Shown here piece after piece: positions 1 to 45,423 of a stretch of DNA of 45,423 bases. The position numbers and the translations under genes were made by a program. The notes beneath the pieces are model-generated. The model searched no databases. It saw nothing but the letters and a program-made list of their open reading frames with translations, and had not been told where the DNA came from. The DNA is from a virus (lineage: Duplodnaviria > Heunggongvirae > Uroviricota > Caudoviricetes). Location of the stretch: IMG/VR virus record IMGVR_UViG_2563366980_000004. One strand, given 5' to 3'. How positions within the stretch are numbered: the first letter of the stretch is position 1; every line of letters begins with the position of its first letter.

Positions 1-90
1 TTGCCTCCCCCCCGTTGATGGGTAAAATAGCCGCAATTTTTCGTTTTCAACAAGCGCGGCGCGATGCCGCTTACTCAAGAAGAAAGAATT

Positions 91-165
91 ATGACGTTGT
101 CTCCTTATTTGCAAGAGGTGGCGAAGCGCCGCACTTTTGCCATTATTTCTCACCCCAATAATTAA
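91..165 (+). pseudogene. prfC: 5' remnant of peptide chain release factor 3 gene (prfC'), truncated at the prophage junction
   Basis: ATG at 91 preceded by AAGAAGAAAG; translation [22 protein letters not shown] matches the RF3 N-terminus as I recall it up to the start of the GTPase P-loop, then diverges (NN-stop) where phage DNA begins. Confidence 0.55.
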
Positions 166-319
166 GTCCAAATTAAAGCTCTTTCACTCTTTCAAAATCC
201 TTTCAGTTAATTGAGGTCGAGCTATATAACTCATTTAAATACATTTGGTTATGTGACTTCTTTAATTGAAAATTCTTTCATGTAACTTTAAATCGATCAG
301 GTTGCTTTCATCAAAAATC

Positions 320-376
320 TGTACATATGCTTGTACATAATGTACAAAGCAGCAGAGGTGTTTTGCGATTTGTACA
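320..376. promoter_or_regulatory. Cluster of four TGTACA motifs overlapping the integrase promoter/leader
   Basis: TGTACA at about 320, 332, 341 and 371; TTGTACAtaaTGTACAA forms a near-palindrome about 40 bp upstream of the int ATG. Confidence 0.35.
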
Positions 377-385
377 AGGTGAGTA

Positions 386-1600
386 ATGGCGCTGTCTGAT
401 GCGTGGTTGCGTTCAGTCGTTGGAAAGGAACGTGATAAGGTTTTGGTTAAATCCGATCGTGATGGTCTGTCTGTCAGAGTATCACCGAAAGGTCGCGTAG
501 TGTTCCAATATCGTTATCAATGGGCAGGGAAAGGTGAGCGTCTTGATATCGGAACTTACCCGGCAACTGGATTAAAAGAGGCCAGAGAAGAAGTTATTCG
601 TCTCCGTGGTGAACTCGAGTCAAACCGTAATCCACGATTGGTCAAGCAGGCTGAAAAACGAAAAGCTACTGAAGCCATGACGGTAGAGTCTGTGATCCGT
701 GCCTGGTATGAAGCATATTGTGTAAAAAATAAAAAAGGTTCTGAACAGATACTCCGCTCGTTTGAGCTGCACCTGTTCTCTAAAATCGGGAATATCCCTC
801 ACGATGCAGCTACATTGCATGATTGGTTAGAAGTCCTGGAGCCTCTTAGCACTAAGACTCCAGCAATAGCAGACCGATTGCTAATTAACGCAAAGCAGGC
901 CCATGTCTGGGCGTATAAGAGAAAGCTCATTGAAACTCGCCCGCTGTCGGATATCACGGGTAAAGATATGGATATCCGTAAAGGTCAGAAGAAACGGTTT
1001 CTGACACATGATGAAATTAAAATCCTTTATGCTGCGATCGATGGTTCTCGAATGGTTCCTAAATACCGGGCCTTCATTAAACTATTGCTTCATTTTGGTT
1101 GCCGTAGTTCAGAGCTAATTACCGCCAGGGTGGACGATTTTGATTTCATTAATAAAGTATGGACTGTACCACCAGAACGACATAAGACTGGGGAGATAAC
1201 AGGCGAACCGCTAAAGCGGCCCATTATTGAACCGGTTGAAGAGCTTATAAAGTACGCTATTTCTATGAACAATGGTTCCGATATGCTTTTTACTAAGGAA
1301 GGAAGCAGGGAACCCGTTGGTCGGACATCATTGCAGTCGCTGCCTTACAATTTAATGCAGTATGCATGGCGGCGTTTGGGTTATCAATTCCCTCATTGGT
1401 CTCTTCATGATTTGAGGCGAACAGCACGAACAAACTTTTCTGATCTTACTGCGCCTCATATTGCAGAAATTATGCTAGGTCATAAACTGCCAGGGGTATG
1501 GCAAGTTTATGACAAGAGCGATTATCTAGAAGAACAGCGTAAAGCCTACCAAGCGTGGTGGGAGAGGGTTGAATCGATCGTTACTTGTACTGGTTCATAA
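386..1600 (+). CDS. int: Tyrosine-type site-specific integrase
   Basis: 404-aa ORF with AAGGTGAG RBS; N-terminal arm-binding-like region and C-terminal catalytic region with the conserved HxLRRT-like signature (HDLRRTART) and a tyrosine near the C-terminus (VYDKSDY); first phage gene next to the junction. Confidence 0.9.
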   Translation: MALSDAWLRSVVGKERDKVLVKSDRDGLSVRVSPKGRVVFQYRYQWAGKGERLDIGTYPATGLKEAREEVIRLRGELESNRNPRLVKQAEKRKATEAMTVESVIRAWYEAYCVKNKKGSEQILRSFELHLFSKIGNIPHDAATLHDWLEVLEPLSTKTPAIADRLLINAKQAHVWAYKRKLIETRPLSDITGKDMDIRKGQKKRFLTHDEIKILYAAIDGSRMVPKYRAFIKLLLHFGCRSSELITARVDDFDFINKVWTVPPERHKTGEITGEPLKRPIIEPVEELIKYAISMNNGSDMLFTKEGSREPVGRTSLQSLPYNLMQYAWRRLGYQFPHWSLHDLRRTARTNFSDLTAPHIAEIMLGHKLPGVWQVYDKSDYLEEQRKAYQAWWERVESIVTCTGS

Positions 1601-1808
1601 TCGAAATGATATTTTGCATATCTAGTACGCAATAAAATATGACAGTCCGCTTTGAGCTGCGGGCATTGCTAGCAGCATTTTCTGTGAAGTAACGGGAGGT
1701 TGTTCAATATTGCCTCTGAAAAGGATAACCATTCAATTCTTCATTGAAAAAACTCATCGAAGATTTTATGGAGGGATGCAATTTATTTTGAGCGAATTTA
1801 ATTCATCA

Positions 1809-1893
1809 CTAATGATCCTACATAGTTATTGCCTTGCTCACTAAAAGGTGAGATTTCATTAGCTCACCAACAATAATTAAATAGGATCATTAG
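1809..1893. repeat. Perfect 12-bp inverted repeat (CTAATGATCCTA / TAGGATCATTAG) flanking about 60 bp that holds a nested CTCAC/GTGAG hairpin
   Basis: Read directly in the AT-rich spacer between the int stop and the 3' end of the minus-strand moron. Confidence 0.35.
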
Positions 1894-1975
1894 CACTTTA
1901 TATCAGGCTATAATTTTAATAAATTACGTTATTTAAAGCCATTTTCTCCATCAAGTAATATCTTCATGCTAATGT

Positions 1976-2971
1976 TCACTTTTGTTTTAGCTTTATAATT
2001 TCTGATATCATAGTTGTTAGCTTTGAATCGGAAAGATTCTGCAGTCTATCTTTCTCAATAGAAACTGTAGTTTGTCCCTTTTCTAATATGAAATTTCTTT
2101 CTGTTTTCATTAAAAGCATTGCCAACTCTTTTATCATGTCTTCGTTCTTGAATTCTTGAGCATATTTTAGAGACATGACTTTCATCTCAATATTTGTGAT
2201 TTCATTCTGAAAATATTTGATTTCGTCAAACCCATTTTTATAGAGGCGTAGAAAAAAATAAGCAAACAATTCAACGACTATTACAAATGATAATTTAGGA
2301 AGGTGATGAATAAAAAATCCCACCCCATCCACAATGTCTGGCGCGCTGTAAAGAAAGTAAGCAAGAGATAATATCCCTGTCAACGCAATTATTGTTCCGA
2401 TTGCAAGGTTAAGCCCACCTCGTCGATTGAGTCTGTCTATTTCAGACTCTAATCTTAGAACCATATCAGTATGGAGTTTATGTAAGCTGTAGCTCTTCTT
2501 AAAATCAGATATATCGCTTTTTAGGCTGTTATCTGCCAGAAGTATTGTGTTTCCAATTATTCTCTTTTTTGCATCGGATATTAACTTCTCCCTTTCACTC
2601 TCTGTTATTTCAATGGAAACTCCGGAAGATGTTCTATTTTCAATTTCGCTCAATTTTTTATTTAGCTTAACTATTTCTTTGTGAAAAATATATCTCGTGT
2701 TTTCAATATCTCTACCACCAATTCCTTTGTTTAAATAAGAAGTCATTATTGCGACAAAAGAACCAACAAAAACTAGGGCAGTTGCTGTAAATAAAATAAA
2801 CTCTTTCTTCTCGTTTATTAAATTTACTATTGATGATGATTCCAGTTGAATGTCTGAAAGCGAAGTTTTAAGCACAAAATTCATCACAGGTGAAACCATG
2901 ATTATGGCAACAACTATAATAAATCCATATTTTTTTATAATGTAAATAAGAAGGCCAAATAAATCTTTCAT
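1976..2971 (-). CDS. Hypothetical integral membrane protein with four predicted TM helices and coiled-coil segments (AT-rich moron)
   Basis: 338-aa ORF (TTG at 2992; first ATG at 2971); hydrophobic segments at roughly residues 15-37, 66-87, 195-217 and 232-250 separated by K/E-rich heptad-like regions; markedly AT-rich relative to flanking phage genes; no family recognised. Confidence 0.7.
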   Translation of the reverse strand: MKDLFGLLIYIIKKYGFIIVVAIIMVSPVMNFVLKTSLSDIQLESSSIVNLINEKKEFILFTATALVFVGSFVAIMTSYLNKGIGGRDIENTRYIFHKEIVKLNKKLSEIENRTSSGVSIEITESEREKLISDAKKRIIGNTILLADNSLKSDISDFKKSYSLHKLHTDMVLRLESEIDRLNRRGGLNLAIGTIIALTGILSLAYFLYSAPDIVDGVGFFIHHLPKLSFVIVVELFAYFFLRLYKNGFDEIKYFQNEITNIEMKVMSLKYAQEFKNEDMIKELAMLLMKTERNFILEKGQTTVSIEKDRLQNLSDSKLTTMISEIIKLKQK

Positions 2972-3344
2972 TTTATCTTTTACCTGAAACAAATTTTTAT
3001 TAAAGTAACTTAAAAAATGATTGATTGCAAGATTTACTATTGCTGTTCATTTTAAATTACTATACCCCCCTATGCATACATATAATCCCATAGGGGAGAA
3101 GTTTATTAGTTAGTTAAGTTGAAGGCTATACCTACAATCTAATTCCCCTCCAACCTAACATGCACAAGCGTCAACCTATCGGTAGTGATAATTTTATGAG
3201 GATACGTATAAACAAGATTCTGAGTTGCTCCTATTCATTAAGACAATACATTTTGTAACTTCTGCTTTTGGCTCAGGGTGGGGTGTGAGATTAGGTTTGG
3301 CTCTGTGCCATAGATGTGTCAGTTCACATCTGAGCTAATACACA

Positions 3345-3539
3345 TTACTCAATCACTCCAGCAAACCTATATATCTTGTGTGACGCCCATTTATTTGGGC
3401 ATGATTTAATATCAGGATCTGGAAAATCAGGCCTGTATTTCTGGCCAGTTCTCCGGTTTACGCTGTTCCAGCGAAGAACTGTCGATACTGAAACGCCACA
3501 GAAGTCGGCGACTTGTTTAGTTGTCATTAAGTTGTTCAT
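3345..3539 (-). CDS. AlpA/excisionase-like small DNA-binding protein
   Basis: 64 aa; TKQVADFCGVSVSTVLRW helix-turn-helix followed by an FPxP motif, as in AlpA/Xis-family proteins; sits at the head of the leftward operon facing int. Confidence 0.7.
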   Translation of the reverse strand: MNNLMTTKQVADFCGVSVSTVLRWNSVNRRTGQKYRPDFPDPDIKSCPNKWASHKIYRFAGVIE

Positions 3540-4333
3540 TACTTCACCTCCTGCGGCGGTTCCGGTAGCGGCATCCAGTGGGTTACTTTCGATGCCGGTT
3601 CTTCCACATCGTCAGTAACTGCCCACCATTTGTTTCTCGACCAATCGTAATACCCTTCGAAGGTATCGCACTCAGTCCAGCCGTAAGACTTCCCCCAACA
3701 CCAAACATACTGTTTATCGTTCGGCATTCGCTCACTACAGCTTATCCAACCATCCGGAGTTACCGGAGAGTTGCCCGATAGCGCATTACGCAATCGCTCC
3801 AGCTTCACGTATTCCTGAACCCTGTTTCCGTCGCATGCCTGAAGCCATTGCGCAGCCTTTTGCGCATCAGTGTGAAAGGCACAAGTGCGACCGTCATCAA
3901 ATTGCATTTCGTAGAGGTCAGCAACTTGTTCAAACTGCGTGTGTTGTGACTTGTAAGTTTGGCTTACAGGTTCGGCACCATGAAGCATGGCGGCGCGGCA
4001 GGCGTTCCAGCCATCAACATAATCAAACGTATTGCTATCGTCTGGCTCGATTTCATCTGGCACTATCAGCACCGGCTGGACGGTGACATTGGCAAAGGCA
4101 GCACGCAACCCGGTTTTAATTTCTTCGATTTCATCAGAGCCAAGCGATGAGTCAGAAAGCGCATGGTGGAATGCGTAAGCCATGTCGTCGTTTACTGCCA
4201 CCGGCTCTGCTTCCAGTGATGCCAGCGCGATAAGCGCCAGCTCACGAATTTCACCGCCGTCTATATCGTCAATGTCATCGCGGCCAGAAATGTTAGCCAG
4301 CCATTGCAGTCGCTCTTTGGAAATAGTGATCAT
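3539..4333 (-). CDS. Phage protein with C-terminal DUF551 domain
   Basis: 264 aa; C-terminal W-rich region ending VTHWMPLPEPP is characteristic of DUF551; N-terminal domain is paralogous to ORF 4697..5053. Confidence 0.8.
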   Translation of the reverse strand: MITISKERLQWLANISGRDDIDDIDGGEIRELALIALASLEAEPVAVNDDMAYAFHHALSDSSLGSDEIEEIKTGLRAAFANVTVQPVLIVPDEIEPDDSNTFDYVDGWNACRAAMLHGAEPVSQTYKSQHTQFEQVADLYEMQFDDGRTCAFHTDAQKAAQWLQACDGNRVQEYVKLERLRNALSGNSPVTPDGWISCSERMPNDKQYVWCWGKSYGWTECDTFEGYYDWSRNKWWAVTDDVEEPASKVTHWMPLPEPPQEVK

Positions 4334-4695
4334 GCCGTAGCCCCTTCTTGATATTTTTCAAACCAGAACACAACCGGGTCAGATTTCATTTCAACCAATC
4401 CCATACGAACCAGCGCCTTGCCTTTCCCGGACGCAAGGAATTCACGACGACCATCACTGATAATTCGCCGATAGTCTTCCAGGCTACTGCAATGCTTGTG
4501 CAGATTGCATGGGTGGCATGCCGGAACCATGTTGGATATATCGTCACGCTCCTGGTGAAGCATATTTCCATCAAAACGAATGACCGGTTTTACATGATCT
4601 GCATGCCACTTTTCGCCAAGTTCGCAGCCGCAATAAGCGCAGCGACCACCGAACTTCATGCGCAGTTCTGCACGTTGTTTTTTCGTCAGTGCCAT
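4330..4695 (-). CDS. HNH endonuclease
   Basis: Start taken at MALTKKQ; motifs GGRCAYCGCEL...WHADHVKP...CHPCN are a classic HNH zinc-finger nuclease signature; overlaps flanking genes by a few nt. Confidence 0.8.
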   Translation of the reverse strand: MALTKKQRAELRMKFGGRCAYCGCELGEKWHADHVKPVIRFDGNMLHQERDDISNMVPACHPCNLHKHCSSLEDYRRIISDGRREFLASGKGKALVRMGLVEMKSDPVVFWFEKYQEGATA

Positions 4696-4696
4696 A

Positions 4697-5053
4697 TCAC
4701 TCTCCTTTCCCCTGAAGCATGGCTTCGCGGCAATCGTTCCATCCTTCAGCATAATCACTATACGCAAGAGGCCAACCTCTTATGTATTCACGCGGCAACT
4801 TATCAGGCACTACCAGCGCTGGCGGCGCGGTGTAAAGCTGGTGCGTTCCATCTGGCAGCGAGTGACCTACATACTCACCGACCCCGTCAACACACATGCA
4901 CCCATCCTCAATAATGCATTCCGCTACAGGCTCTGCCTCCAGCGATGCCAGCGCAATTTCATAAGCACGGCGCTCAATATTGTCTCTAACGTCCAGGCTA
5001 CCGATTCGCTCTTTGATTTCTTTAATCAGTTCCTTATCGGTGAAAGTGGTCAT
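4697..5053 (-). CDS. Hypothetical phage protein (YfdT-like; paralog of the N-terminal domain of 3539..4333)
   Basis: 118 aa; shares IALASLEAEPVA and GWNxCRxAML motifs with the 264-aa DUF551 protein. Confidence 0.7.
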   Translation of the reverse strand: MTTFTDKELIKEIKERIGSLDVRDNIERRAYEIALASLEAEPVAECIIEDGCMCVDGVGEYVGHSLPDGTHQLYTAPPALVVPDKLPREYIRGWPLAYSDYAEGWNDCREAMLQGKGE

Positions 5054-5415
5054 TATGCCCCAGCCTCCGGTGCTTTTGGCATTACTGCCCAGTGAGTGAT
5101 ATTGACGTTTTCAAGGTCCCCGACCTGAAATGTCCACTGCCATTCTCCGGTTTCTTTTTGTCCCCAGGTGTACCAGAGAGAACGCCAGCCAATCAGCCAG
5201 CCTTCTCCGTTAATATCAAATAACAGAACACTTTCATTTGCTGGTGGAAGTTCAACTGACACTGGTATTACTTTGTTTTCCAGTGCCGCACATTTAGCTT
5301 CAAGCGCATCGAATTTACGTACCAGATACTCAGCATTTGTTTCATTCACTTTCAGATCTCGCGGTACACATTTCCCGCGAAGAAACCCTTCCATTTCGAA
5401 AACATTCATGCGCAT
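5053..5415 (-). CDS. Hypothetical phage protein with DUF551-like C-terminus (YfdS-like)
   Basis: 120 aa; W-rich C-terminus ending ITHWAVMPKAPE resembles DUF551. Confidence 0.7.
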   Translation of the reverse strand: MRMNVFEMEGFLRGKCVPRDLKVNETNAEYLVRKFDALEAKCAALENKVIPVSVELPPANESVLLFDINGEGWLIGWRSLWYTWGQKETGEWQWTFQVGDLENVNITHWAVMPKAPEAGA

Positions 5416-5942
5416 TTGCGTAACTCCGATAACTCGTTAAAACGTTCCATAAACATCCCATAGGCATGGCCTGGCGACAGTGGAATAACTTTGAACATCT
5501 CTGTTGCCGGGATACCTTCCAGTACAGGCCAGAAAGAGCCATCATCAAGCCCGAGATCGCGGCGTTCGGTTGCCAGCATGATGAGATCGGCATATTTCAC
5601 AGGCGTGCTCATAACCGGGGGTAACCCGTATTTCTCACGGATTACGGCGTCTATTTTTTCTTCCATCCGTTTATAGTCAGGAAGAAGGCGTTTCAGTGGC
5701 GCGGGGATGTCCTGGCAATACGCTTCTGTTGCATCATGCATTAACGCTTCAAAAGCAAATTCCTGCGGCACCAGCTGGCTGCAAAGCACCGCATGCTGGG
5801 CGACGCTGTAGAAGTGTGAAAGATGTCCTGCAAAGCGACAGATATTTGAAAGGGAAACCGCGATATCGTTAATCACGATGTCGTCTTTATTTATCCTGTC
5901 ATAATAAAAATGCTTCCCGGAAAAAGTTTTAATAAATGACAT
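5406..5942 (-). CDS. HD-domain phosphohydrolase (YfdR-like)
   Basis: Start taken at MSFIKT (ORF-track frame arithmetic); HD-type metal-binding residues (H...HD...D) in NICRFAGH...EALMHDATEAY. Confidence 0.8.
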   Translation of the reverse strand: MSFIKTFSGKHFYYDRINKDDIVINDIAVSLSNICRFAGHLSHFYSVAQHAVLCSQLVPQEFAFEALMHDATEAYCQDIPAPLKRLLPDYKRMEEKIDAVIREKYGLPPVMSTPVKYADLIMLATERRDLGLDDGSFWPVLEGIPATEMFKVIPLSPGHAYGMFMERFNELSELRKCA

Positions 5943-6069
5943 TTTGTTCTCCACGTATATGTGCTGCACCACGCTGAATTCTGGTAAAAGGAAGCCCTCA
6001 CCATCCGGTGATTATTGAGTTAATTACGTTTCCATAAATGCCCCCGCAGGGGCATTTGCAGTAATGAAA

Positions 6070-6894
6070 TCAGGCGGTGAAAGTACCAATAAAGGTTTCT
6101 ACTTTGCTGTCCTTGAATTTCTCAACAAGCAGATCACGAAATTCGTTAGCCATTTCCTCCTGCACTGCTTCCAGCTGAATAATGCGCAGAACCAGTACAG
6201 GACGATCGCCAGTGAGAATGCTGAGGCGTAATTTAAACGGACGTTCTTTCAGGCCTTCAAACGGAACGCATTTAAATTCAAATGCCACTGGCATAATGTC
6301 TTTGGTTTTCGCTTCGACAGACTCCATCAGGGAGCGTTTGCCGCTGAAGTCATTGTCTTCAAAATCAGCGGTCTGGTTTGCTTCAATCGTGATTTTACGG
6401 ACTGCCGCAGCTGCTTTTGTTGCCTGAATAGCGTCACCATTAGCATCAAAGCCCACAAGGTAGTCGGCCCAGTCTTCAATCCATTCTGCCAGTGACTTCT
6501 GGGAGTTACGCTCGCCATTAACAGACAACAGAGCAGAGAACGGTGCTGTCTTTTTCAGTTTGAGAGTGGCGGTGTTATCTGCGTGACCTGGTTCATCAAT
6601 AGTACCCAGATTAAGCACACTGACAGCACGCATATTATCAGCATCGATAAAGCAGCGGGTGCCTTCATCTGCAAGATCTTTAGAATAACGGGTAAAGTCA
6701 TCGATGCTGGCAGTGGAAAGCGCACCACGGAAACGGAAGCGATTTAAATTAAATTTTTCCAGATCATGAATGCGGAAATTCTCAGGCAATGCCACAGCAT
6801 CGGCACCAATCTTACTGATAATTTCATTAACACCCTGAGCAGAAATAAGGGCATGGATTTGATTAATTGCGGTTGCGTCTAAGTTCTGAGACAT
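6070..6894 (-). CDS. DUF2303 family phage protein (YfdQ-like)
   Basis: 274 aa, same length and general sequence character as E. coli prophage YfdQ; conserved early-left position. Confidence 0.75.
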
Positions 6895-6959
6895 AATAAG
6901 TCCTCACTATATAAAGATATTCAGTGATGAGATAAATAATCAGTTTATTAAAAACGATA

Positions 6960-7322
6960 TTAACGACCAGCTGCGCGGAGTTTTCCGTCAGGTTCACCGG
7001 CAAGAGTCAGTAATTGTCCCTGGTCTTCCTGCAGAATAGTCAGGCGACCACCGCGATTGACATACATCGGCGTTTCGGTGGTGTCTTCTTCGGAAATTTT
7101 CCCGCGGTTAGTTGGGCGAACATATGAGAGTTTGTGTTTGATTTTCACACGGTTCTCATCAAACGGTTCGATTTCCAGATTGAGTGAGACCTTCCCTTTG
7201 GTTTTCGTGTTCATCACACCGGAAGCGACTTCACTTAGAACTGCGCCGATTTTTGTTTCAAATACGCCGCCGTCCAGCTCCCCGATAAATGCCTGCACAT
7301 CAGTACTGCGTTCACTAGCCAT
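6960..7322 (-). CDS. Hypothetical early-left phage protein (YfdP-like)
   Basis: Start taken at internal MASERSTD (ATG 7322); the upstream in-frame extension to 7508 looks non-coding (C/H/R-rich and overlaps a 10-bp inverted repeat). Confidence 0.6.
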   Translation of the reverse strand: MASERSTDVQAFIGELDGGVFETKIGAVLSEVASGVMNTKTKGKVSLNLEIEPFDENRVKIKHKLSYVRPTNRGKISEEDTTETPMYVNRGGRLTILQEDQGQLLTLAGEPDGKLRAAGR

Positions 7323-7950
7323 TTTGCTGCTCCTCATCATATCGACCCTGCAATGTCGGTTAGTTTCTCCACAAAACAGAGAAGAACACCTGCGGTGGTA
7401 GCCGCCCGGATGGATTGGGTTATGAGCCCGTCGTCCGATGATGTTCTTCTCTGTTTTGTAAAAAGAGCGGTACCAGCCGGAAGCAAGTGTACAAACTGGT
7501 ACCGCCAAAGCAGTGGCTGTTGTGGTGACCGGTGCTGATCTCCGGCTTGCGGTTATTTCAGACTCTCACGGGCATTTAATTGCCCCGCCGAACAGCTCTT
7601 TTCCGCAATAGCTGCAATGTCTTTCGCGCATCAGCCTGCGCATTCACCACAACGCTGAGAGCACTTAGCCAGTTACGGCACCACACTTTGTCGCGGTTCC
7701 ATAAATGCCCTCATCGTTGCACCCTGGTCTCTTCCCAGGCGTCAAACCGAATCGCCACGCTGGTTAGGCGTCTTATCAGCATCATCATTGACTTGCACAT
7801 TCCGGCTACCTGGTTTGTTTGCCCGAGCAAGGAGTGGATTGTCCCCTTTAACGTCCCCAGACCGCTAACGACGCATGTGCCATACGCCGTGTTACAACCA
7901 AATTTTGTTAGTACCTTGTTTGTTTGTCTGGAAAGAAAGATAAAATGAAG

Positions 7951-7989
7951 TTGCGCATTATGCAAGTGTTTTTGTTGCGAGATATGCAA
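7951..7989. promoter_or_regulatory. Candidate OL: two 15-bp TTGC-N7-GCAA palindromic operator sites
   Basis: TTGCGCATTATGCAA (7951-7965) and TTGCGAGATATGCAA (7975-7989) have the same half-site pattern as the site in the cI-cro intergenic region; positioned just beyond the cI terminator, where lambda-like pL/OL would be. Confidence 0.45.
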
Positions 7990-8000
7990 TTTAATGGGTA

Positions 8001-8025
8001 ATGAAAAGCCACCTTCGGGTGGCTA
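8001..8025 (-). terminator. Intrinsic terminator downstream of cI
   Basis: GCCACC-UUCG-GGUGGC tetraloop hairpin followed on the minus strand by TTTTCATT, about 20 nt after the cI stop. Confidence 0.5.
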
Positions 8026-8044
8026 ATTGATGAGGAGGTAAGGG

Positions 8045-8737
8045 TTAATTGTGTCGCTTAAGGGTTTGTGACTGGCTGATTAAGACCTTTCCAAAGACCA
8101 TAAACCGGTGTTCATTTTCGCTGGTAATTCCCCATTCACGGTAAATCTGGTTATCAGAAATCACCAGTAGTTTGTCAGGTATCATTTGCAGTCGTTTGAC
8201 ATAAATTTTATCATCAAAACCAAATACATAGATACCATCTCCATCAAACTGATTGATACTGACATCAACGAAGATGAGATCTCCTGGCTCAATGGTTGGA
8301 CACATACTGTCCCCACGAACGTTGATAACTTTAATGTGATTGGCTGGCCGTCCGCCAAACATCGATACAGCATTATCAGTTCTGTATTCAATGGCATGAA
8401 TCACATCAATGACATCACCGCCCTGGATAAGGCCATTTCCCGCACTGGCACTGACATCCAGCATTTCAATACGGAATACATCCTTCACCTGCGCAACATC
8501 CTCACTAATACTGTTTTTACATACAGTATTACTTTTGAAGTCTGAGGTAAAGAGATCAGCAATATCAACACCTAAGCTCCTGGCAATATTACTCAGGGCT
8601 TGTTCAGTGAATTGTTTCTGCTTACCTGTTTCCAGGCGTGAGATATTCGCCGCATCCACTCCTATTGCTTCAGCGAGATCGGCGATTTTCATGTTCTTCG
8701 CCTGGCGAAGTTGTCTGACTCGGTTTCCTATGTTCAT
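8045..8737 (-). CDS. cI: CI-type prophage repressor (HTH_XRE + S24 LexA-like peptidase domain)
   Basis: 230 aa; N-terminal HTH (LRQAKNMKIADLAEAIGVDAANISRLETGK) and C-terminal S24 signature (RGDSMCPTIEPGDLIFVD...YVKRL); divergent from the cro-like gene. Confidence 0.9.
   Translation of the reverse strand: MNIGNRVRQLRQAKNMKIADLAEAIGVDAANISRLETGKQKQFTEQALSNIARSLGVDIADLFTSDFKSNTVCKNSISEDVAQVKDVFRIEMLDVSASAGNGLIQGGDVIDVIHAIEYRTDNAVSMFGGRPANHIKVINVRGDSMCPTIEPGDLIFVDVSINQFDGDGIYVFGFDDKIYVKRLQMIPDKLLVISDNQIYREWGITSENEHRFMVFGKVLISQSQTLKRHN
8509..8528. promoter_or_regulatory. Consensus-like SOS (LexA) box inside the cI coding sequence
   Basis: TACTGTTTTTACATACAGTA matches CTGT-N8-ACAG with TA flanks; in the HTH-peptidase linker region of cI. 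Confidence 0.35.
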
Positions 8738-8834
8738 GCGTTTATTACATTTCTTTATTGCGCGTTAAGCAAATCAACTTGCGCAAAATATTTGCGTGAA
8801 ATAATATGCTCATCACGCAATATGTGGAGGTCAT
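8738..8834. promoter_or_regulatory. OR/pRM-pR divergent promoter-operator region between cI and cro
   Basis: 97-bp AT-rich spacer containing TTGCGCGTTAAGCAA (TTGC-N7-GCAA) and the palindrome CGCAAAATATTTGCG; GGAGG RBS before the cro ATG. Confidence 0.6.
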
Positions 8835-9095
8835 ATGCAATCACCATTACGGAATGTGCGTAAGGCGCACGGATTTACTTTGCAGCATGTTGCTGCTGGC
8901 GTTCAGGTCAATCCAGCGACGCTGAGTCGTATTGAAAGACTGGAACAAATTCCATCTATCGATCTTGCAGAACGTCTGGCCAATTTTTTTAAGGGTGAAA
9001 TCAGCGAAATGCAGATTCTTTATCCGGCACGTTTTCAATCTAGCCAAAACCAGAATGGGTTTAAACCACAGGAACAGGAGGTAAGCCGTGGGTAA
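8835..9095 (+). CDS. cro: Cro-like HTH_XRE transcriptional regulator
   Basis: 86 aa; HTH (GFTLQHVAAGVQVNPATLSRIER); first gene of the rightward operon. Confidence 0.8.
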   Translation: MQSPLRNVRKAHGFTLQHVAAGVQVNPATLSRIERLEQIPSIDLAERLANFFKGEISEMQILYPARFQSSQNQNGFKPQEQEVSRG

Positions 9096-9639
9096 TCATC
9101 ACTGGAAAGTGGAAAAACAGCCTGAGTGGTACGTGAAAGCTGTCAGAAAAACTATCGCGGCGTTGCCGGGGGGTTACGCTGAAGCTGCTGAGTGGCTGGA
9201 TGTAACAGAGAACGCTTTATTCAACCGCCTTCGTGCAGATGGCGATCAGATTTTCCCGCTGGGATGGGCAATGATTTTACAGCGTGCTGCTGGCACTCAC
9301 TACATTGCGGATGCTGTCGCACAGTCTGCTGGTGGGGTGTTTGTATCGCTTCCTGAAATTGAGGAAGTAGAGAACGCAGATATAAACCAGCGCCTGCTGG
9401 AAGTCATCGAACAGATCGGGAGTTACTCAAAGCAGATTCGTTCGGCAATCGAAGATGGGGTAGTGGAGCCACACGAGCAGACAGCAATTAATGATGAATT
9501 GTATCTGTCAATTTCGAAGCTCCAGGAGCATGCGGCACTGGTCTACAAAATTTTCTGCGCTCCAGAAAAGAGTGACGCCCGCGAGTGTGCAGCTCCGGGC
9601 GTCGTGGCGTTTTGTGTCTGTGGAGAAACTAACGCATGA
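9088..9639 (+). CDS. CII-like / YdaT-like early regulatory protein
   Basis: 183 aa; GTG start with AGGAGG RBS; position after cro; weak resemblance to CII/YdaT-family proteins (functional call tentative). Confidence 0.6.
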   Translation: MGNHHWKVEKQPEWYVKAVRKTIAALPGGYAEAAEWLDVTENALFNRLRADGDQIFPLGWAMILQRAAGTHYIADAVAQSAGGVFVSLPEIEEVENADINQRLLEVIEQIGSYSKQIRSAIEDGVVEPHEQTAINDELYLSISKLQEHAALVYKIFCAPEKSDARECAAPGVVAFCVCGETNA

Positions 9640-10787
9640 ACAGTTTAACGGCAAATAACCGTTTGTCGCAACAGCTGGTGGTCAGTGTCGCTGCACACCT
9701 GTTGTTACGGCATGAATGCAGATTACCAAATCACCTGGCTGTAAGTAACCACAGAGAACTTTACCTGACTGTGGGGGGCGAGTTGTGCAGGAACTTAACC
9801 GCTGGTTTCGTGACGGAAGAGGACTTTATGTTCATGTTATTCGTTGGGAGCCAGAAACACAGCGCGTTATCTATCTTCGCAAAGACTACCCGCATGAGTG
9901 CTTTAGTCCTTTGTGGAAATTCAGGCGTGATTTTGTTGAGTGTGAAGGACCACCAGCACATTGATTCTGCCATTCCGGGACGTTACACTGTTCAGGCACC
10001 TTATAAAGCGGGTGCCGGGCGTGGAAACCCGGAATTCACCAAAGCGCACAACCGCGCTCTTGCGGTTTTTTTGTGTCATGAGCAGCATTACGCCCAAATT
10101 ATGGTGGGGCGTGCAGGGCCAACTTCGGTTGGGCCGGGTTCTTTGGTGACCGGTATTTCCACCCCTGTACGTCTCACCACCAATAAGGTCGTGGAAAGCC
10201 TTGGTGGTGAGTTATTAAAAATCACCAAAGAGGCTGCCATCATGGCTACGATCCCAACCCTCACTCAACCTGAAATTGCCATCGTTGATGGTCAGGCTGT
10301 TACTTCATCCCTGGCTGTTGCCAACTTCTTCTCCAAACGTCATGACGATGTACTGAAAAAGATCCGCACGCTTGAATGTTCCGCATCATTCACTGCCCGC
10401 AATTTTTCGGTGAGTGATTACACCGATTGCACAGGCCGCAAACTACCTTGCTATCAAATAACCCGCGACGGCTTTGCGTTTCTTGCTATGGGTTTCACGG
10501 GTAAACGTGCTGCCCAGTTCAAAGAGGCATACATCAATGCCTTTAACCAGATGGAGAAACAGCTTTCAAAGCCCGCTGTACCGAGCGACGTTGCACATAA
10601 CGCCAGCGTTCTCTGTTCCTACATTTCATCAATTCATCAGGTCTGGCTGCAGCAGCTTTATCCTATGTTGGCAAAAGCCGAATCTCCGCTGGCTGTTAGC
10701 TTATATGACTATATTAATGATGCTTCGGCGCTGGCCTGCCTCATAAATTTGTCGCTGAACCCTTCAGAGGTAAGGGGGCGCAAATGA
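9636..10787 (+). CDS. Rha-family phage regulatory protein (Rha domain from ATG 10242; status of the upstream 200 codons uncertain)
   Basis: C-terminal 182 aa (MATIPTLTQPEIAIVDGQAVTSSLAVANFFSKRHDDVLKKIR...) matches the Rha domain, with an AAGAGG RBS before 10242; the same frame is stop-free back to an ATGA overlap with the upstream gene but has odd composition and an internal terminator-like hairpin. Confidence 0.5.
   Translation: MNSLTANNRLSQQLVVSVAAHLLLRHECRLPNHLAVSNHRELYLTVGGELCRNLTAGFVTEEDFMFMLFVGSQKHSALSIFAKTTRMSALVLCGNSGVILLSVKDHQHIDSAIPGRYTVQAPYKAGAGRGNPEFTKAHNRALAVFLCHEQHYAQIMVGRAGPTSVGPGSLVTGISTPVRLTTNKVVESLGGELLKITKEAAIMATIPTLTQPEIAIVDGQAVTSSLAVANFFSKRHDDVLKKIRTLECSASFTARNFSVSDYTDCTGRKLPCYQITRDGFAFLAMGFTGKRAAQFKEAYINAFNQMEKQLSKPAVPSDVAHNASVLCSYISSIHQVWLQQLYPMLAKAESPLAVSLYDYINDASALACLINLSLNPSEVRGRK
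10050..10072 (+). terminator. Intrinsic terminator-like hairpin plus T-run (tR1-like)
   Basis: ACCGC-GCTCTT-GCGGT followed by TTTTTTT. Confidence 0.45.
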
Positions 10788-11008
10788 TCCGGAATATTTT
10801 CAAACGTTTTACCAATCAGACTTTCCGTTGTCCTCGTCCGGGTCAGTGGTACACCACGCCTGCAGGGCATGTTCTACGTGTTAGCCTGGTTGACCGTGAA
10901 TGTCAGAAGGTGATTTGTGAACCGCTGGGCCGTAATTACCGCGTCAGTATGCCGCTTATAGCCTTTCGCTCCGGAAAAAACATGAAGCATCTCGGAGGTG
11001 CAGCATGA
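10784..11008 (+). CDS. Hypothetical small phage protein
   Basis: 74 aa; ATGA start/stop overlaps with both neighbours suggest translational coupling. Confidence 0.5.
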   Translation: MIRNIFKRFTNQTFRCPRPGQWYTTPAGHVLRVSLVDRECQKVICEPLGRNYRVSMPLIAFRSGKNMKHLGGAA

Positions 11009-11823
11009 GTATGGAGCTGATGGTTAAAGCGATGAAAATTCGAGTGGGTAATCCATTGCGAAAACTGGTTCTGATCAAGCTGGCTGATAATGCCAGCGAT
11101 CAGGGTGAGTGCTGGCCCAGCTACCAGCATATTGCTGACCAGTGCGAGATTAGCAAACGTTCTGTGATGAATCATATTGCGGCCCTTTGTGAGTCCGGGC
11201 TGGTAAAAAAAGTCACCCGGAAAGGTGAAAAAGGTAACTCAAGTAATATCTATCTCCTTCATCTTGATGGTGCAGGAGATTCACTAGGGGGTAGTGCAAA
11301 TAATTCACTATCTGGTGCAGCAAATTCACCAGGTAGTGCAGGAGTTGCACCAGGGGGTAGTGCAGGAGATTCACCCAGAACCAGTCACTCTTTTGAACCA
11401 GTCAAAGAACCAGTCAATGAACCAATAGCTGTTGGTGCATCTGCTGATGAGTCTGTGCGAGTTCGTTCAAACCGACCGGAATACTCTCCGGAGTTTGAGC
11501 AGGCATGGCTGGCCTATCCCAAACGTGCTGGTGGCAATTCAAAATCTGCAGCCTTCAAAGCCTGGAAAGCCCGTTTGAATGAGGGGGTAAACCCCGAAAC
11601 CATGCTGGAAGGTGTGAAACGCTACGCGGGCTGGGTATCTGCGATGGGTAACAGCGGCACACAATTTGTGAAACAGGCTGTCACGTTCTTTGGTCCGGAT
11701 CGTCATTTCGAAGAATCCTGGGAAGTTCCTGCAGTATCTGCAGCCAGACGCGAGGACCCGTACTTCAAAGCCAGTTACGACAACGTGGACTACAGCCAGA
11801 TCCCGGCAGGATTCAGGGGGTGA
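11005..11823 (+). CDS. Replication initiation protein (O-like, N-terminal HTH; YfdO-like)
   Basis: 272 aa; N-terminal winged-helix-like region, central Gly/Ser/Ala-rich linker encoded by direct DNA repeats, C-terminal domain (EFEQAWLAYPKRAGGNSKSAAFKAWKARL). Confidence 0.7.
   Translation: MSMELMVKAMKIRVGNPLRKLVLIKLADNASDQGECWPSYQHIADQCEISKRSVMNHIAALCESGLVKKVTRKGEKGNSSNIYLLHLDGAGDSLGGSANNSLSGAANSPGSAGVAPGGSAGDSPRTSHSFEPVKEPVNEPIAVGASADESVRVRSNRPEYSPEFEQAWLAYPKRAGGNSKSAAFKAWKARLNEGVNPETMLEGVKRYAGWVSAMGNSGTQFVKQAVTFFGPDRHFEESWEVPAVSAARREDPYFKASYDNVDYSQIPAGFRG
11269..11388. repeat. Iteron-like direct repeats inside the O-like gene (putative ori)
   Basis: GTGCAGGAG(A/T)T, GGTAGTGCA and ATTCAC motifs each recur 3-4 times within about 120 bp. 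Confidence 0.4.
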
Positions 11824-11825
11824 TT

Positions 11826-12314
11826 ATGAGTCTTTTGAATGAAGTTCAGAAATTCATTGAAGCCCATCCGGGGTGTACTTCTGGAGACATTGCGGATGCT
11901 TTTGCTGGTTACTCACGGCAGCGCGTTCTGCAGTCAGCAAGCAAGTTACGTCAGAGTGGGCGTGTGGCTCACCGTTGTGAAGGAGATACACGCAGACATT
12001 TCCCGCGCCTGACTGAGAGAGCGCAGGAGCCGGAACCACAATCTGTTCGTGAAACCAGACCTGTGCGCAATTTCTATGTCGGCACTAACGACCCCCGGGT
12101 GATTTTGTGCCTGACCCGCCTGGCTGAAGAACTGGAGTCCAGGGGCTTATTCCGTCGAGCTGCAACGGTGTGGATGGAGGCATTCCGTGAAAGCCACTCC
12201 CAGCCAGAACGAAACAATTTTCTGGCGCATCGTGAGCGGTGCTTACGGAAAAGCAGCAAGCGCGCTGCATCGGGTGAAGAGTGGTATCTGTCAGGGAATT
12301 ACGTGGGGGCTTAA
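11826..12314 (+). CDS. PerC-family transcriptional regulator-like protein (YfdN-like)
   Basis: Motif LESRGLFRRAATVWMEAF resembles the PerC/Pch signature; ATG 11826 with GGGGGTG RBS; length matches E. coli YfdN (164 aa). Confidence 0.55.
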   Translation: MSLLNEVQKFIEAHPGCTSGDIADAFAGYSRQRVLQSASKLRQSGRVAHRCEGDTRRHFPRLTERAQEPEPQSVRETRPVRNFYVGTNDPRVILCLTRLAEELESRGLFRRAATVWMEAFRESHSQPERNNFLAHRERCLRKSSKRAASGEEWYLSGNYVGA

Positions 12315-12967
12315 TGAGTAATAAATATTGCCAGGCGCTGGTGGAGCTGCGGAACAAACCAGCCCATGAACTGAAGGAAGTGGGCGATCAGTGGCGCACG
12401 CCGGACAACATTTTCTGGGGAATTAACACCCTGTTTGGCCCGTTTGTTCTGGATCTGTTTACTGATGGTGATAACGCCAAATGTGCCGCTTATTACACTG
12501 CGGAAGACAACGCGCTGGCGCATGACTGGTCAGAACGTCTTGCGGAGCTTAAAGGTGCTGCCTTTGGTAATCCCCCGTACAGCCGCGCGAGTCAGCATGA
12601 GGGGCAATACATCACCGGCATGCGTTACATCATGAAACATGCCAGTGCTATGCGTGATAAAGGCGGGCGCTATGTTTTCCTGATCAAAGCTGCCACCAGC
12701 GAAGTTTGGTGGCCGGAAGATGCAGACCATATTGCTTTTATTCGCGGGCGTATTGGTTTTGAACTGCCAGCCTGGTTTATCCCGAAGGACGAGAAGCAGG
12801 TGCCGACAGGCGCTTTCTTCGCTGGTGCTATTGCTGTTTTCGACAAGACCTGGAAGGGACCGGCAATCAGCTACATCGGGCGCGATGAACTTGAGGCATG
12901 TGGTGAGGCCTTTCTGGCGCAGGTTCGCCAGCAGGCGGAAAAACTGGTCAGGGAGATGGCGGCATGA
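12314..12967 (+). CDS. Phage N6-adenine DNA methyltransferase (Dam-like)
   Basis: NPPY catalytic motif (FGNPPYS); start at MSNKYC with TAATG overlap. Confidence 0.85.
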   Translation: MSNKYCQALVELRNKPAHELKEVGDQWRTPDNIFWGINTLFGPFVLDLFTDGDNAKCAAYYTAEDNALAHDWSERLAELKGAAFGNPPYSRASQHEGQYITGMRYIMKHASAMRDKGGRYVFLIKAATSEVWWPEDADHIAFIRGRIGFELPAWFIPKDEKQVPTGAFFAGAIAVFDKTWKGPAISYIGRDELEACGEAFLAQVRQQAEKLVREMAA

Positions 12968-13290
12968 CGACATTAACTCAATGCCAGCAGCAGGTGCTGG
13001 ATATGCTGATTTCTTACCAGAAAGAACGTGGCTTCCCGCCAACCAATCAGGAGGTGGCAACCATGCTGGGATACCGTTCAGTGAATGCAGCGGTGGAGCA
13101 TCTTCGCGCACTGGAGAAAAAAGGCGTCATCACGATAAAGCGTGGCGTGGCCCGGGGGATAACGCTTCATACCGCGGTGAAGGACGACGACAGCGAGGCG
13201 GTCGGGATTATCCGCTCACTGCTTGCCGGTGAGGAAAACGCAAGGCTGCGTGCAACCCACTGGTTACATGAGAGAGGCCTGAAAGTATGA
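12964..13290 (+). CDS. LexA N-terminal DNA-binding domain protein (no S24 peptidase domain)
   Basis: 108 aa; TQCQQQVLDMLISYQKERGFPPTNQEVATMLGYRSVNAAVEHLRALEKKGVI parallels the LexA winged-helix domain; no catalytic Ser/Lys domain follows. Confidence 0.7.
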   Translation: MTTLTQCQQQVLDMLISYQKERGFPPTNQEVATMLGYRSVNAAVEHLRALEKKGVITIKRGVARGITLHTAVKDDDSEAVGIIRSLLAGEENARLRATHWLHERGLKV

Positions 13291-13676
13291 AGCTGATCCT
13301 GCCTTTTCCGCCCAGCGTGAACACGTACTGGCGACACCCCAACAAAGGGGCGTTTGCAGGTAAGAGCCTGATAAGCGCGGCGGGGCGAAAATTCCAGAGC
13401 GCGGCGTGTGCAGCAATAGTTGAGCAGTTACGTCGTCTGCCAAAACCAACGTCGGCACCTGCTTCAGTGGAGATCGTGTTGTTTCCTCCGGATAACCGGA
13501 TCCGCGATCTGGACAACTATAACAAGGCGCTGTTTGACGCCCTGACCCACGCGGGTGTGTGGGAGGACGACAGTCAGGTGAAAAGAATGCTGGTTGAGTG
13601 GGGACCGGTTATCCCGAAAGGGAAGGTCGAGATCACTATCAGTAAGTATGAGAAACCGGCGGGTGCAGCCGCCTGA
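13287..13676 (+). CDS. rusA: RusA Holliday-junction resolvase
   Basis: LPFPPSVNTYWR...DLDNYNKALFDALTHAGVWEDDSQV is the RusA signature. Confidence 0.9.
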   Translation: MKLILPFPPSVNTYWRHPNKGAFAGKSLISAAGRKFQSAACAAIVEQLRRLPKPTSAPASVEIVLFPPDNRIRDLDNYNKALFDALTHAGVWEDDSQVKRMLVEWGPVIPKGKVEITISKYEKPAGAAA

Positions 13677-13695
13677 TTAAGAGGAGAAACGAAGT

Positions 13696-14493
13696 ATGAA
13701 TAATCTGATGGTCATTGATGGTATTGAAGTTCGTCGTGATGCTTATGGTCGTTACAGCCTGAACGATCTTCACAGGGCTGCCGGTTCTCTGGATAAGCAT
13801 AAGCCTGCATTCTGGCTCCGCAATGAGCAAACTGAACATTTAATAAGCGAGTTGCAGATTTGCAACTCGGTCAATATAGAGCCAGTTAACGTTATTCGTG
13901 GCGGAAATAACCAGGGGACGTATGTCTGCAAAGAACTGGTGTATGCCTATGCAATGTGGATAAGCCCGTCATTCCATCTTAAGGTGATCCGTACTTTCGA
14001 TATGGTAACCAGCGTACCGGAAAAATTATCCGGGCAGGCTGCTGACAAGATGCAGGCTGGTGTGATTCTGCTGGACTTTATGCGCCGGGAATTAAATCTG
14101 TCTAACTCTTCAGTGCTTGGTGCCTGTCAGAAACTCCAGGAGGCTGTTGGCTTACCGAATCTGGCACCGCGCTATGCCATTGATGCTCCTGCTGACGCGC
14201 CTGATGGCTCAAGCCGCCCCACGCTGTCACTGAGTGCACTGCTGAAGCAGTATGGTATCCGCCTGACAGCTAATCAGGCATATCACCAGATGGCGAAGCT
14301 GGGGATCGTTGAACAACGTGAACGATACAGCCGTACCGAGATTAATAACATCAAAAAATTCTGGTCGCTGACGGCGAAAGGCTGCATGTTCGGCAAGAAC
14401 ATCACCAGTCCGGCAAATCCGCGCGAGACGCAGCCACACTTCTTCGAATCCCGATTCCCTGAGCTGTTAAAGCTGCTCGATACCGTTCATTGA
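13696..14493 (+). CDS. KilA-N domain protein (antirepressor-like)
   Basis: N-terminal KilA-N-like domain (IDGIEVRRDAYGRYSLNDLHRAAG...KPAFWLRNEQT...AMWISPSFHLKVI). Confidence 0.75.
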   Translation: MNNLMVIDGIEVRRDAYGRYSLNDLHRAAGSLDKHKPAFWLRNEQTEHLISELQICNSVNIEPVNVIRGGNNQGTYVCKELVYAYAMWISPSFHLKVIRTFDMVTSVPEKLSGQAADKMQAGVILLDFMRRELNLSNSSVLGACQKLQEAVGLPNLAPRYAIDAPADAPDGSSRPTLSLSALLKQYGIRLTANQAYHQMAKLGIVEQRERYSRTEINNIKKFWSLTAKGCMFGKNITSPANPRETQPHFFESRFPELLKLLDTVH

Positions 14494-14494
14494 G

Positions 14495-15490
14495 GTGACC
14501 GTGAGAGCACTACTGACCCCTGAAATTGCCCCGCGTATGGGGATCGTATTGTTCAGACCCGGTTCAGAGCTGATGCCCCTGTTTATGCAGGGGCGTGTCC
14601 TGCTGGAGCCTGAGCCGGAACGTTATTCATCTTTCGCCAGTGGTGCCGTTCCGGCGGCATCACAACCGCTGGCGGATGATCCTGCCGTTCGGGCCGTGTT
14701 CCGCAATGAGGCAGTTATTCGTCGTGCGGGTGGCGTGGAATGTCTTGAAAGCTGGTTACTTCGTGAAAAGGGCTGTCAGTGGCCTCATTCCGACTGGCAC
14801 AGCGAGAACATGACCACAATGCGACACGCTCCGGGCGCAATCCGTCTGTGCTGGCACTGCGATAACCTGCTTCGCGATCAGTTCACGGAACGGCTGGAAT
14901 CAATGGCAACGGATAACTGTGCCCGCTGGGTGTTGTCTGTTGTGCGTCGGGATCTCGGTTTTGATGACAGTCACGTTGTGACAATGCCGGAACTGTGCTG
15001 GTGGCTGATTCGTAATGACCTGGCGGATGCCTTACCGGAAAGTGCAGCCCGTAAGGCACTGAGATTACCAAAGCCTGTTGTGCCGTCTGTCACCCGGGAA
15101 AGTGACCTTGTGCCTTCGGTTCCTGCCACCAGCATCATCCAGGATAAAGCGAAAAAGGTGCTGGCGCTGAAAGTGGATCCGGAGTCGCCGGAGTCTTATA
15201 TGTTACGCCCAAAACGTCGCCGCTGGGTTAATGAAAAGTACACGCGCTGGGTTAAGACACAGCCGTGTGCATGTTGTGGAAAGCCCGCTGATGATCCCCA
15301 CCACCTGATAGGTCACGGTCAGGGTGGAATGGGAACAAAAGCGCATGACCTTTTTGTGTTGCCTTTGTGCAGAAAGCATCACGACGAGCTGCATGCGGAT
15401 ACCGTGGCATTTGAAGAGATGTATGGCTCCCAGCTGGAGCTGATATTTCGTTTTATCGATCGTGCGCTGGCAATTGGCGTGCTGGCCTGA
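14495..15490 (+). CDS. DUF968 domain phage protein
   Basis: GTG start; C-terminal Cys/His-rich motif [43 protein letters not shown] typical of DUF968. Confidence 0.7.
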
Positions 15491-15507
15491 TTTTGTGGAG
15501 AAAGTTG

Positions 15508-15873
15508 ATGCGTGATATTCAAATGGTTCTTGAACATTGGGGGGCATGGGTGGCAAATAATCACGAGGATGTCACCTGGTCGTCTATTGCTGCAGGATTT
15601 AAAGGACTAATCCCTTCAAAAGTAAAATCCCGCCCGCAATGTTGTGACGATGATGCGATGATCATTTGTGGGTGCATGGCTCGCTTGAAAAAGAACAACA
15701 GCGATTTGCACGATTTATTAGTGGGTTATTATGTAGGTGGTATGACGTTTATGGCGCTTGCCCGTAAACATGGGCGTTCTGATTGCTGGGTTGGGCGTTT
15801 ATTGCAAAAGGCTGAAGGTGTAGTTGATGGCATGTTAATGATGTTAGAAATTGAGCTAGAGATGGATCGTTAG
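15508..15873 (+). CDS. Q: Antitermination protein Q
   Basis: [34 protein letters not shown]...[20 protein letters not shown] matches enterobacterial prophage Q antiterminators; ATG 15508 with GGAGAAAG RBS. Confidence 0.8.
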
Positions 15874-15957
15874 AAGACCTCTTATTGAGGGGGTAATTGA
15901 ATCAGTTTAATGTGTGGGGAGTCGATTTATTCTCCCCATTTTATTTAATTAATTTAC

Positions 15958-16404
15958 TTAAGGTTTTAATTCATCAAGACGTTGTTGGATAGTGTTTTTG
16001 CTTGCGTTGTCTGTTATAGCCATTTGTTGTACTTGCCCCATTGCCATTTGAGTTTCCATCCACATATCGGCCCACACTTTTGTATCGTTATTAACTTGAG
16101 CGATAGTAAATCTGACTTTTGATACCGGGGTTGTTGAATAGGCATTGCCGATTAACATTTGTCCAAAAACGGCAGAGCCGCCTTCCAGTTCTTTACCACA
16201 TATAACACTGCTGTTATCCGCGTTGTAAATTATCAACCCTCTACTATTGCAGTAATTCACAAGGGCATCTTTGACTTTATCTTTTGTCGTATTTTGATAA
16301 ACCCCCTCAGGTTTTCCTGATTGAGTTTTCTTTATCAATGGTACGGAAGAAGTACAACCTGAAATGATAGTTGCGCTAAGTAATAGTACAGTTATTTTAT
16401 TCAT
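15958..16404 (-). CDS. Hypothetical lipoprotein (AT-rich moron between Q and the late promoter)
   Basis: 148 aa; signal peptide with lipobox (LLLSATIISGC); AT-rich and antisense to the surrounding operon. Confidence 0.75.
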   Translation of the reverse strand: MNKITVLLLSATIISGCTSSVPLIKKTQSGKPEGVYQNTTKDKVKDALVNYCNSRGLIIYNADNSSVICGKELEGGSAVFGQMLIGNAYSTTPVSKVRFTIAQVNNDTKVWADMWMETQMAMGQVQQMAITDNASKNTIQQRLDELKP

Positions 16405-16469
16405 GTTTCTTATCCATTGTTAAGGGCATACCCACACAATTATTTTTATTGGAGATGAATAATCAACCG

Positions 16470-16497
16470 TTTACAATCGTAAAAAATCAAATATGCT
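16470..16497 (+). promoter_or_regulatory. Candidate late promoter pR'
   Basis: TTTACA - 16 nt - TATGCT, about 35-60 nt upstream of a terminator, resembling the lambda pR'/tR' short-RNA arrangement. Confidence 0.35.
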
Positions 16498-16530
16498 GTT
16501 AAGAGTGGTTACTTCGCCACACAACTTAAA

Positions 16531-16557
16531 CCCGCCGCTGAGCGGTTTTTTTGTACC
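16531..16557 (+). terminator. tR'-like intrinsic terminator
   Basis: GC hairpin CCGC-TGA-GCGG followed by TTTTTTT. Confidence 0.45.
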
Positions 16558-16650
16558 TGTAAACTTGGTGCAGTACAGTAAACACGCTGGTGGTCGTGAA
16601 TACTGACTTTTTATCTTGCTGGCTTTTTAGACAAGAGTTATTGGTATGTC

Positions 16651-16878
16651 ATGTTAATCAGAAGGGAAAAAGACATGCTAAAACAGCAAGATATGACAGA
16701 AACCGCCGCCGCAGTCCTTCATTTCTTACCTGCTGACAAGTGGGTAACGCCACGCATGATGACGAGAACTACCGGAGTAAGCGAAGCCCAGTGCCAGTTA
16801 ATACTGACTCAGTTAGTTCTGGCGGGTCTGGCGAAGGATAACGGCGGGTACGGGAATAAATTCAGACGCTGCCAGTAA
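16651..16878 (+). CDS. Hypothetical small protein (possibly winged-helix)
   Basis: 75-aa ORF; alternative ATG at 16675 has a better RBS; no family recognised. Confidence 0.4.
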   Translation: MLIRREKDMLKQQDMTETAAAVLHFLPADKWVTPRMMTRTTGVSEAQCQLILTQLVLAGLAKDNGGYGNKFRRCQ

Positions 16879-17028
16879 TGGCGGTTTCCTGCTGTGAAAA
16901 TGGGCGGCTGGTGGGTGTTGGTAGCACCTGCCAGCCATTCGCTCATGCTTACTGGTCACAAGCGAACCACGGCCCACTGCTTTAGCGCAAAAGCAGAGTG
17001 AGCCTACCAGAGTTACGCTTACTGATCC

Positions 17029-18081
17029 ATGAAAAATACTGTAAGAATAAACAGTGTTGATTTAATCAACGCTGATTGCCTGCATTTTATTCAGTCCCTG
17101 CCTGATGATTCCATTGACCTGATTGTTACCGATCCGCCGTACTTCAAGGTGAAACCCAACGGCTGGGACAATCAGTGGAAAGGGGACGAAGATTACCTTA
17201 AGTGGCTGGACCACTGTCTGGCCCAGTTCTGGCGGGTGTTAAAACCTGCCGGAAGCCTTTACCTGTTCTGTGGGCATCGTCTGGCATCTGATATTGAGGT
17301 CATGATGCGTGAACGTTTCAACGTGCTTAACCATATCATCTGGGCGAAGCCGTCCGGACGTTGGAATGGGTGTAATAAAGAAAGTCTGCGCGCATATTTT
17401 CCTGCCACAGAGCGCGTTCTGTTTGCTGAACATTACCAGGGGCCATATCGCGGCAAAAGTGACGGCTATGCGGCAAAAGAAAGGGAACTCAAACAGCACA
17501 TAATGGCACCGCTGATATCGTATTTCAGGGATGCTCGTGCCGAACTGGGTATAACGGCAAAACAAATTGCCGAAGCCACAGGTAAGAAAAATATGGTTTC
17601 CCACTGGTTTGGTGCCAGTCAGTGGCAGTTGCCGAATGAGGCTGACTATCGGAAGTTACAGGCACTGTTTTCCCGTATAGCGGCAGAGAAGTTTCAGGAA
17701 CAACAACTGGAACAACCACACCACCAGCTGGTGGCATCTTATGATTCACTGAATCGCAAATATTCTGAATTGCTGGATGAGTTTAAATCTCTCCGGCGCT
17801 ATTTCTCCGTATCAGTCTCCGTGCCTTATACCGATGTCTGGATGCATAAACCCGTTCAGTTCTACCCGGGTAAACATCCGTGTGAGAAACCGGCGGATAT
17901 GCTCAGGCAAATAATCAATGCCAGTAGTCGACCTGGTGATCTGGTTGCTGATTTTTTTATGGGATCCGGTTCCACAATAAAAGCAGCAATGGCGCTGGGG
18001 CGTCGGGCCTTAGGTGTTGAGCTTGAGTCAGAGCGGTTTAACCAGACAGTGAAAGAGATAAACGAGCTGGTGGGGAAATAA
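17029..18081 (+). CDS. DNA methyltransferase (N6-adenine/N4-cytosine class, DPPY motif)
   Basis: 350 aa; IVTDPPYF catalytic motif near the N-terminus and an AdoMet-binding-like FFMGSGST motif near the C-terminus; no adjacent restriction endonuclease. Confidence 0.85.
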
Positions 18082-18148
18082 TTTGGTGGCCACGTCAGGT
18101 GGCCTTTTTATTTCCATTACACAGCACCCGCATCTGCGAGGTGGGGTT

Positions 18149-18364
18149 ATGAAATCCATGGATAAGTTAACAACGGGTGTCGCCTATGGCACCTCAGCAG
18201 GTAGTGCCGGTTACTGGTTTTTACAGCTGCTCGATAAAGTCACGCCCTCACAGTGGGCAGCAATAGGTGTGCTGGGTAGCCTGGTATTTGGCCTGCTGAC
18301 GTACCTGACAAACCTTTATTTCAAGATTAAAGAAGATAAGCGCAAGGCTGCGAGAGGTGAATAA
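18149..18364 (+). CDS. S: Pinholin (phage-21 S21-type class II holin)
   Basis: 71 aa from [26 protein letters not shown]; two TM segments; GAGGTGGGG RBS; matches my recollection of S21. Confidence 0.85.
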
Positions 18365-18861
18365 TGCCTCCATCATTACGAAAAGCAGTTGCTGCTGCTA
18401 TTGGTGGCGGAGCAATTGCTATAGCATCAGTGTTAATCACTGGCCCAAGTGGTGACGATGGCCTGGAAGGTGTCAGCTACATACCATACAAAGATATCGT
18501 TGGCGTATGGACTGTATGTCACGGACACACCGGAAAAGACATCATGCTCGGTAAAACGTATACCGAAGCAGAATGCAAAGCCCTCCTGAATAAAGACCTT
18601 GCCACGGTTGCCAGACAAATTAACCCGTACATCAAAGTCGATATACCGGAAACAACGCGCGGCGCTCTTTACTCGTTCGTCTACAACGTGGGTGCTGGCA
18701 ATTTCAGAACATCGACGCTTCTTCGCAAAATAAACCAGGGCGATATCAAAGGCGCATGTGACCAGCTACGTCGCTGGATATACGCTGGCGGTAAGCAATG
18801 GAAAGGCCTGATGACTCGTCGTGAGATTGAGCGTGAAGTCTGTTTGTGGGGGCAACAATGA
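18364..18861 (+). CDS. R: SAR endolysin (phage-21 R-type lysozyme)
   Basis: N-terminal signal-anchor-release segment ([18 protein letters not shown]) followed by a lysozyme domain; ATGA overlap with the holin stop. Confidence 0.9.
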
Positions 18862-19325
18862 GCAGAGTAACCGCGATTATCTCCGCTCTGGTTATCTGCA
18901 TCATCGTCTGCCTGTCGTGGGCGGTCAATCATTACCGTGATAACGCCATCGCCTACAAAGAACAGCGAGATAAAAAAGTCAGTGAGCTGAAGCAGGCGAC
19001 CGCCACCATTACTGACATGCAGCAGCGCCAGCGTTCTGCTGATGCACTCGATGCTAAATACACGAAGGAGTTAGCTGATGCGAAAGCTGAAAATGATGCT
19101 CTTCGGCGCAAGCTTGATAATGGTGGTCGGGTGTTCGTCAAAGGAAAATGCCCTGTGCCATCCTCAGCCGAAACCTCCAGCGCCTCCGGCATGGGCAATG
19201 ATGCCACCGTCGAACTCTCTCCAGTTGCTGGACGAAACGTTCTCGGTATCCGGGACGGAATTATCCGCGACCAAACAGCACTGAGAACGCTTCAGGAATA
19301 CATCAGGACGCAATGCCTTCGATGA
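18858..19325 (+). CDS. Rz: Rz i-spanin
   Basis: N-terminal TM ([18 protein letters not shown]) and coiled-coil periplasmic domain; ATGA overlap with R. Confidence 0.8.
19078..19284 (+). CDS. Rz1: Rz1 o-spanin (embedded in Rz, +1 frame)
   Basis: Lipoprotein signal (LIMVVGCSS) and Pro-rich mature region entirely within Rz. Confidence 0.7.
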
Positions 19326-19489
19326 TAGCGATAATTTTACTCATCATCCTCCACATCTGGCTCTGTAGACAGGATGGTGATCACTTCTGGAGTGAATCCA
19401 GATTAAACATCTCATTGCTGATGCTTGATATTGAGCATCTTGCGCGCGGTAAGGGGCTGCGTTGAGATAAGAGCCAGTCATTACAAATA

Positions 19490-19514
19490 CCAGGATTTAG
19501 CCTCGCATTCGCGG
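19490..19514 (+). terminator. Terminator-like hairpin after the lysis genes
   Basis: GCCTCGC-ATTC-GCGGGGC (one mismatch) followed by TTTTTA. Confidence 0.4.
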
Positions 19515-19516
19515 GG

Positions 19517-19560
19517 CTTTTTATTGCCATTATCAAAGCCACTCCCTACAGAGTGGCTTT
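19517..19560. repeat. Perfect 19-bp inverted repeat with 6-nt loop
   Basis: GCCATTATCAAAGCCACTC - CCTACA - GAGTGGCTTTGATAATGGC. Confidence 0.5.
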
Positions 19561-19954
19561 GATAATGGCTTATACCCTACACGGGATAGCTTAACTGATA
19601 TCCCTTTTAACGGATAAAGGTATTCAAGCCTGACACATCATGCGCTGTATCGTCGCCGTATTCCCGTATTAACAGAGACCGTAGCCCGACGGGGAACTCC
19701 TTCTGCGCGAGTGTGCGGGAATAATCAAAAACGATGCACACCGGGTTTTTACCGCGTTTATGGTTCGCGGGTTTGTCCCTCATGCTCGCCAGTCCTGTGC
19801 GGGGGTGGAAGAAACAGGACACTTACACAGATTCTTGTGGGCACGATGCTATGCCTTTCTGGATTATCCCGATGCCATTCATGCAAGGCGTTGTATCAGA
19901 CGTTCGTCAGAGCTGTCAGGCTGACGGGTCCTCCCGGTGGGGTGGCCTGCCACG

Positions 19955-19966
19955 GGGCGGGAGCGT
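19955..19966. other. cosN-like site (putative 12-nt cohesive end GGGCGGGAGCGT), with cosB-like repeats downstream
   Basis: ACGGGGCGGGAGCGTCGCGG closely resembles lambda cos (ACGGGGCGGCGACCTCGCGGG as recalled); about 180 bp upstream of the small terminase; GTCGAA/TTCGAC repeats between. Confidence 0.5.
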
Positions 19967-20140
19967 CGCGGAAAAAGGCTAGTTTTTGCATTTTTATCGG
20001 CCACCATCATCTTTGCATCTTATTGATTATTAATGGTTGTTTGTTTTTTGTATGTCGAATTGAGTGTTTTTTGTTCGACATCGAACGCGTTTTCTTAAAG
20101 TTGTTCGCACGATGCATGTTTAAAGCTCTCCGGAGGAAAT

Positions 20141-20632
20141 ATGGATCATGAGTTGAAAAAACTGGTGCTGAATATTAATCAACTGGCGGCTTTATCTGGT
20201 CTGCACCGCCAGACTGTCGTGGCAAGACTGAAAAACATTCGTCCCGCTGGTGGACATGACAAACTCAAGCTATACCGGTTGACCGATATTCTGACTGAAT
20301 TTATGGGGTTACCACCGCCGGTTGCTGAGGGCGAAATGGATCCACATGAACGCAAAGCCTGGTATCAGTCTGAACGTGAGCGTCTTAAGTTCGAACAGGA
20401 AACGGCACAACTCATTCCGGCCAGTGATGTCAGACGGGAGTTTGCCATCTGGGCAAAAGCGGTCGTGCAGGTGCTGGAGACATTACCGGATATTCTGGAA
20501 CGTGACTGTGGTCTGCAGCCTGCCGCTGTGAGCCGTGTTCAGTCCATTATTGATGATCTGCGCGATCAGATAGCCCTGCGGGTGACCGAAGCAGGTGCGG
20601 ATGATGAGGAGGAATTACAGCAGGAGGAGTAA
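20141..20632 (+). CDS. Terminase small subunit (Nu1-like, N-terminal HTH)
   Basis: 163 aa; N-terminal HTH (LNINQLAALSGLHRQTVVARL); acidic C-terminus; first gene after cos. Confidence 0.75.
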   Translation: MDHELKKLVLNINQLAALSGLHRQTVVARLKNIRPAGGHDKLKLYRLTDILTEFMGLPPPVAEGEMDPHERKAWYQSERERLKFEQETAQLIPASDVRREFAIWAKAVVQVLETLPDILERDCGLQPAAVSRVQSIIDDLRDQIALRVTEAGADDEEELQQEE

Positions 20633-22734
20633 TGCTGAATCAGGAAACCGCAAAGGCAGCACGAACCGATTCAGGTTATATCCTTCGCGCACCGAGACGA
20701 ATGCGGGTTGCTGATGCCGTTGCTCAGTATATGCGGGTGCCCATGGGGGCAGGGAACTCAGTCCCGTGGGATCCGCTGGTGGCACCGTATGTTATTGAGC
20801 CGATGAACTGCCTGGCCTCGCGTGAATACGACGCAGTGATATTTGTTGGCCCGGCACGAACCGGCAAGACTATCGGCCTGATTGACGGCTGGGTGATTTA
20901 CAACGTGATTTGCGATCCTGCGGATATGCTGATCATTCAGATGACGGAGGAAAAAGCCCGCGAACACTCCAAAAAACGACTCGCCAGAACGTTTCGCGTC
21001 AGCCCGGAAGTGGTCAGTCGCCTGAGTCCGAACAAAAATGACAACAACGTTTATGACAGAACATTCCTTGCTGGCAACTACCTGAAAATCGGCTGGCCGT
21101 CAGTCAATATCATGTCCTCATCAGATTATAAATGCGTGGCGCTGACGGATTATGACCGTTTTCCGGAAGATATTGATGGCGAGGGGGATGCCTTCTCTCT
21201 TGCCTCAAAACGTACCACCACATTTATGTCCAGTGGTATGACGCTGGTGGAGAGTTCCCCCGGCAGGGATGTGAAGGATGTGAAATGGCGACGGACTTCA
21301 CCGCATGAGGCTCCACCAACCACGGGGATACTGTCGCTCTATAACCGTGGCGATCGCCGTCGCTGGTACTGGCCCTGTCCACACTGTGGTGAGTATTTTC
21401 AGCCCTGCGGCGATGTGGTTGCTGGTTTCCGTGATATTGCCGATCCCGTGCTGGCAAGTGAGGCGGCTTATATTCAGTGTCCTTCCTGTTCAGGACGGAT
21501 TATGCCTGAACAAAAACGCGAGCTGAACGGACGTGGGGTCTGGTTGCGGGATGGTGAATCCATCAATGCGGATGGCAGTCGTTATGGTGATCCCCGACGC
21601 TCACGTATTGCGTCATTCTGGATGGAGGGTCCGGCAGCTGCTTACCAGACACTCTCGCAACTCGTTTACAAACTGCTTACTGCAGAACAGGAATACGAGA
21701 CAACCGGAAGTGAAGAAACACTCAAGACGGTTATCAATACCGACTGGGGATTACCTTATCTTCCCCGTGCCAGCATGGAGCAACGAAAAAGTGAACTGCT
21801 TGAGCAGCGGGCAGAGCCAGTTCCTTCCCGCAGTGTGCCGGATGGCGTTAATTTCCTTGTGGCGACAGTGGATGTGCAGGCGGGACGTCATCGCCGTTTT
21901 GTGGTTCAGGTAACGGGCTATGGCAGCCGTGGCGAACGCTGGATTATTGATCGTTACAACATCACGCAGTCATTGCGCGGTGACAGCGACGGGGAGAGCC
22001 AGCGAATTGATCCGGCCAGCTATCCGGAAGACTGGGATGTCCTGCTGACGGATGTTTTTCATAAAAGCTGGCCGCTGGCCTCCGATCCTTCTCAACAAAT
22101 GCGACTGATGGCAATGGCGGTGGACTCCGGCGGTGAAGACGGGGTCACTGATAATGCCTATAAATTCTGGCGTCGTTGCCGTCGTGATGGCCTTGGTAAA
22201 CGTATTTACCTGTTTAAGGGCGACAGCATCCGGCGCGCAAAACTGATCACCCGTACATTCCCTGATAACACCGGACGAACAGGCCGACGGGCGCAGGCCG
22301 CAGGTGATGTGCCGCTCTGGCTTCTTCAGACGGATGCCCTGAAAGACCGGGTGAATAACGCGTTATGGCGTGACTCTCCAGGTCCCGGCTATGTGCATTT
22401 CCCTGACTGGCTGGGGAGCTGGTTTTACGACGAACTGACGTATGAAGAGCGGAGTAGTGACGGGAAATGGAGTAAGCCGGGTCGCGGTGCCAACGAAGCT
22501 TTTGACCTGATGGTGTATGCCGAGGCTCTGGTCATTCTGCATGGATACGAAAAGATCCGCTGGCCGGATGCACCGGGGTGGGCGAGCCGGGAAACCTGGC
22601 TGGAGTGTGTCCCGGACAGTACCGAACCGTCACCCTCACCGGAACCGGTATCCACGCCTGTTAAAAAACAAAAACGGAAGAAAACAGTAACTGACGATGT
22701 TAACCCCTGGCTGACTTCCGGAGGATGGTTATGA
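20632..22734 (+). CDS. Terminase large subunit (GpA-like)
   Basis: 700 aa; Walker A (VGPARTGKT), large N-terminal ATPase and C-terminal nuclease regions. Confidence 0.9.
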   Translation: MLNQETAKAARTDSGYILRAPRRMRVADAVAQYMRVPMGAGNSVPWDPLVAPYVIEPMNCLASREYDAVIFVGPARTGKTIGLIDGWVIYNVICDPADMLIIQMTEEKAREHSKKRLARTFRVSPEVVSRLSPNKNDNNVYDRTFLAGNYLKIGWPSVNIMSSSDYKCVALTDYDRFPEDIDGEGDAFSLASKRTTTFMSSGMTLVESSPGRDVKDVKWRRTSPHEAPPTTGILSLYNRGDRRRWYWPCPHCGEYFQPCGDVVAGFRDIADPVLASEAAYIQCPSCSGRIMPEQKRELNGRGVWLRDGESINADGSRYGDPRRSRIASFWMEGPAAAYQTLSQLVYKLLTAEQEYETTGSEETLKTVINTDWGLPYLPRASMEQRKSELLEQRAEPVPSRSVPDGVNFLVATVDVQAGRHRRFVVQVTGYGSRGERWIIDRYNITQSLRGDSDGESQRIDPASYPEDWDVLLTDVFHKSWPLASDPSQQMRLMAMAVDSGGEDGVTDNAYKFWRRCRRDGLGKRIYLFKGDSIRRAKLITRTFPDNTGRTGRRAQAAGDVPLWLLQTDALKDRVNNALWRDSPGPGYVHFPDWLGSWFYDELTYEERSSDGKWSKPGRGANEAFDLMVYAEALVILHGYEKIRWPDAPGWASRETWLECVPDSTEPSPSPEPVSTPVKKQKRKKTVTDDVNPWLTSGGWL

Positions 22735-22943
22735 ACCAGAATGATATCGAAGCCATGATTCAGCGTTATACGGAAGCTGAAATGGCGGTGCTGGACGGAA
22801 AATCCGTCACCTTTAATGGTCAGCAGATGACCATGGAAAACTTATCTGAGATCCGGCAGGGACGGCAGGAGTGGGAGCGCCGCCTTGCGGCTCTGATTAC
22901 ACGACGACGGGGGCATCCCGGGTACCGGCTGGCGAGGTTCTGA
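22731..22943 (+). CDS. W: Head-tail joining protein (gpW-like)
   Basis: About 70 aa; ATGA overlap with terminase stop; RRRGHPGY C-terminal motif resembles lambda W. Confidence 0.7.
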   Translation: MNQNDIEAMIQRYTEAEMAVLDGKSVTFNGQQMTMENLSEIRQGRQEWERRLAALITRRRGHPGYRLARF

Positions 22944-24451
22944 TGGCAATTCTTGATGATGTGATTGGCGTTTTTTCACCAGGATGGAAAGCGGCAAGGC
23001 TGCGTTCCCGTGCGGTGATCCAGGCTTATGAGGCCGTAAAAACGACGCGGACACACAAAGCCCGGCGGGAAAACCGAACTGCCGACCAGTTAAGCCAGTA
23101 CGGGGCCGTGTCGTTACGTGAGCAGGCCCGTTACCTTGATAACAACCACGATCTGGTTATTGGTGTATTTGACAAGCTGGAAGAACGGGTGGTGGGGAAA
23201 AACGGGATTATTGTCGAGCCACATCCGGTATTACGCAATGGGGCCATTGCCCGTGATCTGGCAGCAGAGATACGCACCCGATGGAGTGAATGGTCTGTCA
23301 GTCCGGAAGTCACCGGGCAGTTTACCCGTCCGATGCTGGAACGTCTGATGCTGCGTACCTGGCTGCGCGATGGTGAGGTGTTTGCCCAGATGGTTTCCGG
23401 GCGCATAAACAGCCTGACGCCTTCTGCCGGTGTTCATTTCTGGCTGGAGGCGCTCGAGCCGGACTTTATTCCCATGACCAGTGATGAGAGCAACAGGCTG
23501 AATCAGGGCGTGTTTGTTGATGACTGGGGGCGTCCCGAAAAATATCTGGTGTATAAAAGCCGTCCCGTATCCGGGCGGCAGATGGAAACCAAAGAAGTGG
23601 ATGCAGAGCGAATGCTGCATCTTAAATTTGTTCGCCGTCTGCACCAGATGCGCGGGACGTCTTTGTTGTCCGGTGTGCTGATCCGCCTCAGTGCCCTGAA
23701 AGAGTATGAAGATTCTGAGCTGACTGCAGCAAGGATCGCCGCTGCTCTGGGGATGTACATCCGGAAAGGCGACGGGCAGAGCTATGAACCGGATGGTAAT
23801 GGCAGCAAGGAGAATGAACGCGAGCTTACCATTCAGCCAGGCATTATTTACGACGATCTGAAACCCGGCGAAGAAATCGGAATGGTGAAGTCGGATCGTC
23901 CCAATCCTAACCTTGAAACTTTTCGTAATGGTCAGTTGCGTGCCGTGGCGGCGGGCAGTCGTCTGAGTTTTTCCAGTACGGCACGCAACTATAACGGCAC
24001 TTACAGCGCCCAGCGTCAGGAGCTGGTTGAATCCACTGATGGCTACCTGATCCTGCAGGACTGGTTTATTGGTGCCGTCACCCGCCCGATGTATCGTGCC
24101 TGGCTGAAACAGGCTGTGGCATCCGGTGTTATCAGGCTACCCCGCGATCTTGACCGTTCTTCACTGTATACCGCGGTGTATTCCGGACCGGTGATGCCGT
24201 GGATTGACCCTGTTAAGGAGGCTGAGGCCTGGAAAATTCAGATTCGTGGCGGAGCGGCGACAGAATCAGACTGGGTACGTGCAGGTGGTCGTAATCCGGA
24301 TGATGTCAAACGTCGGCGCAAGGCAGAAATTGATGAAAACCGCAAGCTGGATCTGGTATTTGATACCGATCCGGCCAGTGATAAAGGAGGCAGCAGTGCC
24401 GCAACGAAACGACAGGAGCCGCAGCACACCGACGACCAGTCCGAAGAATAA
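22943..24451 (+). CDS. B: Portal protein (lambda gpB family)
   Basis: 503 aa from MAILDD (TGATG overlap with W); size and position typical of lambda-family portal. Confidence 0.9.
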   Translation: MAILDDVIGVFSPGWKAARLRSRAVIQAYEAVKTTRTHKARRENRTADQLSQYGAVSLREQARYLDNNHDLVIGVFDKLEERVVGKNGIIVEPHPVLRNGAIARDLAAEIRTRWSEWSVSPEVTGQFTRPMLERLMLRTWLRDGEVFAQMVSGRINSLTPSAGVHFWLEALEPDFIPMTSDESNRLNQGVFVDDWGRPEKYLVYKSRPVSGRQMETKEVDAERMLHLKFVRRLHQMRGTSLLSGVLIRLSALKEYEDSELTAARIAAALGMYIRKGDGQSYEPDGNGSKENERELTIQPGIIYDDLKPGEEIGMVKSDRPNPNLETFRNGQLRAVAAGSRLSFSSTARNYNGTYSAQRQELVESTDGYLILQDWFIGAVTRPMYRAWLKQAVASGVIRLPRDLDRSSLYTAVYSGPVMPWIDPVKEAEAWKIQIRGGAATESDWVRAGGRNPDDVKRRRKAEIDENRKLDLVFDTDPASDKGGSSAATKRQEPQHTDDQSEE

Positions 24452-26423
24452 TTCCTGGTTCAGGATGCAGGCTGGTCACCAGAGTGACGCGGATATTTAT
24501 ATTTATGACGAGATTGGTTTCTGGGGTGTTACAGCGAAGCAGTTTATCAGTGATCTGAATGCACTGGGCGATATCACCCACATTAATCTCCATATCAATT
24601 CACCGGGTGGCGATGTCTTTGAAGGCATCGCCATTTTTAATGCGCTGAAAACACATGGTGCGTCCATTACCGTTTATGTCGACGGTGTGGCGGCGTCAAT
24701 GGCGTCGGTCATTGCGATGGTGGGAAACCCGGTCATTATGCCGGAAAACACCTTCATGATGATTCATAAACCATTTGGCTTTACGGGCGGTGATGCGGAG
24801 GACATGCGCACCTATGCCGACCTGCTCGATAAGGTTGAGGCGGTTCTGTTACCCGCTTATGCACAGAAAACCGGGAAAACCACCGATGAAATTGCTGCCA
24901 TGCTGGCGGATGAGACCTGGATGTCCGGTGCCGAATGTCTGGCACATGGATTTGCTGATCAGGTGACGCCAGCCGTTAAGGCAATGGCATGTATTCAGTC
25001 AAAACGTACAGAGGAATTTAAAAAGATGCCGGAATCCATTCGAAACATGATTACTCCGCCACGCAACAGTGCTCCACGCGTACAGGATGATGAACCTGCA
25101 GCCTCCCGGACGCCAGTGCAGGCAGCAGCACCCGTGGTGGATGAAAACAGTATCCGTGCGCAGGTACTGGCAGAGCAAAAAGCGCGTGTAAACGGTATTA
25201 ATGATCTGTTTGCCATGTTTGGCGGGCGTTATCAGACGCTACAGGCTCAGTGTCTTGCCGATCCTGAATGTTCGCTGGAGCAGGCCCGCGAAAAGCTGTT
25301 GAACGAGATGGGGCGCGAGTCCACGCCATCCAATAAAAATACCCCGGCTCATATTTATGCCGGTAACGGTAATTTTGTGGGGGACGGGATCCGCCAGGCG
25401 CTGATGGCGCGTGCCGGATTTGAAAAAACCGAACGTGATAATGTCTACAACGGGATGACCCTGCGTGAATATGCCCGTATGTCACTGACTGAACGGGGTA
25501 TTGGGGTTTCCAGTTATAACCCGATGCAGATGGTCGGTGCGGCGTTCACACACAGTACGTCTGACTTCGGTAATATTCTGCTGGATGTTGCGAACAAAGC
25601 CATTCTGCAGGGCTGGGAAGATGCTCCTGAAACCTATGAACAGTGGACGCGGAAAGGTCAGTTGTCTGATTTTAAAATTGCCCATCGTGTGGGTATGGGG
25701 GGCTTCAGTGCTCTGCGTCAGGTGCGTGAAGGGGCGGAATATAAATACGTCACCACCGGAGATAAACAGGCCACTATTGCACTGGCGACCTATGGCGAGC
25801 TGTTCAGTATCACCCGTCAGGCCATTATCAATGATGATCTGAATATGCTGACCGATGTCCCGATGAAACTGGGCCGTGCGGCGAAATCCACTATTGCCGA
25901 TCTGGTTTATGCCATTCTGACGTCTAACCCGAAAATCTCCACAGATAATGTAAGTCTGTTCGATAAAGCGAAACATGCAAACGTACTGGAGAGCGCTGCA
26001 ATGGACGTGGCATCGCTGGATAAAGCCCGCCAGTTGATGCGCGTTCAGAAAGAGGGGGAGCGTCATCTGAATATTCGTCCTGCGTTCGTACTGGTACCGA
26101 CGGCGATGGAGTCTGTTGCTAACCAGGTCATTCGCTCCTCAAGTGTCAAGGGGGCTGACATTAACGCCGGTATTATTAACCCGGTGAAAGATTTTGCGAC
26201 CGTTATTGCAGAGCCTCGTCTTGATGATAACAGCCAGACCACCTTCTACCTGGCTGCGTCAAAAGGCTCCGATACAATTGAAGTGGCTTATCTCAACGGT
26301 GTGGATACGCCATATATTGATCAGATGGAGGGCTTCAGTGTGGATGGCGTGACAACGAAAGTGCGTATTGACGCCGGTGTCGCGCCAGTTGATCACCGCG
26401 GTCTGGTGAAATGTACGGCGTAA
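24396..26423 (+). CDS. Prohead protease (ClpP/S49-like) fused to major capsid protein
   Basis: GTG 24396 with AAGGAGG RBS (alternative ATG 24465); N-terminal ClpP-like protease region (DEIGFWG...HINSPGGDVFEGIAIFNAL...MASVIAM), central Ala/Pro-rich linker, C-terminal capsid-like region. Confidence 0.8.
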   Translation: MPQRNDRSRSTPTTSPKNNSWFRMQAGHQSDADIYIYDEIGFWGVTAKQFISDLNALGDITHINLHINSPGGDVFEGIAIFNALKTHGASITVYVDGVAASMASVIAMVGNPVIMPENTFMMIHKPFGFTGGDAEDMRTYADLLDKVEAVLLPAYAQKTGKTTDEIAAMLADETWMSGAECLAHGFADQVTPAVKAMACIQSKRTEEFKKMPESIRNMITPPRNSAPRVQDDEPAASRTPVQAAAPVVDENSIRAQVLAEQKARVNGINDLFAMFGGRYQTLQAQCLADPECSLEQAREKLLNEMGRESTPSNKNTPAHIYAGNGNFVGDGIRQALMARAGFEKTERDNVYNGMTLREYARMSLTERGIGVSSYNPMQMVGAAFTHSTSDFGNILLDVANKAILQGWEDAPETYEQWTRKGQLSDFKIAHRVGMGGFSALRQVREGAEYKYVTTGDKQATIALATYGELFSITRQAIINDDLNMLTDVPMKLGRAAKSTIADLVYAILTSNPKISTDNVSLFDKAKHANVLESAAMDVASLDKARQLMRVQKEGERHLNIRPAFVLVPTAMESVANQVIRSSSVKGADINAGIINPVKDFATVIAEPRLDDNSQTTFYLAASKGSDTIEVAYLNGVDTPYIDQMEGFSVDGVTTKVRIDAGVAPVDHRGLVKCTA

Positions 26424-26447
26424 ACGTCGCAGACAACAACTCTGATG

Positions 26448-26466
26448 GCCCGTAAGGGCTTTTTTT
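26448..26466 (+). terminator. Intrinsic terminator after the capsid gene
   Basis: GCCC-GTAA-GGGC followed by seven T. Confidence 0.55.
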
Positions 26467-26509
26467 GTACCTGAAATCAGCCCCTGAACGGGGCTGTGCG
26501 GAGACAGTT

Positions 26510-26833
26510 ATGGCAAAGAATTTTGTAGAAGAAGGAAAAACGGTGGCGATTGTTGCCAGTGCAGCCATCAGCAGCGGAGATCTGGTGCAGGTGGGTGATG
26601 TTTTTGCGGTGGCGCTGACCGATATTCCACAGGGTGAAACAGGCGACGGCATGACCGAAGGTGTGTTTATGCTGCCTAAGCTGAAAACGGATGACATGAA
26701 AACGGGTAAGAAGGTTTATCTGAAGTCCGGAAAAGTTCAGCTGACTAACAGCGGCTCTGATCCGCTGGTCGGGGTTGTCTGGGCAGATGCCGGAACCAGT
26801 GCAGAAGAAGTGCCGGTAAAACTCAATGTCTGA
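26510..26833 (+). CDS. Small head protein (decoration or packaging protein; tentative)
   Basis: 107 aa from MAKNFVEEGK; position directly after the capsid gene. Confidence 0.55.
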   Translation: MAKNFVEEGKTVAIVASAAISSGDLVQVGDVFAVALTDIPQGETGDGMTEGVFMLPKLKTDDMKTGKKVYLKSGKVQLTNSGSDPLVGVVWADAGTSAEEVPVKLNV

Positions 26834-27101
26834 TCCCTTTTCCCGGCTGGCAGCGCGTATGGATGCGATCACGGTCAGAAAGATGGGAAAGACAGCCTCG
26901 ATTAATGATGTCGATATGACTGTGATCCCGGGAGAAACACTGGCAGAGCTGAATGCTCTGTCCGGACCTGCGGTCTCTCTGGTGGTGTTTTCTTCGGGAT
27001 ACCGCCCACGGCGCGGGGATCGCGTTGTTTATGACGGACAACAATGGACGGTCACACGGCATGAACGCTTTAACGGTAAGCCAATGATCTTTATTGAGTA
27101 A
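26826..27101 (+). CDS. Head-tail connector/adaptor protein (tentative)
   Basis: 91 aa; position between head genes and gpZ; overlapping start. Confidence 0.5.
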   Translation: MSDPFSRLAARMDAITVRKMGKTASINDVDMTVIPGETLAELNALSGPAVSLVVFSSGYRPRRGDRVVYDGQQWTVTRHERFNGKPMIFIE

Positions 27102-27112
27102 AGAGGTGTGGG

Positions 27113-27703
27113 ATGAAGGGGCTTGAGAATGCCATCCGCAATCTGAACAGCCTTGATACCCGTATGGTGCCACAGGCCAGCGCATGGGCGATAAACCGTG
27201 TGGCACAGAAAGCGGTCTCGGTTGCCACCCGGCAGGTTGCCGGGAATACCGTTGCGGGAGATAACCAGGTGAAAGGGATCCCCCTGAAACTGGTACGTCA
27301 GCGTGTCCGGGTGTTTAAAGCCAGTCCGTCAGGAAAAATGACGGCCAGGATCCGCGTTAACCGGGGCAATCTGCCCGCCATCAAACTGAACACAACACGG
27401 CGGCGTGCTGGTGAAGGACTGAGAGTGGGAAAATACTTTTTCCGGAGGGCATTTGTTCAGCAACTGGCGAATGGCCGCTGGCATGTTCTGAGGCGTCTTC
27501 CTGAAGCGCGTTTTGCAACAGGGCATGACCATCAGGGCAGGCCAAGAAAAAATCGTCTTCCTGTGGAGGTAGTGAAAATCCCGCTGTCCGGACCGCTGAC
27601 ACAGGCATTTGAAGATGCCCGCGACCGCATCATTGCTGCGGAAATGCCGAAACAGCTGGGGTATGCACTGAAACAACAACTGAGGTTATGGCTGACTCGA
27701 TGA
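27113..27703 (+). CDS. Z: Minor tail protein Z (tail completion)
   Basis: Motifs NGRWHV, VVKIPLSGPL and LGYALKQQLR parallel lambda gpZ; similar length. Confidence 0.8.
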   Translation: MKGLENAIRNLNSLDTRMVPQASAWAINRVAQKAVSVATRQVAGNTVAGDNQVKGIPLKLVRQRVRVFKASPSGKMTARIRVNRGNLPAIKLNTTRRRAGEGLRVGKYFFRRAFVQQLANGRWHVLRRLPEARFATGHDHQGRPRKNRLPVEVVKIPLSGPLTQAFEDARDRIIAAEMPKQLGYALKQQLRLWLTR

Positions 27704-28101
27704 ACCGACATACACAAATCCGCCAGGCCGTACTGGCACGCCTTCGGGAACAGTGTGGAGACAGCGCCACGTTTTTTGACGGGCTTCCGGCATTTATTGA
27801 TGCGCAGGAACTGCCTGCCGTGGCGGTGTGGCTGAGTGATGCTCAGTACACCGGAAAAATGACGGATGAAGATGACTGGCAGGCTGTTCTGCATATTGCC
27901 GTCTTCATCCGGGCACAGGCACCGGATTCAGAGCTGGATATGTGGATGGAGAGCACCATTTTCCCTGCCCTGAATGATATACCGGCACTTTCCGGACTCA
28001 TCGACACCCTGATCCCACTCGGTTTTAACTATCAACGTGATAATGAGATGGCCACCTGGGCGATGGCGGAAATCACGTACCAGATCACGTACACGAATTA
28101 A
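27688..28101 (+). CDS. U: Tail terminator protein U
   Basis: ATFFDGLPAFIDAQELPAVAVWLSDAQYTG...PDSELDMWMES...IPALSGLI parallels lambda gpU. Confidence 0.8.
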   Translation: MADSMNRHTQIRQAVLARLREQCGDSATFFDGLPAFIDAQELPAVAVWLSDAQYTGKMTDEDDWQAVLHIAVFIRAQAPDSELDMWMESTIFPALNDIPALSGLIDTLIPLGFNYQRDNEMATWAMAEITYQITYTN

Positions 28102-28111
28102 GGAGGTGGTA

Positions 28112-28855
28112 ATGACCACACCAAATCCACTGGCAAAGACGAAAGGTGCGGGGACGACGTTCTGGATGTATACCGGCAACGGCGACGCATTTGCGAACCC
28201 TTTGTCGGACACTGACTGGCTGCGTCTTGCGATGGTGAAGGATCTGCAACCTGGCGAAATGACCGCTGATGCAGAAGATGATACTTATCTCGATGATGAA
28301 GATGCAGACTGGAAAACGACAACCCAGGGGCAGAAATCCGTTGGTGATACTTCGGCGACGCTGGCCTGGCGTCCGGGTGACAGCGGGCAGAAAAAACTGG
28401 TTCAGTTGTTCGACTCCGGTGAAGTCTGCGCGTTTCGTATCAAATATCCCAACGGTACTGTTGATGTTTTCCGTGGCTGGCTGAGTTCACTGGGTAAAAC
28501 CATTGCCTCAAAAGACGTGATGACCCGCACTGTGAAAATCAGCGGTGTGGGGCGTCCGTATCTGGCAGAGGAAGGCACTGAAATAGTGAGCGTTACCGGG
28601 CTGACGGTGGCACCGGCATCTGCCAGTGTAAAAGTGGGAGCAACCACCACGCTGACCTTTACAGTAAAACCTGACGGAGCCAGTGACAAAGCGATCAGTG
28701 TGCATTCGTCAGATCCACAGACTGCCACGGTGACCCTGAACGGGCTTGTAGCCACGGTGAAAGGCGTGAAGCAGGGCAGTGTCAGCATTGTGGGCATGAC
28801 CGCTGACGGGAATTTTGTGGCTGTGGTTGCGGTGACTGTCAGCGCCGCAGGTTAA
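28112..28855 (+). CDS. V: Major tail protein V with C-terminal Ig-like (Big_2) domain
   Basis: AGGAGG RBS; N-terminal tail tube domain and C-terminal Ig-like domain (VTGLTVAPASASVKVGATTTLTFTV). Confidence 0.85.
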   Translation: MTTPNPLAKTKGAGTTFWMYTGNGDAFANPLSDTDWLRLAMVKDLQPGEMTADAEDDTYLDDEDADWKTTTQGQKSVGDTSATLAWRPGDSGQKKLVQLFDSGEVCAFRIKYPNGTVDVFRGWLSSLGKTIASKDVMTRTVKISGVGRPYLAEEGTEIVSVTGLTVAPASASVKVGATTTLTFTVKPDGASDKAISVHSSDPQTATVTLNGLVATVKGVKQGSVSIVGMTADGNFVAVVAVTVSAAG

Positions 28856-28875
28856 CAGGACGATACTCATCATTT

Positions 28876-28899
28876 GCCCCGGTTATCCGGGGCTTTTTT
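28876..28899 (+). terminator. Intrinsic terminator after V
   Basis: GCCCCGG-TTAT-CCGGGGC followed by TTTTTT. Confidence 0.6.
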
Positions 28900-28912
28900 G
28901 CAGGTGGAGAAC

Positions 28913-29302
28913 ATGATGTTTCTGAAACAGGGCACGTTTAATTATGAAAAACAGTCCGTGGTGCTCAGTGAGCTGTCCGGGCTGCAGAGAATTGAATATC
29001 TGGCGTTTGTTCAGCAGCGAACGGCAAAGTTTGATGCCGGTGAGGGAGAACTGCCGGAGGCTGAACGACAGATTGCTTTTCTGCGGATGGGGATGGATAT
29101 CAATGCCTGGCTGGTTTCCCGCTCACTGTGGAATGCGGATCAGTCTAAGGATGTAGAGACGCTTTGCGCATCCGTTATTACAACATGGTCGTATGATGCC
29201 CTGGGTGCGGGGGCGGAGATGGTTCTGTCGCTGAGCGGTATGGGGGCCATTGATAATGCCGGGGATGATGAGCATGAGGCGCTGACGCCGGAAAAGTCCT
29301 GA
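28913..29302 (+). CDS. G: Tail assembly chaperone G
   Basis: Start MMFLKQ; LSELSGLQRIEYLA parallels lambda gpG. Confidence 0.8.
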   Translation: MMFLKQGTFNYEKQSVVLSELSGLQRIEYLAFVQQRTAKFDAGEGELPEAERQIAFLRMGMDINAWLVSRSLWNADQSKDVETLCASVITTWSYDALGAGAEMVLSLSGMGAIDNAGDDEHEALTPEKS

Positions 29303-29310
29303 CGCGGGAA

Positions 29311-29640
29311 ATGCAGTTTGTCATGCGGCTTGCCCGGGAGTTCCGGCGGGCAGACTGGCGGCGGATGCTGTCGGAAATGTCGGCCACTGAGCTTGGTGAG
29401 TGGGGTGATTATTTCCGGATGCAGAGCTTCAGTGATGTGTGGATGGATGCGCAGTTTGCCTCGCTGAAGGCATTGATCGTGAGAATGGTGTCCGGCAGCA
29501 GTGATGCTGCGGTGGCTGATTTCAGCCTTTTACCGGAAGAGAACGGGATACCGGAGCGAACGGACGAAGAACTGATGCATCTTGGGGAAGGTATTTCCGG
29601 AGGTGTGCGTTATGGACCAGATAGCCAACCTGGTCATTGA
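29311..29640 (+). CDS. T: Tail assembly protein T (probably made as a G-T fusion by -1 frameshift)
   Basis: ORF in the -1 frame relative to G, open across the G stop; arrangement conserved with lambda G/GT. Confidence 0.7.
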   Translation: MQFVMRLAREFRRADWRRMLSEMSATELGEWGDYFRMQSFSDVWMDAQFASLKALIVRMVSGSSDAAVADFSLLPEENGIPERTDEELMHLGEGISGGVRYGPDSQPGH

Positions 29641-32600
29641 TTTGGGGATTGATGCGGCAGAGTTTAAAAATGAAATCCCCCGTATCAAAAACCTTCTGAA
29701 TGGTGCAGCCAGCGATGCAGAACGGTCTTCTGCCCGTATGCAGCGTTTTATGGAGCGTCAGACTCAGGCCGCCCGGCAGACAACGCAGGCGGCGTCTTCG
29801 GCTGCAACAGCCGCATCCGTCCATGCGCAGACGGTGGAGAAGAACGCACAGGCTCATGAACGCATGGCCCGCGAGGTGGAGAAAACCCGCCAGCGCATGG
29901 AGGCGCTGAGCCAGAAAATGCGCGAGGAACAGGCGCAGGCCATGGCTCTGGCGGAGGCTCAGGATAAAGCGGCTGCTGCGTTTTATCGTCAGATTGACAG
30001 TGTGAAACAGGCCAGTGCGGGTCTGCAGGAATTACAGCGTATTCAGCAGCAGATCCGACAGGCCAGAAACAGTGGCGGGATTGGTCAGCAGGATTATCTG
30101 GCGCTGATTTCTGAGGTTACGGCGAAAACCCGTGTTCTTACACAGGCTGAGGAAGAGGCTACCCGACAGAAAGTGGCGTTTATCCGTCAGCTTAAAGAGC
30201 AGGCAACCCGCCAGAATCTTTCATCTTCTGAGTTGCTTCGTGCTAAGGCTGCCCAGCTGGGGGTAAGCAGTGCTGCAGAAGTGTATATCCGCAAAATGGA
30301 GCAGGCAGGAAAAGCCACGCATTCGCTGGGTCTGAAAAGTGCAGCGGCCCGCCAGGAGATAGGCGTTCTGATAGGTGAACTGGCCCGCGGCAATTTAGGG
30401 GCGCTGAGGGGATCCGGGATAACGCTGGCTAACCGTGCCGGATGGATAGACACACTGATGTCACCGAAAGGCATGATGCTGGGCGGGGTTATTGGCGGTA
30501 TTGCCGCAGCTGTCTATGGTCTGGGTAAAGCCTGGTATGACGGTCAGAAGGAGGGGGAAGAATTTAACCGCCAGCTGTCGCTGACGGGGCATTATGCCGG
30601 AGTCACTGCCGGGCAGCTGTGGACGCTCAGTCGTGCTATTTCCGGGAATGGTATCACGCAACATGCTGCAGCCGGTGCGCTGGCTCAGGTGGTGGGGAGT
30701 GGTGCATTTCGTGGAAACGATATCGGTATGGTGGCGAGAGCTGCCGCACAGATGGAGCGATCGGTTGGCCAGTCGGTCAGCGATACCATAAGTCAGTTTA
30801 AGCGGCTGAAGGATGATCCTGTAAATGCCGCGAAGGCTCTGGACAATGAGCTGCATTTTCTTGCTGCCACTCAGCTTGAGCAGATACGCGTCCTTGGGGA
30901 ACAGGGGCGGTCCAGTGATGCGGCACGGATAGCCATGTCTGCACTGGCAGAGGAAACCGGTCGGCGTACTGCGGATATTGATAATAACCTCAATGCGCTG
31001 GGCAGTACGCTGAAGTATCTGTCTGATTTATGGAGTCGTTTCTGGGATGCGGCCATGAATATTGGTCGTGAAGACTCGCTGGATGAACAGATTTCCGCTT
31101 TACAGGAGAAAGTGTCGCGGGCGAAAAGACTCCCCTGGACGGCATCATCTTCTCAGGTTGAGTACGATCAGCAGCGTCTTAACGAGCTTCAGGAAAAAAA
31201 ACGCCAGAAGGATTTGCAGGATGCAAAAGAGCAGGCAGAGCGGAATTATCAGGAGCAACAGAAACGCCGTAATGCTGAAAATGCTGCACTGAACCGGATG
31301 AATGAAACGGAAGCAGCACGACATCAGCGTGAAATTGCGCGTATTAATGCCATGCAGTACGCCGATCAGACTGTCAGGGATGCGGCGATACAACGTGAAA
31401 ATGAACGTTACGAGAAAGCCCTGGCATCCGGTAAGAAAAAAACACGCGAAACCCGTAATGATGAGGCCACCCGGTTATTGCTGCAGTACAGTCAGCAACA
31501 GGCACAGGTGGAAGGACAGATTGCTGCTGCCAGACAGTCAGCAGGCATTGCCACGGAAAGGATGACAGAAGCGCATAAACAGCTTCTGGCTCTGCAGCAG
31601 CGCATCAGCGACCTGGACGGGAAAAAACTGACGGAAGATGAAAAGAGTGTGCTGGCCCGTAAAGATGAACTGATTCAGGCACTGACGCTGCTGGATGTAA
31701 AACAGCAGGAGCTTCAGAAACAGACGGCACTCAACGAGCTGAAGAAAAAAACAATTCAGCTGACCAGTCAACTGGCTGAAGAAGAGCGTGCTCAGCGTCA
31801 ACAACATAATCTGGATATCGCCACGGTGGGTATGGGTGATCAGCAGCGGCAGCGATATCAGGTACAACTGAGTCTTCGTCAGAAATACCAGCAACAGCTG
31901 GAGCAGTTGAGGCGGGATAGTGAGCAGAAAGGGACATATAACACGGATGACTACAGAAAGGCCGAGCAGGCGCTGACGGAGAGCCTGAACCGACAACTGA
32001 ATGAGAATCGCCGTTACTGGCAACAGCTTGAAATTGCTCAGGGTAACTGGAAAAACGGAGTCCTGCGTGCACTCCAGAATGTCACTGAGAATGCGGATAA
32101 CACAGCCTGGACAGTGGAACAGTTGTTCACGTCTGCGTTCAGTAGCATGAGTGACTGGCTGGCGACATTCTGTACTACAGGCAAACTCAATTTCAAATCT
32201 TTTACTTCTTCTGTGCTGTCAGATATGTCCAGAATCATGGCTCAGATAGCTTTAATGAAAGCGGTAAAAGGCATTGCTTCCGCGCTGCCTTTTGATTTTG
32301 TAGCCAATGCTGATGGCGGTGTTTATCAGTCGGCTGATTTGAGTCGCTACAGTGGCACGGTGGTTAACCGTCCGACGTTTTTTGCTTTTGCAAAAGGCGC
32401 GGGTGTGATGGGGGAAGCGGGACCTGAAGCCATTCTGCCACTGCGTCGTGGTGCTGACGGTAAGCTGGGGGTTGTGGCGGATATTGGTGGTTCAGGTATG
32501 GCGATGTTTGCCCCGCAGTACAACATTGAGATCAATAACGATGGCACGAACGGGCAGATAGGTCCGGCTGCCCTGAAGGTGGTTTATGACCTTGGGAAAA

Positions 32601-32668
32601 AAGCGGCAGCGGACTTTATGCAACAGCAGGCCCGTGATGGTGGTCGGTTAAGTGGAGCATATCGGTAA
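29612..32668 (+). CDS. H: Tail tape measure protein
   Basis: 1018 aa; long coiled-coil-rich protein; GGAGGTG RBS before ATG 29612. Confidence 0.9.
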   Translation: MDQIANLVIDLGIDAAEFKNEIPRIKNLLNGAASDAERSSARMQRFMERQTQAARQTTQAASSAATAASVHAQTVEKNAQAHERMAREVEKTRQRMEALSQKMREEQAQAMALAEAQDKAAAAFYRQIDSVKQASAGLQELQRIQQQIRQARNSGGIGQQDYLALISEVTAKTRVLTQAEEEATRQKVAFIRQLKEQATRQNLSSSELLRAKAAQLGVSSAAEVYIRKMEQAGKATHSLGLKSAAARQEIGVLIGELARGNLGALRGSGITLANRAGWIDTLMSPKGMMLGGVIGGIAAAVYGLGKAWYDGQKEGEEFNRQLSLTGHYAGVTAGQLWTLSRAISGNGITQHAAAGALAQVVGSGAFRGNDIGMVARAAAQMERSVGQSVSDTISQFKRLKDDPVNAAKALDNELHFLAATQLEQIRVLGEQGRSSDAARIAMSALAEETGRRTADIDNNLNALGSTLKYLSDLWSRFWDAAMNIGREDSLDEQISALQEKVSRAKRLPWTASSSQVEYDQQRLNELQEKKRQKDLQDAKEQAERNYQEQQKRRNAENAALNRMNETEAARHQREIARINAMQYADQTVRDAAIQRENERYEKALASGKKKTRETRNDEATRLLLQYSQQQAQVEGQIAAARQSAGIATERMTEAHKQLLALQQRISDLDGKKLTEDEKSVLARKDELIQALTLLDVKQQELQKQTALNELKKKTIQLTSQLAEEERAQRQQHNLDIATVGMGDQQRQRYQVQLSLRQKYQQQLEQLRRDSEQKGTYNTDDYRKAEQALTESLNRQLNENRRYWQQLEIAQGNWKNGVLRALQNVTENADNTAWTVEQLFTSAFSSMSDWLATFCTTGKLNFKSFTSSVLSDMSRIMAQIALMKAVKGIASALPFDFVANADGGVYQSADLSRYSGTVVNRPTFFAFAKGAGVMGEAGPEAILPLRRGADGKLGVVADIGGSGMAMFAPQYNIEINNDGTNGQIGPAALKVVYDLGKKAAADFMQQQARDGGRLSGAYR

Positions 32669-32997
32669 TGGAGACGTTTCACTGGAAAGTGCGCCCGGAT
32701 ATGAATGTGGTATCAGAGCCGAAAGTGGTGACAGTGAAGCTGGGCGATGGTTATGAACAGCGTCGTGCGGCGGGACTGAATAACCAGTTGTCGACTTACA
32801 GCGTGACGATACGTGTTCGTAAATGTGAACACCCATCTTTAAAAGCCTTTCTGGAACGGCACGGTGGCGTCCGCGCATTTCAGTGGACGCCACCTTATGA
32901 CTGGAAACCGATTAGGGTGGTTTGTCGTAAATGGTCGGCAAGCGTGGGGGCGCTGTGGGTAACCATAACGGCAGATTTTGAACAGGTCGTGGCATAG
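32668..32997 (+). CDS. M: Minor tail protein M
   Basis: 109 aa, same length and position as lambda gpM. Confidence 0.85.
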   Translation: METFHWKVRPDMNVVSEPKVVTVKLGDGYEQRRAAGLNNQLSTYSVTIRVRKCEHPSLKAFLERHGGVRAFQWTPPYDWKPIRVVCRKWSASVGALWVTITADFEQVVA

Positions 32998-33006
32998 GAG
33001 GCTCTG

Positions 33007-33705
33007 ATGCAGGATATTCCACAGGAAACACATCATGAGACGACACGCCTCACTCAGTCAGCCCAGGTGGTGCTCTGGGAAATCGATCTGACAGAGGTCG
33101 GTGGTGAACGTTATTTTTTCTGTAATGAGCAGAACGAAAAAGGTGAGCCGGTTACCTGGCAGGGGCGGCAGTATCAGGCATACCCCATTCAGGGGACAGG
33201 ATTTGAACTGAACGGCAAGGGCAGTGCTGCCCGTCCGACACTGACGGTTTCTAACCTGCACGGCATGGTCACGGGGATGGCGGAAGACCTGCAGAGTCTG
33301 GTCGGCGGAACGGTGGTCAGGCGTAAGGTTTACGCCCGTTTTCTGGATGCGGTGAACTTCGTCAACGGAAACAGCGACGCCGATCCGGAGCAGGAGGTGA
33401 TCAGCCGCTGGCGCATCGAGCAGTGCAGCGAACTGAGTGCGGTCAGTGCCTCCTTTGTGTTGTCCACACCGACGGAAACGGATGGTGCTGTTTTTCCGGG
33501 GCGTATCATGCTGGCCAACACCTGCACCTGGACCTATCGCGGTGATGAGTGTGGTTATCACGGTCCGGCTGTCGCGGATGAATATGACCAGCCGACAACC
33601 GATATCACGAAGGATAAATGCAGCAAATGCCTGAGCGGTTGTAAGTTTCGCAATAACGTCGGCAACTTTGGCGGCTTCCTTTCCATTAACAAACTTTCGC
33701 AGTAA
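33007..33705 (+). CDS. L: Minor tail protein L
   Basis: 232 aa; C-terminal Cys cluster (CSKCLSGCKF) as in lambda gpL. Confidence 0.85.
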   Translation: MQDIPQETHHETTRLTQSAQVVLWEIDLTEVGGERYFFCNEQNEKGEPVTWQGRQYQAYPIQGTGFELNGKGSAARPTLTVSNLHGMVTGMAEDLQSLVGGTVVRRKVYARFLDAVNFVNGNSDADPEQEVISRWRIEQCSELSAVSASFVLSTPTETDGAVFPGRIMLANTCTWTYRGDECGYHGPAVADEYDQPTTDITKDKCSKCLSGCKFRNNVGNFGGFLSINKLSQ

Positions 33706-33709
33706 ACCC

Positions 33710-34453
33710 ATGACAGAGACAGAATCAGCGATTCTGGCGCACGCCCGGCGATGTGCGCCAGCGGAGTCGTGCGGCTTCGTGGTGAGAACGCCGGAGGGGG
33801 AAAGATATTTTCCCTGCGTGAATATTTCCGGTGAGCCGGAGGGGTATTTCCGGATGGCTCCGGAGGACTGGCTGCAGGCAGAGATGCAGGGTGAGATTGT
33901 GGCGCTGGTTCACAGCCACCCCGGTGGTCTGCCCTGGCTGAGTGAGGCCGACCGGCGGTTGCAGGTGCAGAGTGATTTGCCGTGGTGGCTGGTCTGCCGC
34001 GGGGCGATTCATAAGTTCCGCTGTGTGCCGCATCTCACCGGGCGGCGCTTTGAGCACGGGGTGACGGACTGTTACACGCTGTTCCGGGACGCTTACCATC
34101 TGGCGGGGATTGAGATGCCGGATTTTCATCGCGAGGATGACTGGTGGCGTAACGGTCAGAATCTCTATCTGGATAATCTGGAGGCCACAGGGCTGTATCA
34201 GGTGCCGTTGTCAGCGGCGCAGCCGGGCGATGTGCTGCTGTGCTGCTTTGGTTCATCGGTGCCGAATCATGCCGCCATTTACTGCGGCGACGGCGAGCTG
34301 TTGCACCATATTCCTGAACAACTGAGCAAACGAGAGAGGTATACCGACAAATGGCAGCGACGCACACACTCCCTCTGGCGTCACCGGGCATGGCACGCAT
34401 CTGCCTTTACGGGGATTTACAACGATTTGGCCGCCGCATCGACCTTCGTGTGA
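33710..34453 (+). CDS. K: Tail assembly protein K (JAB/MPN + NlpC/P60-like)
   Basis: Start MTETESAIL; ESCGFVV and HSHP motifs (JAB/MPN) followed by a Cys/His region. Confidence 0.85.
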   Translation: MTETESAILAHARRCAPAESCGFVVRTPEGERYFPCVNISGEPEGYFRMAPEDWLQAEMQGEIVALVHSHPGGLPWLSEADRRLQVQSDLPWWLVCRGAIHKFRCVPHLTGRRFEHGVTDCYTLFRDAYHLAGIEMPDFHREDDWWRNGQNLYLDNLEATGLYQVPLSAAQPGDVLLCCFGSSVPNHAAIYCGDGELLHHIPEQLSKRERYTDKWQRRTHSLWRHRAWHASAFTGIYNDLAAASTFV

Positions 34454-34998
34454 AAACGGGGGCCGAAGCCATCCGGGCGCTGGCCACGCAGCTTCCGTCG
34501 TTTCGCCAGAAACTGAATGAGGGCTGGTATCAGGTGCGCATTGCCGGGCGTGATGCAGGCGAAAATGAATTATCTGCCCGTCTTAATGAGCCGCTGGCAA
34601 ATGGTGCCGTGATCCACATTGTGCCGCGTCTGGCGGGAGCTAAAAGTGGCGGTGTTTTTCAGGCAGTGCTGGGTGCGGCGCTGATTGCGGTGGCATGGTG
34701 GAACCCTGTGGGCTGGCTGGGTGCCGCGGCTGTATCGGGCATGTATGCGGCAGGGGCCAGTATGATCCTGGGCGGTGTGGCTCAGATGCTGGCACCGAAA
34801 GCCAGAACTCCCCGCACACAGACAACGGATAACGGTAAGCAGAACACCTATTTCTCCTCACTGGATAACATGGTTGCCCAGGGCAATGTTATGCCTGTTC
34901 TGTATGGTGAAATGCGCGTGGGGTCACGTGTGGTATCTCAGGAGATCAGCACGGCAGATGAAGGGGACGGTGGTCAGGTTGTGGTGATTGGTCGATGA
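34351..34998 (+). CDS. I: Tail assembly protein I
   Basis: N-terminus MAATHTLPLASPGMARICLYGDLQRF resembles lambda gpI; hydrophobic C-terminal region. Confidence 0.8.
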   Translation: MAATHTLPLASPGMARICLYGDLQRFGRRIDLRVKTGAEAIRALATQLPSFRQKLNEGWYQVRIAGRDAGENELSARLNEPLANGAVIHIVPRLAGAKSGGVFQAVLGAALIAVAWWNPVGWLGAAAVSGMYAAGASMILGGVAQMLAPKARTPRTQTTDNGKQNTYFSSLDNMVAQGNVMPVLYGEMRVGSRVVSQEISTADEGDGGQVVVIGR

Positions 34999-35058
34999 TG
35001 CAAAATGTTTTATGTGAAACCGCCTGCGGGCGGTTTTGTCGTTTATGGAGCATGACGA

Positions 35059-38000
35059 ATGGGTAAAGGCAGCAGTAAGGGACATACCCCGCGCGAAGCA
35101 AAGGACAATCTGAAGTCCACGCAGTTGCTGAGTGTGATCGATGCCATCAGCGAAGGGCCGATTGAAGGTCCGGTGGATGGATTAAAAAGCGTGCTGCTGA
35201 ACAGTACGCCGGTGCTGGACAGTGAGGGGAATACCAACATCTCCGGTGTCACGGTGGTGTTCCGGGCAGGTGAGCAGGAACAGACACCGCCGGAGGGATT
35301 TGAATCCTCCGGATCCGAGACGGTGCTGGGTACGGAAGTGAAATACGACACGCCGATCACCCGGACCATCACGTCTGCAAACATCGACCGTCTGCGCTTT
35401 ACCTTCGGTGTGCAGGCACTGGTGGAAACCACCTCAAAGGGGGACCGGAATCCGTCGGAAGTCCGCCTGCTGGTTCAGATACAGCGTAATGGTGGCTGGG
35501 TGACGGAAAAAGACATCACCATTAAGGGCAAAACCACCTCGCAGTATCTGGCCTCGGTGGTGGTGGATAACCTGCCGCCGCGCCCGTTTAATATCCGGAT
35601 GCGCAGAATGACGCCGGACAGCACCACAGACCAGCTGCAGAACAAAACGCTCTGGTCGTCATACACCGAAATCATCGATGTGAAACAGTGCTACCCGAAC
35701 ACGGCACTGGTCGGCGTGCAGGTGGATTCGGAGCAGTTCGGCAGCCAGCAGGTGAGTCGTAATTATCATCTTCGCGGGCGCATTCTGCAGGTGCCGTCGA
35801 ACTATAACCCGCAGACGCGACAATACAGCGGTATCTGGGACGGAACGTTTAAGCCAGCATACAGCAACAACATGGCCTGGTGTCTGTGGGATATGCTGAC
35901 CCATCCGCGCTACGGCATGGGGAAGCGTCTCGGTGCGGCGGATGTGGACAAATGGGCGCTGTATGTCATCGGCCAGAATTGCGACCAGTCGGTGCCGGAT
36001 GGCTTTGGTGGCACGGAGCCGCGCATCACCTGTAATGCCTGGCTGACCACACAGCGCAAGGCGTGGGATGTGCTCAGTGATTTCTGCTCGGCGATGCGCT
36101 GTATGCCGGTATGGAACGGGCAGACGCTGACGTTCGTGCAGGACCGACCATCAGATAAGGTGTGGACCTATAACCGCAGTAATGTGGTGATGCCGGATGA
36201 TGGCGCGCCGTTCCGCTACAGCTTCAGCGCCCTGAAGGACCGCCATAATGCCGTTGAGGTGAACTGGATTGACCCGAACAACGGCTGGGAGACGGCGACA
36301 GAGCTTGTTGAAGATACGCAGGCCATTGCCCGTTACGGTCGTAACGTCACGAAGATGGATGCCTTTGGCTGTACCAGCCGGGGGCAGGCGCACCGCGCCG
36401 GGCTGTGGCTGATTAAAACGGAACTGCTGGAAACGCAGACCGTGGACTTCAGCGTGGGTGCGGAAGGGCTTCGCCATGTACCGGGGGATGTCATTGAAAT
36501 CTGTGATGATGACTATGCGGGTATCAGCATCGGCGGGCGCGTGCTGGCGGTGAACAGCCAGACCCGGACGCTGACGCTCGACCGTGAAATCACGCTGCCA
36601 TCCTCCGGTACCACGCTGATAAGTCTGGTTGACGGAAGTGGCAATCCGGTCAGCGTGGAGGTTCAGTCCGTCACCGACGGCGTGAAGGTAAAAGTGAGCC
36701 GTGTTCCTGACGGTGTTGCTGAATACAGCGTATGGGGGCTGAAGCTGCCGACGCTGCGCCAGCGCCTGTTCCGCTGCGTGAGTATCCGTGAGAACGACGA
36801 CGGCACGTATGCCATCACCGCCGTGCAGCATGTGCCGGAAAAAGAGGCCATCGTGGATAACGGGGCGCACTTTGACGGCGACCAGAGCGGCACGGTGAAT
36901 GGTGTCACGCCGCCTGCGGTGCAGCACCTGACTGCCGAAGTCACCTCAGACAGCGGGGAGTATCAGGTGCTGGCGCGCTGGGATACGCCGAAGGTGGTGA
37001 AGGGGGTGAGCTTTATGCTTCGCCTGACCGTGGCAGCGGATGACGGCAGTGAGCGGCTGGTCAGCACGGCCAGGACGACGGAAACCACATACCGCTTCAG
37101 GCAACTGGCGCTGGGGCGTTACACGCTGACGGTCAGGGCGGTAAATGCGTGGGGACAGCAGGGCGATCCGGCATCGGTATCGTTCCGGATTGCCGCACCG
37201 GCAGCGCCGTCGCGGATTGAGCTGACGCCGGGCTATTTTCAGATAACTGCCACGCCGCATCTTGCGGTTTATGATCCGACGGTACAGTTTGAGTTCTGGT
37301 TCTCGGAAAAGCGGATTACCGATATCAGGCAGGTTGAGACCACAGCCCGCTATCTTGGTACGGCGCTGTACTGGATAGCTGCCAGTATCAATATCAAACC
37401 GGGCCATGATTATTACTTTTATATCCGCAGTGTGAACACCGTTGGCAAATCGGCATTCGTGGAGGCTGTTGGTCAGCCGAGCGATGATGCGGAAGGTTAC
37501 CTGGATTTTTTCAAAGGCCAGATAACCGAATCCCATCTCGGCAAGGAGCTGCTGGAAAAAGTCGAGCTGACGGAGGATAACGCCAGCAAACTGGAGGAGT
37601 TTTCGAAAGAGTGGAAGGACGCCAACGATAAATGGAATGCCATGTGGGGCGTCAAAATTGAGCAGACCGAAGACGGCAGGCATTATGTCGCGGGGCTTGG
37701 CCTTAGTATGGAGGATACGGAGGAAGGCAAACTGAGCCAGTTCCTGGTTGCCGCTAACCGTATCGCGTTTATTGACCCGGCAAACGGGAATGAAACGCCG
37801 ATGTTTGTGGCGCAGGGCAACCAGATATTCATGAACGAAGTGTTCCTGAAGTATCTGACGGCTCCCACCATTACCAGTGGCGGCAATCCTCCGGTATTTT
37901 CCCTGACACCGGACGGGCGGCTGACGGCGAAAAATGCCGATATCAGCGGTAACGTGAATGCGAACTCCGGGACGCTCAATAATGTCACGATTAACGAGAA

Positions 38001-38454
38001 CTGTCGGGTTCTGGGAAAACTGTCCGCGAACCAGATTGAAGGCGATCTCGTTAAAACAGTGGGCAAAGCTTTCCCCCGGGACTCCCGTGCACCGGAGCGG
38101 TGGCCATCAGGGACTATTACCGTCAGGGTTTATGACGATCAGTCGTTTGACCGGCAAATTGTTATTCCAGCGGTGGCTTTCTGCGGTGCCAGACATGAGC
38201 GGGAGAATAGCGATACTTATTCGTCATGCCGCCTGATAGTGAAGAAAAACGGGGCTGAAATTTATAACCGAACGGCTCTGGATAATACTCTGATTTACAC
38301 GGGTGTTATTGATATGCCTGCAGGCAGTGGTGTAATGACACTGGAGTTTTCTGTATCAGCATGGTGGGTAAATGGTTGGTATCCCACAGCAAGTATCAGC
38401 GATTTGCTGGTTGTTGTGATGAAGAAAGCCACTGCAGGCATCAGTATCAGCTGA
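35059..38454 (+). CDS. J: Host specificity / central tail fibre protein J
   Basis: 1131 aa, collinear with lambda gpJ throughout; GGAG RBS. Confidence 0.9.
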
Positions 38455-38473
38455 ATTTTATAACCCCAATACG

Positions 38474-38497
38474 GGCGTCAGAAATGACGCCTTTTTT
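38474..38497 (+). terminator. Intrinsic terminator after J
   Basis: GGCGTCA-GAAA-TGACGCC followed by TTTTTT. Confidence 0.55.
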
Positions 38498-38521
38498 ATT
38501 GCAGAAAAGCGAGAGGTAATT

Positions 38522-39121
38522 ATGCGTAAATTATGTGCTGTTATTCTGTCCGCAGTAGTCTGGCTGGTTGCCGCTGGTACGCCAGCGAGCGCAGCAGAGC
38601 ATCAGTCCACACTAAGCGCCGGGTATCTTCAGACCCATACTTATATGCCAGGCAGTGATGACCTGAAGGGCATTAACGTGAAATACCGTTATGAATTTAC
38701 GGACACGCTGGGGCTGGTGACGTCATTCAGTTATGCAGGATACAAGAATCGTCAGCTGACCCGTTACAGCGATACCCGCTGGCATAAAGATTCCGTGCGT
38801 AACCGCTGGTTCAGCGTGATGGCGGGGCCGTCTGTGCGCGTGAATGAATGGTTCAGCGCGTATGCGATGGCGGGTATGGCTTACAGCCGTGTTTCGACTT
38901 TTTCCGGGGATTACCTCCGCGTAACTGACAACAAGGGGAAAACGCACGATGTGCTGACCGGAAGTGATGACGGTCGCCACAGCAACACGTCTCTGGCGTG
39001 GGGAGCTGGCGTGCAGTTTAACCCGACCGAATCCGTGGCCATTGATATTGCTTATGAAGGCTCCGGCAGTGGTGACTGGCGCACTGACGGTTTCATCGTG
39101 GGTGTCGGTTATAAGTTCTGA
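38522..39121 (+). CDS. lom: Lom outer-membrane protein (Ail/Lom/PagC/OmpX family)
   Basis: Signal peptide, beta-barrel-like alternating pattern, C-terminal GYKF; lambda lom position after J. Confidence 0.85.
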   Translation: MRKLCAVILSAVVWLVAAGTPASAAEHQSTLSAGYLQTHTYMPGSDDLKGINVKYRYEFTDTLGLVTSFSYAGYKNRQLTRYSDTRWHKDSVRNRWFSVMAGPSVRVNEWFSAYAMAGMAYSRVSTFSGDYLRVTDNKGKTHDVLTGSDDGRHSNTSLAWGAGVQFNPTESVAIDIAYEGSGSGDWRTDGFIVGVGYKF

Positions 39122-39148
39122 TTAGCCAGGTAACACAGTGTTATGACA

Positions 39149-39175
39149 GCCCGCCGGTTCAGGCGGGCTTTTTTG
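39149..39175 (+). terminator. Intrinsic terminator after lom
   Basis: GCCCGCC-GGTTCA-GGCGGGC followed by TTTTTT. Confidence 0.6.
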
Positions 39176-39185
39176 TGGAGTGGAT

Positions 39186-41561
39186 ATGGCAGCAGTAAAA
39201 ATCTCAGGTGTGCTGAAAGATGGTGCGGGAAAACCAATACAGAACTGCACTATTCAACTGAAGGCAAAGCGTAACAGCACCACGGTACTGGTGAACACGG
39301 TGGCCTCTGAAAATCCGGATGAAGCCGGGCGTTACAGCATGGATGTTGAGTATGGCCAGTACAGCGTCATCCTGCTGGTTGAAGGTTTTCCGCCTTCACA
39401 TGCCGGGACCATTACCGTCTATGAAGGCTCCAGACCAGGTACGCTGAATGATTTTCTCGGTGCCATGACGGAAGATGATGTCATGCCGGAGGCATTGCGT
39501 CGTTTTGAGGAAATGGTGGAAGAAGCGGCACGCAACGCTGAAGCCGCCTCTCAGAGCGCAGCGGCGGCAAAGAAATCCGAAACTGCAGCGGCATCATCGA
39601 AGAACGCGGCGAAAACCTCAGAAACGAATGCAGCTAATAGTGCACAGGCGGCAGCGACCTCACAGACTGCATCAGCAAACTCCGCGACAGCAGCCAAAAA
39701 ATCAGAAACCAACGCGAAAAATAGCGAGACAGCCGCAAAGACGAGCGAAACCAACGCAAAGTCCAGCCAGACGGCAGCGAAGACCAGCGAAACGAATGCT
39801 AAAGCCAGTGAAACTGCGGCAAAAAACAGCCAGGTTGCAGCAGCCCAAAGCGAGAGCGCGGCAGCCGGTTCTGCGACTTCAGCAGCTGGATCAGCAACTG
39901 CTGCGGCTAACAGCCAGAAAGCTGCGAAGACGAGTGAAACTAACGCAAAGTCCAGCCAGACGGCAGCGAAGACCAGCGAAACGAATGCCAAAGCCAGTGA
40001 AACTGCGGCGAAAAGCAGTCAGGATGCAGCGGCCCAAAGCGAGAGTGCCGCAGCCAGTTCTGCAAGTGAGGCGGCGGCTTCTGCTACTGCATCAGCCAAC
40101 AGTCAAAAAGCTGCAAAAACCAGTGAAACCAACGCAAAGGCGAGCGAGACTACGGCGGCCAACTCGGCGAAAGCATCCGCTGCAAGCCAGACCGCTGCAA
40201 AAGCAAGTGAAGACGCAGCCAGAGAGTATGCAAGCCAGGCAGCAGATCCGTATAAATATGTCTTACAGCCGCTGCCTGATGTGTGGATACCGTTTAACGA
40301 TTCACTGGATATGATTACGGGCTTTTCGCCATCATATAAAAAGATTGTTATTGGTGACGACGAAATAACGATGCCTGGCGACAAGATTGTTAAGTTTAAA
40401 CGTGCATCGAAAGCAACCTATATTAACAAATCTGGTGTGCTGACAGAGGCTGCCATTGATGAGCCTCGATTTGAACGTGATGGCCTGCTTATTGAGGGGA
40501 AAAGAACGAACTACATGCTCAATTCGGAAAACCCTGCCAGTTGGGGGCGATCGTCAAATATGGATGTTCCCGAAACCGGGACGGATAGTTTTGGTTTTAC
40601 CTATGGAAAGTTTGTCTGTAACGATTCTCTGATTGGGCAAACCTCAGCCATTAATATGGCATCAATTGCTGCAACAAAGTCAGTTGATGTCTCAGGCGAT
40701 AATAAATACGTGACAACCTCATGTCGTTTTAAAACAGAACTGCAGGTAAGGTTGCGTATCCGATTTGATAAATATGACGGTAGCGCAACAACTTTTCTTG
40801 GTGATGCGTATATTGATACACAAACGCTTGAAATTAATATGACAGGCGGCGCTGCCTCAAGGATTACAGCGAGAGTCAGAAAGGACGAAGCTACCGGATG
40901 GATTTTTGCAGAGGCAACAATTCAGGCAATTGATGGGGAGTTAAAAATAGGTTCTCAGATACAGTATTCTCCTAAGCAGGGCGGGGCAACCGTATCTGGT
41001 GACTATATTTATCTGGCCACCCCACAAGTAGAAAATGGGCCTTGTGTATCATCTTTTATTATATCAGGAACGACGGCGGCGACCCGCGCAAGCGATATAG
41101 TTACAGTTCCCATTAAGAATAATCTTTATAATCTTCCTTTTACGGTTCTTTGTGAGGTACATAAGAACTGGTATAAAACGCCAAATGCAGCGCCGCGTGT
41201 TTTTGACACCGGCGGTCATCAAACCGGAGCGGCTATTATTCTTGGCTTCGGTTCTTCAGCAGATTACGACGGATTTCCTTATTGCGATATTGGAGGAGCT
41301 AACAGACGGGTAAACGAAAACGCATTGCTTGAAAAAATGGTTATGGGGATGCGTGTAAAGTCAGATCAGTCTACGTGCTCAGTAAGTAACGGGCGTATAT
41401 CCAGCGAAACAAAAACCACATGGTCCTGTATTCAGAACACCGCAATTATCCGTATTGGAGGCCAGACTACAGCCGGGTTACGTCATTTATTTGGTCATGT
41501 CAGGAATTTCAGAATATGGCACAAGGCATTGACTGATGCTCAGGTGGGGGAGTCAATCTAA
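39186..41561 (+). CDS. stf: Side tail fibre protein (Stf-like N-terminus, Ala/Ser/Thr-rich repeat shaft, distinct C-terminal domain)
   Basis: N-terminus MAAVKISGVLKDGAGKPIQNCTIQLKAKRNSTTVLVNTVASENPDEAGRYSMDVEYGQYSVIL matches lambda Stf; central KTSETNAKxSxTAAK repeats. Confidence 0.85.
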   Translation: MAAVKISGVLKDGAGKPIQNCTIQLKAKRNSTTVLVNTVASENPDEAGRYSMDVEYGQYSVILLVEGFPPSHAGTITVYEGSRPGTLNDFLGAMTEDDVMPEALRRFEEMVEEAARNAEAASQSAAAAKKSETAAASSKNAAKTSETNAANSAQAAATSQTASANSATAAKKSETNAKNSETAAKTSETNAKSSQTAAKTSETNAKASETAAKNSQVAAAQSESAAAGSATSAAGSATAAANSQKAAKTSETNAKSSQTAAKTSETNAKASETAAKSSQDAAAQSESAAASSASEAAASATASANSQKAAKTSETNAKASETTAANSAKASAASQTAAKASEDAAREYASQAADPYKYVLQPLPDVWIPFNDSLDMITGFSPSYKKIVIGDDEITMPGDKIVKFKRASKATYINKSGVLTEAAIDEPRFERDGLLIEGKRTNYMLNSENPASWGRSSNMDVPETGTDSFGFTYGKFVCNDSLIGQTSAINMASIAATKSVDVSGDNKYVTTSCRFKTELQVRLRIRFDKYDGSATTFLGDAYIDTQTLEINMTGGAASRITARVRKDEATGWIFAEATIQAIDGELKIGSQIQYSPKQGGATVSGDYIYLATPQVENGPCVSSFIISGTTAATRASDIVTVPIKNNLYNLPFTVLCEVHKNWYKTPNAAPRVFDTGGHQTGAAIILGFGSSADYDGFPYCDIGGANRRVNENALLEKMVMGMRVKSDQSTCSVSNGRISSETKTTWSCIQNTAIIRIGGQTTAGLRHLFGHVRNFRIWHKALTDAQVGESI
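39745..40010. repeat. Intragenic direct repeats in stf (a near-identical ~68-bp unit occurring twice about 190 bp apart, plus degenerate copies)
   Basis: ACGCAAAGTCCAGCCAGACGGCAGCGAAGACCAGCGAAACGAATGC(T/C)AAAGCCAGTGAAACTGCGGC occurs at about 39753 and 39942. Confidence 0.5.
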
Positions 41562-41842
41562 TGAAAGATTTAACACTCAAATTTGCCGACAGGGCCGACT
41601 TTTCGGCCTTTATGGAGAGTATTGGCTATTATGATGACGAGTCGATGCAGGATGATATTCTTATTGACGTGATAGGTAACGTGTACAAAGAAAACGGAGA
41701 ACTGAATGAAGATGGCGAACCGGTATGTGTTAAGGACGACGGATATTTTGTAAACGTGCGCATCATTAATGATGTGAAAACACCATCAATATTCGATGAA
41801 TACGTGGTTGCTGTTGAGCATCAACTTCGTGGCTGGATGTGA
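41561..41842 (+). CDS. Hypothetical small acidic protein (possible fibre-associated chaperone)
   Basis: 93 aa; TAATG overlap with stf stop; no family recognised. Confidence 0.55.
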   Translation: MKDLTLKFADRADFSAFMESIGYYDDESMQDDILIDVIGNVYKENGELNEDGEPVCVKDDGYFVNVRIINDVKTPSIFDEYVVAVEHQLRGWM

Positions 41843-41851
41843 GGAAGAAAA

Positions 41852-42892
41852 ATGGCTACATCGACAGTAATTCCTGATGACATCAAAACGCTAAAATCCG
41901 ACGTTAGCAAATTAAAAAACGATCAAGGAAGCTACGCAACAAAATCATATGTAGACAGCAAAGATGAAACCGTTGGTGACTGGTCTGCTTCATGGTATCA
42001 GCAGGTATTGCCAACTAGCGGAGCTATATTTGGGAGAAAACTCCGCTCAACTCACAGGACGGCAGGTGTTGAGGATGCGTATTGCGAACTATACCTCAAA
42101 AAATGGATAGACAGTCCAGGTAACGCAATGGCGCGCCTTAACCTGAACGATAACGGGACAAACATTTGCTGGGACTTTACCAACCTTTATGGCGGTACGA
42201 TGATTTTTCCCGGTGACAGCGGATACCTCAAAATGGGTAACTGCCTTATGTCATACAGCAAGCGTGGAAGTAACGCGCTTATTAAATTTGATTACACCGA
42301 CACATTACAGATCAAATATGCCAATCATGGGTCAACCATGACATTAAACACACAGGGAACCGCTCATTCTGGCGCTACTACTAGTTTGTGGGGTAACTCT
42401 ACCCGTCCGGTTGTATATGAAGTTGGTGCTGATGGTGGCGCGTATATGTTCTATGCGCAGAAAAATACCGATAACACCTATATGTTAAGCGTTAATGGTG
42501 CATGTCATGCCACCGCATTTAACCAGCATTCCGACCGGGATCTGAAAGACAACATTCAGGTGATCGATAATGCAACCGACCGCATCCGTAAAATGAACGG
42601 CTATACATACACGCTTAAAGAAAACGGTATGCCCTATGCTGGTGTCATTGCACAGGAAGCACTGGAAGCAATCCCAGAAGTTGTAGGTTCCGCAATGAAA
42701 TATCAGGACGGTGCAGGCGGATCGGAAGGTGAAGAAGGTGAACGTTATTACACAGTAGATTATTCTGGTGTTACTGGCTTGCTTGTTCAGGTAGCCAGAG
42801 AGTCAGACGACAGAATAACAGCACTGGAAGAAGAAAACGCAGAATTAAGACAAAGATTATCTGCAATTGAGGCGGCGCTTGCGTCTAAATAA
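41852..42892 (+). CDS. Second tail fibre/spike protein with C-terminal intramolecular chaperone (peptidase S74-like) domain
   Basis: C-terminal region (HSDRDLKDNIQ...MNGYTYTLKENG...GVIAQEALEAIPEVV...VDYSGVTGLLVQVARE...LEEENAELRQRL) resembles the self-cleaving chaperone domain of endosialidase-type fibres. Confidence 0.75.
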   Translation: MATSTVIPDDIKTLKSDVSKLKNDQGSYATKSYVDSKDETVGDWSASWYQQVLPTSGAIFGRKLRSTHRTAGVEDAYCELYLKKWIDSPGNAMARLNLNDNGTNICWDFTNLYGGTMIFPGDSGYLKMGNCLMSYSKRGSNALIKFDYTDTLQIKYANHGSTMTLNTQGTAHSGATTSLWGNSTRPVVYEVGADGGAYMFYAQKNTDNTYMLSVNGACHATAFNQHSDRDLKDNIQVIDNATDRIRKMNGYTYTLKENGMPYAGVIAQEALEAIPEVVGSAMKYQDGAGGSEGEEGERYYTVDYSGVTGLLVQVARESDDRITALEEENAELRQRLSAIEAALASK

Positions 42893-42919
42893 TATTAAGG
42901 GGCCGAGCGCCCCGTTTTA

Positions 42920-43228
42920 TTGGGTAGGATGAAAATGGATATAACACCTTTCCTTCATGCGCTTTGTGCTGCGGCTGCGCAGCTATTGATTGGTCTTTTT
43001 ACCGGGAACTGGGCTTACGGGGCGATAGCCGGTTGTACGTTCTTCATTGCGCGCGAACATACCCAGGCAGAATATCGCTGGATTGAAATGTTCGGGCATG
43101 GCAAGCGTATGAATATGCCGTGGTGGGGCGGTTTTGATCCTCGTGCATGGGATGTGGCAAGCCTGATGGATTTTTCTGTGCCGGTGGTGGCGTGTCTGCT
43201 GGTCTGGCTGTTGGTTAATCGTGGGTGA
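42920..43228 (+). CDS. Hypothetical small membrane protein
   Basis: 102 aa with two to three hydrophobic segments; possible alternative start at MKMDITPF; preceded by a hairpin terminator-like element. Confidence 0.5.
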   Translation: MGRMKMDITPFLHALCAAAAQLLIGLFTGNWAYGAIAGCTFFIAREHTQAEYRWIEMFGHGKRMNMPWWGGFDPRAWDVASLMDFSVPVVACLLVWLLVNRG

Positions 43229-43238
43229 AAAAAGGTGA

Positions 43239-43367
43239 GCTGTATATGCAACGGAGGAAGAAACCTCGTTGCTGGAAGCCTGGAAGAAGTATCGGGTGTT
43301 GCTGAATCGCGTTGATACATCAGTAGCACCGGATACTGAGTGGCCGGAAGAACCAGACACAATGTAA
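43239..43367 (+). pseudogene. tfa: 3' remnant of a tail fibre assembly (tfa) gene
   Basis: Start-less frame encoding ...[38 protein letters not shown]-stop, resembling the conserved Tfa C-terminus; an in-frame stop lies immediately upstream and there is no start codon. Confidence 0.5.
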
Positions 43368-43531
43368 GTGAAAAAGAAAAAACGCAGACACGACGTATGC
43401 AGGACGTGCTGCGGTTGGCTGGTGAACTTTCGATAGTGCGAGTATTGAATGATTTCCAGCCGTTACTGATTTTACGCATTTCACGCGCAAGAGAAATTGA
43501 ACTTTATCCCTCTGTCACCCCATGACGGGGA

Positions 43532-44290
43532 TTAACATTCTGGATTTTTTATTTCTAAATCAGATAAAGCATTAATTCTTATTTTTTCTAAGGCTTTATC
43601 CATGGCCCCCTTGATTCTGTATCCATAATCATCCGGTTCTTCATATTCCTGTGGGGACGGATTTGTACCAATATTCTCAATCAATTCATTTAAAATAACT
43701 GTTACTTCTTTATTAAGAAGAACTGCTTTAGTTAACATCATCTCTGTTAATGCTGTGAAGGCTAGGCTAAGTTTCTGTTGTAGCTCTTTATTTTTTAATT
43801 TTAGATCTTCATCGTTTAGTGCTTTATCACGGTCTTCGTGAGCCTGTTGTACTTCATCCCAAAACTGCTTTTCTTGTTCTTGATTAAAATATCCTTGATA
43901 ACTATTGGCTACATATGTTGGCATCATGTGAATCTCAATAATTTCAAATTCATTATCAGCCCATTTTTTTATACTAAGTAACTGTGTGTAAATGTACTCA
44001 TACATATCGTACTTTTTTTGCCAGATTTGTTGAGAAATCCACAACTCAGAAGTAATCTTTTTTTCTATATCTTTGATAGTTGTTGTATTTAATGCTAACT
44101 GCTTTCTGAGTATTTCATAGTTAGCGTTGGTAGCAGAAATTTTTGCTTTTTCAGTTATAAAAGAAACAATAAAGTTCACTATGAGAGCTACAATAATAAT
44201 AGCGAAGCTCAACCCCAAAATCTCTGTGGTTGAGAAATTGGATGACTGTAATGCTTTGATAAGTTCAAAAAACTGTTTTTCTGTGAGCAT
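43532..44290 (-). CDS. Hypothetical membrane-anchored coiled-coil protein (AT-rich cargo gene)
   Basis: 252 aa; ATG with AAGG RBS; single N-terminal TM (ILGLSFAIIIVALIVNFIVSFI) followed by an acidic coiled-coil region; AT-rich, antisense to the tail genes. Confidence 0.65.
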   Translation of the reverse strand: MLTEKQFFELIKALQSSNFSTTEILGLSFAIIIVALIVNFIVSFITEKAKISATNANYEILRKQLALNTTTIKDIEKKITSELWISQQIWQKKYDMYEYIYTQLLSIKKWADNEFEIIEIHMMPTYVANSYQGYFNQEQEKQFWDEVQQAHEDRDKALNDEDLKLKNKELQQKLSLAFTALTEMMLTKAVLLNKEVTVILNELIENIGTNPSPQEYEEPDDYGYRIKGAMDKALEKIRINALSDLEIKNPEC

Positions 44291-44388
44291 GGTGCCTTAC
44301 CAAAAATTAAGACTGTTATCTATATAAAAATGTTACCCAAGAGGGATTGTAATGAAATAACAAACCGGCACATTGGCCGGTTTGAAGT

Positions 44389-45423
44389 TCAAGGAGGTGA
44401 GATTGTAGAGGCGTTACCTTGTTCTATCACACCAGACCTAATCTTGTAACTACCAAGGATGTTGACCGTTTTATTATTTTTCATCGCGTCAAAAATTAAG
44501 CCTATTTCATCAGGGTCATTGATAAAACTGGTATCAACATAGATCGGGAATGAATCATCACCTGTTGGCTCATGGCAGCTTAACGTTAGCTTATCGGCTG
44601 AGCGTTTTATACTATCAATGACAACTTCCAATGTTTGCTGCTCTGACTTAGCCTTTTCAATTGGGTTCTTGATGATTTCTTGAACCTGACCTTGCGAAAG
44701 TTCAATATTGCTGGCCCCGCGGATCGTCACTTTGTCTGCATCAGATGCACCTTTAAGAACTCCAGTGTATGCCTTAGCGGTGTGCTCTTGGATACCTTCG
44801 GCGCGCTCTATCGTATCAATACCTTCATGTGCTTTTATTGCAGACAGCATACCATCGCGTAGAATTGTCATCCGCTCGGATTCTGCTCGCTGTTTTGCTT
44901 CTTCCTGTTGTAACTCAATAGTTTTGGTTTCGACTTGTGTCTGATGATCTAAGTAGGACGTACCGACCCATGCGCCGCCTAAAACTAAGACAGCAAACAG
45001 GAAACACATTGTTTTCTGTCTTGGGCTCATACCTTGTGTTACCTTCTCAAATGCGTTACCAAAGGAATCAATAAGTTCTTTAACTGAGGTGATAATTTCT
45101 GTACAGCCAGGTTTGATAGTAAAAACCAACTCTGCAGCTTCTCTATCCTCAGCAGTGAGCTTCTGTAAGTTAGAGGTTTTGTACTTGATTAGAGTAAAAA
45201 CCTTGTACATCTCAGTTTGAAATTCACAAATACCCTGTGCCAAACCTGCAGGCAGAGTACCATTATACTTATCTTCATCACCAAAAAATTTGAAATCAAT
45301 ACTTTCTAAGAAGTTTAACTTCAAATTTTCAATGTGGATTTCTTCGCCTGAAATAACTCGGTCGAAAATATTTCCTATATCATCAATATCATTGATTTCA
45401 TAGGTCTGAATTGCATCTTCCAT
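44389..45423 (-). CDS. Hypothetical protein with central TM segment and coiled-coil (AT-rich cargo gene; N-terminus may lie beyond the window)
   Basis: ORF runs to the window edge (344 aa seen); acidic N-terminal region, TM segment (TMCFLFAVLVLGGAWVGTSYL), Q/E-rich coiled-coil, C-terminal globular region; same strand and composition as 43532..44290. Confidence 0.65.
   Translation of the reverse strand: MEDAIQTYEINDIDDIGNIFDRVISGEEIHIENLKLNFLESIDFKFFGDEDKYNGTLPAGLAQGICEFQTEMYKVFTLIKYKTSNLQKLTAEDREAAELVFTIKPGCTEIITSVKELIDSFGNAFEKVTQGMSPRQKTMCFLFAVLVLGGAWVGTSYLDHQTQVETKTIELQQEEAKQRAESERMTILRDGMLSAIKAHEGIDTIERAEGIQEHTAKAYTGVLKGASDADKVTIRGASNIELSQGQVQEIIKNPIEKAKSEQQTLEVVIDSIKRSADKLTLSCHEPTGDDSFPIYVDTSFINDPDEIGLIFDAMKNNKTVNILGSYKIRSGVIEQGNASTISPP

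What the first reader, a model, noticed from the sequence alone, without database searches (positions are those of the whole stretch)
8509..8528. Canonical SOS box inside the cI coding sequence, in a phage that also encodes a LexA DNA-binding-domain-only protein
TACTGTTTTTACATACAGTA matches the LexA box consensus (CTGT-N8-ACAG with TA flanks) almost perfectly but lies within the cI ORF. The same prophage encodes a 108-aa protein (12964..13290) that looks like the LexA N-terminal DNA-binding domain without the self-cleaving peptidase domain, i.e. a potentially non-cleavable LexA mimic. Together these suggest an unusual link between SOS control and the immunity region.
Basis: partly seen in the sequence, partly recalled or inferred. 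Interest (0 to 1): 0.5.

Follow-up and report, generated by a model that had tools for sequence, protein, structure and literature searches.

The report
SOS operator nested inside prophage repressor
A very common family of prophage repressor genes carries a strongly conserved binding site for the host DNA-damage regulator LexA in the middle of the gene, followed by a conserved internal ribosome-binding site and start codon, which suggests a hidden damage-inducible gene that makes only the repressor's C-terminal half.

Summary
TACTGTTTTTACATACAGTA (8509..8528) lies in the disordered linker of a 230-aa HTH + peptidase-S24 cI repressor (8045..8737, minus strand). It scores better than the best site in any of 300 shuffles. 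It is under DNA-level selection. In 25 distinct homologues from more than 12 genera of Enterobacterales (down to 50% protein identity), CTGT and CAG never change, while the flanks and even the encoded residues do. About 20-35 nt (56 nt in Klebsiella) downstream, all 26 box-bearing genes have an in-frame GTG/ATG with a Shine-Dalgarno match. Only 3 of 11 box-less relatives do.

My best reading is a LexA-gated nested gene that makes a UmuD-like C-terminal domain alone (147 aa here), probably poisoning full-length repressor during heavy SOS. The internal promoter and this function are inferred. Promoter tests were inconclusive on both strands.

The 108-aa LexA-N-terminal-domain protein is real but is an independent module. 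It is absent from box-bearing ST64B and Klebsiella phages, and present in SfV and cdtI, which have an unrelated, box-less cI. This cI allele occurs in 1040 of 5426 complete E. coli genomes. I found no paper describing the box.

The parts
8045..8737 (-). cI-type repressor gene (230 aa): N-terminal Cro/C1 HTH, disordered linker, C-terminal S24 self-cleaving domain (Ala99-Gly100, Ser144, Lys181)
   Evidence: ORF list. Pfam HTH_3 residues 7-62 and Peptidase_S24 residues 104-218. S98-A99-G100, S144 and K181 are invariant in 44 homologues. In the AlphaFold2 model, helices 3-62 are confident, the linker 67-85 has pLDDT below 50, and the first C-terminal strand is 87-97. Annotated as cI in PhiR63_1, mEp460 and SfII.
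8509..8528 (.). LexA (SOS) box TACTGTTTTTACATACAGTA. On the coding strand it reads TACTGTATGTAAAAACAGTA, at gene nt 210-229 (codons 70-77, N-T-V-C-K-N-S-I)
   Evidence: HI 3.13, better than the best site of all 300 shuffles. CTGT and CAG are invariant in 25 distinct homologous sequences, while the flanks are variable. The encoded residues change (C/Y/H/F at 73; K/I/N/E/L at 74; N/Y/D/H/T/S at 75), yet codon 71 always ends in CT and codon 75 always ends in C, and Ser76 is AGT in 24 of 25 sequences and AGC in the degenerate L025.
8546..8551 (-). candidate -35 hexamer TTTACC of a sense-strand internal promoter (codons Phe63-Thr64)
   Evidence: TTTAC(C/A/T)-17 nt-TACTGT is the 1st-4th best sigma-70 match among about 3300 candidates per gene in most homologues. 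Synonymous resampling shows this score is fully fixed by the amino-acid sequence (p = 1.0), so it is consistent with a promoter but not independent evidence for one.
8523..8528 (-). candidate -10 hexamer TACTGT, which is the left arm of the LexA box. The predicted start of transcription is about 8517..8512 on the minus strand
   Evidence: Geometry. Pantoea and Rosenbergiella homologues instead carry a perfect TATAAT inside the box spacer, with a -35 at 17-18 nt (10.8 bits). This is an inference, not a mapped start.
8499..8503 (-). Shine-Dalgarno-like GAGGA, 10 nt upstream of the internal GTG
   Evidence: Duplex with the 16S rRNA 3' end is -6.3 kcal/mol. All 26 box-bearing homologues have an equivalent element of -5.4 kcal/mol or stronger.
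8045..8488 (-). nested in-frame ORF starting at GTG 8488..8486 (Val84 of cI), giving a 147-aa C-terminal-domain-only product. It has a 15-residue tail carrying the Ala-Gly cleavage site (codons at 8438..8443), followed by the S24 domain
   Evidence: An in-frame GTG/ATG plus SD lies between the box and the cleavage site in 26/26 box-bearing genes against 3/11 box-less relatives (Fisher p = 4e-6, not corrected for phylogeny). The start position turns over between codons 84, 87-89 and 96 in different lineages. Under a synonymous-resampling null the per-lineage probability is 0.05-0.58, and the product over 15 lineages is 6e-11. The nearest solved structures by sequence are UmuD/UmuD' (E 1e-4).
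8007..8024 (-). intrinsic terminator just after the cI stop codon. It would end both the full-length and the nested transcript
   Evidence: Terminator scan: 7-bp stem, 5 G-C pairs, T-run. The same position is annotated as a rho-independent terminator in SfII.
8738..9095 (+). operator/promoter region (8738..8834) and divergent cro-like gene (8835..9095). The repeated half-site TTGCGC/GCGCAA is unlike the LexA box
   Evidence: Sequence. Pfam HTH_3 for the 86-aa product. No LexA-quality site occurs here.
12964..13290 (+). 108-aa LexA N-terminal-domain-only protein, lying between the Dam methyltransferase and RusA genes
   Evidence: PF01726, E 2.9e-19. Aligns to E. coli LexA residues 2-86, with recognition helix RSvNAAvEHL against RSpNAAeEHL, and an A-G-E at the position of the LexA cleavage site. 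Found in 61 phage records, independently of the cI type.

Best explanation
The box is a genuine LexA operator maintained by selection inside the repressor gene. It gates a nested, SOS-inducible gene.

In an undamaged lysogen, LexA sits on the box. The box overlaps a weak sense-strand promoter (TTTACC-17-TACTGT). When LexA is depleted by heavy or prolonged DNA damage, transcription starts inside cI. This is a very tight operator; the SfII/Citrobacter version, TACTGTATATAAAAACAGTA, is the sequence I remember as the E. coli umuDC operator. A 25-40-nt leader then carries a Shine-Dalgarno sequence, and an in-frame GTG (Val84) directs synthesis of the C-terminal S24/dimerisation domain alone (147 aa, with a UmuD-like layout).

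This DNA-binding-less half-repressor most likely forms mixed dimers with intact cI and so weakens operator binding. It would act as a built-in antirepressor that adds a LexA-dependent input to the classical RecA-stimulated self-cleavage of cI.

Shown:
- the box and its quality;
- DNA-level conservation of the box;
- the conserved internal SD + start and its association with the box;
- the domain layout.

Inferred:
- LexA occupancy;
- the internal promoter and its start site;
- that the short protein is made;
- that it antagonises rather than protects cI.
For: (1) Box quality: HI 3.13 against a best of 6.55 in 300 shuffles. Homologue boxes score HI 2.1-6.1.

(2) DNA-level selection: CTGT and CAG are invariant in 25 distinct sequences from Escherichia, Shigella, Salmonella, Citrobacter, Klebsiella, Kluyvera, Pseudescherichia, Buttiauxella, Trabulsiella, Pantoea, Mixta, Rosenbergiella, Proteus, Serratia and a Cronobacter phage. 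The linker around them is unalignable. A T71A substitution keeps CTGT (GCT GTA). The residue before Ser76 is N/Y/D/H/T/S, all from codons ending in C.

(3) The variants that occur (CCAG for ACAG) break the palindrome without compensation. They are normal LexA-site variants, which argues for protein binding and against an RNA hairpin.

(4) Internal SD + in-frame start: 26/26 box-bearing genes against 3/11 box-less relatives. When the usual Val codon is not GTG, another start nearby takes over (codon 84 in the E. coli/Citrobacter clade, codon 96 in Klebsiella, codon 89 in Proteus). Given the protein sequences alone, the joint probability is about 6e-11. The two Dryocola homologues with a lost or degenerate box (HI 28 and 13.6) also lack the SD/start.

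(5) Geometry: the start codon is 20-35 nt after the box (56 nt in Klebsiella). The best sigma-70 match in the gene overlaps the box on the sense strand in most homologues.

(6) Val84 sits at the end of the disordered linker, just before the first C-terminal-domain strand. The closest solved relatives of the short product are UmuD/UmuD', themselves LexA-regulated S24-only proteins.

(7) ST64B, which has this cI type, is SOS-inducible. It is reported to respond to ciprofloxacin earlier than the antirepressor-dependent Gifsy phages (PMC12626290).
Against: No transcription start, LexA binding or short protein has been observed.

The -35 match is entirely explained by the conserved Phe-Thr codons. 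The -10 match is the box itself. Synonymous resampling gives no support for a selected promoter on either strand.

mRNA around the internal start is no less structured than the rest of the gene (mean z = 0).

Three box-less relatives (Omnitron, a Mannheimia phage and the metagenomic variant P0019) also have a good internal start. Internal initiation may therefore not strictly depend on the LexA box.

Bulk RNA-seq values for ST64B cI in D23580 show at most about a 2-fold rise in peroxide shock (supplement of PMC7067206).

cI keeps its own cleavage site and catalytic dyad, so an extra antirepressor is not obviously needed. The sign of the effect (antagonist or protector of cI) is a guess by analogy.
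Confidence: 0.5

Rival explanations
1. LexA acts here without any internal promoter, as a roadblock or occupancy sensor on full-length cI transcription from PRM/PRE. When bound, it trims cI mRNA synthesis. When cleaved, more full-length cI (and internally initiated C-terminal domain) is made. This would buffer the lysogen against transient SOS signals.
For: The box is conserved and of high affinity. No independently supported promoter exists on either strand. Some box-less relatives also have the internal start, so the start could work on the full-length mRNA. ST64B cI RNA is not reduced, and is if anything slightly higher, under inducing conditions.
Against: This does not explain why the SD/start is tied to the box (26/26 against 3/11), or why it always lies 20-56 nt downstream of it. 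Raising repressor synthesis when LexA falls runs against induction. From general knowledge, single dimeric repressors are usually weak elongation blocks.
Confidence: 0.15
2. The box represses an antisense promoter that fires towards cro on the plus strand of the window. After LexA cleavage, the resulting RNA is antisense to the 5' 200 nt of cI mRNA, and it reads through the operators into cro and the lytic operon.
For: Because the LexA half-site resembles both -10 and -35 elements, antisense sigma-70 matches overlapping the box exist. In some homologues they are the best in the gene (Klebsiella TTCACT-17-TATCAT at 10.2 bits; Pseudescherichia sp. (L014) at 8.9 bits; Pantoea at 10.1 bits). Such a device would couple LexA directly to the switch.
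Against: The antisense matches are not positionally consistent between lineages and are not better than codon resampling predicts. Nothing conserved lies downstream on that strand apart from the protein-coding constraint. This reading leaves the conserved sense-strand SD/start unexplained.
Confidence: 0.12
3. One reading: the site's main ligand is the phage's own LexA-DBD-only protein. This uncleavable LexA mimic, made from the early operon, binds the box (and host SOS boxes) to tie immunity to SOS.
For: The 108-aa protein keeps LexA's recognition-helix residues S39, N41, A42 and E45. It lacks the S24 domain. It is co-resident with the box in this phage, mEp460, SfII, 1720a-02 and some Stx2a phages.
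Against: The box is equally conserved in phages and prophages without this ORF (ST64B, the Klebsiella phages, Eeyore). It is also conserved across genera where only host LexA can be the common ligand. The ORF occurs in SfV and cdtI, which have an unrelated, box-less cI. From general knowledge, the isolated LexA N-terminal domain binds operators weakly because dimerisation resides in the missing domain.
Confidence: 0.08
4. The palindrome is not a LexA site in function. It is an mRNA hairpin, a recombination joint between exchangeable N- and C-terminal modules, or a chance match kept by protein constraints.
For: It lies exactly at the domain boundary. The Cronobacter phage homologue has a different HTH domain joined to the same box and C-terminal domain.
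Against: The arms match the LexA consensus and the spacer stays A/T-rich. ACAG-to-CCAG variants break the stem without compensation. The encoded amino acids vary while the DNA does not. Seven related repressors at 35-50% identity have no such site. A 6-bp stem with an 8-nt loop is marginal as RNA structure.
Confidence: 0.03

Closest known systems
LexA-controlled antirepressors of temperate phages (coliphage 186 Tum, Gifsy GfoA/GfhA, N15 AntC, Fels-2)
   Same: Host LexA, not only RecA-stimulated repressor cleavage, gates prophage induction. It does so by repressing a small gene whose product inactivates the immunity repressor by protein-protein contact (Lemire et al. 2011, PMC3121763; review PMC7380047).
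   Different: Those antirepressors are separate genes, unrelated to their repressors, and they serve repressors that do not self-cleave. Here the candidate antirepressor is the repressor's own C-terminal domain. It is read in the same frame from inside the repressor gene, and cI keeps its Ala-Gly site and Ser/Lys dyad.
UmuD (umuDC operon)
   Same: A tight LexA operator is followed by an S24-domain-only protein of about 140 aa with a short N-terminal tail that carries the cleavage site. UmuD/UmuD' are the nearest solved structures to the nested product. The SfII-type box equals the umuDC operator as I remember it.
   Different: No umuC partner lies downstream; a terminator follows. Identity to UmuD is low (E 1e-4 over about 80 residues). 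The unit is embedded in a larger ORF.
Lambda cI / P22 C2 / LexA family of self-cleaving HTH-S24 repressors
   Same: Same two-domain architecture, cleavage site, catalytic dyad and divergent cI-cro switch.
   Different: In seven related repressors examined (HK022, HK639, BTP1, an Stx2d phage, Klebsiella ST101-KPC2phi6.1, a Mannheimia phage, Omnitron) there is no LexA site in the gene. None is described for lambda, to my knowledge.
Tn5 transposase / inhibitor (Tnp/Inh) and other N-terminally truncated isoforms that poison the full-length protein
   Same: A shorter in-frame product lacks the DNA-binding N-terminus, is made from its own promoter and start inside the gene, and inhibits by forming mixed oligomers. 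The Tn5 transposase promoter is also reported to be LexA-sensitive (own knowledge).
   Different: The protein family and biological setting are different. In Tn5 the truncated form restrains activity, whereas here it would release repression.
LexA N-terminal cleavage fragment (residues 1-84), for the 108-aa ORF
   Same: Winged-helix DNA-binding domain with the same recognition residues, ending near the position of the LexA cleavage site.
   Different: It is encoded as such by a phage gene and carries about 20 extra C-terminal residues. It therefore lacks the new C-terminus that (own knowledge: Neher et al. 2003) marks the natural fragment for ClpXP degradation. Its function is unknown.

Membership tests
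Gammaproteobacterial LexA operator (SOS box) | 20-bp imperfect palindrome TACTG(TA)5CAGTA with invariant CTG-N10-CAG and a low heterology index | tested here: met
   HI 3.13 (training sites 2.1-11.9). Best site of 300 shuffles of the window: 6.55. The matrix was built from sites recalled from memory.
Gammaproteobacterial LexA operator (SOS box) | Conservation of the site at orthologous positions beyond what coding constraints require | tested here: met
   CTGT and CAG are invariant in 25 distinct sequences. The flanks and the encoded residues vary.
Gammaproteobacterial LexA operator (SOS box) | Overlap with, or position just downstream of, a promoter that it represses | tested here: inconclusive
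   The sense match TTTACC-17-TACTGT ranks 1st-4th in most genes. It is fully determined by the protein sequence plus the box itself, and antisense matches also exist.
Gammaproteobacterial LexA operator (SOS box) | Binding by LexA and SOS-dependent expression of the target | not testable with these tools
   Needs EMSA or ChIP and expression assays. No paper reporting them was found in 10 literature searches.
Self-cleaving CI/LexA-type repressor (HTH + peptidase S24) | N-terminal HTH, C-terminal S24 domain with Ser/Lys dyad, and an Ala-Gly cleavage site in the hinge | tested here: met
   Pfam. A99-G100, S144 and K181 are invariant.
Self-cleaving CI/LexA-type repressor (HTH + peptidase S24) | Divergent cro-like gene with shared operators; acts as the immunity repressor | tested here: met
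   cro-like HTH gene at 8835..9095 with repeated TTGCGC half-sites between the genes. Annotated as cI/cro in mEp460, SfII and PhiR63_1. Repressor function itself was not assayed.
LexA-controlled antirepressor module (186 Tum type) | Separate small gene with LexA box(es) at its promoter | tested here: not met
   The candidate is not a separate gene. It shares frame and sequence with cI codons 84-230.
LexA-controlled antirepressor module (186 Tum type) | Product binds and inactivates the immunity repressor | not testable with these tools
   Inferred only, from the dimerisation role of S24 C-terminal domains.
UmuD-like proteins | LexA-regulated, S24-only polypeptide of about 140 aa with the cleavage site in an N-terminal tail | tested here: inconclusive
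   The architecture of the nested ORF fits (147 aa, Ala-Gly at residues 16-17). UmuD is the best PDB match. Existence of the product is not shown.
UmuD-like proteins | Co-transcribed umuC-type polymerase partner | tested here: not met
   A terminator at 8024..8007 follows the stop codon, and no polymerase gene is present.
LexA (full-length), for ORF 12964..13290 | LexA winged-helix DNA-binding domain | tested here: met
   PF01726, E 2.9e-19. Alignment to 1lea/1jhh.
LexA (full-length), for ORF 12964..13290 | C-terminal S24 autoprotease/dimerisation domain | tested here: not met
   The protein ends at residue 108 and has no S24 match.

The most novel reading that the evidence does not exclude
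A large, widespread family of enterobacterial prophage repressors contains a gene within the gene. Under LexA control, the cell makes the repressor's C-terminal domain alone, which acts as a self-encoded antirepressor (or as a trans-acting S24 protease on intact cI). Induction of these prophages would then integrate two SOS read-outs: RecA-stimulated cI cleavage and LexA depletion. This would be a third route of SOS-coupled induction, beside repressor self-cleavage and separate LexA-controlled antirepressors. It would be present in about one fifth of complete E. coli genomes, including some Stx2a phages, SfII and ST64B.
Probability: 0.4. Interest if true: 0.85.

Novelty: new variant of a known kind. 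Interest (0 to 1): 0.7.

Why it matters
This cI allele (90% nucleotide identity or more) is in 1040 of 5426 complete E. coli genomes. It is the immunity repressor of mEp460, Shigella serotype-converting SfII, Salmonella ST64B (which carries sseK3 and lysis genes needed for colicin release), several Stx2a-converting phages, and many Klebsiella, Citrobacter and Pantoea prophages.

If LexA directly gates a repressor-poisoning isoform, several things follow.
- The induction threshold of these prophages would depend on LexA-pool depletion, not only on RecA filament activity. Toxin release, gene transfer and antibiotic-triggered lysis would depend on it too.
- Annotation pipelines and tools that look for SOS boxes only in promoter regions would misclassify these prophages.
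- More generally, it would be a clean natural example of an operator, ribosome-binding site and start codon maintained inside a coding sequence by selection on synonymous and linker positions.

The hypothesis is directly testable with a handful of synonymous mutations.

Tried and rejected
(1) Literature. Ten full-text searches found no description of the box or of a truncated cI isoform. Topics were LexA + ST64B, SOS box within cI, STnc1310, internal promoter/truncated repressor, internal translation, LexA DNA-binding domain + RusA, antirepressor + in-frame, SfII + LexA, and LexA ChIP-seq + intragenic + prophage. The older ST64B papers (PMC219385, PMC1291290) and Kroger 2012 are not held.

(2) Start-site data. 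The D23580 TSS tables are not held. The RNA-seq table in PMC7067206 places STnc1310 about 330 nt downstream of cI, not inside it. The damage-induced genes 'downstream of cI' are most simply the PL operon. I therefore dropped this as support.

(3) The viral-contig scan returned only 99-100% identical copies, which are no use for conservation analysis.

(4) Promoter direction. A PWM scan favoured a sense promoter. Synonymous resampling showed no selection signal on either strand, so promoter evidence is reported as inconclusive.

(5) Local mRNA structure around the internal start gave no signal.

(6) Stand-alone homologues of the C-terminal domain. An exhaustive search found almost only two-domain repressors of 215-260 aa and a few short, possibly fragmentary, proteins. 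There is no support for an independent family.

(7) Co-occurrence of the box with the LexA-like ORF was rejected as an obligatory pairing.

(8) The third CTGT-N8-ACAG at 9739..9754 is not a LexA-quality site (it is not in the top 15). It recurs in SfV/cdtI with HI 16.
Full report
**Observation.** The 20-mer TACTGTTTTTACATACAGTA is at 8509..8528. It lies in a 230-aa ORF on the minus strand (8045..8737). That ORF has a Cro/C1-type HTH (residues 7-64) and a peptidase S24 domain (residues 104-218). It is divergent from a cro-like gene (8835..9095), which is followed by a CII-like gene (9088..9639). The same gene is annotated as cI in Escherichia phages PhiR63_1 and mEp460, Shigella phage SfII and several Stx2a phages (97-99% nucleotide identity). 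It is 76% identical to sb38 of Salmonella phage ST64B and about 69% identical to Klebsiella prophage repressors.

I built a heterology-index matrix from 28 E. coli SOS boxes written from memory. On it the site scores 3.13, well inside the range of strong operators. The best site in each of 300 shuffles of the whole window scored 6.55 or worse. Only one other site in the window is of LexA quality (17037..17056, HI 6.14). The third CTGT-N8-ACAG match (9739) is poor.

**The box is under selection at the DNA level.** An alignment of eight cI genes showed TACTGT-N8-(A/C)CAGT to be invariant in a linker that is otherwise barely alignable. A scan of one genome per species returned 24 loci.
- Every homologue of 54% protein identity or more carries the site at gene nt 210-229 in the same codon register. 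These come from Shigella, Citrobacter, Kluyvera, Pseudescherichia, Klebsiella, Buttiauxella, Trabulsiella, Pantoea, Mixta, Rosenbergiella, Proteus and Serratia. It is often closer to consensus than in the window (TACTGTATATAA[A/T]AACAGTA).
- A Cronobacter phage repressor with only 50% identity and a different HTH also has it.
- Over 25 distinct sequences, CTGT and CAG never vary, position 15 is A (22) or C (3), and the six bases on either side are variable.
- The peptide changes while the DNA does not. Residue 73 is C/Y/H/F and residue 74 is K/I/N/E/L. Residue 75 is N/Y/D/H/T/S, all from codons ending in C. A T71A variant still reads GCT GTA. Ser76 is AGT in 24 of 25 sequences (AGC in the degenerate L025), although AGT is only 16% of Ser codons elsewhere in these genes.
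- The ACAG-to-CCAG variants break the palindrome without compensation, as in many E. coli SOS boxes. An RNA hairpin is therefore unlikely.
- Seven related repressors at 35-50% identity have no LexA-like site in the gene. They are Klebsiella ST101-KPC2phi6.1, BTP1, HK022, a Mannheimia phage, an Stx2d phage, HK639 and Omnitron.
- Two Dryocola homologues have lost or degraded the site (HI 28 and 13.6).

**What gives the box a direction.** Downstream of the box on the coding strand the linker protein sequence is not conserved. Yet every one of the 26 box-bearing genes examined has an in-frame GTG or ATG between the box and the Ala-Gly cleavage site. Each is preceded at normal spacing by a Shine-Dalgarno match (duplex of -5.4 to -11.9 kcal/mol with the 16S 3' end).
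- The usual position is the Val/Met of the motif D-V-(F/Y)-R-V (codons 87-88).
- Where that codon is GTA, GTT or CTT, a different start is available: codon 84 in the window and Citrobacter, codon 96 in Klebsiella, codon 89 in Proteus.
- Among 11 relatives without a good box, only three have such a start. Fisher's p is 4e-6, not corrected for shared ancestry.
- I held each lineage's amino-acid sequence fixed and resampled synonymous codons. The chance of an SD-plus-start in this interval is then 0.05-0.58 per lineage. All 15 lineages have one, giving a product of 6e-11.

In the window the elements are GAGGA (8503..8499) and GTG (8488..8486). They give a 147-aa product (cI residues 84-230) that ends at the cI stop and is followed by a terminator (8024..8007). 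An AlphaFold2 model places Val84 at the end of a low-confidence linker (residues 67-85), immediately before the first strand of the C-terminal domain (87-97). By sequence, the nearest solved structures to the short product are UmuD and UmuD'.

**Proposed mechanism.** The arrangement has four parts: a tight LexA operator, a leader of 20-56 nt with an SD, a start codon, and an S24 domain with a short tail carrying the cleavage site. This is the layout of a LexA-regulated gene such as umuD, embedded in frame in cI. I therefore propose that the box represses an internal sense promoter.
- The best sigma-70 match in most of these genes is TTTAC(C/A/T)-17 nt-TACTGT, that is 8551..8546 and 8528..8523.
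- Pantoea and Rosenbergiella have TATAAT inside the spacer with a -35 at 17-18 nt.
- On severe LexA depletion, the C-terminal domain would be produced alone.
- By analogy with what is known of lambda-type repressors, whose C-terminal domains mediate dimerisation and cooperativity, the short form would form mixed dimers with one DNA-binding domain and lower operator occupancy. It would act as an antirepressor encoded within the repressor.
- Trans-cleavage of intact cI, as in UmuD dimers, is an alternative activity.

These last steps are inference.

The promoter itself is not demonstrated. Synonymous resampling showed that the -35 score is fully fixed by the conserved Phe-Thr codons and that the -10 is the box arm. 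Neither the sense nor the antisense promoter matches exceed expectation. mRNA structure around the internal start is unremarkable. Three box-less relatives keep an internal start, so the start might also be used on full-length mRNA. I put the nested-gene reading at about 0.5. The rivals follow: a LexA roadblock on cI transcription (0.15), an antisense promoter towards cro (0.12), the phage LexA-like protein as principal ligand (0.08) and non-LexA explanations (0.03).

**The LexA-like protein.** ORF 12964..13290 is a LexA DNA-binding domain. It aligns with E. coli LexA residues 2-86 and keeps S39, N41, A42 and E45 of the recognition helix. It even has A-G-E where LexA is cleaved, and then ends after about 20 more residues. 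It occurs in 61 phage records, always between a Dam-type methyltransferase and RusA.
- It accompanies this cI in mEp460, SfII, 1720a-02 and some Stx2a phages.
- It is absent from ST64B, 118970_sal3, the Klebsiella phages and Eeyore, all of which keep the box.
- It is present in SfV and cdtI, whose cI is an unrelated lambda-type repressor. Their immunity-to-nin regions have no LexA-quality site.

The two features are therefore separate modules that happen to meet in this prophage. An interaction is possible, with the mimic re-occupying SOS boxes (including this one) after LexA is destroyed. It is untested.

**Comparison with known systems and novelty.** LexA-gated antirepressors are established for coliphage 186, N15 and the Gifsy phages (PMC3121763; PMC7380047). 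Self-cleaving CI repressors are the lambda paradigm. A LexA operator and translation start maintained inside the repressor gene combine the two, and I found no description of this arrangement. That rests on ten full-text searches, and several older ST64B papers are not in the library. It fails the defining feature of the Tum-type family (a separate gene) and of UmuD (a umuC partner), so I class it as a new variant of a known kind, not as a member of either.

The allele is common: 1040 of 5426 complete E. coli genomes and 1147 protein clusters at E of 1e-20 or better. ST64B, which carries it, is SOS-inducible and is reported to respond to ciprofloxacin earlier than the Gifsy phages (PMC12626290). 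That is compatible with the model but does not test it.

**Verdict.** The SOS-immunity link is real, but the pairing with the LexA-like ORF is not required. The most likely function, a LexA-gated nested gene for a C-terminal-domain-only repressor isoform, rests on strong comparative evidence for the operator and the internal start. Evidence for the promoter and for the activity of the product is only circumstantial. Interest 0.7.

Noticed in passing
window 17037..17056, within ORF 17029..18081 (+): A second LexA-quality box, TACTGTAAGAATAAACAGTG (HI 6.14, better than any of 300 shuffles). It lies at codons 3-9 of a 350-aa DNA methyltransferase gene between the Q region and the lysis genes, and gives the peptide M-K-N-T-V-R-I-N-S. 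The box is conserved at the same codons in phiP27, Providencia phage PSTRCR_117lys and the N15-like Klebsiella phage phiKO2 (HI 5.3-6.4). This suggests a LexA-regulated phage methyltransferase.
   Followed up: partly
window 9996..10072 and 10097..10184 (+), inside the mechanical ORF 9636..10787: Rfam matches above gathering score to isrK (67 bits) and to the P1/P7-type C4 antisense RNA (83.6 bits). The 383-aa 'Rha protein' annotated in PhiR63_1 therefore probably merges an RNA-controlled leader with a shorter Rha/Ant-type antirepressor gene that starts near 10240. The phage thus also carries an ImmI-like antisense-RNA antirepressor module next to the cI-cro switch.
   Followed up: no
window 16970..17003 (+): A stem-loop-containing element, GGCCCACTGCTTTAGCGCAAAAGCAGAGTGAGCC, lies about 30 nt upstream of the methyltransferase start. 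It is conserved in phiP27, the Providencia phage and phiKO2. It has no T-run, so it is not an obvious terminator. Its function is unknown.
   Followed up: no
window 9739..9754 (+); L121 at 3845; L122 at 4219: The weak palindrome CTGTAAGTAACCACAG recurs in SfV and cdtI as GGCTGTAAGTAACCACAGAG, at the start of the Rha/isrK region. It is conserved but not of LexA quality (HI 16). It may belong to the C4/isrK control region.
   Followed up: no
L030 (NZ_JBHSON010000232.1, 1407 bp): A 1.4-kb contig in an Actinomadura rugatobispora assembly encodes a Klebsiella-type copy of this enterobacterial cI, box included. This is almost certainly contamination of that assembly.
   Followed up: no
L004 (Salmonella phage 118970_sal3, KU927493.2): The aligned copy of cI in this 77-kb record has three single-base indels relative to ST64B and is annotated only as a 134-aa fragment. 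The record holds further intact-looking copies elsewhere: 3 places in the protein search, one spanning 65667..66359. The record may be a concatenation or a double prophage.
   Followed up: no
window 12964..13290 (+), residues 84-90 of the product: The LexA-like protein keeps L-L-A-G-E aligned with the V-A-A-G-E cleavage-site strand of LexA, although it has no protease domain. Whether it can be cut in trans by an S24 domain (LexA, cI or the proposed short cI form) is an open question.
   Followed up: no

Follow-up and report, generated by a model that had tools for sequence, protein, structure and literature searches.

A probable P4/P1-type RNA immunity module with a Rha-family cargo gene downstream of the CII-like gene of an mEp460-like lambdoid prophage

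Gene content of the locus

We analysed a window of 45,423 nt, i.e. the whole stretch of DNA in IMG/VR virus record IMGVR_UViG_2563366980_000004 (Caudoviricetes). Positions 9636-10241, directly 3' of a CII-like gene, carry four layered features: a DUF4222 gene, an IsrK/seqA-like small RNA (sRNA), a C4/CI-like antisense RNA and target boxes. The features of the locus, with the evidence for each, are as follows.

9088-9639, plus strand: CII-like gene (YmfL / Pfam Phage_CP76); ORF list and Pfam PF06892 (E 7.9e-15)
9636-10787, plus strand: candidate eta-like long frame, 383 codons; open frame, unconstrained residues and a P4 eta-like layout
9785-9964, plus strand: DUF4222 small protein gene, 59 aa, GTG start; Pfam PF13973 (E 9.5e-14) and phrog_1343 (E 1e-36)
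9961-9989, plus strand: putative internal promoter, counterpart of Gifsy-1 PisrK and P4 PLE; alignment with the Gifsy-1 and P4 hexamers, and conservation
9996-10072, plus strand: IsrK/seqA-like sRNA; Rfam RF01394 (67 bits, gathering score 50) and an intrinsic terminator
10097-10184, plus strand: C4/CI-like antisense RNA; Rfam RF01695 (83.6 bits, gathering score 45), full-length model match
10101-10103, plus strand: leader ATG within the C4 5' stem; placed, when counted from the IsrK start, like the first AUG of Gifsy-1 orf45 (PMC4825925)
10191-10232, plus strand: downstream target region, counterpart of seqC; complementarity search and duplex energy
10242-10787, plus strand: Rha-family regulator gene, 181 aa; Pfam PF09669 (E 5e-31) and the PHROG Rha and anti-repressor families

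The CII-like gene is named YmfL by PGAP in an identical E. coli record. Its TGA (9637-9639) overlaps the ATG of the long frame at 9636, and the frame stays open to 10787, in agreement with the first-pass annotation, which had described a frame open for 1.15 kb and coupled to the CII-like gene by an ATGA overlap. The long frame begins 5' of the putative internal promoter, overlaps the DUF4222 gene in another frame, crosses both RNA genes and joins the Rha gene in frame. The same annotation regarded only the 3' part, from ATG 10242 with a good ribosome-binding site, as Rha-like; Pfam indeed places the Rha domain solely at aa 223-308, and a Shine-Dalgarno sequence (GAGG) is present at 10230-10233. 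The GTG-initiated ORF of 9785-9964 that it had noted behind a GGGGGG motif was likewise found, with GGGGGG at 9773-9778 as its Shine-Dalgarno sequence and the quoted 59-aa sequence as its product. Relative to the long frame, this ORF is in frame +2; it matches Pfam PF13973 (DUF4222) with 51.1 bits (gathering score 27).

The Rha gene matches Pfam PF09669 (Phage_pRha) with 107.5 bits over 10242-10787 (gathering score 29.9). It shares the frame of the long ORF, whose 3' end it forms at the place taken by kil in P4, and is the only portion of that ORF with a confident AlphaFold2 structure. The composition of its first ∼45 nt (10245-10289) is 0.36 C and 0.13 G, compared with 0.23 and 0.27 for the window background; over 55 distinct sequences, the 5' end of the nested gene gave 0.36 C and 0.12 G. 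The Rha cargo is probably an antirepressor-type lytic regulator.

Predicted RNA elements and target boxes

Rfam gave two matches only in the 45-kb window, isrK and C4. For comparison we used about 100 related loci (122, 98, 87 or fewer per test), mostly enterobacterial and of common ancestry; pattern matches L024 and L065 were left out as G+C-rich false positives.

The putative internal promoter consists of a -35 hexamer TTGATT (9961-9966), a 17-nt spacer and a -10 hexamer TACACT (9984-9989), with a predicted RNA start at ∼9996. The hexamers agree with the consensus at 8 of 12 positions, which is below the threshold of a generic promoter scan, and such a scan of 9500-10400 found no site; they are kept across loci with differing upstream flanks. 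The IsrK-like sRNA is arranged as a 5' hairpin, a second hairpin whose loop contains a1 (GTGGAAA, 10021-10027), the single-stranded b1 (TCACCAAAG, 10036-10044) and the terminator. Hairpin 1 carries compensatory changes. RNAalifold run on a MAFFT alignment did not call the terminator stem, which is visible by eye and in a terminator scan.

A terminator-like hairpin with a T-run at about 10050-10072 was among the first-pass observations, and a tR1-like regulated terminator within coding sequence was one of the options offered there. The terminator scan found a stem at 10050-10067 followed by the T-run; the hairpin is real, but the model for it is the end of an IsrK/seqA-type sRNA, not lambda tR1. 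Lambda tR1 is a Rho-dependent terminator between cro and cII that is overridden by N at nut sites. A terminator of this type was ruled out: the hairpin and its T-run are of the intrinsic kind, they lie 3' of the CII-like gene and they coincide with the 3' end of an sRNA family member. From family match and structure, we concluded that the hairpin is the predicted intrinsic terminator of the IsrK/seqA-type sRNA.

In the C4-like RNA, the loop of hairpin 2 contains b' (GTTCTTTGGTGA, 10138-10149), and a' (UUUCCAC, ∼10156-10162) is in the single strand after hairpin 2. The three-helix structure carries compensatory changes in 17 of 26 pairs. Paired cells amounted to 96% vs 31-45% in slid controls, and the covariation score was 0.526 vs 0.08-0.10; none of 500 shuffles reached the observed values. 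The invariance of helix 3 is a product of the search pattern alone, in which this helix was fixed. The leader ATG at 10101 is in frame with Rha with no stop in between, and ATGG is found at the leader position in nearly all related loci. The leader frame enters the downstream gene in ∼80 of the 87 loci where a leader ATG was found; some loci had been mis-assigned by the automatic choice of gene start ("frame 1/2" classes), and their leader frames actually extend for 109-416 codons.

The b' and a' segments of C4 are complementary to b1 and a1 within IsrK and, downstream, to b2 (TCACCAAAGAG, 10222-10232) and a2 (GTGGAAA, 10191-10197). The b2 box overlaps the Rha Shine-Dalgarno sequence. The predicted energy of the C4-a2/b2 duplex was -32.8 kcal/mol (1 of 1000 shuffles as low) and that of the a1/b1-a'/b' duplex was -36.2 kcal/mol; for the two duplexes, equally low values occurred in 1-2 of 1000 shuffles. 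Among 122 loci there were 44 distinct b' and 16 distinct a' sequences. When b' was compared with b2 of its own locus, a mean of 10.7 contiguous pairs was obtained, vs 6.5 with b2 of other loci, 0.8% of which reached the own-locus level. The boxes occupy fixed positions across loci, and b2 ends in GGAGG or AGAGG at its 3' side. We concluded, by complementarity, that C4 loops and boxes co-vary from locus to locus, each of the 44 loop variants having its predicted match in its own locus. These hypervariable loops and boxes (44 and 16 variants) probably set immunity specificity between co-resident prophages, which has a bearing on prophage induction and Stx-phage regulation.

Comparison with known immunity systems

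The type of mechanism suggested by this layout is already known, with P4, P1 and Gifsy-1 as existing models. The closest arrangement is that of P4, in which a long frame over the immunity region is reported to be functional (PMC10111431). P4 and the window each have a long ORF that is coupled to the gene before it and begins 5' of an internal promoter (PLE in P4, putative in the window). Behind the promoter come, in order, a terminator-bearing element of the seqA/IsrK type, the CI/C4 RNA and a target box that covers the Shine-Dalgarno sequence of a short gene nested in frame. In P4 the ORF (8168-8812) opens with triple-Met starts where the upstream gene stops, includes the isrK and C4 matches, and has the 65-aa kil as its last part. 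The initial residues of Kil resemble those of the window Rha (MAT..T..), the two loci share the nested-start sequence ...GAGGCTGCCATCATGGCTAC..., and Pfam Ash matches the RNA segment in both. P4 differs in being a satellite; the element in the window is a lambdoid prophage, in whose early right operon the module follows a CII-like gene. Kil, the product of the nested P4 gene, has 65 aa, and the nested gene of the window encodes a 181-aa Rha-family protein. Additional sequence is present between seqA and CI of P4, and only in the window does the long frame also overlap a DUF4222 protein gene. By its order of elements, the arrangement is of the P4 eta/kil type, but with Rha-family cargo.

The immI region of P1/P7 (c4, icd, ant1/ant2) also has a C4-family RNA whose a'/b' match boxes on both sides of it (a1/b1 upstream, a2/b2 downstream); b2 covers a ribosome-binding site, and an antirepressor-type function is under control (putative in the window). 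P1 c4 DNA aligns to window positions 10060-10113. In P1/P7, icd lies between c4 and the antirepressor gene, whereas the window has no icd-like ORF, 57 nt separate C4 from ATG 10242, and b2 is placed right at the Rha Shine-Dalgarno sequence. P1/P7 carry Ant1/2 as cargo; the window has Rha, in an element that is integrated and lambdoid.

Among lambdoid examples, only the isrK-orf45-anrP locus of Salmonella Gifsy-1 has been dissected by experiment (Hershko-Shalev et al. 2016, PMC4825925). It has isrK and C4 (STnc1160) Rfam matches in equal order and spacing, a leader AUG at the equal place in the C4 5' stem, and promoter hexamers that align with those of the putative promoter in the window. However, Gifsy-1 has a separate 45-codon leader ORF that is out of frame with the antirepressor and ends in AUGA at anrP; it has no long in-frame (eta-like) ORF across the RNAs, and the locus is found downstream of the Q antiterminator gene. 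BLASTP of the window Rha against AnrP detected no similarity. Gifsy-1 was rejected as a direct homologue: AnrP is unlike Rha and the leader arrangement is different.

Operation purely in the Gifsy-1 mode is a rather doubtful reading of the window, although it is compatible with the best explanation. Short IsrK would act in trans and open the ribosome-binding site of leader ATG 10101, and this would lead to Rha translation; because the leader is in frame with Rha, the product in this mode would be a 228-aa isoform. The equally spaced isrK and C4 (STnc1160) matches, a leader ATG placed like the functional first AUG of orf45, and the a1/b1-a'/b' pairing (-36.2 kcal/mol), the equivalent of helix b-I in the model for Gifsy-1 (PMC4825925), are consistent with this mode. 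It leaves unexplained the openness of the frame upstream of ATG 10101, through IsrK and DUF4222, and the coupled start at 9636; moreover, in Gifsy-1 the locus is found behind the Q gene, with a separate leader and unrelated cargo.

We consider it likely that 9636-10241 is an RNA immunity module of the P4/P1 type and belongs to the early rightward operon of an mEp460-like lambdoid prophage. The complete explanation that we prefer (RNA switch, DUF4222 gene, eta-like long frame and Rha cargo) is also probable.

The E. coli K-12 e14 element shares with the window a CII-like gene, DUF4222 and an equivalent frame (ymfM, a truncated counterpart). In e14, isrK and C4 matches were absent even at E up to 1, and e14 therefore provides no model for the RNA part.

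Selection on the long reading frame

We compared codon changes in the two overlapping frames of 9785-9964. The DUF4222 frame had 246 synonymous vs 141 non-synonymous changes, and its variable columns were distributed 26/20/53 over the three codon positions; the long frame had 18 synonymous vs 362 non-synonymous changes. This pattern indicates purifying selection on the DUF4222 frame, and we concluded that DUF4222 is the selected frame within 9785-9964 and a real small gene, as foreseen in the first-pass option of a small overlapping gene. The other option given there, a decayed or fused gene, is contradicted by active maintenance of the open frame; among the best 120 protein matches, 116 have the full-length ORF. 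The annotation had also proposed that full-length homologues with conserved N-terminal residues would speak against its doubts about the N-terminal part. The open frame is conserved, but the residues are not: identity among full-length matches is 39-70% in the RNA-overlapping segment, the least conserved part, and 90-97% in the flanks.

Over the hypervariable RNA segment, no stop codon was present in the long frame, vs 25 and 50 expected from column shuffles of 19 and 39 unique sequences of the same spacing. The other two frames of the same sequences contained 52-146 polymorphic stops, matching their shuffles; owing to the shared ancestry of the loci, these stop-avoidance statistics lean on the other two frames as internal controls and not on independent lineages. 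The frame is open also 5' of ATG 10101, through IsrK and DUF4222. An in-frame ATG upstream of the position of the putative internal promoter was found in 89 of 98 loci, and ATGA overlaps with the stop of the upstream gene in 26 of 43 distinct start contexts; this start 5' of the promoter position is kept although the genes upstream of it are of many unrelated kinds. Where C4 or the a2-b2 interval varies in length (106 vs 109 nt), the variation is compensated and the frame is preserved. The encoded residues behave differently: at ∼90% nucleotide identity, amino-acid identity was 0.74 in the long frame, not above that of the other frames (0.80). AlphaFold2 gave pLDDT 20-32 for residues 1-220 and 62-85 for residues 221-310 (Rha domain), the low values being weak evidence on account of a shallow alignment (28 sequences).

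A functionless long frame appears unlikely; on this view it would be a by-product of gene calling, and the real elements of the locus would be DUF4222, the two RNAs and the 181-aa Rha alone. Its openness would have to come from the small number of stop triplets in G+C-rich structured RNA and from a single open ancestor, an origin that we regard as equally improbable. The unconstrained residues, the missing fold in residues 1-220, the operation of Gifsy-1 without such a frame and the common descent of the loci would all suit it. Against it stand the 52-146 polymorphic stops of the other frames next to 0 in the long frame (25-50 expected), the frame-preserving balance of length variants, the recurrence of the start 5' of the promoter behind many unrelated upstream genes, and the homologous frame of P4, reported to be functional (PMC10111431). 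The long ORF as a pure gene-caller artefact over two RNA genes was dropped, as the polymorphic-stop count and the column shuffles show stop exclusion.

The Ash profile bears on the opposite view. Pfam PF10554 (Phage_ASH) matches aa 117-213 (nt 9984-10274) with 57.8 bits (gathering score 26), a span that is exactly IsrK, C4, a2/b2 and the initial 11 Rha codons. A conventional two-domain protein, with N-terminal Ash joined to Rha and the Rfam matches secondary, is highly improbable: the profile score well above its cutoff, the identical architecture of hundreds of database proteins and the conserved openness of the frame would agree with it, but the Ash segment coincides with the RNA elements, is the least conserved part of the ORF, has pLDDT 20-32 and shows amino-acid identity no better than the off frames; compensatory changes in C4 pairs alter the long-frame residues, a selected DUF4222 gene overlaps the N-terminal part, and the founder ORF of Ash in P4 overlaps CI RNA, an RNA repressor in the literature (PMC10111431). 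The Ash segment thus was not found to be a folded, constrained domain.

We concluded that the 383-codon frame is neither a conventional two-domain protein nor an accident, and that the comparative pattern indicates selection on translation of the long frame, not on its product. By analogy with P4, the frame seems to be kept open for ribosome read-through across the RNA switch.

Proposed mechanism

We infer the promoter, C4 processing, Rho dependence and long-frame translation from P4, P1 and Gifsy-1. In the immune state, most transcripts from the putative internal promoter would end at the IsrK terminator. Read-through would yield C4, which would pair with a2/b2 and block Rha translation; the untranslated C-rich RNA would then be open to Rho termination. 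IsrK, through a1/b1, may titrate C4 or refold the read-through RNA. After loss of the main repressor, ribosomes on transcripts from the upstream early promoter would move on from the CII-like gene to the long frame, in which they would cross DUF4222, IsrK, C4 and a2/b2 in turn. Such translation could melt the RNA structures and avert termination. Expression of Rha, in long isoforms, and of the replication genes further downstream would then proceed irrespective of C4. That an eta-like "ribosome shuttle" frame, selected only for openness, is general in lambdoid prophages, where it would bypass C4 immunity and yield long Rha isoforms, we put forward only tentatively.

Implications for annotation

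Stop-codon exclusion provides a comparative signature of a frame selected for translation without selection on the encoded residues. The labels "Ash domain", "Rha family protein (383 aa)", "antirepressor" and "peptidase" hide a stack in which a small gene and two regulatory RNAs lie under a putative read-through frame, and the annotation ambiguity explained here recurs in prophages of E. coli, Shigella and Salmonella, Stx phages included. If the shuttle reading is true, this frame, and not a domain, would be what is recorded as "Ash domain" by Pfam, as "ash family protein" by PGAP and in 383-aa entries named "Rha family" or "peptidase", and the e14 SOS division inhibitor ascribed to K-12 ymfM could be the product of the overlapping DUF4222 gene.

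The DNA of mEp460 gp41, of Stx-phage 'antirepressor' ORFs and of RefSeq WP_001087313.1 is 98.8-100% identical to the window, and the 383-codon ORF is annotated in each. These records differ from our reading of the locus in listing one protein and neither the RNAs nor the DUF4222 gene. WP_001087313.1 is labelled 'Rha family phage regulatory protein'. A few other records annotate the C4 and isrK RNAs, or DUF4222 together with an 'ash family protein'.

Open frame and feature content

The stretch matches a prophage of E. coli FDAARGOS_536 at 100% identity and phage mEp460 at 98.8%, and of 5426 complete E. coli genomes 2266 contain parts of it. Its genes are ordered as in the early region of lambdoid phages, with an S24/XRE repressor gene on the minus strand followed by Cro-like and CII-like genes, the RNA module described here, and replication genes. 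The long frame noticed in the first-pass annotation is indeed open for 383 codons, from ATG 9636 to 10787, its ATG overlapping the TGA of the CII/CP76-family gene. The Rha-like part is confined to its 3' portion, as proposed there: the Pfam Rha domain covers residues 223-308 only, downstream of the nested ATG 10242, and GAGG precedes this ATG, in agreement with the good RBS noted. PGAP and the mEp460 annotation give a single 383-aa protein ("Rha family" or "transcriptional regulator"), other records carry DUF4222 plus an overlapping "ash family protein", and one Stx-phage record (H94) has both RNAs annotated. The ORF is named "peptidase" in several NCBI records.

Features of the module and the gene upstream
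9088-9639, + strand: CII/CP76-family gene; its TGA is overlapped by the ATG of the long frame
9785-9964, + strand: DUF4222 gene, 59 aa (Pfam E 9.5e-14; phrog_1343 E 1e-36)
9961-9989, + strand: putative internal promoter, TTGATT-17-TACACT, conserved, aligned with Gifsy-1 PisrK and P4 PLE
9996-10072, + strand: isrK RNA (Rfam, 67 bits; gathering score 50)
10021-10027 and 10036-10044, + strand: upstream boxes a1 and b1 in IsrK, by complementarity to a'/b'
10097-10184, + strand: C4 antisense RNA (Rfam, 83.6 bits; gathering score 45)
10138-10149 and about 10156-10162, + strand: C4 elements b' and a', by complementarity to the boxes
10191-10197 and 10222-10232, + strand: downstream boxes a2 and b2; b2 covers the Rha Shine-Dalgarno sequence

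Two RNAs with co-varying boxes

When the 45-kb window was scanned, isrK and C4 were the sole Rfam matches above gathering scores. A DNA pattern search with the C4 core gave 120 viral contigs. Among 65 distinct C4 sequences, compensatory changes were found in 17 of 26 pairs, and 96% of cells were paired versus 31-45% with slid partners, values reached by no shuffle; the invariance of helix 3 is a product of the search pattern, which fixed that helix. Hairpin 1 of IsrK showed compensatory changes too. The loop of C4 hairpin 2 (b') occurs in 44 variants and the single strand after it (a') in 16, and within each locus both are matched by complementary boxes whose positions are fixed, a1/b1 upstream in IsrK and a2/b2 downstream. 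The 3' end of b2 is GGAGG or AGAGG, and b2 forms a mean of 10.7 contiguous pairs with b' of its own locus versus 6.5 with those of foreign loci. The duplex energies in the window are -32.8 and -36.2 kcal/mol, equally low in only 1-2 of 1000 shuffles. We concluded from co-variation and complementarity that the RNAs are real and their antisense logic is intact.

A third a-box copy (GTGGAAAT, 9913-9920) lies inside the DUF4222 gene, with 8 nt complementary to a'; it is present in window-type loci only and could be a chance match. Some phages carry tandem isrK-C4 modules 650-870 nt apart with differing b'/a' specificities (loci L017, 4711/5370; L032, 9728/10384; L062, 7877/8530; L081, 7061/7930). 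Some database ORFs run through both tandem modules, one (P0092) with two Ash and two Rha stretches and another (P0003) with two Rha stretches.

The "Ash" stretch as an apparent translation of the RNA region

The Pfam Phage_ASH match covers residues 117-213 of the long frame, and the corresponding nt 9984-10274 coincide exactly with IsrK, C4, boxes a2/b2 and Rha codons 1-11. Over the C4 and a2/b2 region, at ~90% nucleotide identity, amino-acid identity was 0.74 in the long frame versus 0.80 in the other frames. In the 116 full-length database homologues among the best 120, the RNA segment is 39-70% identical and the flanks 90-97%. AlphaFold2 pLDDT was 20-32 for residues 1-220 versus 62-85 for the Rha domain, from a shallow alignment. 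By these comparisons and the predicted structure, the stretch is unlike a protein domain in its behaviour. In P4 too, the Pfam Ash match is an ORF that overlaps the CI RNA, the old "cI gene product". What PF10554 (Phage_ASH) and the PGAP "ash family protein" describe seems to be the IsrK-C4-a2/b2 RNA region conceptually translated, and the N-terminal 143 positions of phrog_821 apparently have the same origin. The Stx-phage literature still takes "Rha/Ash" as protein domains of unknown function (PMC8951638). Ash-type stretches lie at 9984-10274 in the window, 8330-8521 in P4 (L125) and 2385-2657 in the related locus L002.

DUF4222 and its K-12 counterpart

The small ORF of the first-pass annotation, from GTG 9785 to 9964 behind GGGGGG, encodes the 59 residues quoted for it, and the suggestion of a small overlapping gene was borne out by the DUF4222 match and by selection in that frame. 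Across 29 unique homologues, K-12 e14 among them, variable columns at DUF4222 codon positions 1, 2 and 3 numbered 26, 20 and 53, and codon changes were 246 synonymous versus 141 non-synonymous in the DUF4222 frame, compared with 18 versus 362 in the long frame. Because of this pattern we concluded that the protein under selection in 9785-9964 is DUF4222.

The K-12 e14 gene ymfM ("cell division inhibitor YmfM", 112 aa) is a truncated counterpart of the long frame: E. coli K-12 NC_000913.3 (L004) 4323-4681 corresponds to window 9636-9964, and ymfM starts with an ATGA overlap on ymfL, as the long frame does on its upstream gene. An unannotated 59-aa DUF4222 ORF (TTG 4502-4681) is mostly overlapped by ymfM and ends just past it, and by the substitution pattern it is the DUF4222 frame, rather than that of ymfM, which is under selection. 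In the ymfM preprint, a term search indicated that the whole ORF was cloned in pBAD24 and found no mention of frameshift or start-codon controls. Since the whole ORF was cloned and selection acts on the DUF4222 frame, the filamentation phenotype might be due to DUF4222 instead. A search of K-12 e14 for isrK and C4 found neither.

Why the long frame stays open

A leader ATG in the C4 5' stem (window 10101) is present in 87 of 93 loci, and its frame continues into the downstream gene in ~80 of these 87, although the downstream genes differ (64-416 codons). In 73 unique sequences the other two frames contain 172 and 273 stops, spread over 34-35 polymorphic positions, versus 18 in the long frame, all within seven divergent sequences. 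Two same-spacing classes (19 and 39 sequences) had no long-frame stops versus 25 and 50 expected by column shuffles, with none of 1000 shuffles as low; there were none upstream of ATG 10101 (IsrK and spacer) and none downstream. Stop counts in the other two frames of these classes agreed with their shuffles. An in-frame ATG that precedes the leader ATG by 140 nt or more, where the promoter lies in the window, was found in 89 of 98 loci, and of 43 distinct start contexts 26 overlap an upstream frame as ATGA. Inside DUF4222, 28 sequences held 2 long-frame stops versus 64 under a crude uniform synonymous resampling. In this comparison set, mostly enterobacterial and related by descent, the stop pattern argues that the frame is not accidental and that selection is on an open, translatable frame, not on its product.

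Comparison with known immunity systems

In P4 the isrK model matches seqA (8615-8692) and the C4 model matches CI (8420-8507). P4 ORF 8168-8812 contains three Met codons in a row at the upstream gene's stop and covers both RNAs; nested at its 3' end is a gene of 65 residues starting MATTLTPSHPEF, where the window's Rha starts MATIPTLTQPEI. The lengths of Kil (65 aa) and Eta (197-199 aa) agree with the P4 sequence. Transcripts from a constitutive promoter within eta end early via CI and seqA; Kil, a truncated Eta, is produced on read-through; full Eta is made from the upstream promoter only, coupled to the upstream gene, and its translation blocks termination (PMC10111431, summarising Forti et al. 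1999). Every testable feature of the P4 arrangement was found in the module.

P1/P7 c4 and P4 CI share the same architecture (a'/b' against a1/b1 and a2/b2), and leader ATG 10101 corresponds to the first AUG of Gifsy-1 orf45. The separate 45-codon leader and AnrP cargo of the Gifsy-1 operon are missing, as is the icd ORF that follows c4 and precedes the antirepressor gene in P1 immI, and both identities were rejected. Lambda tR1 lies between cro and cII and depends on Rho for termination. The terminator-like hairpin (10050-10067, then a T-run), also called by our terminator scan, is the 3' end of the isrK match, and the tR1-like reading was dropped as the defining tR1 features are absent. Because the P4 features are present and those of Gifsy-1, P1 immI and tR1 failed, we concluded that, by its sequence, this lambdoid prophage carries an immunity module of P4 type in which Rha is the cargo and a DUF4222 gene is overlapped in addition. 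That lambdoid prophages have IsrK-C4 systems was noted earlier (PMC3632133).

Proposed working of the module

The sequence comparisons establish the parts, their complementarity and co-variation, and the frame relations; an immune and an induced state are inferred from P4, P1 and Gifsy-1. In the immune state, the internal promoter, conserved across loci but weak, would produce IsrK, with C4 made on read-through; C4 would pair with a2/b2 and block Rha initiation, and C-rich, G-poor RNA at the nested-gene start would let Rho terminate. C is 0.36 and G 0.12 at this start in 55 distinct loci, where the background in the window is 0.23 and 0.27. Once the repressor is lost, ribosomes leaving the CII-like gene would start again at 9636 and translate across the module, making expression insensitive to C4. 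Rho dependence, C4 processing and the use of ATG 9636 and ATG 10101 are proposed steps. IsrK could add a further layer by acting in trans. In Gifsy-1 it does so by pairing with the C4 portion of the read-through transcript, which frees the ribosome-binding site of the leader (PMC4825925). By family resemblance, Rha may be a regulator or antirepressor.

The C-rich, G-poor stretch is the first ~45 nt of the nested gene (10245-10289). The MAT(I/V/T)PT... start that it encodes is shared even by nested genes whose products are otherwise unrelated (Rha-like, Kil-like or other). The stretch resembles a conserved site for Rho loading that belongs to the regulatory module, not the cargo.

Genes of the early right operon overlap at 9088-9095 (cro-like/CII-like), 9636-9639 (CII-like/long frame), 10784-10787 (Rha/74-aa ORF), 11005-11008 and 11820-11823, the chain continuing to a replication gene and then a PerC-like gene; ATGA was read at the three overlaps checked. 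The overlap pattern suggests translational coupling along the whole operon. The 74-aa ORF directly 3' of Rha (10784-11008) had no match in Pfam and a full-length match to phrog_1153 (function unknown), and a small ORF occupies the same place in loci with different cargo.

What the first reader, a model, noticed from the sequence alone, without database searches (positions are those of the whole stretch)
11269..11388. Iteron-like repeats inside the O-like replication gene (probable origin)
Within the linker-encoding part of the replication initiator gene, short motifs (GTGCAGGAG, GGTAGTGCA, ATTCAC) recur 3-4 times in direct orientation, mirroring lambda, where the ori iterons lie inside O. This locates the probable origin. 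No DnaB-loader (P-like) or DnaC-like gene follows, so helicase recruitment may differ.
Basis: partly seen in the sequence, partly recalled or inferred. Interest (0 to 1): 0.4.

Follow-up and report, generated by a model that had tools for sequence, protein, structure and literature searches.

The report
Phage replication origin inside initiator gene
The repeats are real: five evenly spaced, near-palindromic 15-bp sites plus a frozen neighbouring DNA block sit inside the phage's replication-initiator gene, and comparison with about 250 related phages shows they are kept as DNA signals, so this is very probably the origin, laid out as in phage lambda but untested by experiment.

Summary
Observation confirmed and sharpened. 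Window 11270-11374 holds five copies of a 15-bp imperfect palindrome, GTGCA-N5-TKCAC, spaced 24/21/21/24 bp. These are the only such sites in 45 kb. They lie in the part of gene 11005-11823 that encodes a disordered linker between an N-terminal winged-helix domain (Pfam HTH_36) and a small helical C-terminal domain.

In about 160 related prophages, phages and phage-plasmids from Gammaproteobacteria the same layout recurs: 3-7 repeats at 21-24 bp, then the block. The repeat sequence changes along with the protein's recognition helix. The same DNA motif is translated in different reading frames and appears in both orientations. Synonymous sites of the block are frozen (96% identical codons versus 41% in the N-domain). 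Copy number ranges from 1 to 9 among near-identical E. coli genes.

This is DNA-level selection of the lambda-ori kind, in a family ("Eru6"/SfV/ST64B type) for which I found no mapped origin. No helicase, loader or primase gene is present. The same C-domain sits next to DnaC-like loaders in other phages, so use of host DnaB-DnaC is inferred. This is a new member of a known kind. No binding or replication was tested.

The parts
11005..11823 (+). Replication initiator gene (272 aa): winged-helix N-domain, disordered linker, helical C-domain
   Evidence: Pfam HTH_36 at residues 17-67, E=1.8e-11, 44.1 bits against a cutoff of 25. PHROG 270 'replication initiation protein', E=1e-88, with separate PHROG families for residues 1-140 and 147-272. 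AlphaFold2 model. 98% nt identity to SfV orf39, mEp460 and Stx2a_WGPS2 'replication protein'.
11005..11268 (+). Coding region of the N-terminal winged-helix DNA-binding domain (residues 1-88), the inferred iteron reader
   Evidence: pLDDT 82-94 with H-H-H-H-E-E topology. Foldseek hits are ArsR/MarR/PerR-type winged helices, E about 1e-2. Recognition-helix variants change together with the iteron core across relatives.
11220..11269 (.). Least stable duplex stretch next to the array (A+T-rich 5' flank)
   Evidence: Nearest-neighbour dG over 30 bp is -34 to -35 kcal/mol, against a window mean of -42.6 (sd 3.8). It is among the 15 least stable positions in 10500-12500. Its role is not established.
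11270..11284 (+). Iteron 1, GTGCAGGAGATTCAC
11294..11308 (+). Iteron 2, GTGCAAATAATTCAC
11315..11329 (+). Iteron 3, GTGCAGCAAATTCAC
11336..11350 (.). Iteron 4, GTGCAGGAGTTGCAC (matches the pattern on both strands; the most palindromic copy)
11360..11374 (+). Iteron 5, GTGCAGGAGATTCAC (identical to iteron 1)
11374..11424 (+). Conserved block: C AGAACCAGTCAC TCTTTT GAACCAGTCAAA GAACCAGTCAAT GAACCA. It holds three full GAACCAGTCA units (11378, 11395, 11407) and a partial fourth. It is a candidate unwinding, helicase-entry or host-factor element.
   Evidence: Exact 10-mer found only here in the window. 96% identical codons at identical residues against 41% in the N-domain across 7 diverged phages. 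The same DNA is read as RTSH, EPVK, PEPVT or NQSI in different relatives. Most A+T-rich 40 bp of the aligned region in 75 loci, 0.60 against about 0.49. One copy per contig in more than 120 viral contigs.
11476..11739 (+). Coding region of the helical C-terminal domain (residues 158-245), the inferred contact for helicase or loader

Best explanation
Window 11270-11424 is the cis-acting core of the phage's replication origin, embedded in the initiator gene as in lambda. Dimers of the initiator's N-terminal winged-helix domain bind the five 15-bp near-palindromic iterons, which are spaced about two helical turns apart, and form a nucleoprotein array comparable to lambda's O-some. The adjoining conserved block of GAACCAGTCA repeats, and possibly the low-stability 5' flank, is where the duplex opens or where a conserved partner acts. 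The C-terminal domain then brings in the replicative helicase. Because the phage has no helicase, loader or primase gene of its own, that helicase is most probably host DnaB delivered by host DnaC. The peptide encoded across the origin is a disordered linker whose sequence is largely a by-product of the DNA signal.

Shown here: the anatomy; DNA-level conservation; co-variation of repeat and recognition helix; the domain architecture; the absence of helicase, loader or primase genes.

Inferred: binding of the initiator to the repeats; DNA unwinding; helicase recruitment; the claim that replication actually starts here.
For: (1) Five exact-pattern sites occur only here in 45 kb; 0 of 100 shuffles reach the count.
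(2) The repetition far exceeds what the protein forces (0 of 5000 synonymous resamplings).
(3) Every relative inspected has its own array at the same place. 65 of 66 loci found through the N-domain have at least 3 copies (mode 5), against 1-2 in control coding DNA. 235 of 246 spacings are 21-24 bp, and the offsets are fixed at 16, 37-40, 60, 82 and 106 nt, with the block 19 nt after the last iteron start.
(4) An independent sample anchored on the block gives the same result: 95 of 96 viral contigs have at least 3 copies in the 130 nt upstream, and 88 of 96 have the N-domain motif upstream.
(5) 37 of 65 arrays contain a spacing that is not a multiple of 3, so one DNA motif is translated in two frames (GSAGDSP and VVQEIHQ in L014). 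Copies also occur inverted: GTGAATCTCCTGCAC in L016, L019 and L084.
(6) The identical iteron GTGCAGGAGATTCAC persists in Aeromonas, Pseudomonas and Rahnella relatives whose third-codon positions are only 31-53% identical to the window. This excludes a recent duplication.
(7) Different recognition-helix sequences go with different iteron cores.
(8) The N- and C-domains recombine independently, with the junction just 3' of the block.
(9) Near-identical E. coli genes differ only by iteron number, 1 to 9, as lambda and Stx phage O genes differ by 4 versus 6 iterons (PMC7466680).
(10) Arsenophonus circular phage-plasmids of 28-48 kb with parM carry a homologous initiator, five iterons, a block variant and a lambda-P-like gene.
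(11) The gene lies in the rightward early operon, downstream of cro and a cII-like gene.
(12) No helicase, loader or primase domain was found in the window. The same C-domain is followed by DnaC-like genes in phiP27, 75/02 and BcepIL02.
Confidence: 0.75

Rival explanations
1. The repeats are initiator-binding sites with a role other than initiation, such as autoregulation, copy-number control by handcuffing, or a roadblock to rightward transcription. The origin would lie elsewhere in the genome.
For: Dyad-symmetric winged-helix sites are also typical operators. No strongly A+T-rich tract adjoins them. Nothing here measures replication.
Against: No other repeat cluster or further copy of the motif exists in the window. 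The sites lie inside the gene, about 260 nt from its start, not at a promoter, and no promoter-like site occurs in 10700-12000. The fixed coupling to a second conserved cis element and to the domain junction matches known origins embedded in initiator genes. Arsenophonus episomes carry the module beside partition genes, and PLSDB lists no replicon type for the two records examined.
Confidence: 0.1
2. The conserved block (11374-11424) is kept mainly as a shared homology patch that lets phages swap N-domain-plus-iteron cassettes with different C-domains (a module-boundary sequence), rather than as a working part of the origin.
For: The N/C recombination junction maps immediately 3' of the block. 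The block is identical across partners that carry different C-domains. A 37-nt hit to the block alone links otherwise unrelated E. coli genes (H102).
Against: Recombination uses homology but does not maintain it between Vibrio, Pseudomonas and E. coli phages whose flanks are saturated with substitutions. The internal direct-repeat structure (2-4 units at 12 and 17 nt) and its fixed distance from the last iteron point to a bound element. The two roles are not exclusive.
Confidence: 0.1
3. The repeats are only a slippage-prone low-complexity linker (Gly/Ser/Ala/Pro codons) with no function at the DNA level.
For: The region encodes a disordered Gly/Ser/Ala-rich peptide. Copy number is polymorphic among close relatives.
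Against: The same DNA motif is read in two or three frames and in both orientations. The encoded peptides are unrelated between relatives (GAGDSL, PSDRMSP, PMPSDGT, VVQSH) while the geometry is constant. The units have dyad symmetry. Synonymous sites are frozen.
Confidence: 0.03
4. The conserved sequence acts in the mRNA, as a structure or a regulatory or frameshift site, not in DNA.
For: Frozen synonymous sites are equally compatible with an RNA element. Truncated frame-shifted variants exist (L031, L062).
Against: No Rfam family matches; the best hit is a chance-level miRNA at E=0.1. The single-strand fold is not better than shuffles (z=-1.25). The elements are direct repeats and duplex palindromes with helical-turn spacing. 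Inverted copies work equally well in relatives, which fits duplex DNA rather than RNA.
Confidence: 0.02

Closest known systems
Bacteriophage lambda ori-lambda inside gene O, and the 6-iteron origins of Stx phages 933W and P27
   Same: The origin lies in the middle of the initiator gene, in the segment encoding the interdomain linker. It has several roughly 18-bp repeats with internal dyad symmetry, spaced about two helical turns apart and bound by dimers of the N-terminal domain. Iteron number differs between relatives and adds or removes amino acids in the protein. A second, initiator-independent element follows the last iteron. The C-domain recruits the helicase complex. The gene sits in the rightward early operon. 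(Own knowledge of lambda; PMC7466680 for layout, 4 versus 6 iterons, O dimers and ssDNA binding of the AT-rich region.)
   Different: The protein is not a Phage_rep_O homologue (Pfam gives HTH_36). There are five iterons of a different sequence. The flanking element is a sequence-conserved set of GAACCAGTCA repeats at only about 60% A+T, rather than a roughly 40-bp AT-rich tract. There is no P gene; the window has no loader, helicase or primase at all.
'Eru6' replication region of Shiga-toxin phages (Fagerlund et al. 2022, PMC8951638; representative Stx2a_WGPS2, AP012537.1); also SfV orf39, ST64B sb42, mEp460
   Same: The same module: 98.3% nt identity over 10700-12400 to AP012537.1. A Rha/Ash protein is followed by an HTH_36 protein downstream of cI and cro.
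   Different: Those papers type the region by its two genes and state that nothing is known about the replication proteins of Eru phages. No origin, iterons or conserved block are described there.
Replisome-organizer / DnaD-like initiators of Gram-positive phages with origins inside their own genes (SPP1 G38P oriL; lactococcal TP901-1 and Tuc2009 replication proteins) - recalled from own knowledge
   Different: All similarity scores are below family thresholds. The hosts are Gammaproteobacteria, which have no DnaD/DnaB(Bsu)/DnaI pathway. Neither the repeat sequence nor the block is shared.
Iteron-type plasmid origins (F, P1, R6K, RK2, pPS10)
   Same: Arrays of roughly 20-bp initiator-specific direct repeats at helical-turn spacing, next to repeated short motifs in the opening region. 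Rep binding to one strand of that region is documented for RK2 and F (own knowledge). Relatives of this module occur on circular episomes with partition genes.
   Different: Here the iterons are inside the rep gene. No DnaA box lies within 2 kb, and there is no IHF site or GATC cluster. The initiator has one winged helix plus an unrelated C-domain, not the two-winged-helix RepA/RepE fold.

Membership tests
Lambda-type origin embedded in the initiator gene (layout class) | At least three direct repeats of about 15-20 bp with internal dyad symmetry at about two-helical-turn spacing | tested here: met
   Five GTGCA-N5-TKCAC sites spaced 24/21/21/24 bp. In the family, 235 of 246 spacings are 21-24 bp.
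Lambda-type origin embedded in the initiator gene (layout class) | Repeats lie in the DNA that encodes the linker between the DNA-binding domain and the recruitment domain of the initiator | tested here: met
   Residues 91-157 have pLDDT about 30, between confident domains 1-88 and 158-244. The iterons encode residues 89-124.
Lambda-type origin embedded in the initiator gene (layout class) | Repeat sequence is specific to the cognate initiator and changes with its DNA-binding domain | tested here: met
   At least 8 iteron types, each associated with a distinct recognition-helix sequence. The sequences are related, so this is correlative.
Lambda-type origin embedded in the initiator gene (layout class) | Adjacent A+T-rich unwinding region | tested here: inconclusive
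   The block is the most A+T-rich 40 bp of the aligned region (0.60 against 0.49) but only about 1 sd less stable than average. The least stable stretch is the 5' flank, 11220-11269.
Lambda-type origin embedded in the initiator gene (layout class) | Initiator binds the repeats and replication starts there | not testable with these tools
   Needs EMSA or footprinting, origin cloning, or marker-frequency analysis.
Lambda O protein family (Pfam Phage_rep_O) with a P-type loader | Sequence homology of the initiator to lambda O | tested here: not met
   Pfam at E<=0.01 returns HTH_36, DnaD_N, B-block_TFIIIC and HTH_20, not Phage_rep_O.
Lambda O protein family (Pfam Phage_rep_O) with a P-type loader | Adjacent P (helicase-loader) gene | tested here: not met
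   The next genes are PerC-like, Dam, a LexA DNA-binding domain protein and RusA. There is no loader, helicase or primase anywhere in the early regions. A P-like gene does follow a homologous initiator in Arsenophonus episomes.
HTH_36 (PF13730) winged-helix proteins | Pfam score above the gathering threshold | tested here: met
   44.1 bits against a cutoff of 25, residues 17-67. Winged-helix fold in the AlphaFold2 model and in Foldseek hits.
DnaD-like replisome organizers | DnaD_N or DnaD C-terminal domain at family threshold, or a significant fold match | tested here: inconclusive
[quoted passage not shown]
   98.3% identity over 1701 nt with 100% coverage. Pfam hits Phage_pRha plus Phage_ASH, then HTH_36. 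Definition in PMC8951638.
Plasmid iteron origins with DnaA boxes | DnaA box(es) and iterons outside the rep gene | tested here: not met
   The nearest TTWTNCACA match is at 13955, and the count is at chance level. The iterons are intragenic.

The most novel reading that the evidence does not exclude
The 50-bp block of GAACCAGTCA repeats is a previously undescribed, sequence-specific origin module shared by a very large family of gammaproteobacterial prophages and phage-plasmids. It is independent of which iterons and which helicase-recruiting C-domain flank it. It would be recognised either as single-stranded DNA by the conserved part of the initiator or by a conserved host factor. It is selected so strongly at the DNA level that the overlapping reading frame merely tolerates it, being read in at least three frames in different relatives. 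This would make it a portable opening or helicase-entry cassette, and would make the linker peptide a passenger of the origin.
Probability: 0.45. Interest if true: 0.55.

Novelty: new member of a known kind. Interest (0 to 1): 0.45.

Why it matters
About one in six complete E. coli genomes (897 of 5426) carries this initiator gene, as do several Shiga-toxin phage types (Eru6, with relatives of the N-domain in Min27/F451-type phages). Toxin output of those phages depends on phage DNA replication, yet the literature that types these regions says their replication is uncharacterised. The analysis gives exact, testable coordinates for the origin, a predicted protein-DNA recognition code (recognition helix versus iteron core), and natural mutants with one iteron or no block. 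It is also a clear example of a cis-acting DNA signal dictating the sequence of a disordered protein linker, with the same signal translated in several frames. Conceptually it extends the lambda paradigm rather than overturning it.

Tried and rejected
- Rfam scan of 10500-12500: only a chance-level miRNA hit, E=0.1.
- Single-strand DNA fold of 11255-11440: not better than shuffles, z=-1.25.
- Sigma-70 promoter scan of 10700-12000: none. One terminator-like hairpin on the minus strand at 11228-11213, a count at chance level.
- DnaA boxes: none near; 4 in the window, which is chance level.
- IHF consensus: none. No GATC between 11099 and 11697.
- PDB sequence search with the full protein: nothing meaningful.
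- Pfam on the C-domain alone: nothing.
- Foldseek on the full model reported only the winged helix.
- I first suspected the region was the published 'Eru2' type, whose Eru2A protein is 273 aa. I rejected this because Eru2A carries Phage_rep_O and is followed by a DnaB-like gene. The region is Eru6.
- Literature searches for a mapped origin, for the exact motifs and for 'initiator-solo' modules found nothing relevant.
- The Weigel & Seitz 2006 review, which may already classify SfV/ST64B-type modules, is not held. That gap limits the novelty claim.
- Clustering of C-domains by single linkage was too coarse to relate C-domain type to downstream helicase genes, so I relied on annotated phage records instead.

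Full report
**What is in the window**

The finding lies in gene 11005-11823 (+), 272 aa. The gene follows a cI-like repressor (8045-8737, minus strand), a cro-like gene, a cII-like CP76 gene, a Rha/Ash gene and a 74-aa ORF. After it come PerC-like, Dam, LexA-DNA-binding-domain, RusA, KilA-N, DUF968 and Q genes.

The protein hits Pfam HTH_36 (residues 17-67, 44.1 bits against a cutoff of 25) and, below threshold, DnaD_N. PHROGs call it a replication initiation protein (phrog_270, E=1e-88). Separate PHROG families match residues 1-140 and 147-272.

The region is 98% identical to Stx2a_WGPS2, mEp460, SfV (orf39) and many Stx2c phages, and 88% identical at the protein level to ST64B sb42. In the typing scheme of Fagerlund et al. 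this is the 'Eru6' replication region. That paper and its predecessor state that nothing is known about the replication proteins of Eru phages, and neither mentions an origin (PMC8044961, PMC8951638).

**Checking the observation**

They are pieces of one unit, a 15-bp imperfect palindrome GTGCA-N5-TKCAC. It occurs five times, at 11270, 11294, 11315, 11336 and 11360, with spacings of 24, 21, 21 and 24 bp, and nowhere else in the 45-kb window. Shuffles give a mean of 0.38 matches and none of 100 reaches the observed count. Tandem Repeats Finder reports the array with periods 21 and 24.

The peptide is itself repetitive (GAGDSL GGSANNSL SGAANSP GSAGVAP GGSAGDSP), so I asked whether the protein forces the DNA repeat. 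Resampling synonymous codons for residues 89-141 with the window's own codon usage never approached the observed k-mer repetition (0 of 5000 for k=6 to 10). All seven Ala codons in the segment are GCA, against a mixed usage elsewhere in the gene.

GAACCAGTCA occurs at 11378, 11395 and 11407, and these are the only exact copies in the window. The first copy is in a different reading frame from the other two: AGA ACC AGT CAC encodes RTSH, while GAA CCA GTC AAA encodes EPVK.

**Relatives: first set**

A tblastn search showed that the N-terminal part (1 to about 140) and the C-terminal part (about 142-272) recombine independently among phages. I fetched eleven phage loci that share the N-domain at 48-88% identity: ST64B, Aeromonas AsXd-1, Vibrio D67 and D68, Stx2a_F451, Min27, SF10, Klebsiella ST13-OXA48phi12.5, Pectobacterium ZF40, mEp013 and Stx2_EH2085.

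Each has its own array of 3-7 repeats at 21/24-nt period at the same place, right after the winged helix. Each unit is a 15-nt near-palindrome:
- GGGCAGGAGCTGCCC, three copies, in F451 and Min27
- GGGCAGGAGCTGACC, seven copies, in EH2085
- GTGAY-N5-GTCAC in Vibrio D67
- TGCCA-N5-TGGCA in the Klebsiella phage
- GTGCC-N8-GCAC in ZF40
- GTGTCACAGAGTCAC in mEp013

The encoded peptides are unrelated between these phages.

Immediately after every array comes the same DNA, CC AGA ACC AGT CAC TCT TTT GAA CCA GTC AAT GAA CC. At residues that are identical between pairs of seven diverged phages, the codon is also identical in 195 of 203 cases in this block, against 389 of 959 in the N-domain. The pairs are not independent, so the nominal P value overstates significance, but the contrast is large.

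**Relatives: two larger samples**

A scan of one genome per bacterial species with an N-domain profile found 260 relatives. The 80 loci kept come from Pseudomonas, Aeromonas, Shewanella, Xenorhabdus, Marinomonas, Providencia, Erwinia, Rahnella and others.

In 65 of 66 analysable loci there are at least 3 repeats (mode 5), against 1-2 in control coding DNA of the same length. Of 246 spacings, 235 are 21-24 bp. The offsets from the end of the winged helix are nearly constant (16, 37-40, 60, 82, 106 nt), and the block starts 19 nt after the last iteron begins.

In 37 of 65 arrays at least one spacing is not a multiple of three, so the same DNA motif is translated in two frames within one protein. 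In Pseudomonas sp. GW6 (L014), TAGTGCAGGAGATTCACCAG is read once as GSAGD(S/A)P and once as VVQEIHQ. Copies also occur in inverted orientation: GTGAATCTCCTGCAC in L016, L019 and L084 is the reverse complement of the window's iteron and is read as GESPAP.

The block shows the same property. Its first unit is read as RTSH in most relatives but as PEPVT in two Shewanella loci. Its later units are read as NQSI in Avibacterium, while the DNA is retained.

The exact window iteron, GTGCAGGAGATTCAC, is present in 4-7 copies in Aeromonas, Pseudomonas and Rahnella relatives whose third-codon positions in the N-domain are only 31-53% identical to the window. The repeats are therefore not a recent duplication.

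Sorting loci by the putative recognition helix shows that distinct helix sequences go with distinct iteron cores:
- SKRSVMNHI or SRRSV.xHI goes with GTG[CA]A-N5-T[TG]CAC
- SKRSVMRHI goes with GTGACACAGAGTCAC
- SKSAV[KR].HI goes with TGCC...GGCA types
- DRSTVRKHI goes with GTAGGCC...GCAC
- SRSTVKSHI goes with GGGCAGGAGCTGCC

This is correlative and confounded by phylogeny.

The second sample is anchored on the block rather than on the protein, using the IMG/VR viral contigs. It gave more than 120 contigs, with one block per contig. 95 of 96 distinct loci have at least 3 repeats in the 130 nt upstream, against 1-2 (three loci with 3) in a control segment. 88 of 96 have the N-domain motif upstream.

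**Polymorphism**

Among E. coli proteins that are otherwise near-identical, the linker carries 1, 2, 5, 6-7, 8 or 9 iteron-encoding units. The number of block units also varies. One variant (P0039) lacks the block altogether. This parallels the 4 versus 6 iterons of lambda and Stx phage O genes, where the extra iterons likewise add residues to O (PMC7466680). The gene is present at 80% coverage or more in 897 of 5426 complete E. coli genomes. The K-12 CPS-53 yfdO/yfdN locus is a remnant of it.

**Protein architecture**

AlphaFold2 with a 21-sequence alignment gives three parts: a confident winged helix (residues 1-88, pLDDT 82-94), a disordered linker (91-157, pLDDT about 30) and a confident helical C-domain (158-244, about 88). 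The iterons and block encode residues 89-140, inside the disordered segment.

**Helicase recruitment**

No helicase, loader or primase domain was found in the window's early regions. The window-type C-domain is fused to at least four unrelated N-terminal domains in phiP27, Stx2_14040/BcepIL02, Tritos and 75/02. In those phages it is followed by a DnaC-like loader with or without a DnaB-like helicase (phiP27, 75/02, BcepIL02; in Stx2_14040 by genes annotated 'DNA helicase' and 'replication protein'), or by nothing (Tritos). Those proteins lack the block, so the block travels with the N-domain family and not with the C-domain.

Conversely, relatives of the N-domain are paired with several different partners: primase-helicases (F451, Min27), a helicase (ZF40), a 'replication protein' (Klebsiella phage), DnaC-like genes, or a lambda-P-like gene. 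The inference is that the C-domain contacts a DnaC-type loader-helicase complex, and that this phage, having none, uses the host's DnaB-DnaC. This step is inferred, not shown.

**Episomes**

In PLSDB a homologous initiator sits on many non-mobilizable circular records of 28-48 kb. At least ten of these are Arsenophonus nasoniae 'plasmids'. In one examined record it lies next to parM and a plasmid partitioning/stability gene and is followed by a gene annotated replication protein P. Its linker DNA carries five GGTGACAA-N4-GACA repeats and a block variant. This fits the idea that the module is the replicon of autonomously maintained elements, but it does not prove it.

**What the block might be**

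Averaged over 75 loci, the block is the most A+T-rich 40 bp around the array (0.60 against about 0.49, with the iterons at 0.42-0.45). In this window it is only about 1 sd less stable than average. The least stable stretch is the 5' flank, 11220-11269. There is no DnaA box, IHF consensus, GATC, promoter or Rfam match in or next to it.

Its direct-repeat structure and sequence conservation, rather than mere base composition, suggest a bound element. The possibilities are a sequence-specific opening region recognised as single strand by the initiator, a host-factor site, or an anchor resembling an iteron half-site. Lambda O binds the single-stranded AT-rich region of its origin (PMC7466680); from my own knowledge, plasmid Rep proteins do the same at their opening regions. 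I could not resolve this.

A non-exclusive alternative is that the block also serves as the homology patch at which N-domain-plus-iteron cassettes are exchanged between different C-domains.

**Comparison and verdict**

In layout and inferred mechanism this is a lambda-type origin embedded in its initiator gene. In membership it is not a lambda O/P system: there is no Phage_rep_O homology and no P gene. It belongs to the HTH_36 'solo initiator' module typed as Eru6.

I found no paper that maps or describes this origin, its iterons or the block.

I rate it a new member of a known kind, and of moderate interest: the general idea is expected, while the family-wide anatomy, the multi-frame reading and the conserved block are useful, directly testable additions.

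Noticed in passing
window 11294-11428 (+), alternative frame: A 44-aa ORF (MQIIHYLVQQIHQVVQELHQGVVQEIHPEPVTLLNQ...) is simply the +1 reading of the iterons and block. The same peptide strings (GVVQEIHQ, HPEPVT) are genuinely in frame in Pseudomonas, Xenorhabdus and Shewanella relatives.
   Followed up: yes
L031 (Pseudomonas bharatica) and L062 (Erwinia tracheiphila), initiator genes: The initiators are truncated to 133 and 118 aa. An iteron spacing shifts the frame, so the block is read '...HPEPVTLLNQ' and the ORF stops shortly after. They are either pseudogenes or N-domain-only proteins. This shows a cost of hosting an origin inside an ORF.
   Followed up: partly
proteins P0039 and P0042 (E. 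coli relatives): P0039 (247 aa, on 3 contigs) has a deletion removing the last iteron and the whole conserved block. P0042 has a single iteron. These are natural mutants that could show whether the elements are needed.
   Followed up: no
L098 (Arsenophonus nasoniae plasmid paNv_UK9) 80-3972, and at least 9 similar records: Circular 28-48 kb 'plasmids' carry parM and a partitioning/stability gene, then a homologous winged-helix initiator with five iterons and a block variant, then a lambda-P-like gene. They look like phage-plasmids using this origin type.
   Followed up: partly
window 11213-11228 (minus strand): A terminator-like hairpin (TCACCTTTCCGGGTGA followed by CTTTTTTTAC) lies just 5' of the iterons, within the low-stability flank. 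The count is at chance level for the region scanned.
   Followed up: no
window 39705-40150: A large tandem repeat with a 189-nt period, 2.3 copies and 21/42-nt sub-periods (TRF score 597) lies inside the 793-aa ORF 39180-41561, in the tail-fibre region.
   Followed up: no
window 9636-10787 (+): The Rha/Ash ORF is listed as 383 aa, but its Pfam domains begin only at residue 117 (Ash 117-213, Rha 223-308). The real start codon is probably further downstream.
   Followed up: no
window 12281-12967 and 17029-18081: The phage encodes two DNA methyltransferases (Dam family and N6_N4_Mtase), yet there is no GATC between 11099 and 11697, so the origin region is free of Dam sites.
   Followed up: partly
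E. coli K-12-type genomes (H98): Only the last 76 nt of the gene plus yfdN match. The CPS-53 (KpLE1) yfdO/yfdN locus is a decayed remnant of this replication module.
   Followed up: no
L092 phiP27 gene L17, linker: An initiator with an unrelated HTH N-domain but the same C-domain also has a repetitive linker (DPSDSEPSKSEPSESE ... HDPQVNSKHDPQD). Its DNA may hold that phage's own iterons.
   Followed up: no

Follow-up and report, generated by a model that had tools for sequence, protein, structure and literature searches.

We wondered whether a short gene in the early region of a lambdoid prophage encodes a regulator of the PerC/Pch type and, if so, whether it could give the prophage a hold on the virulence genes of its host. 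The gene occupies positions 11826..12314 on the plus strand of the window, by which we mean the whole stretch of 45,423 nt that was analyzed (IMG/VR virus record IMGVR_UViG_2563366980_000004). The window represents a mEp460/PhiR55_1-like lambdoid prophage with an integrase and a CI repressor (8045..8737), and neither a stx gene nor tRNA genes were found in it. A first-pass annotation of the sequence had read the gene product as a PerC/Pch-type activator by which the prophage could cross-regulate host genes, notably ler and the LEE.

The open reading frame extends from ATG 11826 to TAA 12312-12314. The first-pass annotation had the coordinates right but counted one residue too many: the 489 nt include the stop codon, and both the ORF listing and the sequence give a product of 162 aa instead of 163 aa. 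An in-frame GTG at 11820, 6 nt upstream of the ATG, would yield the 164-aa form that is found in RefSeq/PGAP. This alternative start (11820-11822) overlaps the stop codon TGA (11821-11823) of the preceding initiator gene. We favour ATG 11826 over GTG 11820 as the probable true start, because the N-terminal residues 'MSL' are kept in the alignment of distant relatives and because a Shine-Dalgarno sequence, AGGGGG (11815-11820), precedes the ATG by 5 nt. The putative translation-initiation junction (11815..11828, +) comprises the Shine-Dalgarno sequence, the stop codon of the initiator gene and the ATG (11826-11828).

Sequence comparison identifies the gene as an ortholog of E. coli K-12 yfdN, the two proteins being 95% identical across all 162 residues. 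K-12 yfdN resides in the cryptic prophage CPS-53/KpLE1, where it is flanked by yfdO (initiator) and yfdM (Dam) in the order yfdO-yfdN-yfdM. In K-12 yfdN is intact and both neighbours are pseudogenes, whereas the neighbours are intact in the window; apart from this the two loci show no substantive difference. Amino acid identity to the window protein is 94% for SfV orf40 and 68% for Sb43 of Salmonella phage ST64B, and yfdN is also carried by phages mEp460, SfII and SfIV and by Stx2c and Stx2k phages. PHROG 1324 ('transcriptional activator') matches residues 1-161, that is the full length, with an E-value of 1.8e-77. With this full-length similarity, its two domains and the synteny initiator - yfdN - methyltransferase the protein belongs to the PHROG 1324/YfdN group. 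yfdN DNA was detected in about half of the complete E. coli genomes (2668 of 5426), K-12 included, and is named there by PGAP/RefSeq as 'yfdN: PerC family transcriptional regulator'. yfdN is thus one of the commonest prophage genes of E. coli; the PerC label is already public and the finding as such is ordinary. The literature on YfdN was found to consist of a deletion in a reporter strain, hits in over-expression screens and predicted network membership, and the high-throughput mentions (a glycogen screen, a filamentation screen and a predicted interactome) yield no attributable function.

YfdN is a basic two-domain protein, the product of a delayed-early gene of mEp460/SfV-type lambdoid prophages. 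A HMMER search of 1.84 billion representative proteins returned 98 matches, with about 25 full-length clusters of 140-165 aa and identities down to 26%. The alignment of these relatives displays four conserved elements, namely an N-terminal domain with an NPG turn, a linker that varies in both length and sequence, the PerC core and a LAGxYxG motif. The AlphaFold2 (AF2) model has a mean pLDDT of 84, and values above 90 were obtained for aa 3-60 as well as for aa 90-148. The N-terminal domain (aa 3-60; 11832..12005, +) is predicted to adopt a winged-helix fold of the MarR/BlaI/ArsR-like type with three helices and a beta-hairpin wing. It has a pI of 9.4 and conserved Arg residues in helix 3 and in the wing. 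A linker that is predicted to be disordered (aa 61-89; 12006..12092, +), with a pLDDT of about 50-55 and no secondary structure, leads to the PerC-core domain (aa 90-148; 12093..12269, +). This domain is modelled as a three-helix bundle, has a pI of 11.1 and contains the motif LESRGLFRRAATVWMEAF. The C-terminal tail (aa 149-162; 12270..12311, +) reads W-Y-L-S-G-N-Y-V-G in the window and corresponds to the consensus LAGxYxG. It is floppy in the model; G157 and G161 are nearly invariant in 33 relatives with identities down to 23%, and the dN/dS of the tail is 0.07. Its low pLDDT suggests that the tail may be an interaction peptide.

The complete reading frame is under purifying selection, with a dN/dS of 0.12 over 55 distinct alleles. 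That it might be a chance ORF or a decaying remnant rather than a functional gene has next to no probability, given this ratio, the preservation of both domains in the full-length clusters mentioned above and the confident AF2 models. The conservation data refute a non-functional ORF.

The similarity of the motif (residues 103-120; nt 12132-12185) to PerC, which was the starting point of the first-pass annotation, goes far beyond chance. A search with the Pfam PerC profile (PF06069), the check that had been proposed at that time, gave a match over residues 98-149 with an E-value of 1.1e-8 and 35.6 bits, above the gathering cutoff of 22.6. A Kosakonia relative with 28% identity likewise scored above this cutoff (26 bits). 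For profile-profile comparison we used EPEC PerC from pMAR2 and PchA, PchD and PchE from O157 Sakai. A profile of the C-terminal region of 30 YfdN relatives aligned with the PerC/PchA/PchD/PchE profile in hhalign over 57 columns (probability 99.1%, E 9e-19), covering columns 5-61 of the 95 columns of the PerC/Pch template. The window protein shares 22-32% identity with these four proteins over the common region, and eleven positions are invariant among all five (A100, L103, E104, G107, R110, R111, A112, W116, R129, R136 and C139). These data indicate, at the level of sequence, that the C-terminal part of YfdN and the PerC/Pch core are truly homologous. The homology is confined to this core. 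The match to PF06069 covers only profile positions 5-56 of 90, and YfdN is not a full-length PerC protein, as the C-terminal block …IKxAV…MG…FRNY is absent. Searches by tblastn with the PerC core against plasmids and with EPEC PerC against phages gave weak matches only (E 0.05-5), which consistently fell on yfdN orthologs and on genes with a PerC-family annotation. Judged from alignments and predicted structure, the YfdN subfamily is a fusion of a winged helix and a PerC core without the second half of PerC, which we regard as a small new point.

The PerC core has the look of a TPR-like three-helix unit that weakly resembles ANR/Aar, which is a second small new point. The ANR proteins are anti-activators of small size whose binding partners are AraC-type regulators and H-NS. 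The NCBIfam ANR profile (NF033650) matched residues 97-129 of the window protein with an E-value of 1.3e-3 and 18.5 bits, below the cutoff of 32, and YfdN, with 162 aa and two domains, is not itself an ANR protein. The same profile weakly matched 9 of 11 PerC-family (PerC/Pch/YfdN-core) proteins, all of them below the cutoff (best E 4.9e-5), and the matches cover nearly all of its 54 positions. Like the PerC core, the ANR proteins Aar, Rnr and Cnr are small, helical and connected with regulation that involves H-NS, to which Aar binds directly (PMC5570504). Unlike YfdN, they are shorter than 70 aa and lack a DNA-binding domain. Our literature search for papers linking Aar/ANR to PerC found none. 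The profile matches suggest that PerC and ANR may be distant relatives, which we take as a lead and not as an established homology.

yfdN lies inside the early-right operon that reaches from the CI/Cro region to the antiterminator Q. Pfam assignments of the neighbours, from a CII-like gene through Q, bear out the location in the replication/nin region that the first-pass annotation had given. The order on the plus strand is CII-like, Ash/Rha, orf74, HTH_36/DnaD_N initiator, yfdN, Dam, LexA-DNA-binding-domain protein, RusA, KilA-N, DUF968 and Q. Directly upstream of yfdN, a replication initiator or replisome-organizer-like protein is encoded (11005..11823, +; HTH_36 and DnaD_N by Pfam; yfdO in K-12). 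Directly downstream follows a Dam-type N6-adenine DNA methyltransferase (12314..12967, +; PF05869, E 1e-45; yfdM in K-12). Coupled codons are found on both sides: the initiator stop and the yfdN start form TGAttATG, and the Dam ATG overlaps the yfdN stop in TAATG. No promoter-like or terminator-like site was found in the plus-strand flanks of yfdN. A LexA-DNA-binding-domain-only protein of 108 aa (12964..13290, +; PF01726, E 3e-19) and a RusA resolvase (13287..13676, +; Pfam) come next, and the cassette order through these two genes is also present in Kosakonia, Citrobacter and IMG/VR relatives.

Two further early genes lie ahead of the initiator. One of them (9636..10787, +) encodes a protein of 383 aa with an Ash (PF10554) and a Rha (PF09669) domain. 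Next comes an ORF of 74 aa (10784..11008) that could not be annotated, and start and stop codons overlap throughout. This 74-aa ORF was tested as a hidden YfdN relative and is not one.

To see how stable this neighbourhood is, we compared related loci from genomes and IMG/VR, 147 of which had adequate flanks. The scan of genome contigs gave 8 loci, a first scan of viral contigs gave near-identical E. coli alleles, and the alignment A8 scan gave diversity. Closely related E. coli dominate the sample, whose effective size is the 12 clusters sharing less than 70% identity. The gene directly upstream belonged to the HTH_36 / DnaD_N / Phg_2220_C initiator family in all 147 loci, and in 142 of them the longest-ORF start of the yfdN-like gene overlaps the initiator stop by 4 nt. 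A DNA methyltransferase was located directly downstream in 128 of the 147 loci, usually sharing an overlapping stop/start with the yfdN-like gene. This slot is filled from four families, namely Dam (PF05869), D12 N6-A (PF02086), MT-A70 (PF05063) and C5 (PF00145), and in addition by C5+D12 fusions. Its occupants differ across the window (12314..12967) and loci L096, L099, L101, L109, L113, L014, L114 and L163. In the 19 loci without a methyltransferase the LexA-like gene follows the yfdN-like gene directly, and RusA is next in most such downstream arrangements. The invariant coupling to the initiator beside a swappable methyltransferase slot is the third small new point.

The LexA-DNA-binding-domain-only protein lacks the S24 peptidase domain and is found between the methyltransferase slot and RusA in divergent relatives as well. 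Its counterparts lie at 6262..6600 in L014, 4447..4806 in L009, 4479..4799 in L011 and 3950..4324 in L166. During lytic growth it could serve as an SOS-box binder that cannot be cleaved.

How does YfdN compare with family members whose function is known? PerC of EPEC, from the perABC operon of pEAF, and the group 1 Pch proteins PchA/B/C of EHEC, which counteract H-NS silencing and so activate LEE1/ler, share with it the core of about 55 residues (LExxGxxRRAAxxW...R......R..C; 29-30% identity), and PerC/Pch and YfdN are alike in being basic, helical and encoded on mobile elements. However, PerC and Pch consist of a single domain and have 89-104 aa, whereas YfdN has in addition a winged helix of 60 aa, a linker and the LAGxYxG tail, which is absent from PerC and Pch. 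The genetic settings differ too. perC follows perA and perB on plasmid pMAR2, in an operon with the AraC-type PerA, while pchA stands by itself, on the opposite strand, in the late part of prophage Sp4 and is probably a separately transcribed moron. In contrast, yfdN is part of an early replication operon and occupies neither of these separate accessory positions. PchD, PchE and EcCIMP1_025, the last encoded on a PICI, have the PerC core in common with YfdN (22-32% identity). With a single domain and about 90 aa, they keep the C-terminal half of PerC, and they do not activate LEE. The pchE gene (L003, 31772..32044) follows primase and SSB genes in a replication-type module of the satellite-like Sp7.

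PerC-family genes recur beside DNA-metabolism genes on other mobile elements. Besides pchE, this was seen for pchD (L005, 9877..10146), which comes after ibrA/ibrB-like genes, with a PAPS-reductase-like ibrA and a ParB-like gene ahead of it. It was also seen for a homolog on a Citrobacter plasmid (L179, 4923..5258), which follows a gene of the PAPS-reductase family.

We consider it unlikely that YfdN activates ler and the LEE or otherwise lets the prophage cross-regulate its host in the manner of PerC and Pch. The idea can draw on a real homology to the PerC/Pch core, with all residues that are invariant among PerC and PchA/D/E present, and on close yfdN alleles in the Stx2c and Stx2k phages of STEC. 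Moreover, Uhlich et al. (PMC5931665) took this possibility seriously and removed yfdN, in their words 'the K12 unique PerC homologue', from the strain that carried their ler::lacZ reporter. However, YfdN has only the first ~55 residues of PerC and carries an extra winged-helix domain. Membership in the PerC family does not by itself predict LEE activation, because PchD and PchE affect ler/LEE little (PMC5931665, PMC6265319) and the PICI-encoded EcCIMP1_025 represses LEE1 in C. rodentium (PMC11773190). PchE is known to repress csgD/curli and to induce flagella (PMC6265319, PMC7369912). In K-12 W3110, which carries yfdN, the EHEC LEE1 promoter is silent at whatever level this strain natively expresses yfdN, and pchA raises its activity 110-fold (PMC4764244). 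As yfdN is found in about half of the complete E. coli genomes, K-12 among them, it is tied to no LEE-positive pathotype, and the window itself is without stx. Finally, unlike pchA, yfdN is located in a CI-repressed early operon and is translationally coupled to the initiator gene, so its expression in the lysogen is not expected. Of the interpretation offered by the first-pass annotation the assignment to the PerC family thus stands, but nothing we found supports an activator of ler/LEE or of host genes, and LEE activation by YfdN is unsupported. 'PerC family' is best understood as a domain label and not as a functional prediction: PerC and PchABC are the only members shown to activate LEE, the others are neutral or repressive, and the presence of yfdN says nothing on virulence regulation in the host of the window.

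YfdN appears to be a protein of the lytic cycle, encoded in an early operon, and not a virulence moron, because its position after the initiator gene is invariant, the codons overlap and a methyltransferase usually comes next. As the most likely role, to which we give about an even chance, we propose that YfdN is an accessory regulator of the phage life cycle, or an anti-silencer, which acts mainly on phage DNA and is no dedicated ler/LEE activator. YfdN would be made together with the replication proteins only upon prophage induction or infection and would be repressed by CI in the lysogen. Its basic winged helix would bind DNA, and the PerC core would act as it does in Pch, either by loosening H-NS-type silencing or by modulating transcription via protein contacts. 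This action would be directed mainly at the phage's own DNA during lytic growth. The proposal of an anti-silencer draws on PchA, which binds in the region of the LEE1 promoter, reduces the occupancy of this region by H-NS and activates LEE1 in a manner dependent on H-NS/StpA/Hha (PMC4764244), and on the Aar-like (ANR) profile match, as Aar binds H-NS. It is weakened by unpublished work of the same authors, in which PchA did not co-precipitate with H-NS (PMC4764244). In addition, the half of PerC/Pch that is missing from YfdN could be the part needed for activity, and the invariant coupling to the initiator fits a role in replication at least equally well.

Such a role is the main alternative, and we regard it as possible but doubtful. 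Here YfdN would be a replication accessory protein and the obligate partner of the HTH_36/DnaD_N initiator, acting at the phage origin, for instance as a lambda-P-like recruiter of host DnaB/DnaC, with the winged helix and the three-helix core serving as modules for contacts with protein or DNA. This would account for the invariance of the initiator-yfdN coupling, and no helicase or helicase-loader gene was found in the replication module (9088..15873, +). In Stx2_95 (L176, 2497..5691), moreover, the yfdN position after an initiator whose C-terminal region is 72% identical is taken by a DnaC-like (IstB_IS21) and a DnaB-like gene. Lambda P and the DnaC-like loaders are therefore positional analogues of YfdN, encoded right after the initiator. 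However, in sequence YfdN resembles neither lambda P nor DnaC, DnaB or any known loader, and it has no detectable similarity in fold to these loaders. It also lacks an ATPase domain and hence the AAA+ hallmark of the DnaC type, which sets it apart from the helicase loaders. PerC and Pch, the sole homologs whose function has been tested, regulate transcription. Vibrio phage D290 carries a 48%-identical initiator with neither a YfdN-like gene nor a loader after it, and this type of initiator can therefore work without a YfdN-like partner. The intact state of K-12 yfdN despite the pseudogenes yfdO and yfdM also argues against a strictly initiator-dependent function. Making YfdN a controller of the downstream cassette instead, as a C-protein-like regulator or specificity partner of this enzyme or of the LexA-like protein, appears very unlikely to us. 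The methyltransferase does follow directly in 128 of the 147 loci, mostly with overlapping stop/start codons, and the authors of the SfV sequence placed a dam promoter within orf40, the ortholog of yfdN. Yet the 19 loci in which the LexA-like gene takes its place make such a role less likely. Fusion artefacts, RusA-YfdN among them, show a variable downstream neighbour, and the swaps among unrelated methyltransferases look like a cassette hot-spot and not like a specific partnership.

A bolder version of the replication model is one that we hold only tentatively and would not expect to be right. It takes YfdN as the obligate partner of the initiator and the PerC core as ancestrally a replication or nucleoid-remodelling module of mobile elements, from which PerC and PchABC would have derived later by truncation and co-option. 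The core would then act at the origin or clear H-NS from incoming or induced phage DNA. If this were true, the initiator-yfdN coupling together with the swappable methyltransferase slot would make up a functional cassette of lambdoid replication modules that has not been described before. If the coupling is functional, it could open a first way into the mechanism of the PerC family, which has been obscure for more than 20 years.

Several minor observations were made along the way. A 108-aa ORF after the initiator of Vibrio phage D290 was tested as a hidden relative of YfdN and is not one. An internal dam promoter like the one annotated in SfV was not recovered in the window, as no sigma-70-like site inside the ORF passed our scan. 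Three ORFs of the window had no Pfam match at E-values up to 1e-3: 1976..2992 (-, 337 aa), 15958..16404 (-, 147 aa) and 43532..44290 (-, 251 aa). The second of these lies on the opposite strand just after Q (15493..15873), in a moron-like position. Downstream of Q, in the late-region slot that holds stx in Stx phages, we also found a second DNA methylase (17029..18081, +; PF01555 N6_N4_Mtase, E 4e-42), so that, together with the Dam-type enzyme, the prophage encodes two orphan methyltransferases. Finally, the RefSeq entries of mEp460 (NC_019716.1) and cdtI (NC_009514.1) label the ortholog of the Dam-type enzyme 'phosphoadenosine phosphosulfate reductase'. According to the GenBank versions and to Pfam the same protein is a DNA N6-adenine methyltransferase, and the label looks like an annotation inconsistency.

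Follow-up and report, generated by a model that had tools for sequence, protein, structure and literature searches.

Envelope proteins encoded by prophages are one of the main means by which lysogens acquire resistance to phages or traits of virulence, and to our knowledge only a few Gram-negative families are understood mechanistically (Cor, Llp, Bor, Lom, SieA, and HK97 gp15). Prophage lipoproteins with a known role serve either in superinfection exclusion (Cor, Llp, and Ltp) or in host fitness (Bor/Iss). Cor of phages phi80, N15, HK022, and T1 and Llp of T5 are SPII-type outer-membrane lipoproteins that act in superinfection exclusion; both are encoded by accessory genes, and these genes adjoin receptor-binding genes. 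Late in infection, T5 Llp also masks receptors on lysing cells, which spares the loss of progeny phage on debris. Bor/Iss confers serum resistance, and Lom contributes to adhesion. Genes of this type are morons, independent units of prophage cargo in the sense of Hendrix and Juhala. Ltp and HK97 gp15 act in exclusion by preventing the DNA entry that the tape measure mediates; HK97 gene 15 is a moron located within the cluster of tail genes, and gp15 is an inner-membrane protein, not a lipoprotein. The report on Streptococcus phage TP-J34 describes Ltp as a prophage-encoded, surface-exposed lipoprotein of superinfection exclusion (PMC3952083). A further system concerns position rather than product: in Stx phages, Q is followed by PR′, tR′, and stx, and stx is co-transcribed under Q control (PMC7547250).

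The DNA analyzed here (the window, 45,423 nucleotides in full) makes up a complete lambda-like prophage, genes for J, Lom, and the side tail fibre included, and it carries a lipoprotein gene next to Q. The kind of gene is familiar, a prophage moron for an envelope lipoprotein; the domain family to which it belongs is uncharacterized and surprisingly large. It resembles cor and llp as a phage-encoded accessory lipoprotein gene whose homologs usually adjoin tail-tip or receptor-binding genes and whose product is expected to act in the envelope. It differs from them in that it has no sequence relationship to either and no viral structural neighbor, the mature domain is about twice as long, and the E. 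coli gene is linked to the Q/pR′ module and occurs with different J receptor-binding domains. With bor/iss and lom it shares the pattern of a low-GC prophage gene, one that may likewise be transcribed independently and whose product would be associated with the outer membrane in lysogens, but the protein matches neither Lambda_Bor nor Ail_Lom in Pfam and its fold is different. Ltp and HK97 gp15 are precedents for an injection block by an envelope protein and for a location in the tail module, although there is no homology to either, the host of Ltp is Gram positive, and gp15 lacks the lipid anchor.

Architecture of the interval between Q and the candidate late promoter

The features of the interval, together with lom, are as follows (positions are those of the window).

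15493 to 15873, plus strand: Q antiterminator gene, left border of the slot (PF06530 Phage_antitermQ, E = 1.5e-50; phrog_79)
15874 to 16469, no strand: low-GC cargo block from the Q stop codon to pR′, absent from phages having both flanks
15914 to 15937, plus strand: GC hairpin between Q and the 3′ end of the lipoprotein gene (GGGGAG..CTCCCC, then ATTTTATT)
15958 to 16404, minus strand: coding sequence of the 148-aa prolipoprotein (ATG start; translation begins MNKITVLLLSATIISGCTSS)
16354 to 16404, minus strand: predicted signal peptide (residues 1 to 16) and codon of the predicted lipidated Cys17 (16354 to 16356), with lipobox I-S-G-C and Thr at +2
16439 to 16466, minus strand: candidate sigma-70 promoter of the lipoprotein gene (TTGATT-16-AATAAT; 9/12 in a consensus scan), back to back with pR′
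16470 to 16497, plus strand: candidate late promoter pR′ (TTTACA-16-TATGCT, a promoter-like site)
16534 to 16553, plus strand: tR′ intrinsic terminator (GC hairpin GCCGCTGAGCGGT, then T7)
38522 to 39121: lom (PF06316)

Lipoproteins were recognized by a basic n-region, an uncharged h-region, a lipobox [LVI][ASTVI][GAS]C, and a Cys at position 15 to 35. The window protein shows this PROSITE PS51257-type pattern throughout (K3, an h-region without charge, MNKITVLLLSATIISG|C, and Cys17), as do 19/21 close homologs and 69/76 distant ones; Cys17 itself is invariant across 76/76 family members. The mature protein has 132 aa, about 14.5 kDa, and a computed pI of 8.5, and UTI89 and LS4 carry it as RefSeq WP_001033965.1. 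The residue at +2 is Thr in the window and A, T, V, S, M, or G family-wide, never Asp. Under the Lol sorting rule, Asp at +2 causes Lol avoidance; because Asp never occurs, the rule predicts outer-membrane anchoring, and the protein is probably sorted to the inner leaflet of that membrane. The GC content of the gene is 38.0%, that of block 15874 to 16528 is 36.5%, and the 2-kb flanks have 51.9% and 48.8%. The sequence-only reading had described an antisense, AT-rich gene for a 148-aa protein with a lipobox and had proposed a lipoprotein-signal prediction; the description holds, with a minus-strand open reading frame (ORF) that carries the PS51257-type pattern and has 38% GC against about 50% in the flanks.

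That reading had also placed the gene between Q and a candidate pR′/tR′ unit, and the placement is borne out by a PF06530 Q gene and by comparative support for pR′/tR′. The segment 16478 to 16528 is common only to the window and mEp460, which has the same PF06530 Q type, and phages with a lambda-type Q (PF03589) diverge completely in this pR′ segment. From 16529 on, the late block is 99% identical in phages with unrelated Q genes, namely 720R4 (lambda-type PF03589 Q), Stx2c phages, and the cdtI phage. The succession of a Q-type-specific segment and a generic block supports the call, since 16470 to 16553 would fit a Q-specific pR′ with its initial transcribed region followed by a generic tR′. 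With tR′ about 35 to 50 nt beyond pR′, a very short constitutive lysogen RNA is predicted (16500 to 16556, plus strand), which would be analogous in origin to the StxS sRNA of Stx phages and much shorter (PMC7547250). A scan against Rfam gave no match for this RNA, and the Rfam and tRNA scans of the region returned nothing relevant.

Signals that could serve the lipoprotein gene itself are less distinct. The Shine-Dalgarno sequence is weak (GGA). A region-wide scan for the sigma-70 consensus found 7 sites against 4.1 ± 1.8 in shuffled sequences, so the candidate promoter is weak evidence, and an alignment of the regions upstream of homologs showed conservation limited to the ribosome-binding region. 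The hairpin at 15914 to 15937 is predicted at −13.2 kcal/mol on the plus strand (z = −3.3) and −11.2 kcal/mol on the minus strand (z = −2.5). It looks like a plus-strand terminator, given its U-rich tail; on the minus strand no U-tract follows the hairpin after the lipoprotein stop codon.

The position had been likened to the one that hosts stx. The likeness stands in a broad sense: both genes lie between Q and the lysis genes, and the Q-to-S interval is a cargo hot-spot (stx, tRNAs, and nanS-p). It does not extend to transcription. Cargo of the Stx type lies downstream of PR′/tR′, in sense orientation, and is Q dependent, whereas the lipoprotein gene is upstream of pR′ and antisense, and would be Q independent. 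Location downstream of pR′/tR′ in the orientation of the late genes defines Q-dependent late cargo, and the lipoprotein gene has neither property; lying upstream and antisense, it would be insulated from Q-dependent late transcription. The stx-equivalent cargo in the window comprises instead a small ORF (16651 to 16878, plus strand) and a DNA methylase gene (17029 to 18081, plus strand).

The small, conserved ORF (phrog_331) is annotated elsewhere as a 204-nt coding sequence (WP_000917723) and is the first gene past tR′ in many lambdoid, Stx2c, and cdtI phages; its matches to MobC and SoFic winged-helix regions are faint ones alone. The methylase is a 350-aa N6/N4 enzyme (PF01555) whose gene occupies the stx-equivalent position between tR′ and the holin gene and is cargo expressed with the late operon. 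In order, the region downstream of tR′ contains the small ORF, the methylase, a phage-21-type holin, lysozyme, and Rz/Rz1. Genes for RusA, a KilA-N protein, and a DUF968/YdfU protein are found upstream of Q, and upstream of RusA lies a gene for a 108-aa protein (12964 to 13290, plus strand) that is annotated in PhiR40_1 as "similar to LexA" and has the size of a lone LexA N-terminal DNA-binding domain.

Comparison of phages with matching flanks indicates that the block is cargo. The lipoprotein gene is present in 2 of the 89 phage records that match the flanks (PhiR40_1 and PhiR55_1, 99% identical), and its presence or absence differs between phages whose flanks are 98 to 99% identical. All 51/51 E. 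coli-type copies in IMG/VR have the order DUF968, Q, lipoprotein gene (antisense), tR′, small ORF, and methylase. Phage mEp460 (mEp460_4F5, LR595868.1; our locus L003), with the same Q type and the same pR′/tR′ region, carries in the equivalent of window positions 15874 to 16470 a different antisense ORF (1493 to 2419, minus strand) that encodes 308 aa and has no Pfam domain, which makes the gap between Q and pR′ a place where antisense cargo recurs. In E. coli F2_407_2_2 (NZ_CP074756.1, 20000 to 30000; L107), the block of DUF968, Q, and lipoprotein gene is joined to a Stx-phage-like late region without stx; this region encodes an HTH protein, tRNA-Ile, tRNA-Arg, DUF3927, IraM, a NanS-p-type SASA esterase, a class II holin, and PerC, and the head genes are of lambda type.

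The lipoprotein family and its genomic positions

The lipoprotein ORF is a real, conserved gene. It matches the profile of phrog_3152 (annotated "unknown function") from end to end (residues 1 to 148 of 148, E = 4.9e-104), and it is present in 187/5,426 (about 3.4%) complete E. coli genomes, chromosomal every time and annotated "hypothetical protein." Intact copies make up 54/56 of the E. coli-type set; internal stops occur in no copy, and the two exceptions are a copy with a 1-base gap and a copy truncated at a contig end. The variants among these copies comprise 12 synonymous and 10 nonsynonymous changes, a ratio consistent with purifying selection on the gene. Between genera, dN is 0.2 to 0.4 and dS is saturated, so dN/dS is not computable at that distance.

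An exhaustive profile search recovered 823 cluster representatives at an E value of ≤1e-3 and 408 at ≤1e-10, and about 30 close clusters in Enterobacterales came from a word-indexed search; homologs in other genera share 48 to 72% identity. Most members are lipoproteins of 145 to 170 aa, and some distant relatives carry C-terminal PDZ, TPR/YfiO-like, SHOCT, or BON domains, of which the PDZ, TPR/YfiO-like, and BON partners are all envelope modules. C-terminal extensions were seen in the distant members P0051, P0054, P0056, and P0058; P0100, P0116, P0142, and P0187; and P0106. The types are a Cys-rich motif (...KGPGFETYS..C.NGD....RCEFGNCR) without a Pfam match, PDZ, PDZ with SHOCT, and YfiO/BamD-like TPR. 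The window protein gave no match to Pfam-A at an E value of ≤0.01, none to NCBIfam or PADLOC, and none to PHROG besides the unannotated phrog_3152; literature searches by accession, PHROG identifier, and phage name found nothing on the protein or its family. At the level of profiles, then, it belongs to a large, unnamed lipoprotein-domain family that has no Pfam or NCBIfam model, and this membership is a new finding.

Conserved motifs of the family are TxSGxPE, IGNxYSTTP, and WxETQMxxGQ, represented in the window protein by SGKPE, GNAYST, and ETQM. Two further cysteines, Cys52 and Cys69, occur as a pair in 72 members and are jointly missing from 4; no member has just one of them. Such perfect covariation is a disulfide signature and hence a sign of periplasmic folding, and the pair points to a disulfide formed in the periplasm. 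The AlphaFold2 model (pLDDT 85.4, pTM 0.76) shows a signal-peptide helix followed by a beta-alpha-beta-beta-alpha-beta-beta-beta-alpha domain. Its nearest folds are BamC and KA1, which, like DUF4468 and Flpp3 (DUF3568), match at 5 to 12% identity and Foldseek E values of >5e-3; a resemblance to SRPBCC was also seen. The modeled fold is thus helix-grip-like, of a class typical of binding modules; the resemblance to BamC, KA1, DUF4468, and Flpp3 (DUF3568) is one of fold alone, with no shared motifs and no implied function. Foldseek against BFVD gave no viral structural neighbor at an E value of ≤1e-3, the best TM score being 0.43 among the matches listed. Matches of the family profile to PDB sequences were confined to lipoprotein signal peptides (e.g., TrwH, OutS, and TraV). 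The names "VirB7" (UniProt) and "LpoB" (JGI) attached to some relatives were rejected as automatic and probably triggered by the signal peptide, and neither family is among the listed fold matches.

The homology and structure searches that the sequence-only reading had proposed therefore led to a large unnamed family and to BamC/KA1 as a resemblance of fold only. They upheld its view that the protein is not recognizably related to Cor, Llp, and Bor, on which the Pfam, NCBIfam, PADLOC, PHROG, and viral-structure searches concur. That reading had also called the protein much longer, and the mature domain has about twice the length of that of Cor or Llp.

Beyond the E. coli-type copies, the gene was located in 32 diverged loci (48 to 72% identity) from Salmonella, Jejubacter, Morganella, Proteus, Photorhabdus, Xenorhabdus, Haemophilus, and IMG/VR contigs. 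At about 25/32 of these it is embedded in the tail module of a siphovirus and reads in the same direction as the tail genes, and this tail-tip residence is the main new fact about the family. The junctions occupied are as follows.

Between K and I: L006, L011, L077, L090, L091, L093, and L095
Directly after the tape measure gene H and before M: L085, L086, L088, L080, L014, L017, and others
Between M and L: L078 and L081
Between the tape measure gene and a J-like gene: L013, L082, and L084

The Phytobacter homolog is in the early region, between recA-like and lexA-like genes; a PF01726 (LexA_DNA_bind) protein is encoded directly downstream of it. Distant relatives in Halomonas, Sphingosinicella, Paraburkholderia, and metagenomes are chromosomal and their contexts are varied, often beside toxin-antitoxin pairs; a search for a conserved operon partner among these chromosomal members found none, the contexts being variable. 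At one locus (L101, 5001 to 6172), a family member and a DUF4160/DUF2442 pair sit among genes of LPS-modification type (a PMT/ArnT-like glycosyltransferase, a DegT aminotransferase, a GT2 glycosyltransferase, and a formyltransferase), an arrangement that suggests a small mobile islet.

The family occupies at least five distinct genomic positions. The GC content of homolog loci is 5 to 13 points below that of the flanks in most of those listed and less so in low-GC Photorhabdus, and many tail-module homologs have a strong intrinsic terminator 3′ of the stop codon. As judged from these signatures, the lipoprotein gene is mobile, self-contained cargo that has been captured by phages many times.

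A cognate-receptor model predicts linkage to the receptor-binding domain, and this prediction failed. None of the tail-module loci shares the J C terminus of the window phage. Four E. coli prophages with near-identical lipoproteins compare with the window as follows.

LS4 (L104): lipoprotein 100% identical; J C terminus 42% identical in the last 150 aa
214-4: lipoprotein 99.3% identical; little differs, and the J C terminus is 91% identical
ET300: lipoprotein 98.6% identical; tape measure, K, and J annotated as pseudogenes, and J left out of the comparison
F2_407_2_2: lipoprotein 98.6% identical; tape-measure length, head genes, and lysis genes differ

In LS4 (6421 to 9834, against 35059 to 38454 of the window), J is 99% identical over the first 800 residues, and lom is absent. 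The two J genes represent a clean swap of the receptor-binding domain between otherwise near-identical prophages. In E. coli, the lipoprotein gene travels with the Q/pR′ module and not with the receptor-binding or tape-measure gene. A blocker of the cognate receptor that is co-inherited with the receptor-binding domain was considered and is unsupported, as the same alleles occur with different J C termini and backbones in the four genomes sampled.

Proposed function and alternatives

That the gene product is an exported lipoprotein encoded by a moron is highly probable. The protein would leave the cytoplasm through Sec, receive its lipid at Cys17, and be processed by signal peptidase II, and Thr rather than Asp at +2 would probably commit it to Lol sorting to the inner leaflet of the outer membrane. 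There it would display into the periplasm a compact, helix-grip-like alpha+beta domain of 130 residues, stabilized by the Cys52-Cys69 disulfide. As the gene lies upstream of pR′ and antisense to the early-right transcript, we propose that it has its own promoter, needs no Q for its transcription, and is most likely expressed in the lysogen. The resulting envelope conversion would most likely serve to block superinfecting phages: the protein could cover an outer-membrane component, or it could capture tail-tip or tape-measure proteins on their way through the periplasm. Expression in the lysogen, sorting to the outer membrane, and anti-phage function are steps that we infer. Taken as a whole, the account of a self-contained, Q-independent moron for an envelope lipoprotein that excludes superinfecting phages is offered tentatively, as the best explanation and one somewhat short of probable.

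Of its parts, the function is the least secure. Superinfection exclusion by an outer-membrane-anchored periplasmic lipoprotein is our best guess, and we regard it as a possibility that could well prove wrong. Export and lipid anchoring imply that the protein is not a part of the virion, which is assembled in the cytoplasm, and the variable genomic position argues against a structural role. The recurrent tail-tip neighborhood tilts the balance toward exclusion; tail-tip and tape-measure proteins enter the periplasm during infection, and the known exclusion genes cor, llp, and HK97 gene 15 occupy comparable neighborhoods. Against it, the tail-module junctions may be mere permissive insertion sites, guilt by association being a weak argument, and since many distant members are chromosomal and outside prophages, the domain may have had an ancestral function unrelated to phages. 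The protein also has no PADLOC match and resembles no known exclusion protein in sequence or fold, and in E. coli its gene is not linked to a receptor-binding domain. Exclusion is therefore a leading but weakly supported hypothesis, tentatively placed ahead of the host-fitness, generic-module, and lytic-cycle alternatives discussed below.

A more specific version would make the window protein the founding phage representative of a new, widespread family of periplasmic lipoproteins in Gram-negative bacteria, with siphoviruses excluded at the stage of injection; we consider this version decidedly unlikely. If true, the protein would bind incoming H, M, L, K, I, or J beneath the outer membrane as a Gram-negative counterpart of Ltp, its repeated capture inside tail-tip modules would be explained, and the hundreds of chromosomal relatives would constitute an unrecognized layer of envelope-level phage defense. 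Whatever its role, the gene has been captured repeatedly by siphovirus prophages across Enterobacterales and Haemophilus and has hundreds of chromosomal relatives. An exclusion factor would represent a new family and possibly a new mechanism, with relevance to the prediction of host range in phage therapy; a fitness factor would be a new lysogenic-conversion gene.

The alternative that survives best is a host-fitness or virulence conversion factor whose benefit to the lysogen is unrelated to phages; possible effects include tolerance of serum, bile, or antimicrobial peptides, buffering of envelope stress, and adhesion. The gene has the architecture of bor and lom (a low-GC moron with putative signals of its own and an exported product), the same prophage carries lom, and there is no linkage to the J receptor-binding domain. 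It also occurs in uropathogenic (UTI89), avian, bovine, and canine isolates, and relatives outside phages lie in variable chromosomal regions. However, just 3.4% of complete E. coli genomes carry it, the sampled rows show no obvious enrichment by pathotype, the protein has no similarity to Bor, Iss, or TraT, and the strong preference of the homologs for tail-tip modules would be left unexplained. We consider this alternative somewhat unlikely.

The product could instead be a generic module of the periplasm that binds, for example, peptidoglycan, LPS, or an envelope protein, a hitchhiker on mobile elements with little or no phenotype in E. coli on which selection could act. The breadth of the family (823 cluster representatives), its diverse C-terminal fusions, and the chromosomal members beside toxin-antitoxin pairs in variable islands would suit such a module, as would the likeness of the fold to the protein- or ligand-binding helix-grip domains of BamC, KA1, SRPBCC, and DUF4468. 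A hitchhiker is harder to reconcile with strong conservation, with almost all E. coli copies being intact, and with a ratio of changes that resembles purifying selection, and repeated independent capture by prophages at different sites argues for selection. The generic module is, in our judgment, unlikely.

A function in the phage's own lytic cycle, by masking receptors on debris or by modulating lysis through the endolysin, the spanin, or peptidoglycan, is improbable. In most other genera, the homolog is co-oriented in the late tail operon, where Q-modified polymerase would read through the terminator and yield a late-infection product. In the window and in 51/51 E. coli-type copies, however, the gene lies upstream of pR′ on the opposite strand and converges with early-right transcription; its exclusion from late transcription disfavors a lytic role. 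The Phytobacter copy is in the early region, and a function confined to the lytic cycle would be incompatible with regulation as disparate as this.

That the ORF arose by chance or is a decaying remnant with no functional gene might be suggested by the weak Shine-Dalgarno sequence and by a promoter backed by consensus alone. The conservation of the family, the confidently modeled fold, the pairing of the cysteines, and the intact state of the copies effectively refute this reading, which can be dismissed.

The lipoprotein under study is not the only one in this prophage. A second lipoprotein ORF (19078 to 19284, plus strand) lies out of frame inside Rz (18846 to 19325) and looks like an Rz1 o-spanin. 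The prophage thus encodes at least two lipoproteins, the Rz1-like ORF included, along with the outer-membrane protein Lom.

Follow-up and report, generated by a model that had tools for sequence, protein, structure and literature searches.

A late-operon adenine methyltransferase of the M.EcoGII family in a lambdoid phage genome, and a conserved structured RNA that is probably antisense to its leader

A stretch of 45,423 nucleotides of Caudoviricetes DNA (IMG/VR record IMGVR_UViG_2563366980_000004), referred to here in its entirety as the window, carries two genes for DNA methyltransferases. One is located in the nin region and the other lies among the late genes, between a Q-type antiterminator and the lysis cassette. 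We asked what kind of enzyme the late gene encodes, when the phage would produce it, and how its production would be held in check. The features on which the answer draws are listed in Table 1.

Table 1. Features of the window around the two methyltransferase genes
Feature	Position	Strand	Evidence or remark
Phage Dam-type N6-adenine methyltransferase (T1-Dam/PF05869), nin region	12314..12967	+	PF05869, TIGR01712
DUF968 gene	14495-15490	+	
Q-type late antiterminator	15493..15873	+	PF06530, E 1.5e-50; RefSeq 'antiterminator Q family protein'
Lipoprotein-like gene	15958-16404	- (opposite strand)	
Promoter-like hexamers, candidate late promoter pR' region	16450..16497	+	Consensus scan: TGGAGA/TACAAT, TTTACA/TATGCT
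Intrinsic terminator, tR'-like, 3' of candidate late promoter	16534..16553	+	GC hairpin then T run
Small ORF, 67 aa, phrog_331 (E 1.8e-25), function unassigned	16675..16878	+	Between tR' and RNA element
Conserved structured RNA: hairpin P3 and three-way junction (P0, P1, P2)	16894..16998	- (probable)	Covariance model, covariation
Extended -10-like motif TGnTAnnCT, putative antisense-RNA promoter, predicted start near 16994	17001..17009	-	TGGTAGGCT here
M.EcoGII-family beta-class N6-adenine DNA methyltransferase, 350 aa	17029..18081	+	PF01555; ~81% identity to WP_000935520.1; WP_000799705.1
Intrinsic terminator, methylase stop to holin start	18088..18112	+	GGCCACGTCAGGTGGCC then TTTTTATTT
Lysis cassette: S21-type holin, lysozyme-family endolysin, Rz	18149..19325	+	PF04971, PF00959, PF03245
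Terminase	20632-22734	+	

The late methyltransferase gene is an uninterrupted open reading frame from ATG to stop in the open reading frame listing. Residues 29-341 of its product matched the N6_N4_Mtase profile PF01555 (E 3.7e-42, 145.2 bits with a cutoff of 26.7); the match covers profile positions 1-220 of 221 and is interrupted by a central region of approximately 165 residues. The sequence DPPY occupies residues 35-38 and FMGSG, an FxGxG motif, residues 310-314. The motifs are arranged in the beta-class order, with motif IV (catalytic) followed by the central target-recognition region and then by motif I (SAM-binding), and the relatives found in the PDB are the beta-class enzymes M.RsrI, M.MboIIA, CcrM and DpnA. 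Judged by its sequence, the product is an intact beta-class N6/N4 DNA methyltransferase. The RefSeq gene for WP_000799705.1 has 100% DNA identity to the late gene, and at an identical locus in E. coli LS4 the RefSeq annotation gives both methyltransferase genes at the same coordinates. No canonical Shine-Dalgarno sequence was present before the start codon.

The nin-region protein matched PF05869 (E 9.7e-46, 156 bits with a cutoff of 28.1) as well as the TIGR01712 equivalog 'phage N-6-adenine-methyltransferase' (255.6 bits with a cutoff of 97.05), and GNPPYS, containing the NPPY catalytic motif, is present. Copies of the gene at 99-100% identity were found in phages cdtI and SfII and in Stx2c phages, and its neighbours in the window are PerC-like, LexA-like, RusA, KilA-N and DUF968 genes. 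The enzyme resembles the phage T1 Dam/PF05869 family in the profile thresholds passed, in its NPPY motif and in its nin-region site, which is that seen in cdtI, SfII and ST64B. GATC specificity is known for a few family members, T1 Dam and VT2 Dam, and by family it is plausible for the window enzyme also. This would be a separate phage Dam-type methyltransferase, made earlier than the late enzyme and from the delayed-early operon. The original prediction of an NPPY-type and a DPPY-type methyltransferase, the former Dam-like and in the nin region, is borne out by the motifs and profiles of both proteins. Its description of the two as unrelated holds for their Pfam families (PF05869 and PF01555) and is true at that level alone. 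Its statement that neither gene has an adjacent restriction endonuclease agrees with the neighbours identified by profile search and in RefSeq, which include no nuclease.

The second gene had been assigned to the late transcription unit, and it does lie there, 3' of Q and 5' of the holin, endolysin and Rz genes on the same strand, with the 67-residue open reading frame and the holin gene as immediate neighbours. The tR'-like terminator is conserved in cdtI and SfV, and the SfV record annotates a terminator at that site; an equivalent of the terminator that follows the methylase is annotated in the records of SfV and N15. In several loci the late terminator next to the RNA element looks bidirectional. 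Within the lysis cassette, the holin gene (18149-18364) is followed by those for endolysin and Rz (18364-19325), and the names given in RefSeq are essD, rrrD and lysis protein. A tRNA search of the whole window found none. The small phrog_331 open reading frame occurs in SfV (orf47), cdtI (orf55), Stx2a_1447 and O104:H4 and is missing in N15 and in two of the sampled loci (L098 and L131), where tR' adjoins the RNA element directly; it is an optional component of the module. SfV and cdtI share the block 16529-18143 with the window at 91-98% identity even where their Q and holin genes differ. The sequence 5' of approximately 16496-16529 varies between phages with different Q genes, while that on the 3' side is common to them. 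By this comparison of sequences the block is a mosaic unit.

The methylase gene was detected by megablast in 1238 of 5426 complete E. coli genomes, and it is also carried by the isolated phages PhiR40_1, Ayreon, cdtI, mEp460 and SfV, with near-identical modules in PhiR40_1, Ayreon and mEp460. The order Q, terminator, methylase, terminator and lysis genes is repeated in SfV, cdtI, mEp460, Stx2 phages and N15, and the late-operon position is also kept in Stx2a_1447, in Serratia phage OS31 and at the M.EcoGII locus of O104:H4. In Stx2a phages, tRNA genes and stx2 lie downstream of the methylase. SfV orf48, cdtI orf56, N15 gene 52 and their counterparts in mEp460, Ayreon and the Stx2a and Stx2c phages represent the same gene, flanked by terminators and placed after Q and before the lysis or stx genes; their records list no characterised activity. 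The N15 gene 52 protein is only 58% identical to the window protein, and its annotated start is apparently too far downstream. No restriction endonuclease was found beside the methylase in the homologous loci of SfV, cdtI, Stx2a, N15, OS31 and O104:H4.

M.EcoGII of E. coli O104:H4 is a prophage-borne, beta-class, non-specific adenine methyltransferase on DNA, 349 amino acids in length (Murray 2018, PMC5778455). The protein encoded at the O104:H4 M.EcoGII locus (WP_000935520.1) aligned with the window protein over the full length without a gap, with 282 of 348 residues identical (approximately 81%), and the two enzymes share the beta-class motif order and are nearly equal in length (349 and 350 residues). 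Our M.EcoGII query sequence was machine-read from the supplement of the SUPREM paper and checked against the O104:H4 chromosome; it agreed with WP_000935520.1 at 345 of 350 aligned positions (99%), and the mismatches look like PDF reading errors. By region, identity to M.EcoGII ranged from 72 to 87%, with 87% in the N-terminal Rossmann part, 76.9% in the helix-turn-helix target-recognition domain and 72-73% in the two charged linkers, whose charge is similar to that of the M.EcoGII linkers. The two loci are likewise comparable, as the M.EcoGII gene occupies a lambdoid prophage site 3' of DUF968, Q and the small open reading frame and is preceded by the same RNA element; tRNA genes follow the methylase there, whereas a terminator and the holin gene follow it directly in the window. 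Membership of the window protein in the M.EcoGII family is established by these sequence comparisons. As a finding, this methylase is already known, both as a characterised family and as an identical protein in RefSeq.

The specificity to be expected of this allele was approached through its position among enzymes that have been tested. The window protein is 88.5% identical to Anc291, 80-81% to M.EcoGII and 70% to SUPREM. Anc291 and SUPREM are reconstructed ancestors that both methylate DNA and RNA; like M.EcoGII, they are active on the two substrates and yield no motif in nanopore maps of methylated RNA. With 88.5% identity to Anc291 and 70% to SUPREM, the window protein falls within the bracket of these tested enzymes, its clade position being judged by identity alone. 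Since it belongs to the M.EcoGII family, the expected product is m6A in any context, with no motif, and we infer that this allele would methylate adenine in essentially any context. A share of 19% of its residues is unlike M.EcoGII, so a residual sequence preference may persist.

Two other accounts of the enzyme were weighed against a non-specific methylase that protects phage DNA. It would be improbable, in our estimate, that the enzyme is a sequence-specific orphan methyltransferase marking a defined motif, for protection or for epigenetic control. Many family members do carry the label 'site-specific DNA-methyltransferase' in RefSeq and other sources, although this is an automatic name, and M.PflMI (CCANNNNNTGG), the nearest site-specific relative of the M.EcoGII family, has a similar predicted overall fold. 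However, M.PflMI lacks the charged linkers, and the identity of the window protein to M.EcoGII extends without indels through these linkers and the target-recognition domain. The reconstructed enzymes on either side of the window protein act on DNA and left no motif on RNA, and in lysogens that carry homologues of M.EcoGII, as studied in O111 STEC, the methylomes contain no signal from these homologues and no extra motif. The suggestion of epigenetic control in the original prediction found no support. It had also proposed a search for modified motifs in lysogens and phage DNA as a check, and the absence of an attributable motif as a refutation; a motif search in lysogens is unsound on both counts because homologues of M.EcoGI and M.EcoGII give no signal there and the expected product is motif-free.

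Slightly less probable still is a main natural substrate or role other than the protection of phage DNA, either RNA methylation or a global perturbation of host DNA that aids the lytic programme. This idea draws on the ability of M.EcoGII to methylate RNA and DNA:RNA hybrids in vitro and on the harm done to cells by its constitutive expression, which slows growth and destabilises clones. Against it, M.EcoGII is approximately 90-fold faster on DNA than on RNA (11.12 vs 0.12; supplementary table S3, PMC11551740), and a first late gene, which would be expressed during the replication and packaging of DNA, is suitably placed for DNA protection.

We therefore return to the reading that we hold with considerable confidence, which joins several claims: the gene would encode a non-specific late methylase that is silent in the lysogen, depends on Q for its expression and shields progeny DNA from restriction. 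It would be the first large gene of a lambdoid late unit composed of Q, the late promoter, a terminator, in some phages the small open reading frame, the methylase, a second terminator and the holin gene. Late-promoter transcripts would end at the first terminator in the lysogen, and the toxic enzyme would not be made. Upon induction, Q-modified RNA polymerase would pass both terminators, and the methylase would then be produced together with the lysis and structural proteins. Replicating and packaged phage DNA would become heavily methylated, and in their next host the methylated progeny would be resistant to many restriction systems that are sensitive to adenine methylation. We know of no experimental demonstration of such an anti-restriction benefit for any phage that carries a gene of the M.EcoGII family. 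Late-only expression and an anti-restriction role of the window gene are inferred from its anatomy together with the literature, in which late expression that shields progeny DNA from restriction is the published explanation for the family (Murray 2018, PMC5778455; review PMC12707154) and the anti-restriction benefit is an assumption. The original prediction had named the same protection of progeny DNA. Lysogen methylomes contain no signal from M.EcoGI or M.EcoGII, and in the published view the M.EcoGII gene is silent in the lysogen and is switched on as the prophage enters the lytic cycle.

Comparable enzymes occur in Mu and in Mu-like prophages. Mom of Mu and the Hia5, Hin1523 and Nma1821 enzymes of Mu-like prophages are likewise phage-borne, modify adenine with almost no regard to context and are silent in lysogens. 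The Hia5-type enzymes differ from the window protein in being alpha-class Dam relatives, and Mom in being an enzyme of the acyltransferase fold. Both Mom and the Hia5-type enzymes are under tight post-transcriptional control, exerted by the Com zinc-finger translational activator, and are regarded as anti-restriction devices of broad range (Drozdz et al. 2012, PMC3299994). No Com-like gene was found in the window, and no post-transcriptional control of M.EcoGII is described in the literature searched.

An extra layer of control on the window methylase, by a conserved structured RNA gene that lies just upstream and is probably antisense to the methylase leader, is likely. The gap between the small open reading frame and the methylase start measures 150 bases, is equal in length in four phages and folds better than its shuffles (z = -3.1). 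A sample of 85 loci, made up of 80 methylase loci from different species and five phage loci, was searched for this element. It was found in 56 of the 85 by nhmmer and in 63 by a covariance model, in every case on the plus strand and just 5' of the methylase, and its carriers extend from Escherichia to Serratia, Yersinia, Vibrio and Aeromonas. No convincing element was found by the covariance model in 16 divergent methylase loci, so it is not universal in the methylase family. An exact-pattern scan of viral contigs returned 120 matches, of which 117 had a methylase start 52-54 nt after the pattern; among the remaining three, one had the methylase at a different offset and two lay at the end of the contig DNA. 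The element is strictly linked to genes of the M.EcoGII family. By sequence similarity it is present in 2636 of the 5426 complete E. coli genomes, including the position upstream of M.EcoGII itself, and at that locus in O104:H4 it scored 120 bits.

The structure was drawn by hand and then captured in the covariance model. It consists of the hairpin P3 and a three-way junction in which P0 closes P1 and P2, and for the window sequence it is the minimum-energy fold of both strands. In the alignment fitted to the model, two-sided changes occur in 33 of 39 pairs, and 86% of cells are paired, compared with 30-42% in slid controls; none of 500 shuffles matched the observed covariation values. A MAFFT alignment made without fitting to the structure has 12 pairs with two-sided changes, compared with 1-9 in slid controls. 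Plain MAFFT followed by RNAalifold recovered helix P0 alone, because the hairpin arms of distant members are misaligned. For a pseudoknot that would pair the P1 loop with CUAYCA, a few members show covariation and many do not preserve it. A further helix, P4 (GTGAGC/GCTTAC), next to the start codon was rejected as an RNA helix since it shows no two-sided change in the non-fitted alignment, and a promoter reading of this sequence is preferred.

The element had no match in Rfam 15 at the gathering threshold, and a search of Rfam at relaxed E gave best scores of 12-13 bits compared with gathering scores of 44-90. The models for AgvB, AsxR, isrK and C4 do not match it, and AgvB and AsxR, which are absent here, are located elsewhere in the moron region. 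Other candidate identities were also set aside: StxS is a short transcript that runs from the late promoter to its terminator, HnrS is 66 nt long and restricted to EHEC/EPEC, and the preprint on the Pas sRNA contains no mention of a methylase. We found no description of the element in the literature searched. Its identity as a structured RNA that is conserved and covaries strongly is well supported, and it is apparently undescribed.

The two strands of the element have different implications for the methylase, and we compared them across its members. In helices P1-P3, the plus strand contains 193 A.C cells compared with 27 G.U cells, distributed over more than 20 pairs; A.C cells on the plus strand read as G.U wobble on the minus strand, which is therefore favoured. 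The minus strand also folds to a lower minimum free energy than the plus strand in 52 of the 60 distinct members (mean -44.1 vs -37.9 kcal/mol), and the differences between strands are largest in the most divergent members. Beside the helices, the unpaired plus-strand sequence AGCCTAnCA corresponds to TGnTAnnCT on the minus strand; in the window its hexamer reads TAGGCT (17001-17006), at a site that is non-coding on the plus strand. Among 63 aligned members, the first T of its -10-like hexamer is conserved in 61, the A at the second position in 62, the T at the sixth in 61 and the TGn in 54, while the third and fourth positions are variable; this is the pattern of conservation of an extended -10 promoter element. 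Upstream of the motif, again reading the minus strand, there is a conserved GATC, and the first ten methylase codons, which are AT-rich, also fall here. Third-position entropy in these codons is 0.33 compared with 1.24 gene-wide, so that synonymous sites are unusually conserved. A consensus scan flagged no minus-strand sigma-70 promoter because the -35 matches at 3 of 6 positions, and the case for a promoter rests on the conserved extended -10.

The main alternative is that the element, taken as 16894-17028, acts on the sense strand as a cis-regulatory leader of the methylase mRNA, whether as a translational operator, a riboswitch-like switch or a processing site. We regard this as somewhat unlikely. 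A sense leader would fit the location of the element within the late transcript and directly 5' of the start codon, as well as the near-constant distance to the methylase start among the pattern matches. The window's own copy folds slightly better on the plus strand (-48.0 vs -44.4 kcal/mol), in some members the loop of P1 is the complement of CUACCA (17005-17010), and the G.U pairs of the possible helix by the start codon favour the plus strand. That helix, however, is the one without two-sided change in the non-fitted alignment, and the excess of A.C over G.U cells in P1-P3 and the greater stability of the minus strand in most members both speak against a plus-strand RNA. In addition, the unpaired AGCCTAnCA is conserved exactly as a minus-strand extended -10 would be. 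Our preferred reading of the sequence is a minus-strand RNA that would start near 16994, extend leftward across P3 and then the three-way junction, and reach a short run of U near 16897-16900; no clear terminator for such an RNA was found. The element thus probably encodes an RNA that is antisense in cis to the 5' leader of the methylase.

What a minus-strand RNA would do at this site can be suggested tentatively, and we place the suggestion somewhat below even chances. It may be a guardian RNA of approximately 100 nt or more that accompanies genes of the M.EcoGII family, M.EcoGII included, and the extended -10 promoter of which overlaps the translation-start region of the methylase. In the lysogen it may neutralise read-through transcripts, either through base pairing followed by cleavage or through promoter interference. 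Only once Q-antiterminated late transcription overwhelmed the RNA would the methylase be produced, in an arrangement similar to a toxin and its antitoxin and conserved in phages from Escherichia to Vibrio and Aeromonas. Structured cis-antisense RNAs that restrain a harmful or tightly dosed gene are familiar from P22 sar/ant, R1 CopA/repA, hok/sok and the EcoRI antisense RNAs. With these RNAs the element would share a small structured form, a location opposite a 5' leader, a constitutive-looking promoter of its own (putative here) and a target with a toxic product. It differs from them in having no sequence or Rfam relationship to any of them, in its three-way junction and, if it starts near 16994, in not overlapping the start codon. 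By analogy, and from the anatomy of the locus, it would work as sar, CopA or hok/sok do.

The methylase by itself is one more copy of a characterised and very common prophage enzyme and offers nothing new, apart from a lesson for annotation, as labels such as 'site-specific DNA-methyltransferase' conceal what is probably a non-specific enzyme. The RNA element is a different matter. If confirmed, it would be a widespread new RNA family, to judge by its frequency among complete E. coli genomes, and it would explain both how lysogens tolerate a gene that is harmful when constitutive and why the signal of M.EcoGI and M.EcoGII is missing from lysogen methylomes. It would also bear on M.EcoGII, an enzyme now in standard use as a reagent in chromatin and RNA footprinting. 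It would fill a gap by supplying a layer of control that is otherwise undescribed for M.EcoGII in the literature searched.

The region directly upstream of the methylase gene, which encodes an M.EcoGII-family N6-adenine DNA methyltransferase, contains a conserved structured RNA element. Strong covariation was observed within this element, and its linkage with genes of the M.EcoGII family extends through Enterobacterales, Vibrio and Aeromonas. No match to the element was found in Rfam. The minus strand is favoured as the strand of the RNA, and a conserved motif, TGnTAnnCT, adjoins it at 17001-17009 (-). Coordinates of the element and neighboring features are listed in the table.

Features surrounding the start of the methylase gene
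Feature	Position	Strand	Description
Small ORF	16675-16878	+	phrog_331; between late terminator and RNA element
RNA element	16894-16998	- (favoured)	conserved hairpin and three-way junction; directly 5' of methylase start
Methylase start region	17024-17055	+	GATC, ATG, codons 1-10

Conservation was also evident at the methylase start itself. The GATC directly upstream of the ATG is conserved, synonymous sites are strongly conserved in codons 1-10, and codons 4-9 contain an invariant inverted repeat (ACTGT/ACAGT). A canonical Shine-Dalgarno sequence was not found at this start; the sequence UGAUCC located there and GGAUCA, at the 16S rRNA 3' end, are complementary.

The annotated product of the phage N15 methylase homologue, gene 52, is 285 aa in length, and its start appears to have been placed approximately 78 codons too far downstream (region concerned, 3001-3235 of the N15 locus). 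An ATG at locus position 3001 is indicated as the start of gene 52 both by its similarity to the methylase encoded in the window and by the upstream RNA element.

In the window, two Rfam families score above their gathering thresholds at 9996-10184 (+): isrK with 67 bits and C4 antisense RNA with 83.6 bits. These matches fall within a 383-aa CDS (9636-10787), to which RefSeq gives the name Rha family phage regulatory protein. In its N-terminal half, this CDS probably consists of RNA genes belonging to a P1/P7 c4-ant or Gifsy-1 IsrK-type module, and annotation has probably placed the start of the protein too far upstream.

Between the late antiterminator gene Q and the late-promoter region lies an opposite-strand insertion, a 148-aa ORF at 15958-16404 (-) that was assigned to phrog_3152 and carries a lipoprotein-type signal, MNKITVLLLSATIISGC; it has no Pfam family. 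Two other reverse-strand ORFs occupy the same spot in cdtI, Stx2a_1447 and E. coli O104:H4. A weak full-length match to Rfam STnc130 at 16520-16656 (-), in the interval that separates the late terminator from the small ORF, was sub-threshold (26 bits versus a gathering threshold of 55; E = 0.43) and is probably due to chance.

The phrog_331 small ORF, whose stop codon falls in a hairpin loop, was found in E. coli-type modules. It is missing from the N15, Enterobacter and Hafnia loci, in which the RNA element lies immediately next to the terminator. The segment from terminator to terminator (16529-18143) is shared by the window and phage SfV at 91% identity, while the flanking Q and holin genes are unrelated. 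The small ORF, RNA element and methylase thus behave as one mosaic unit.
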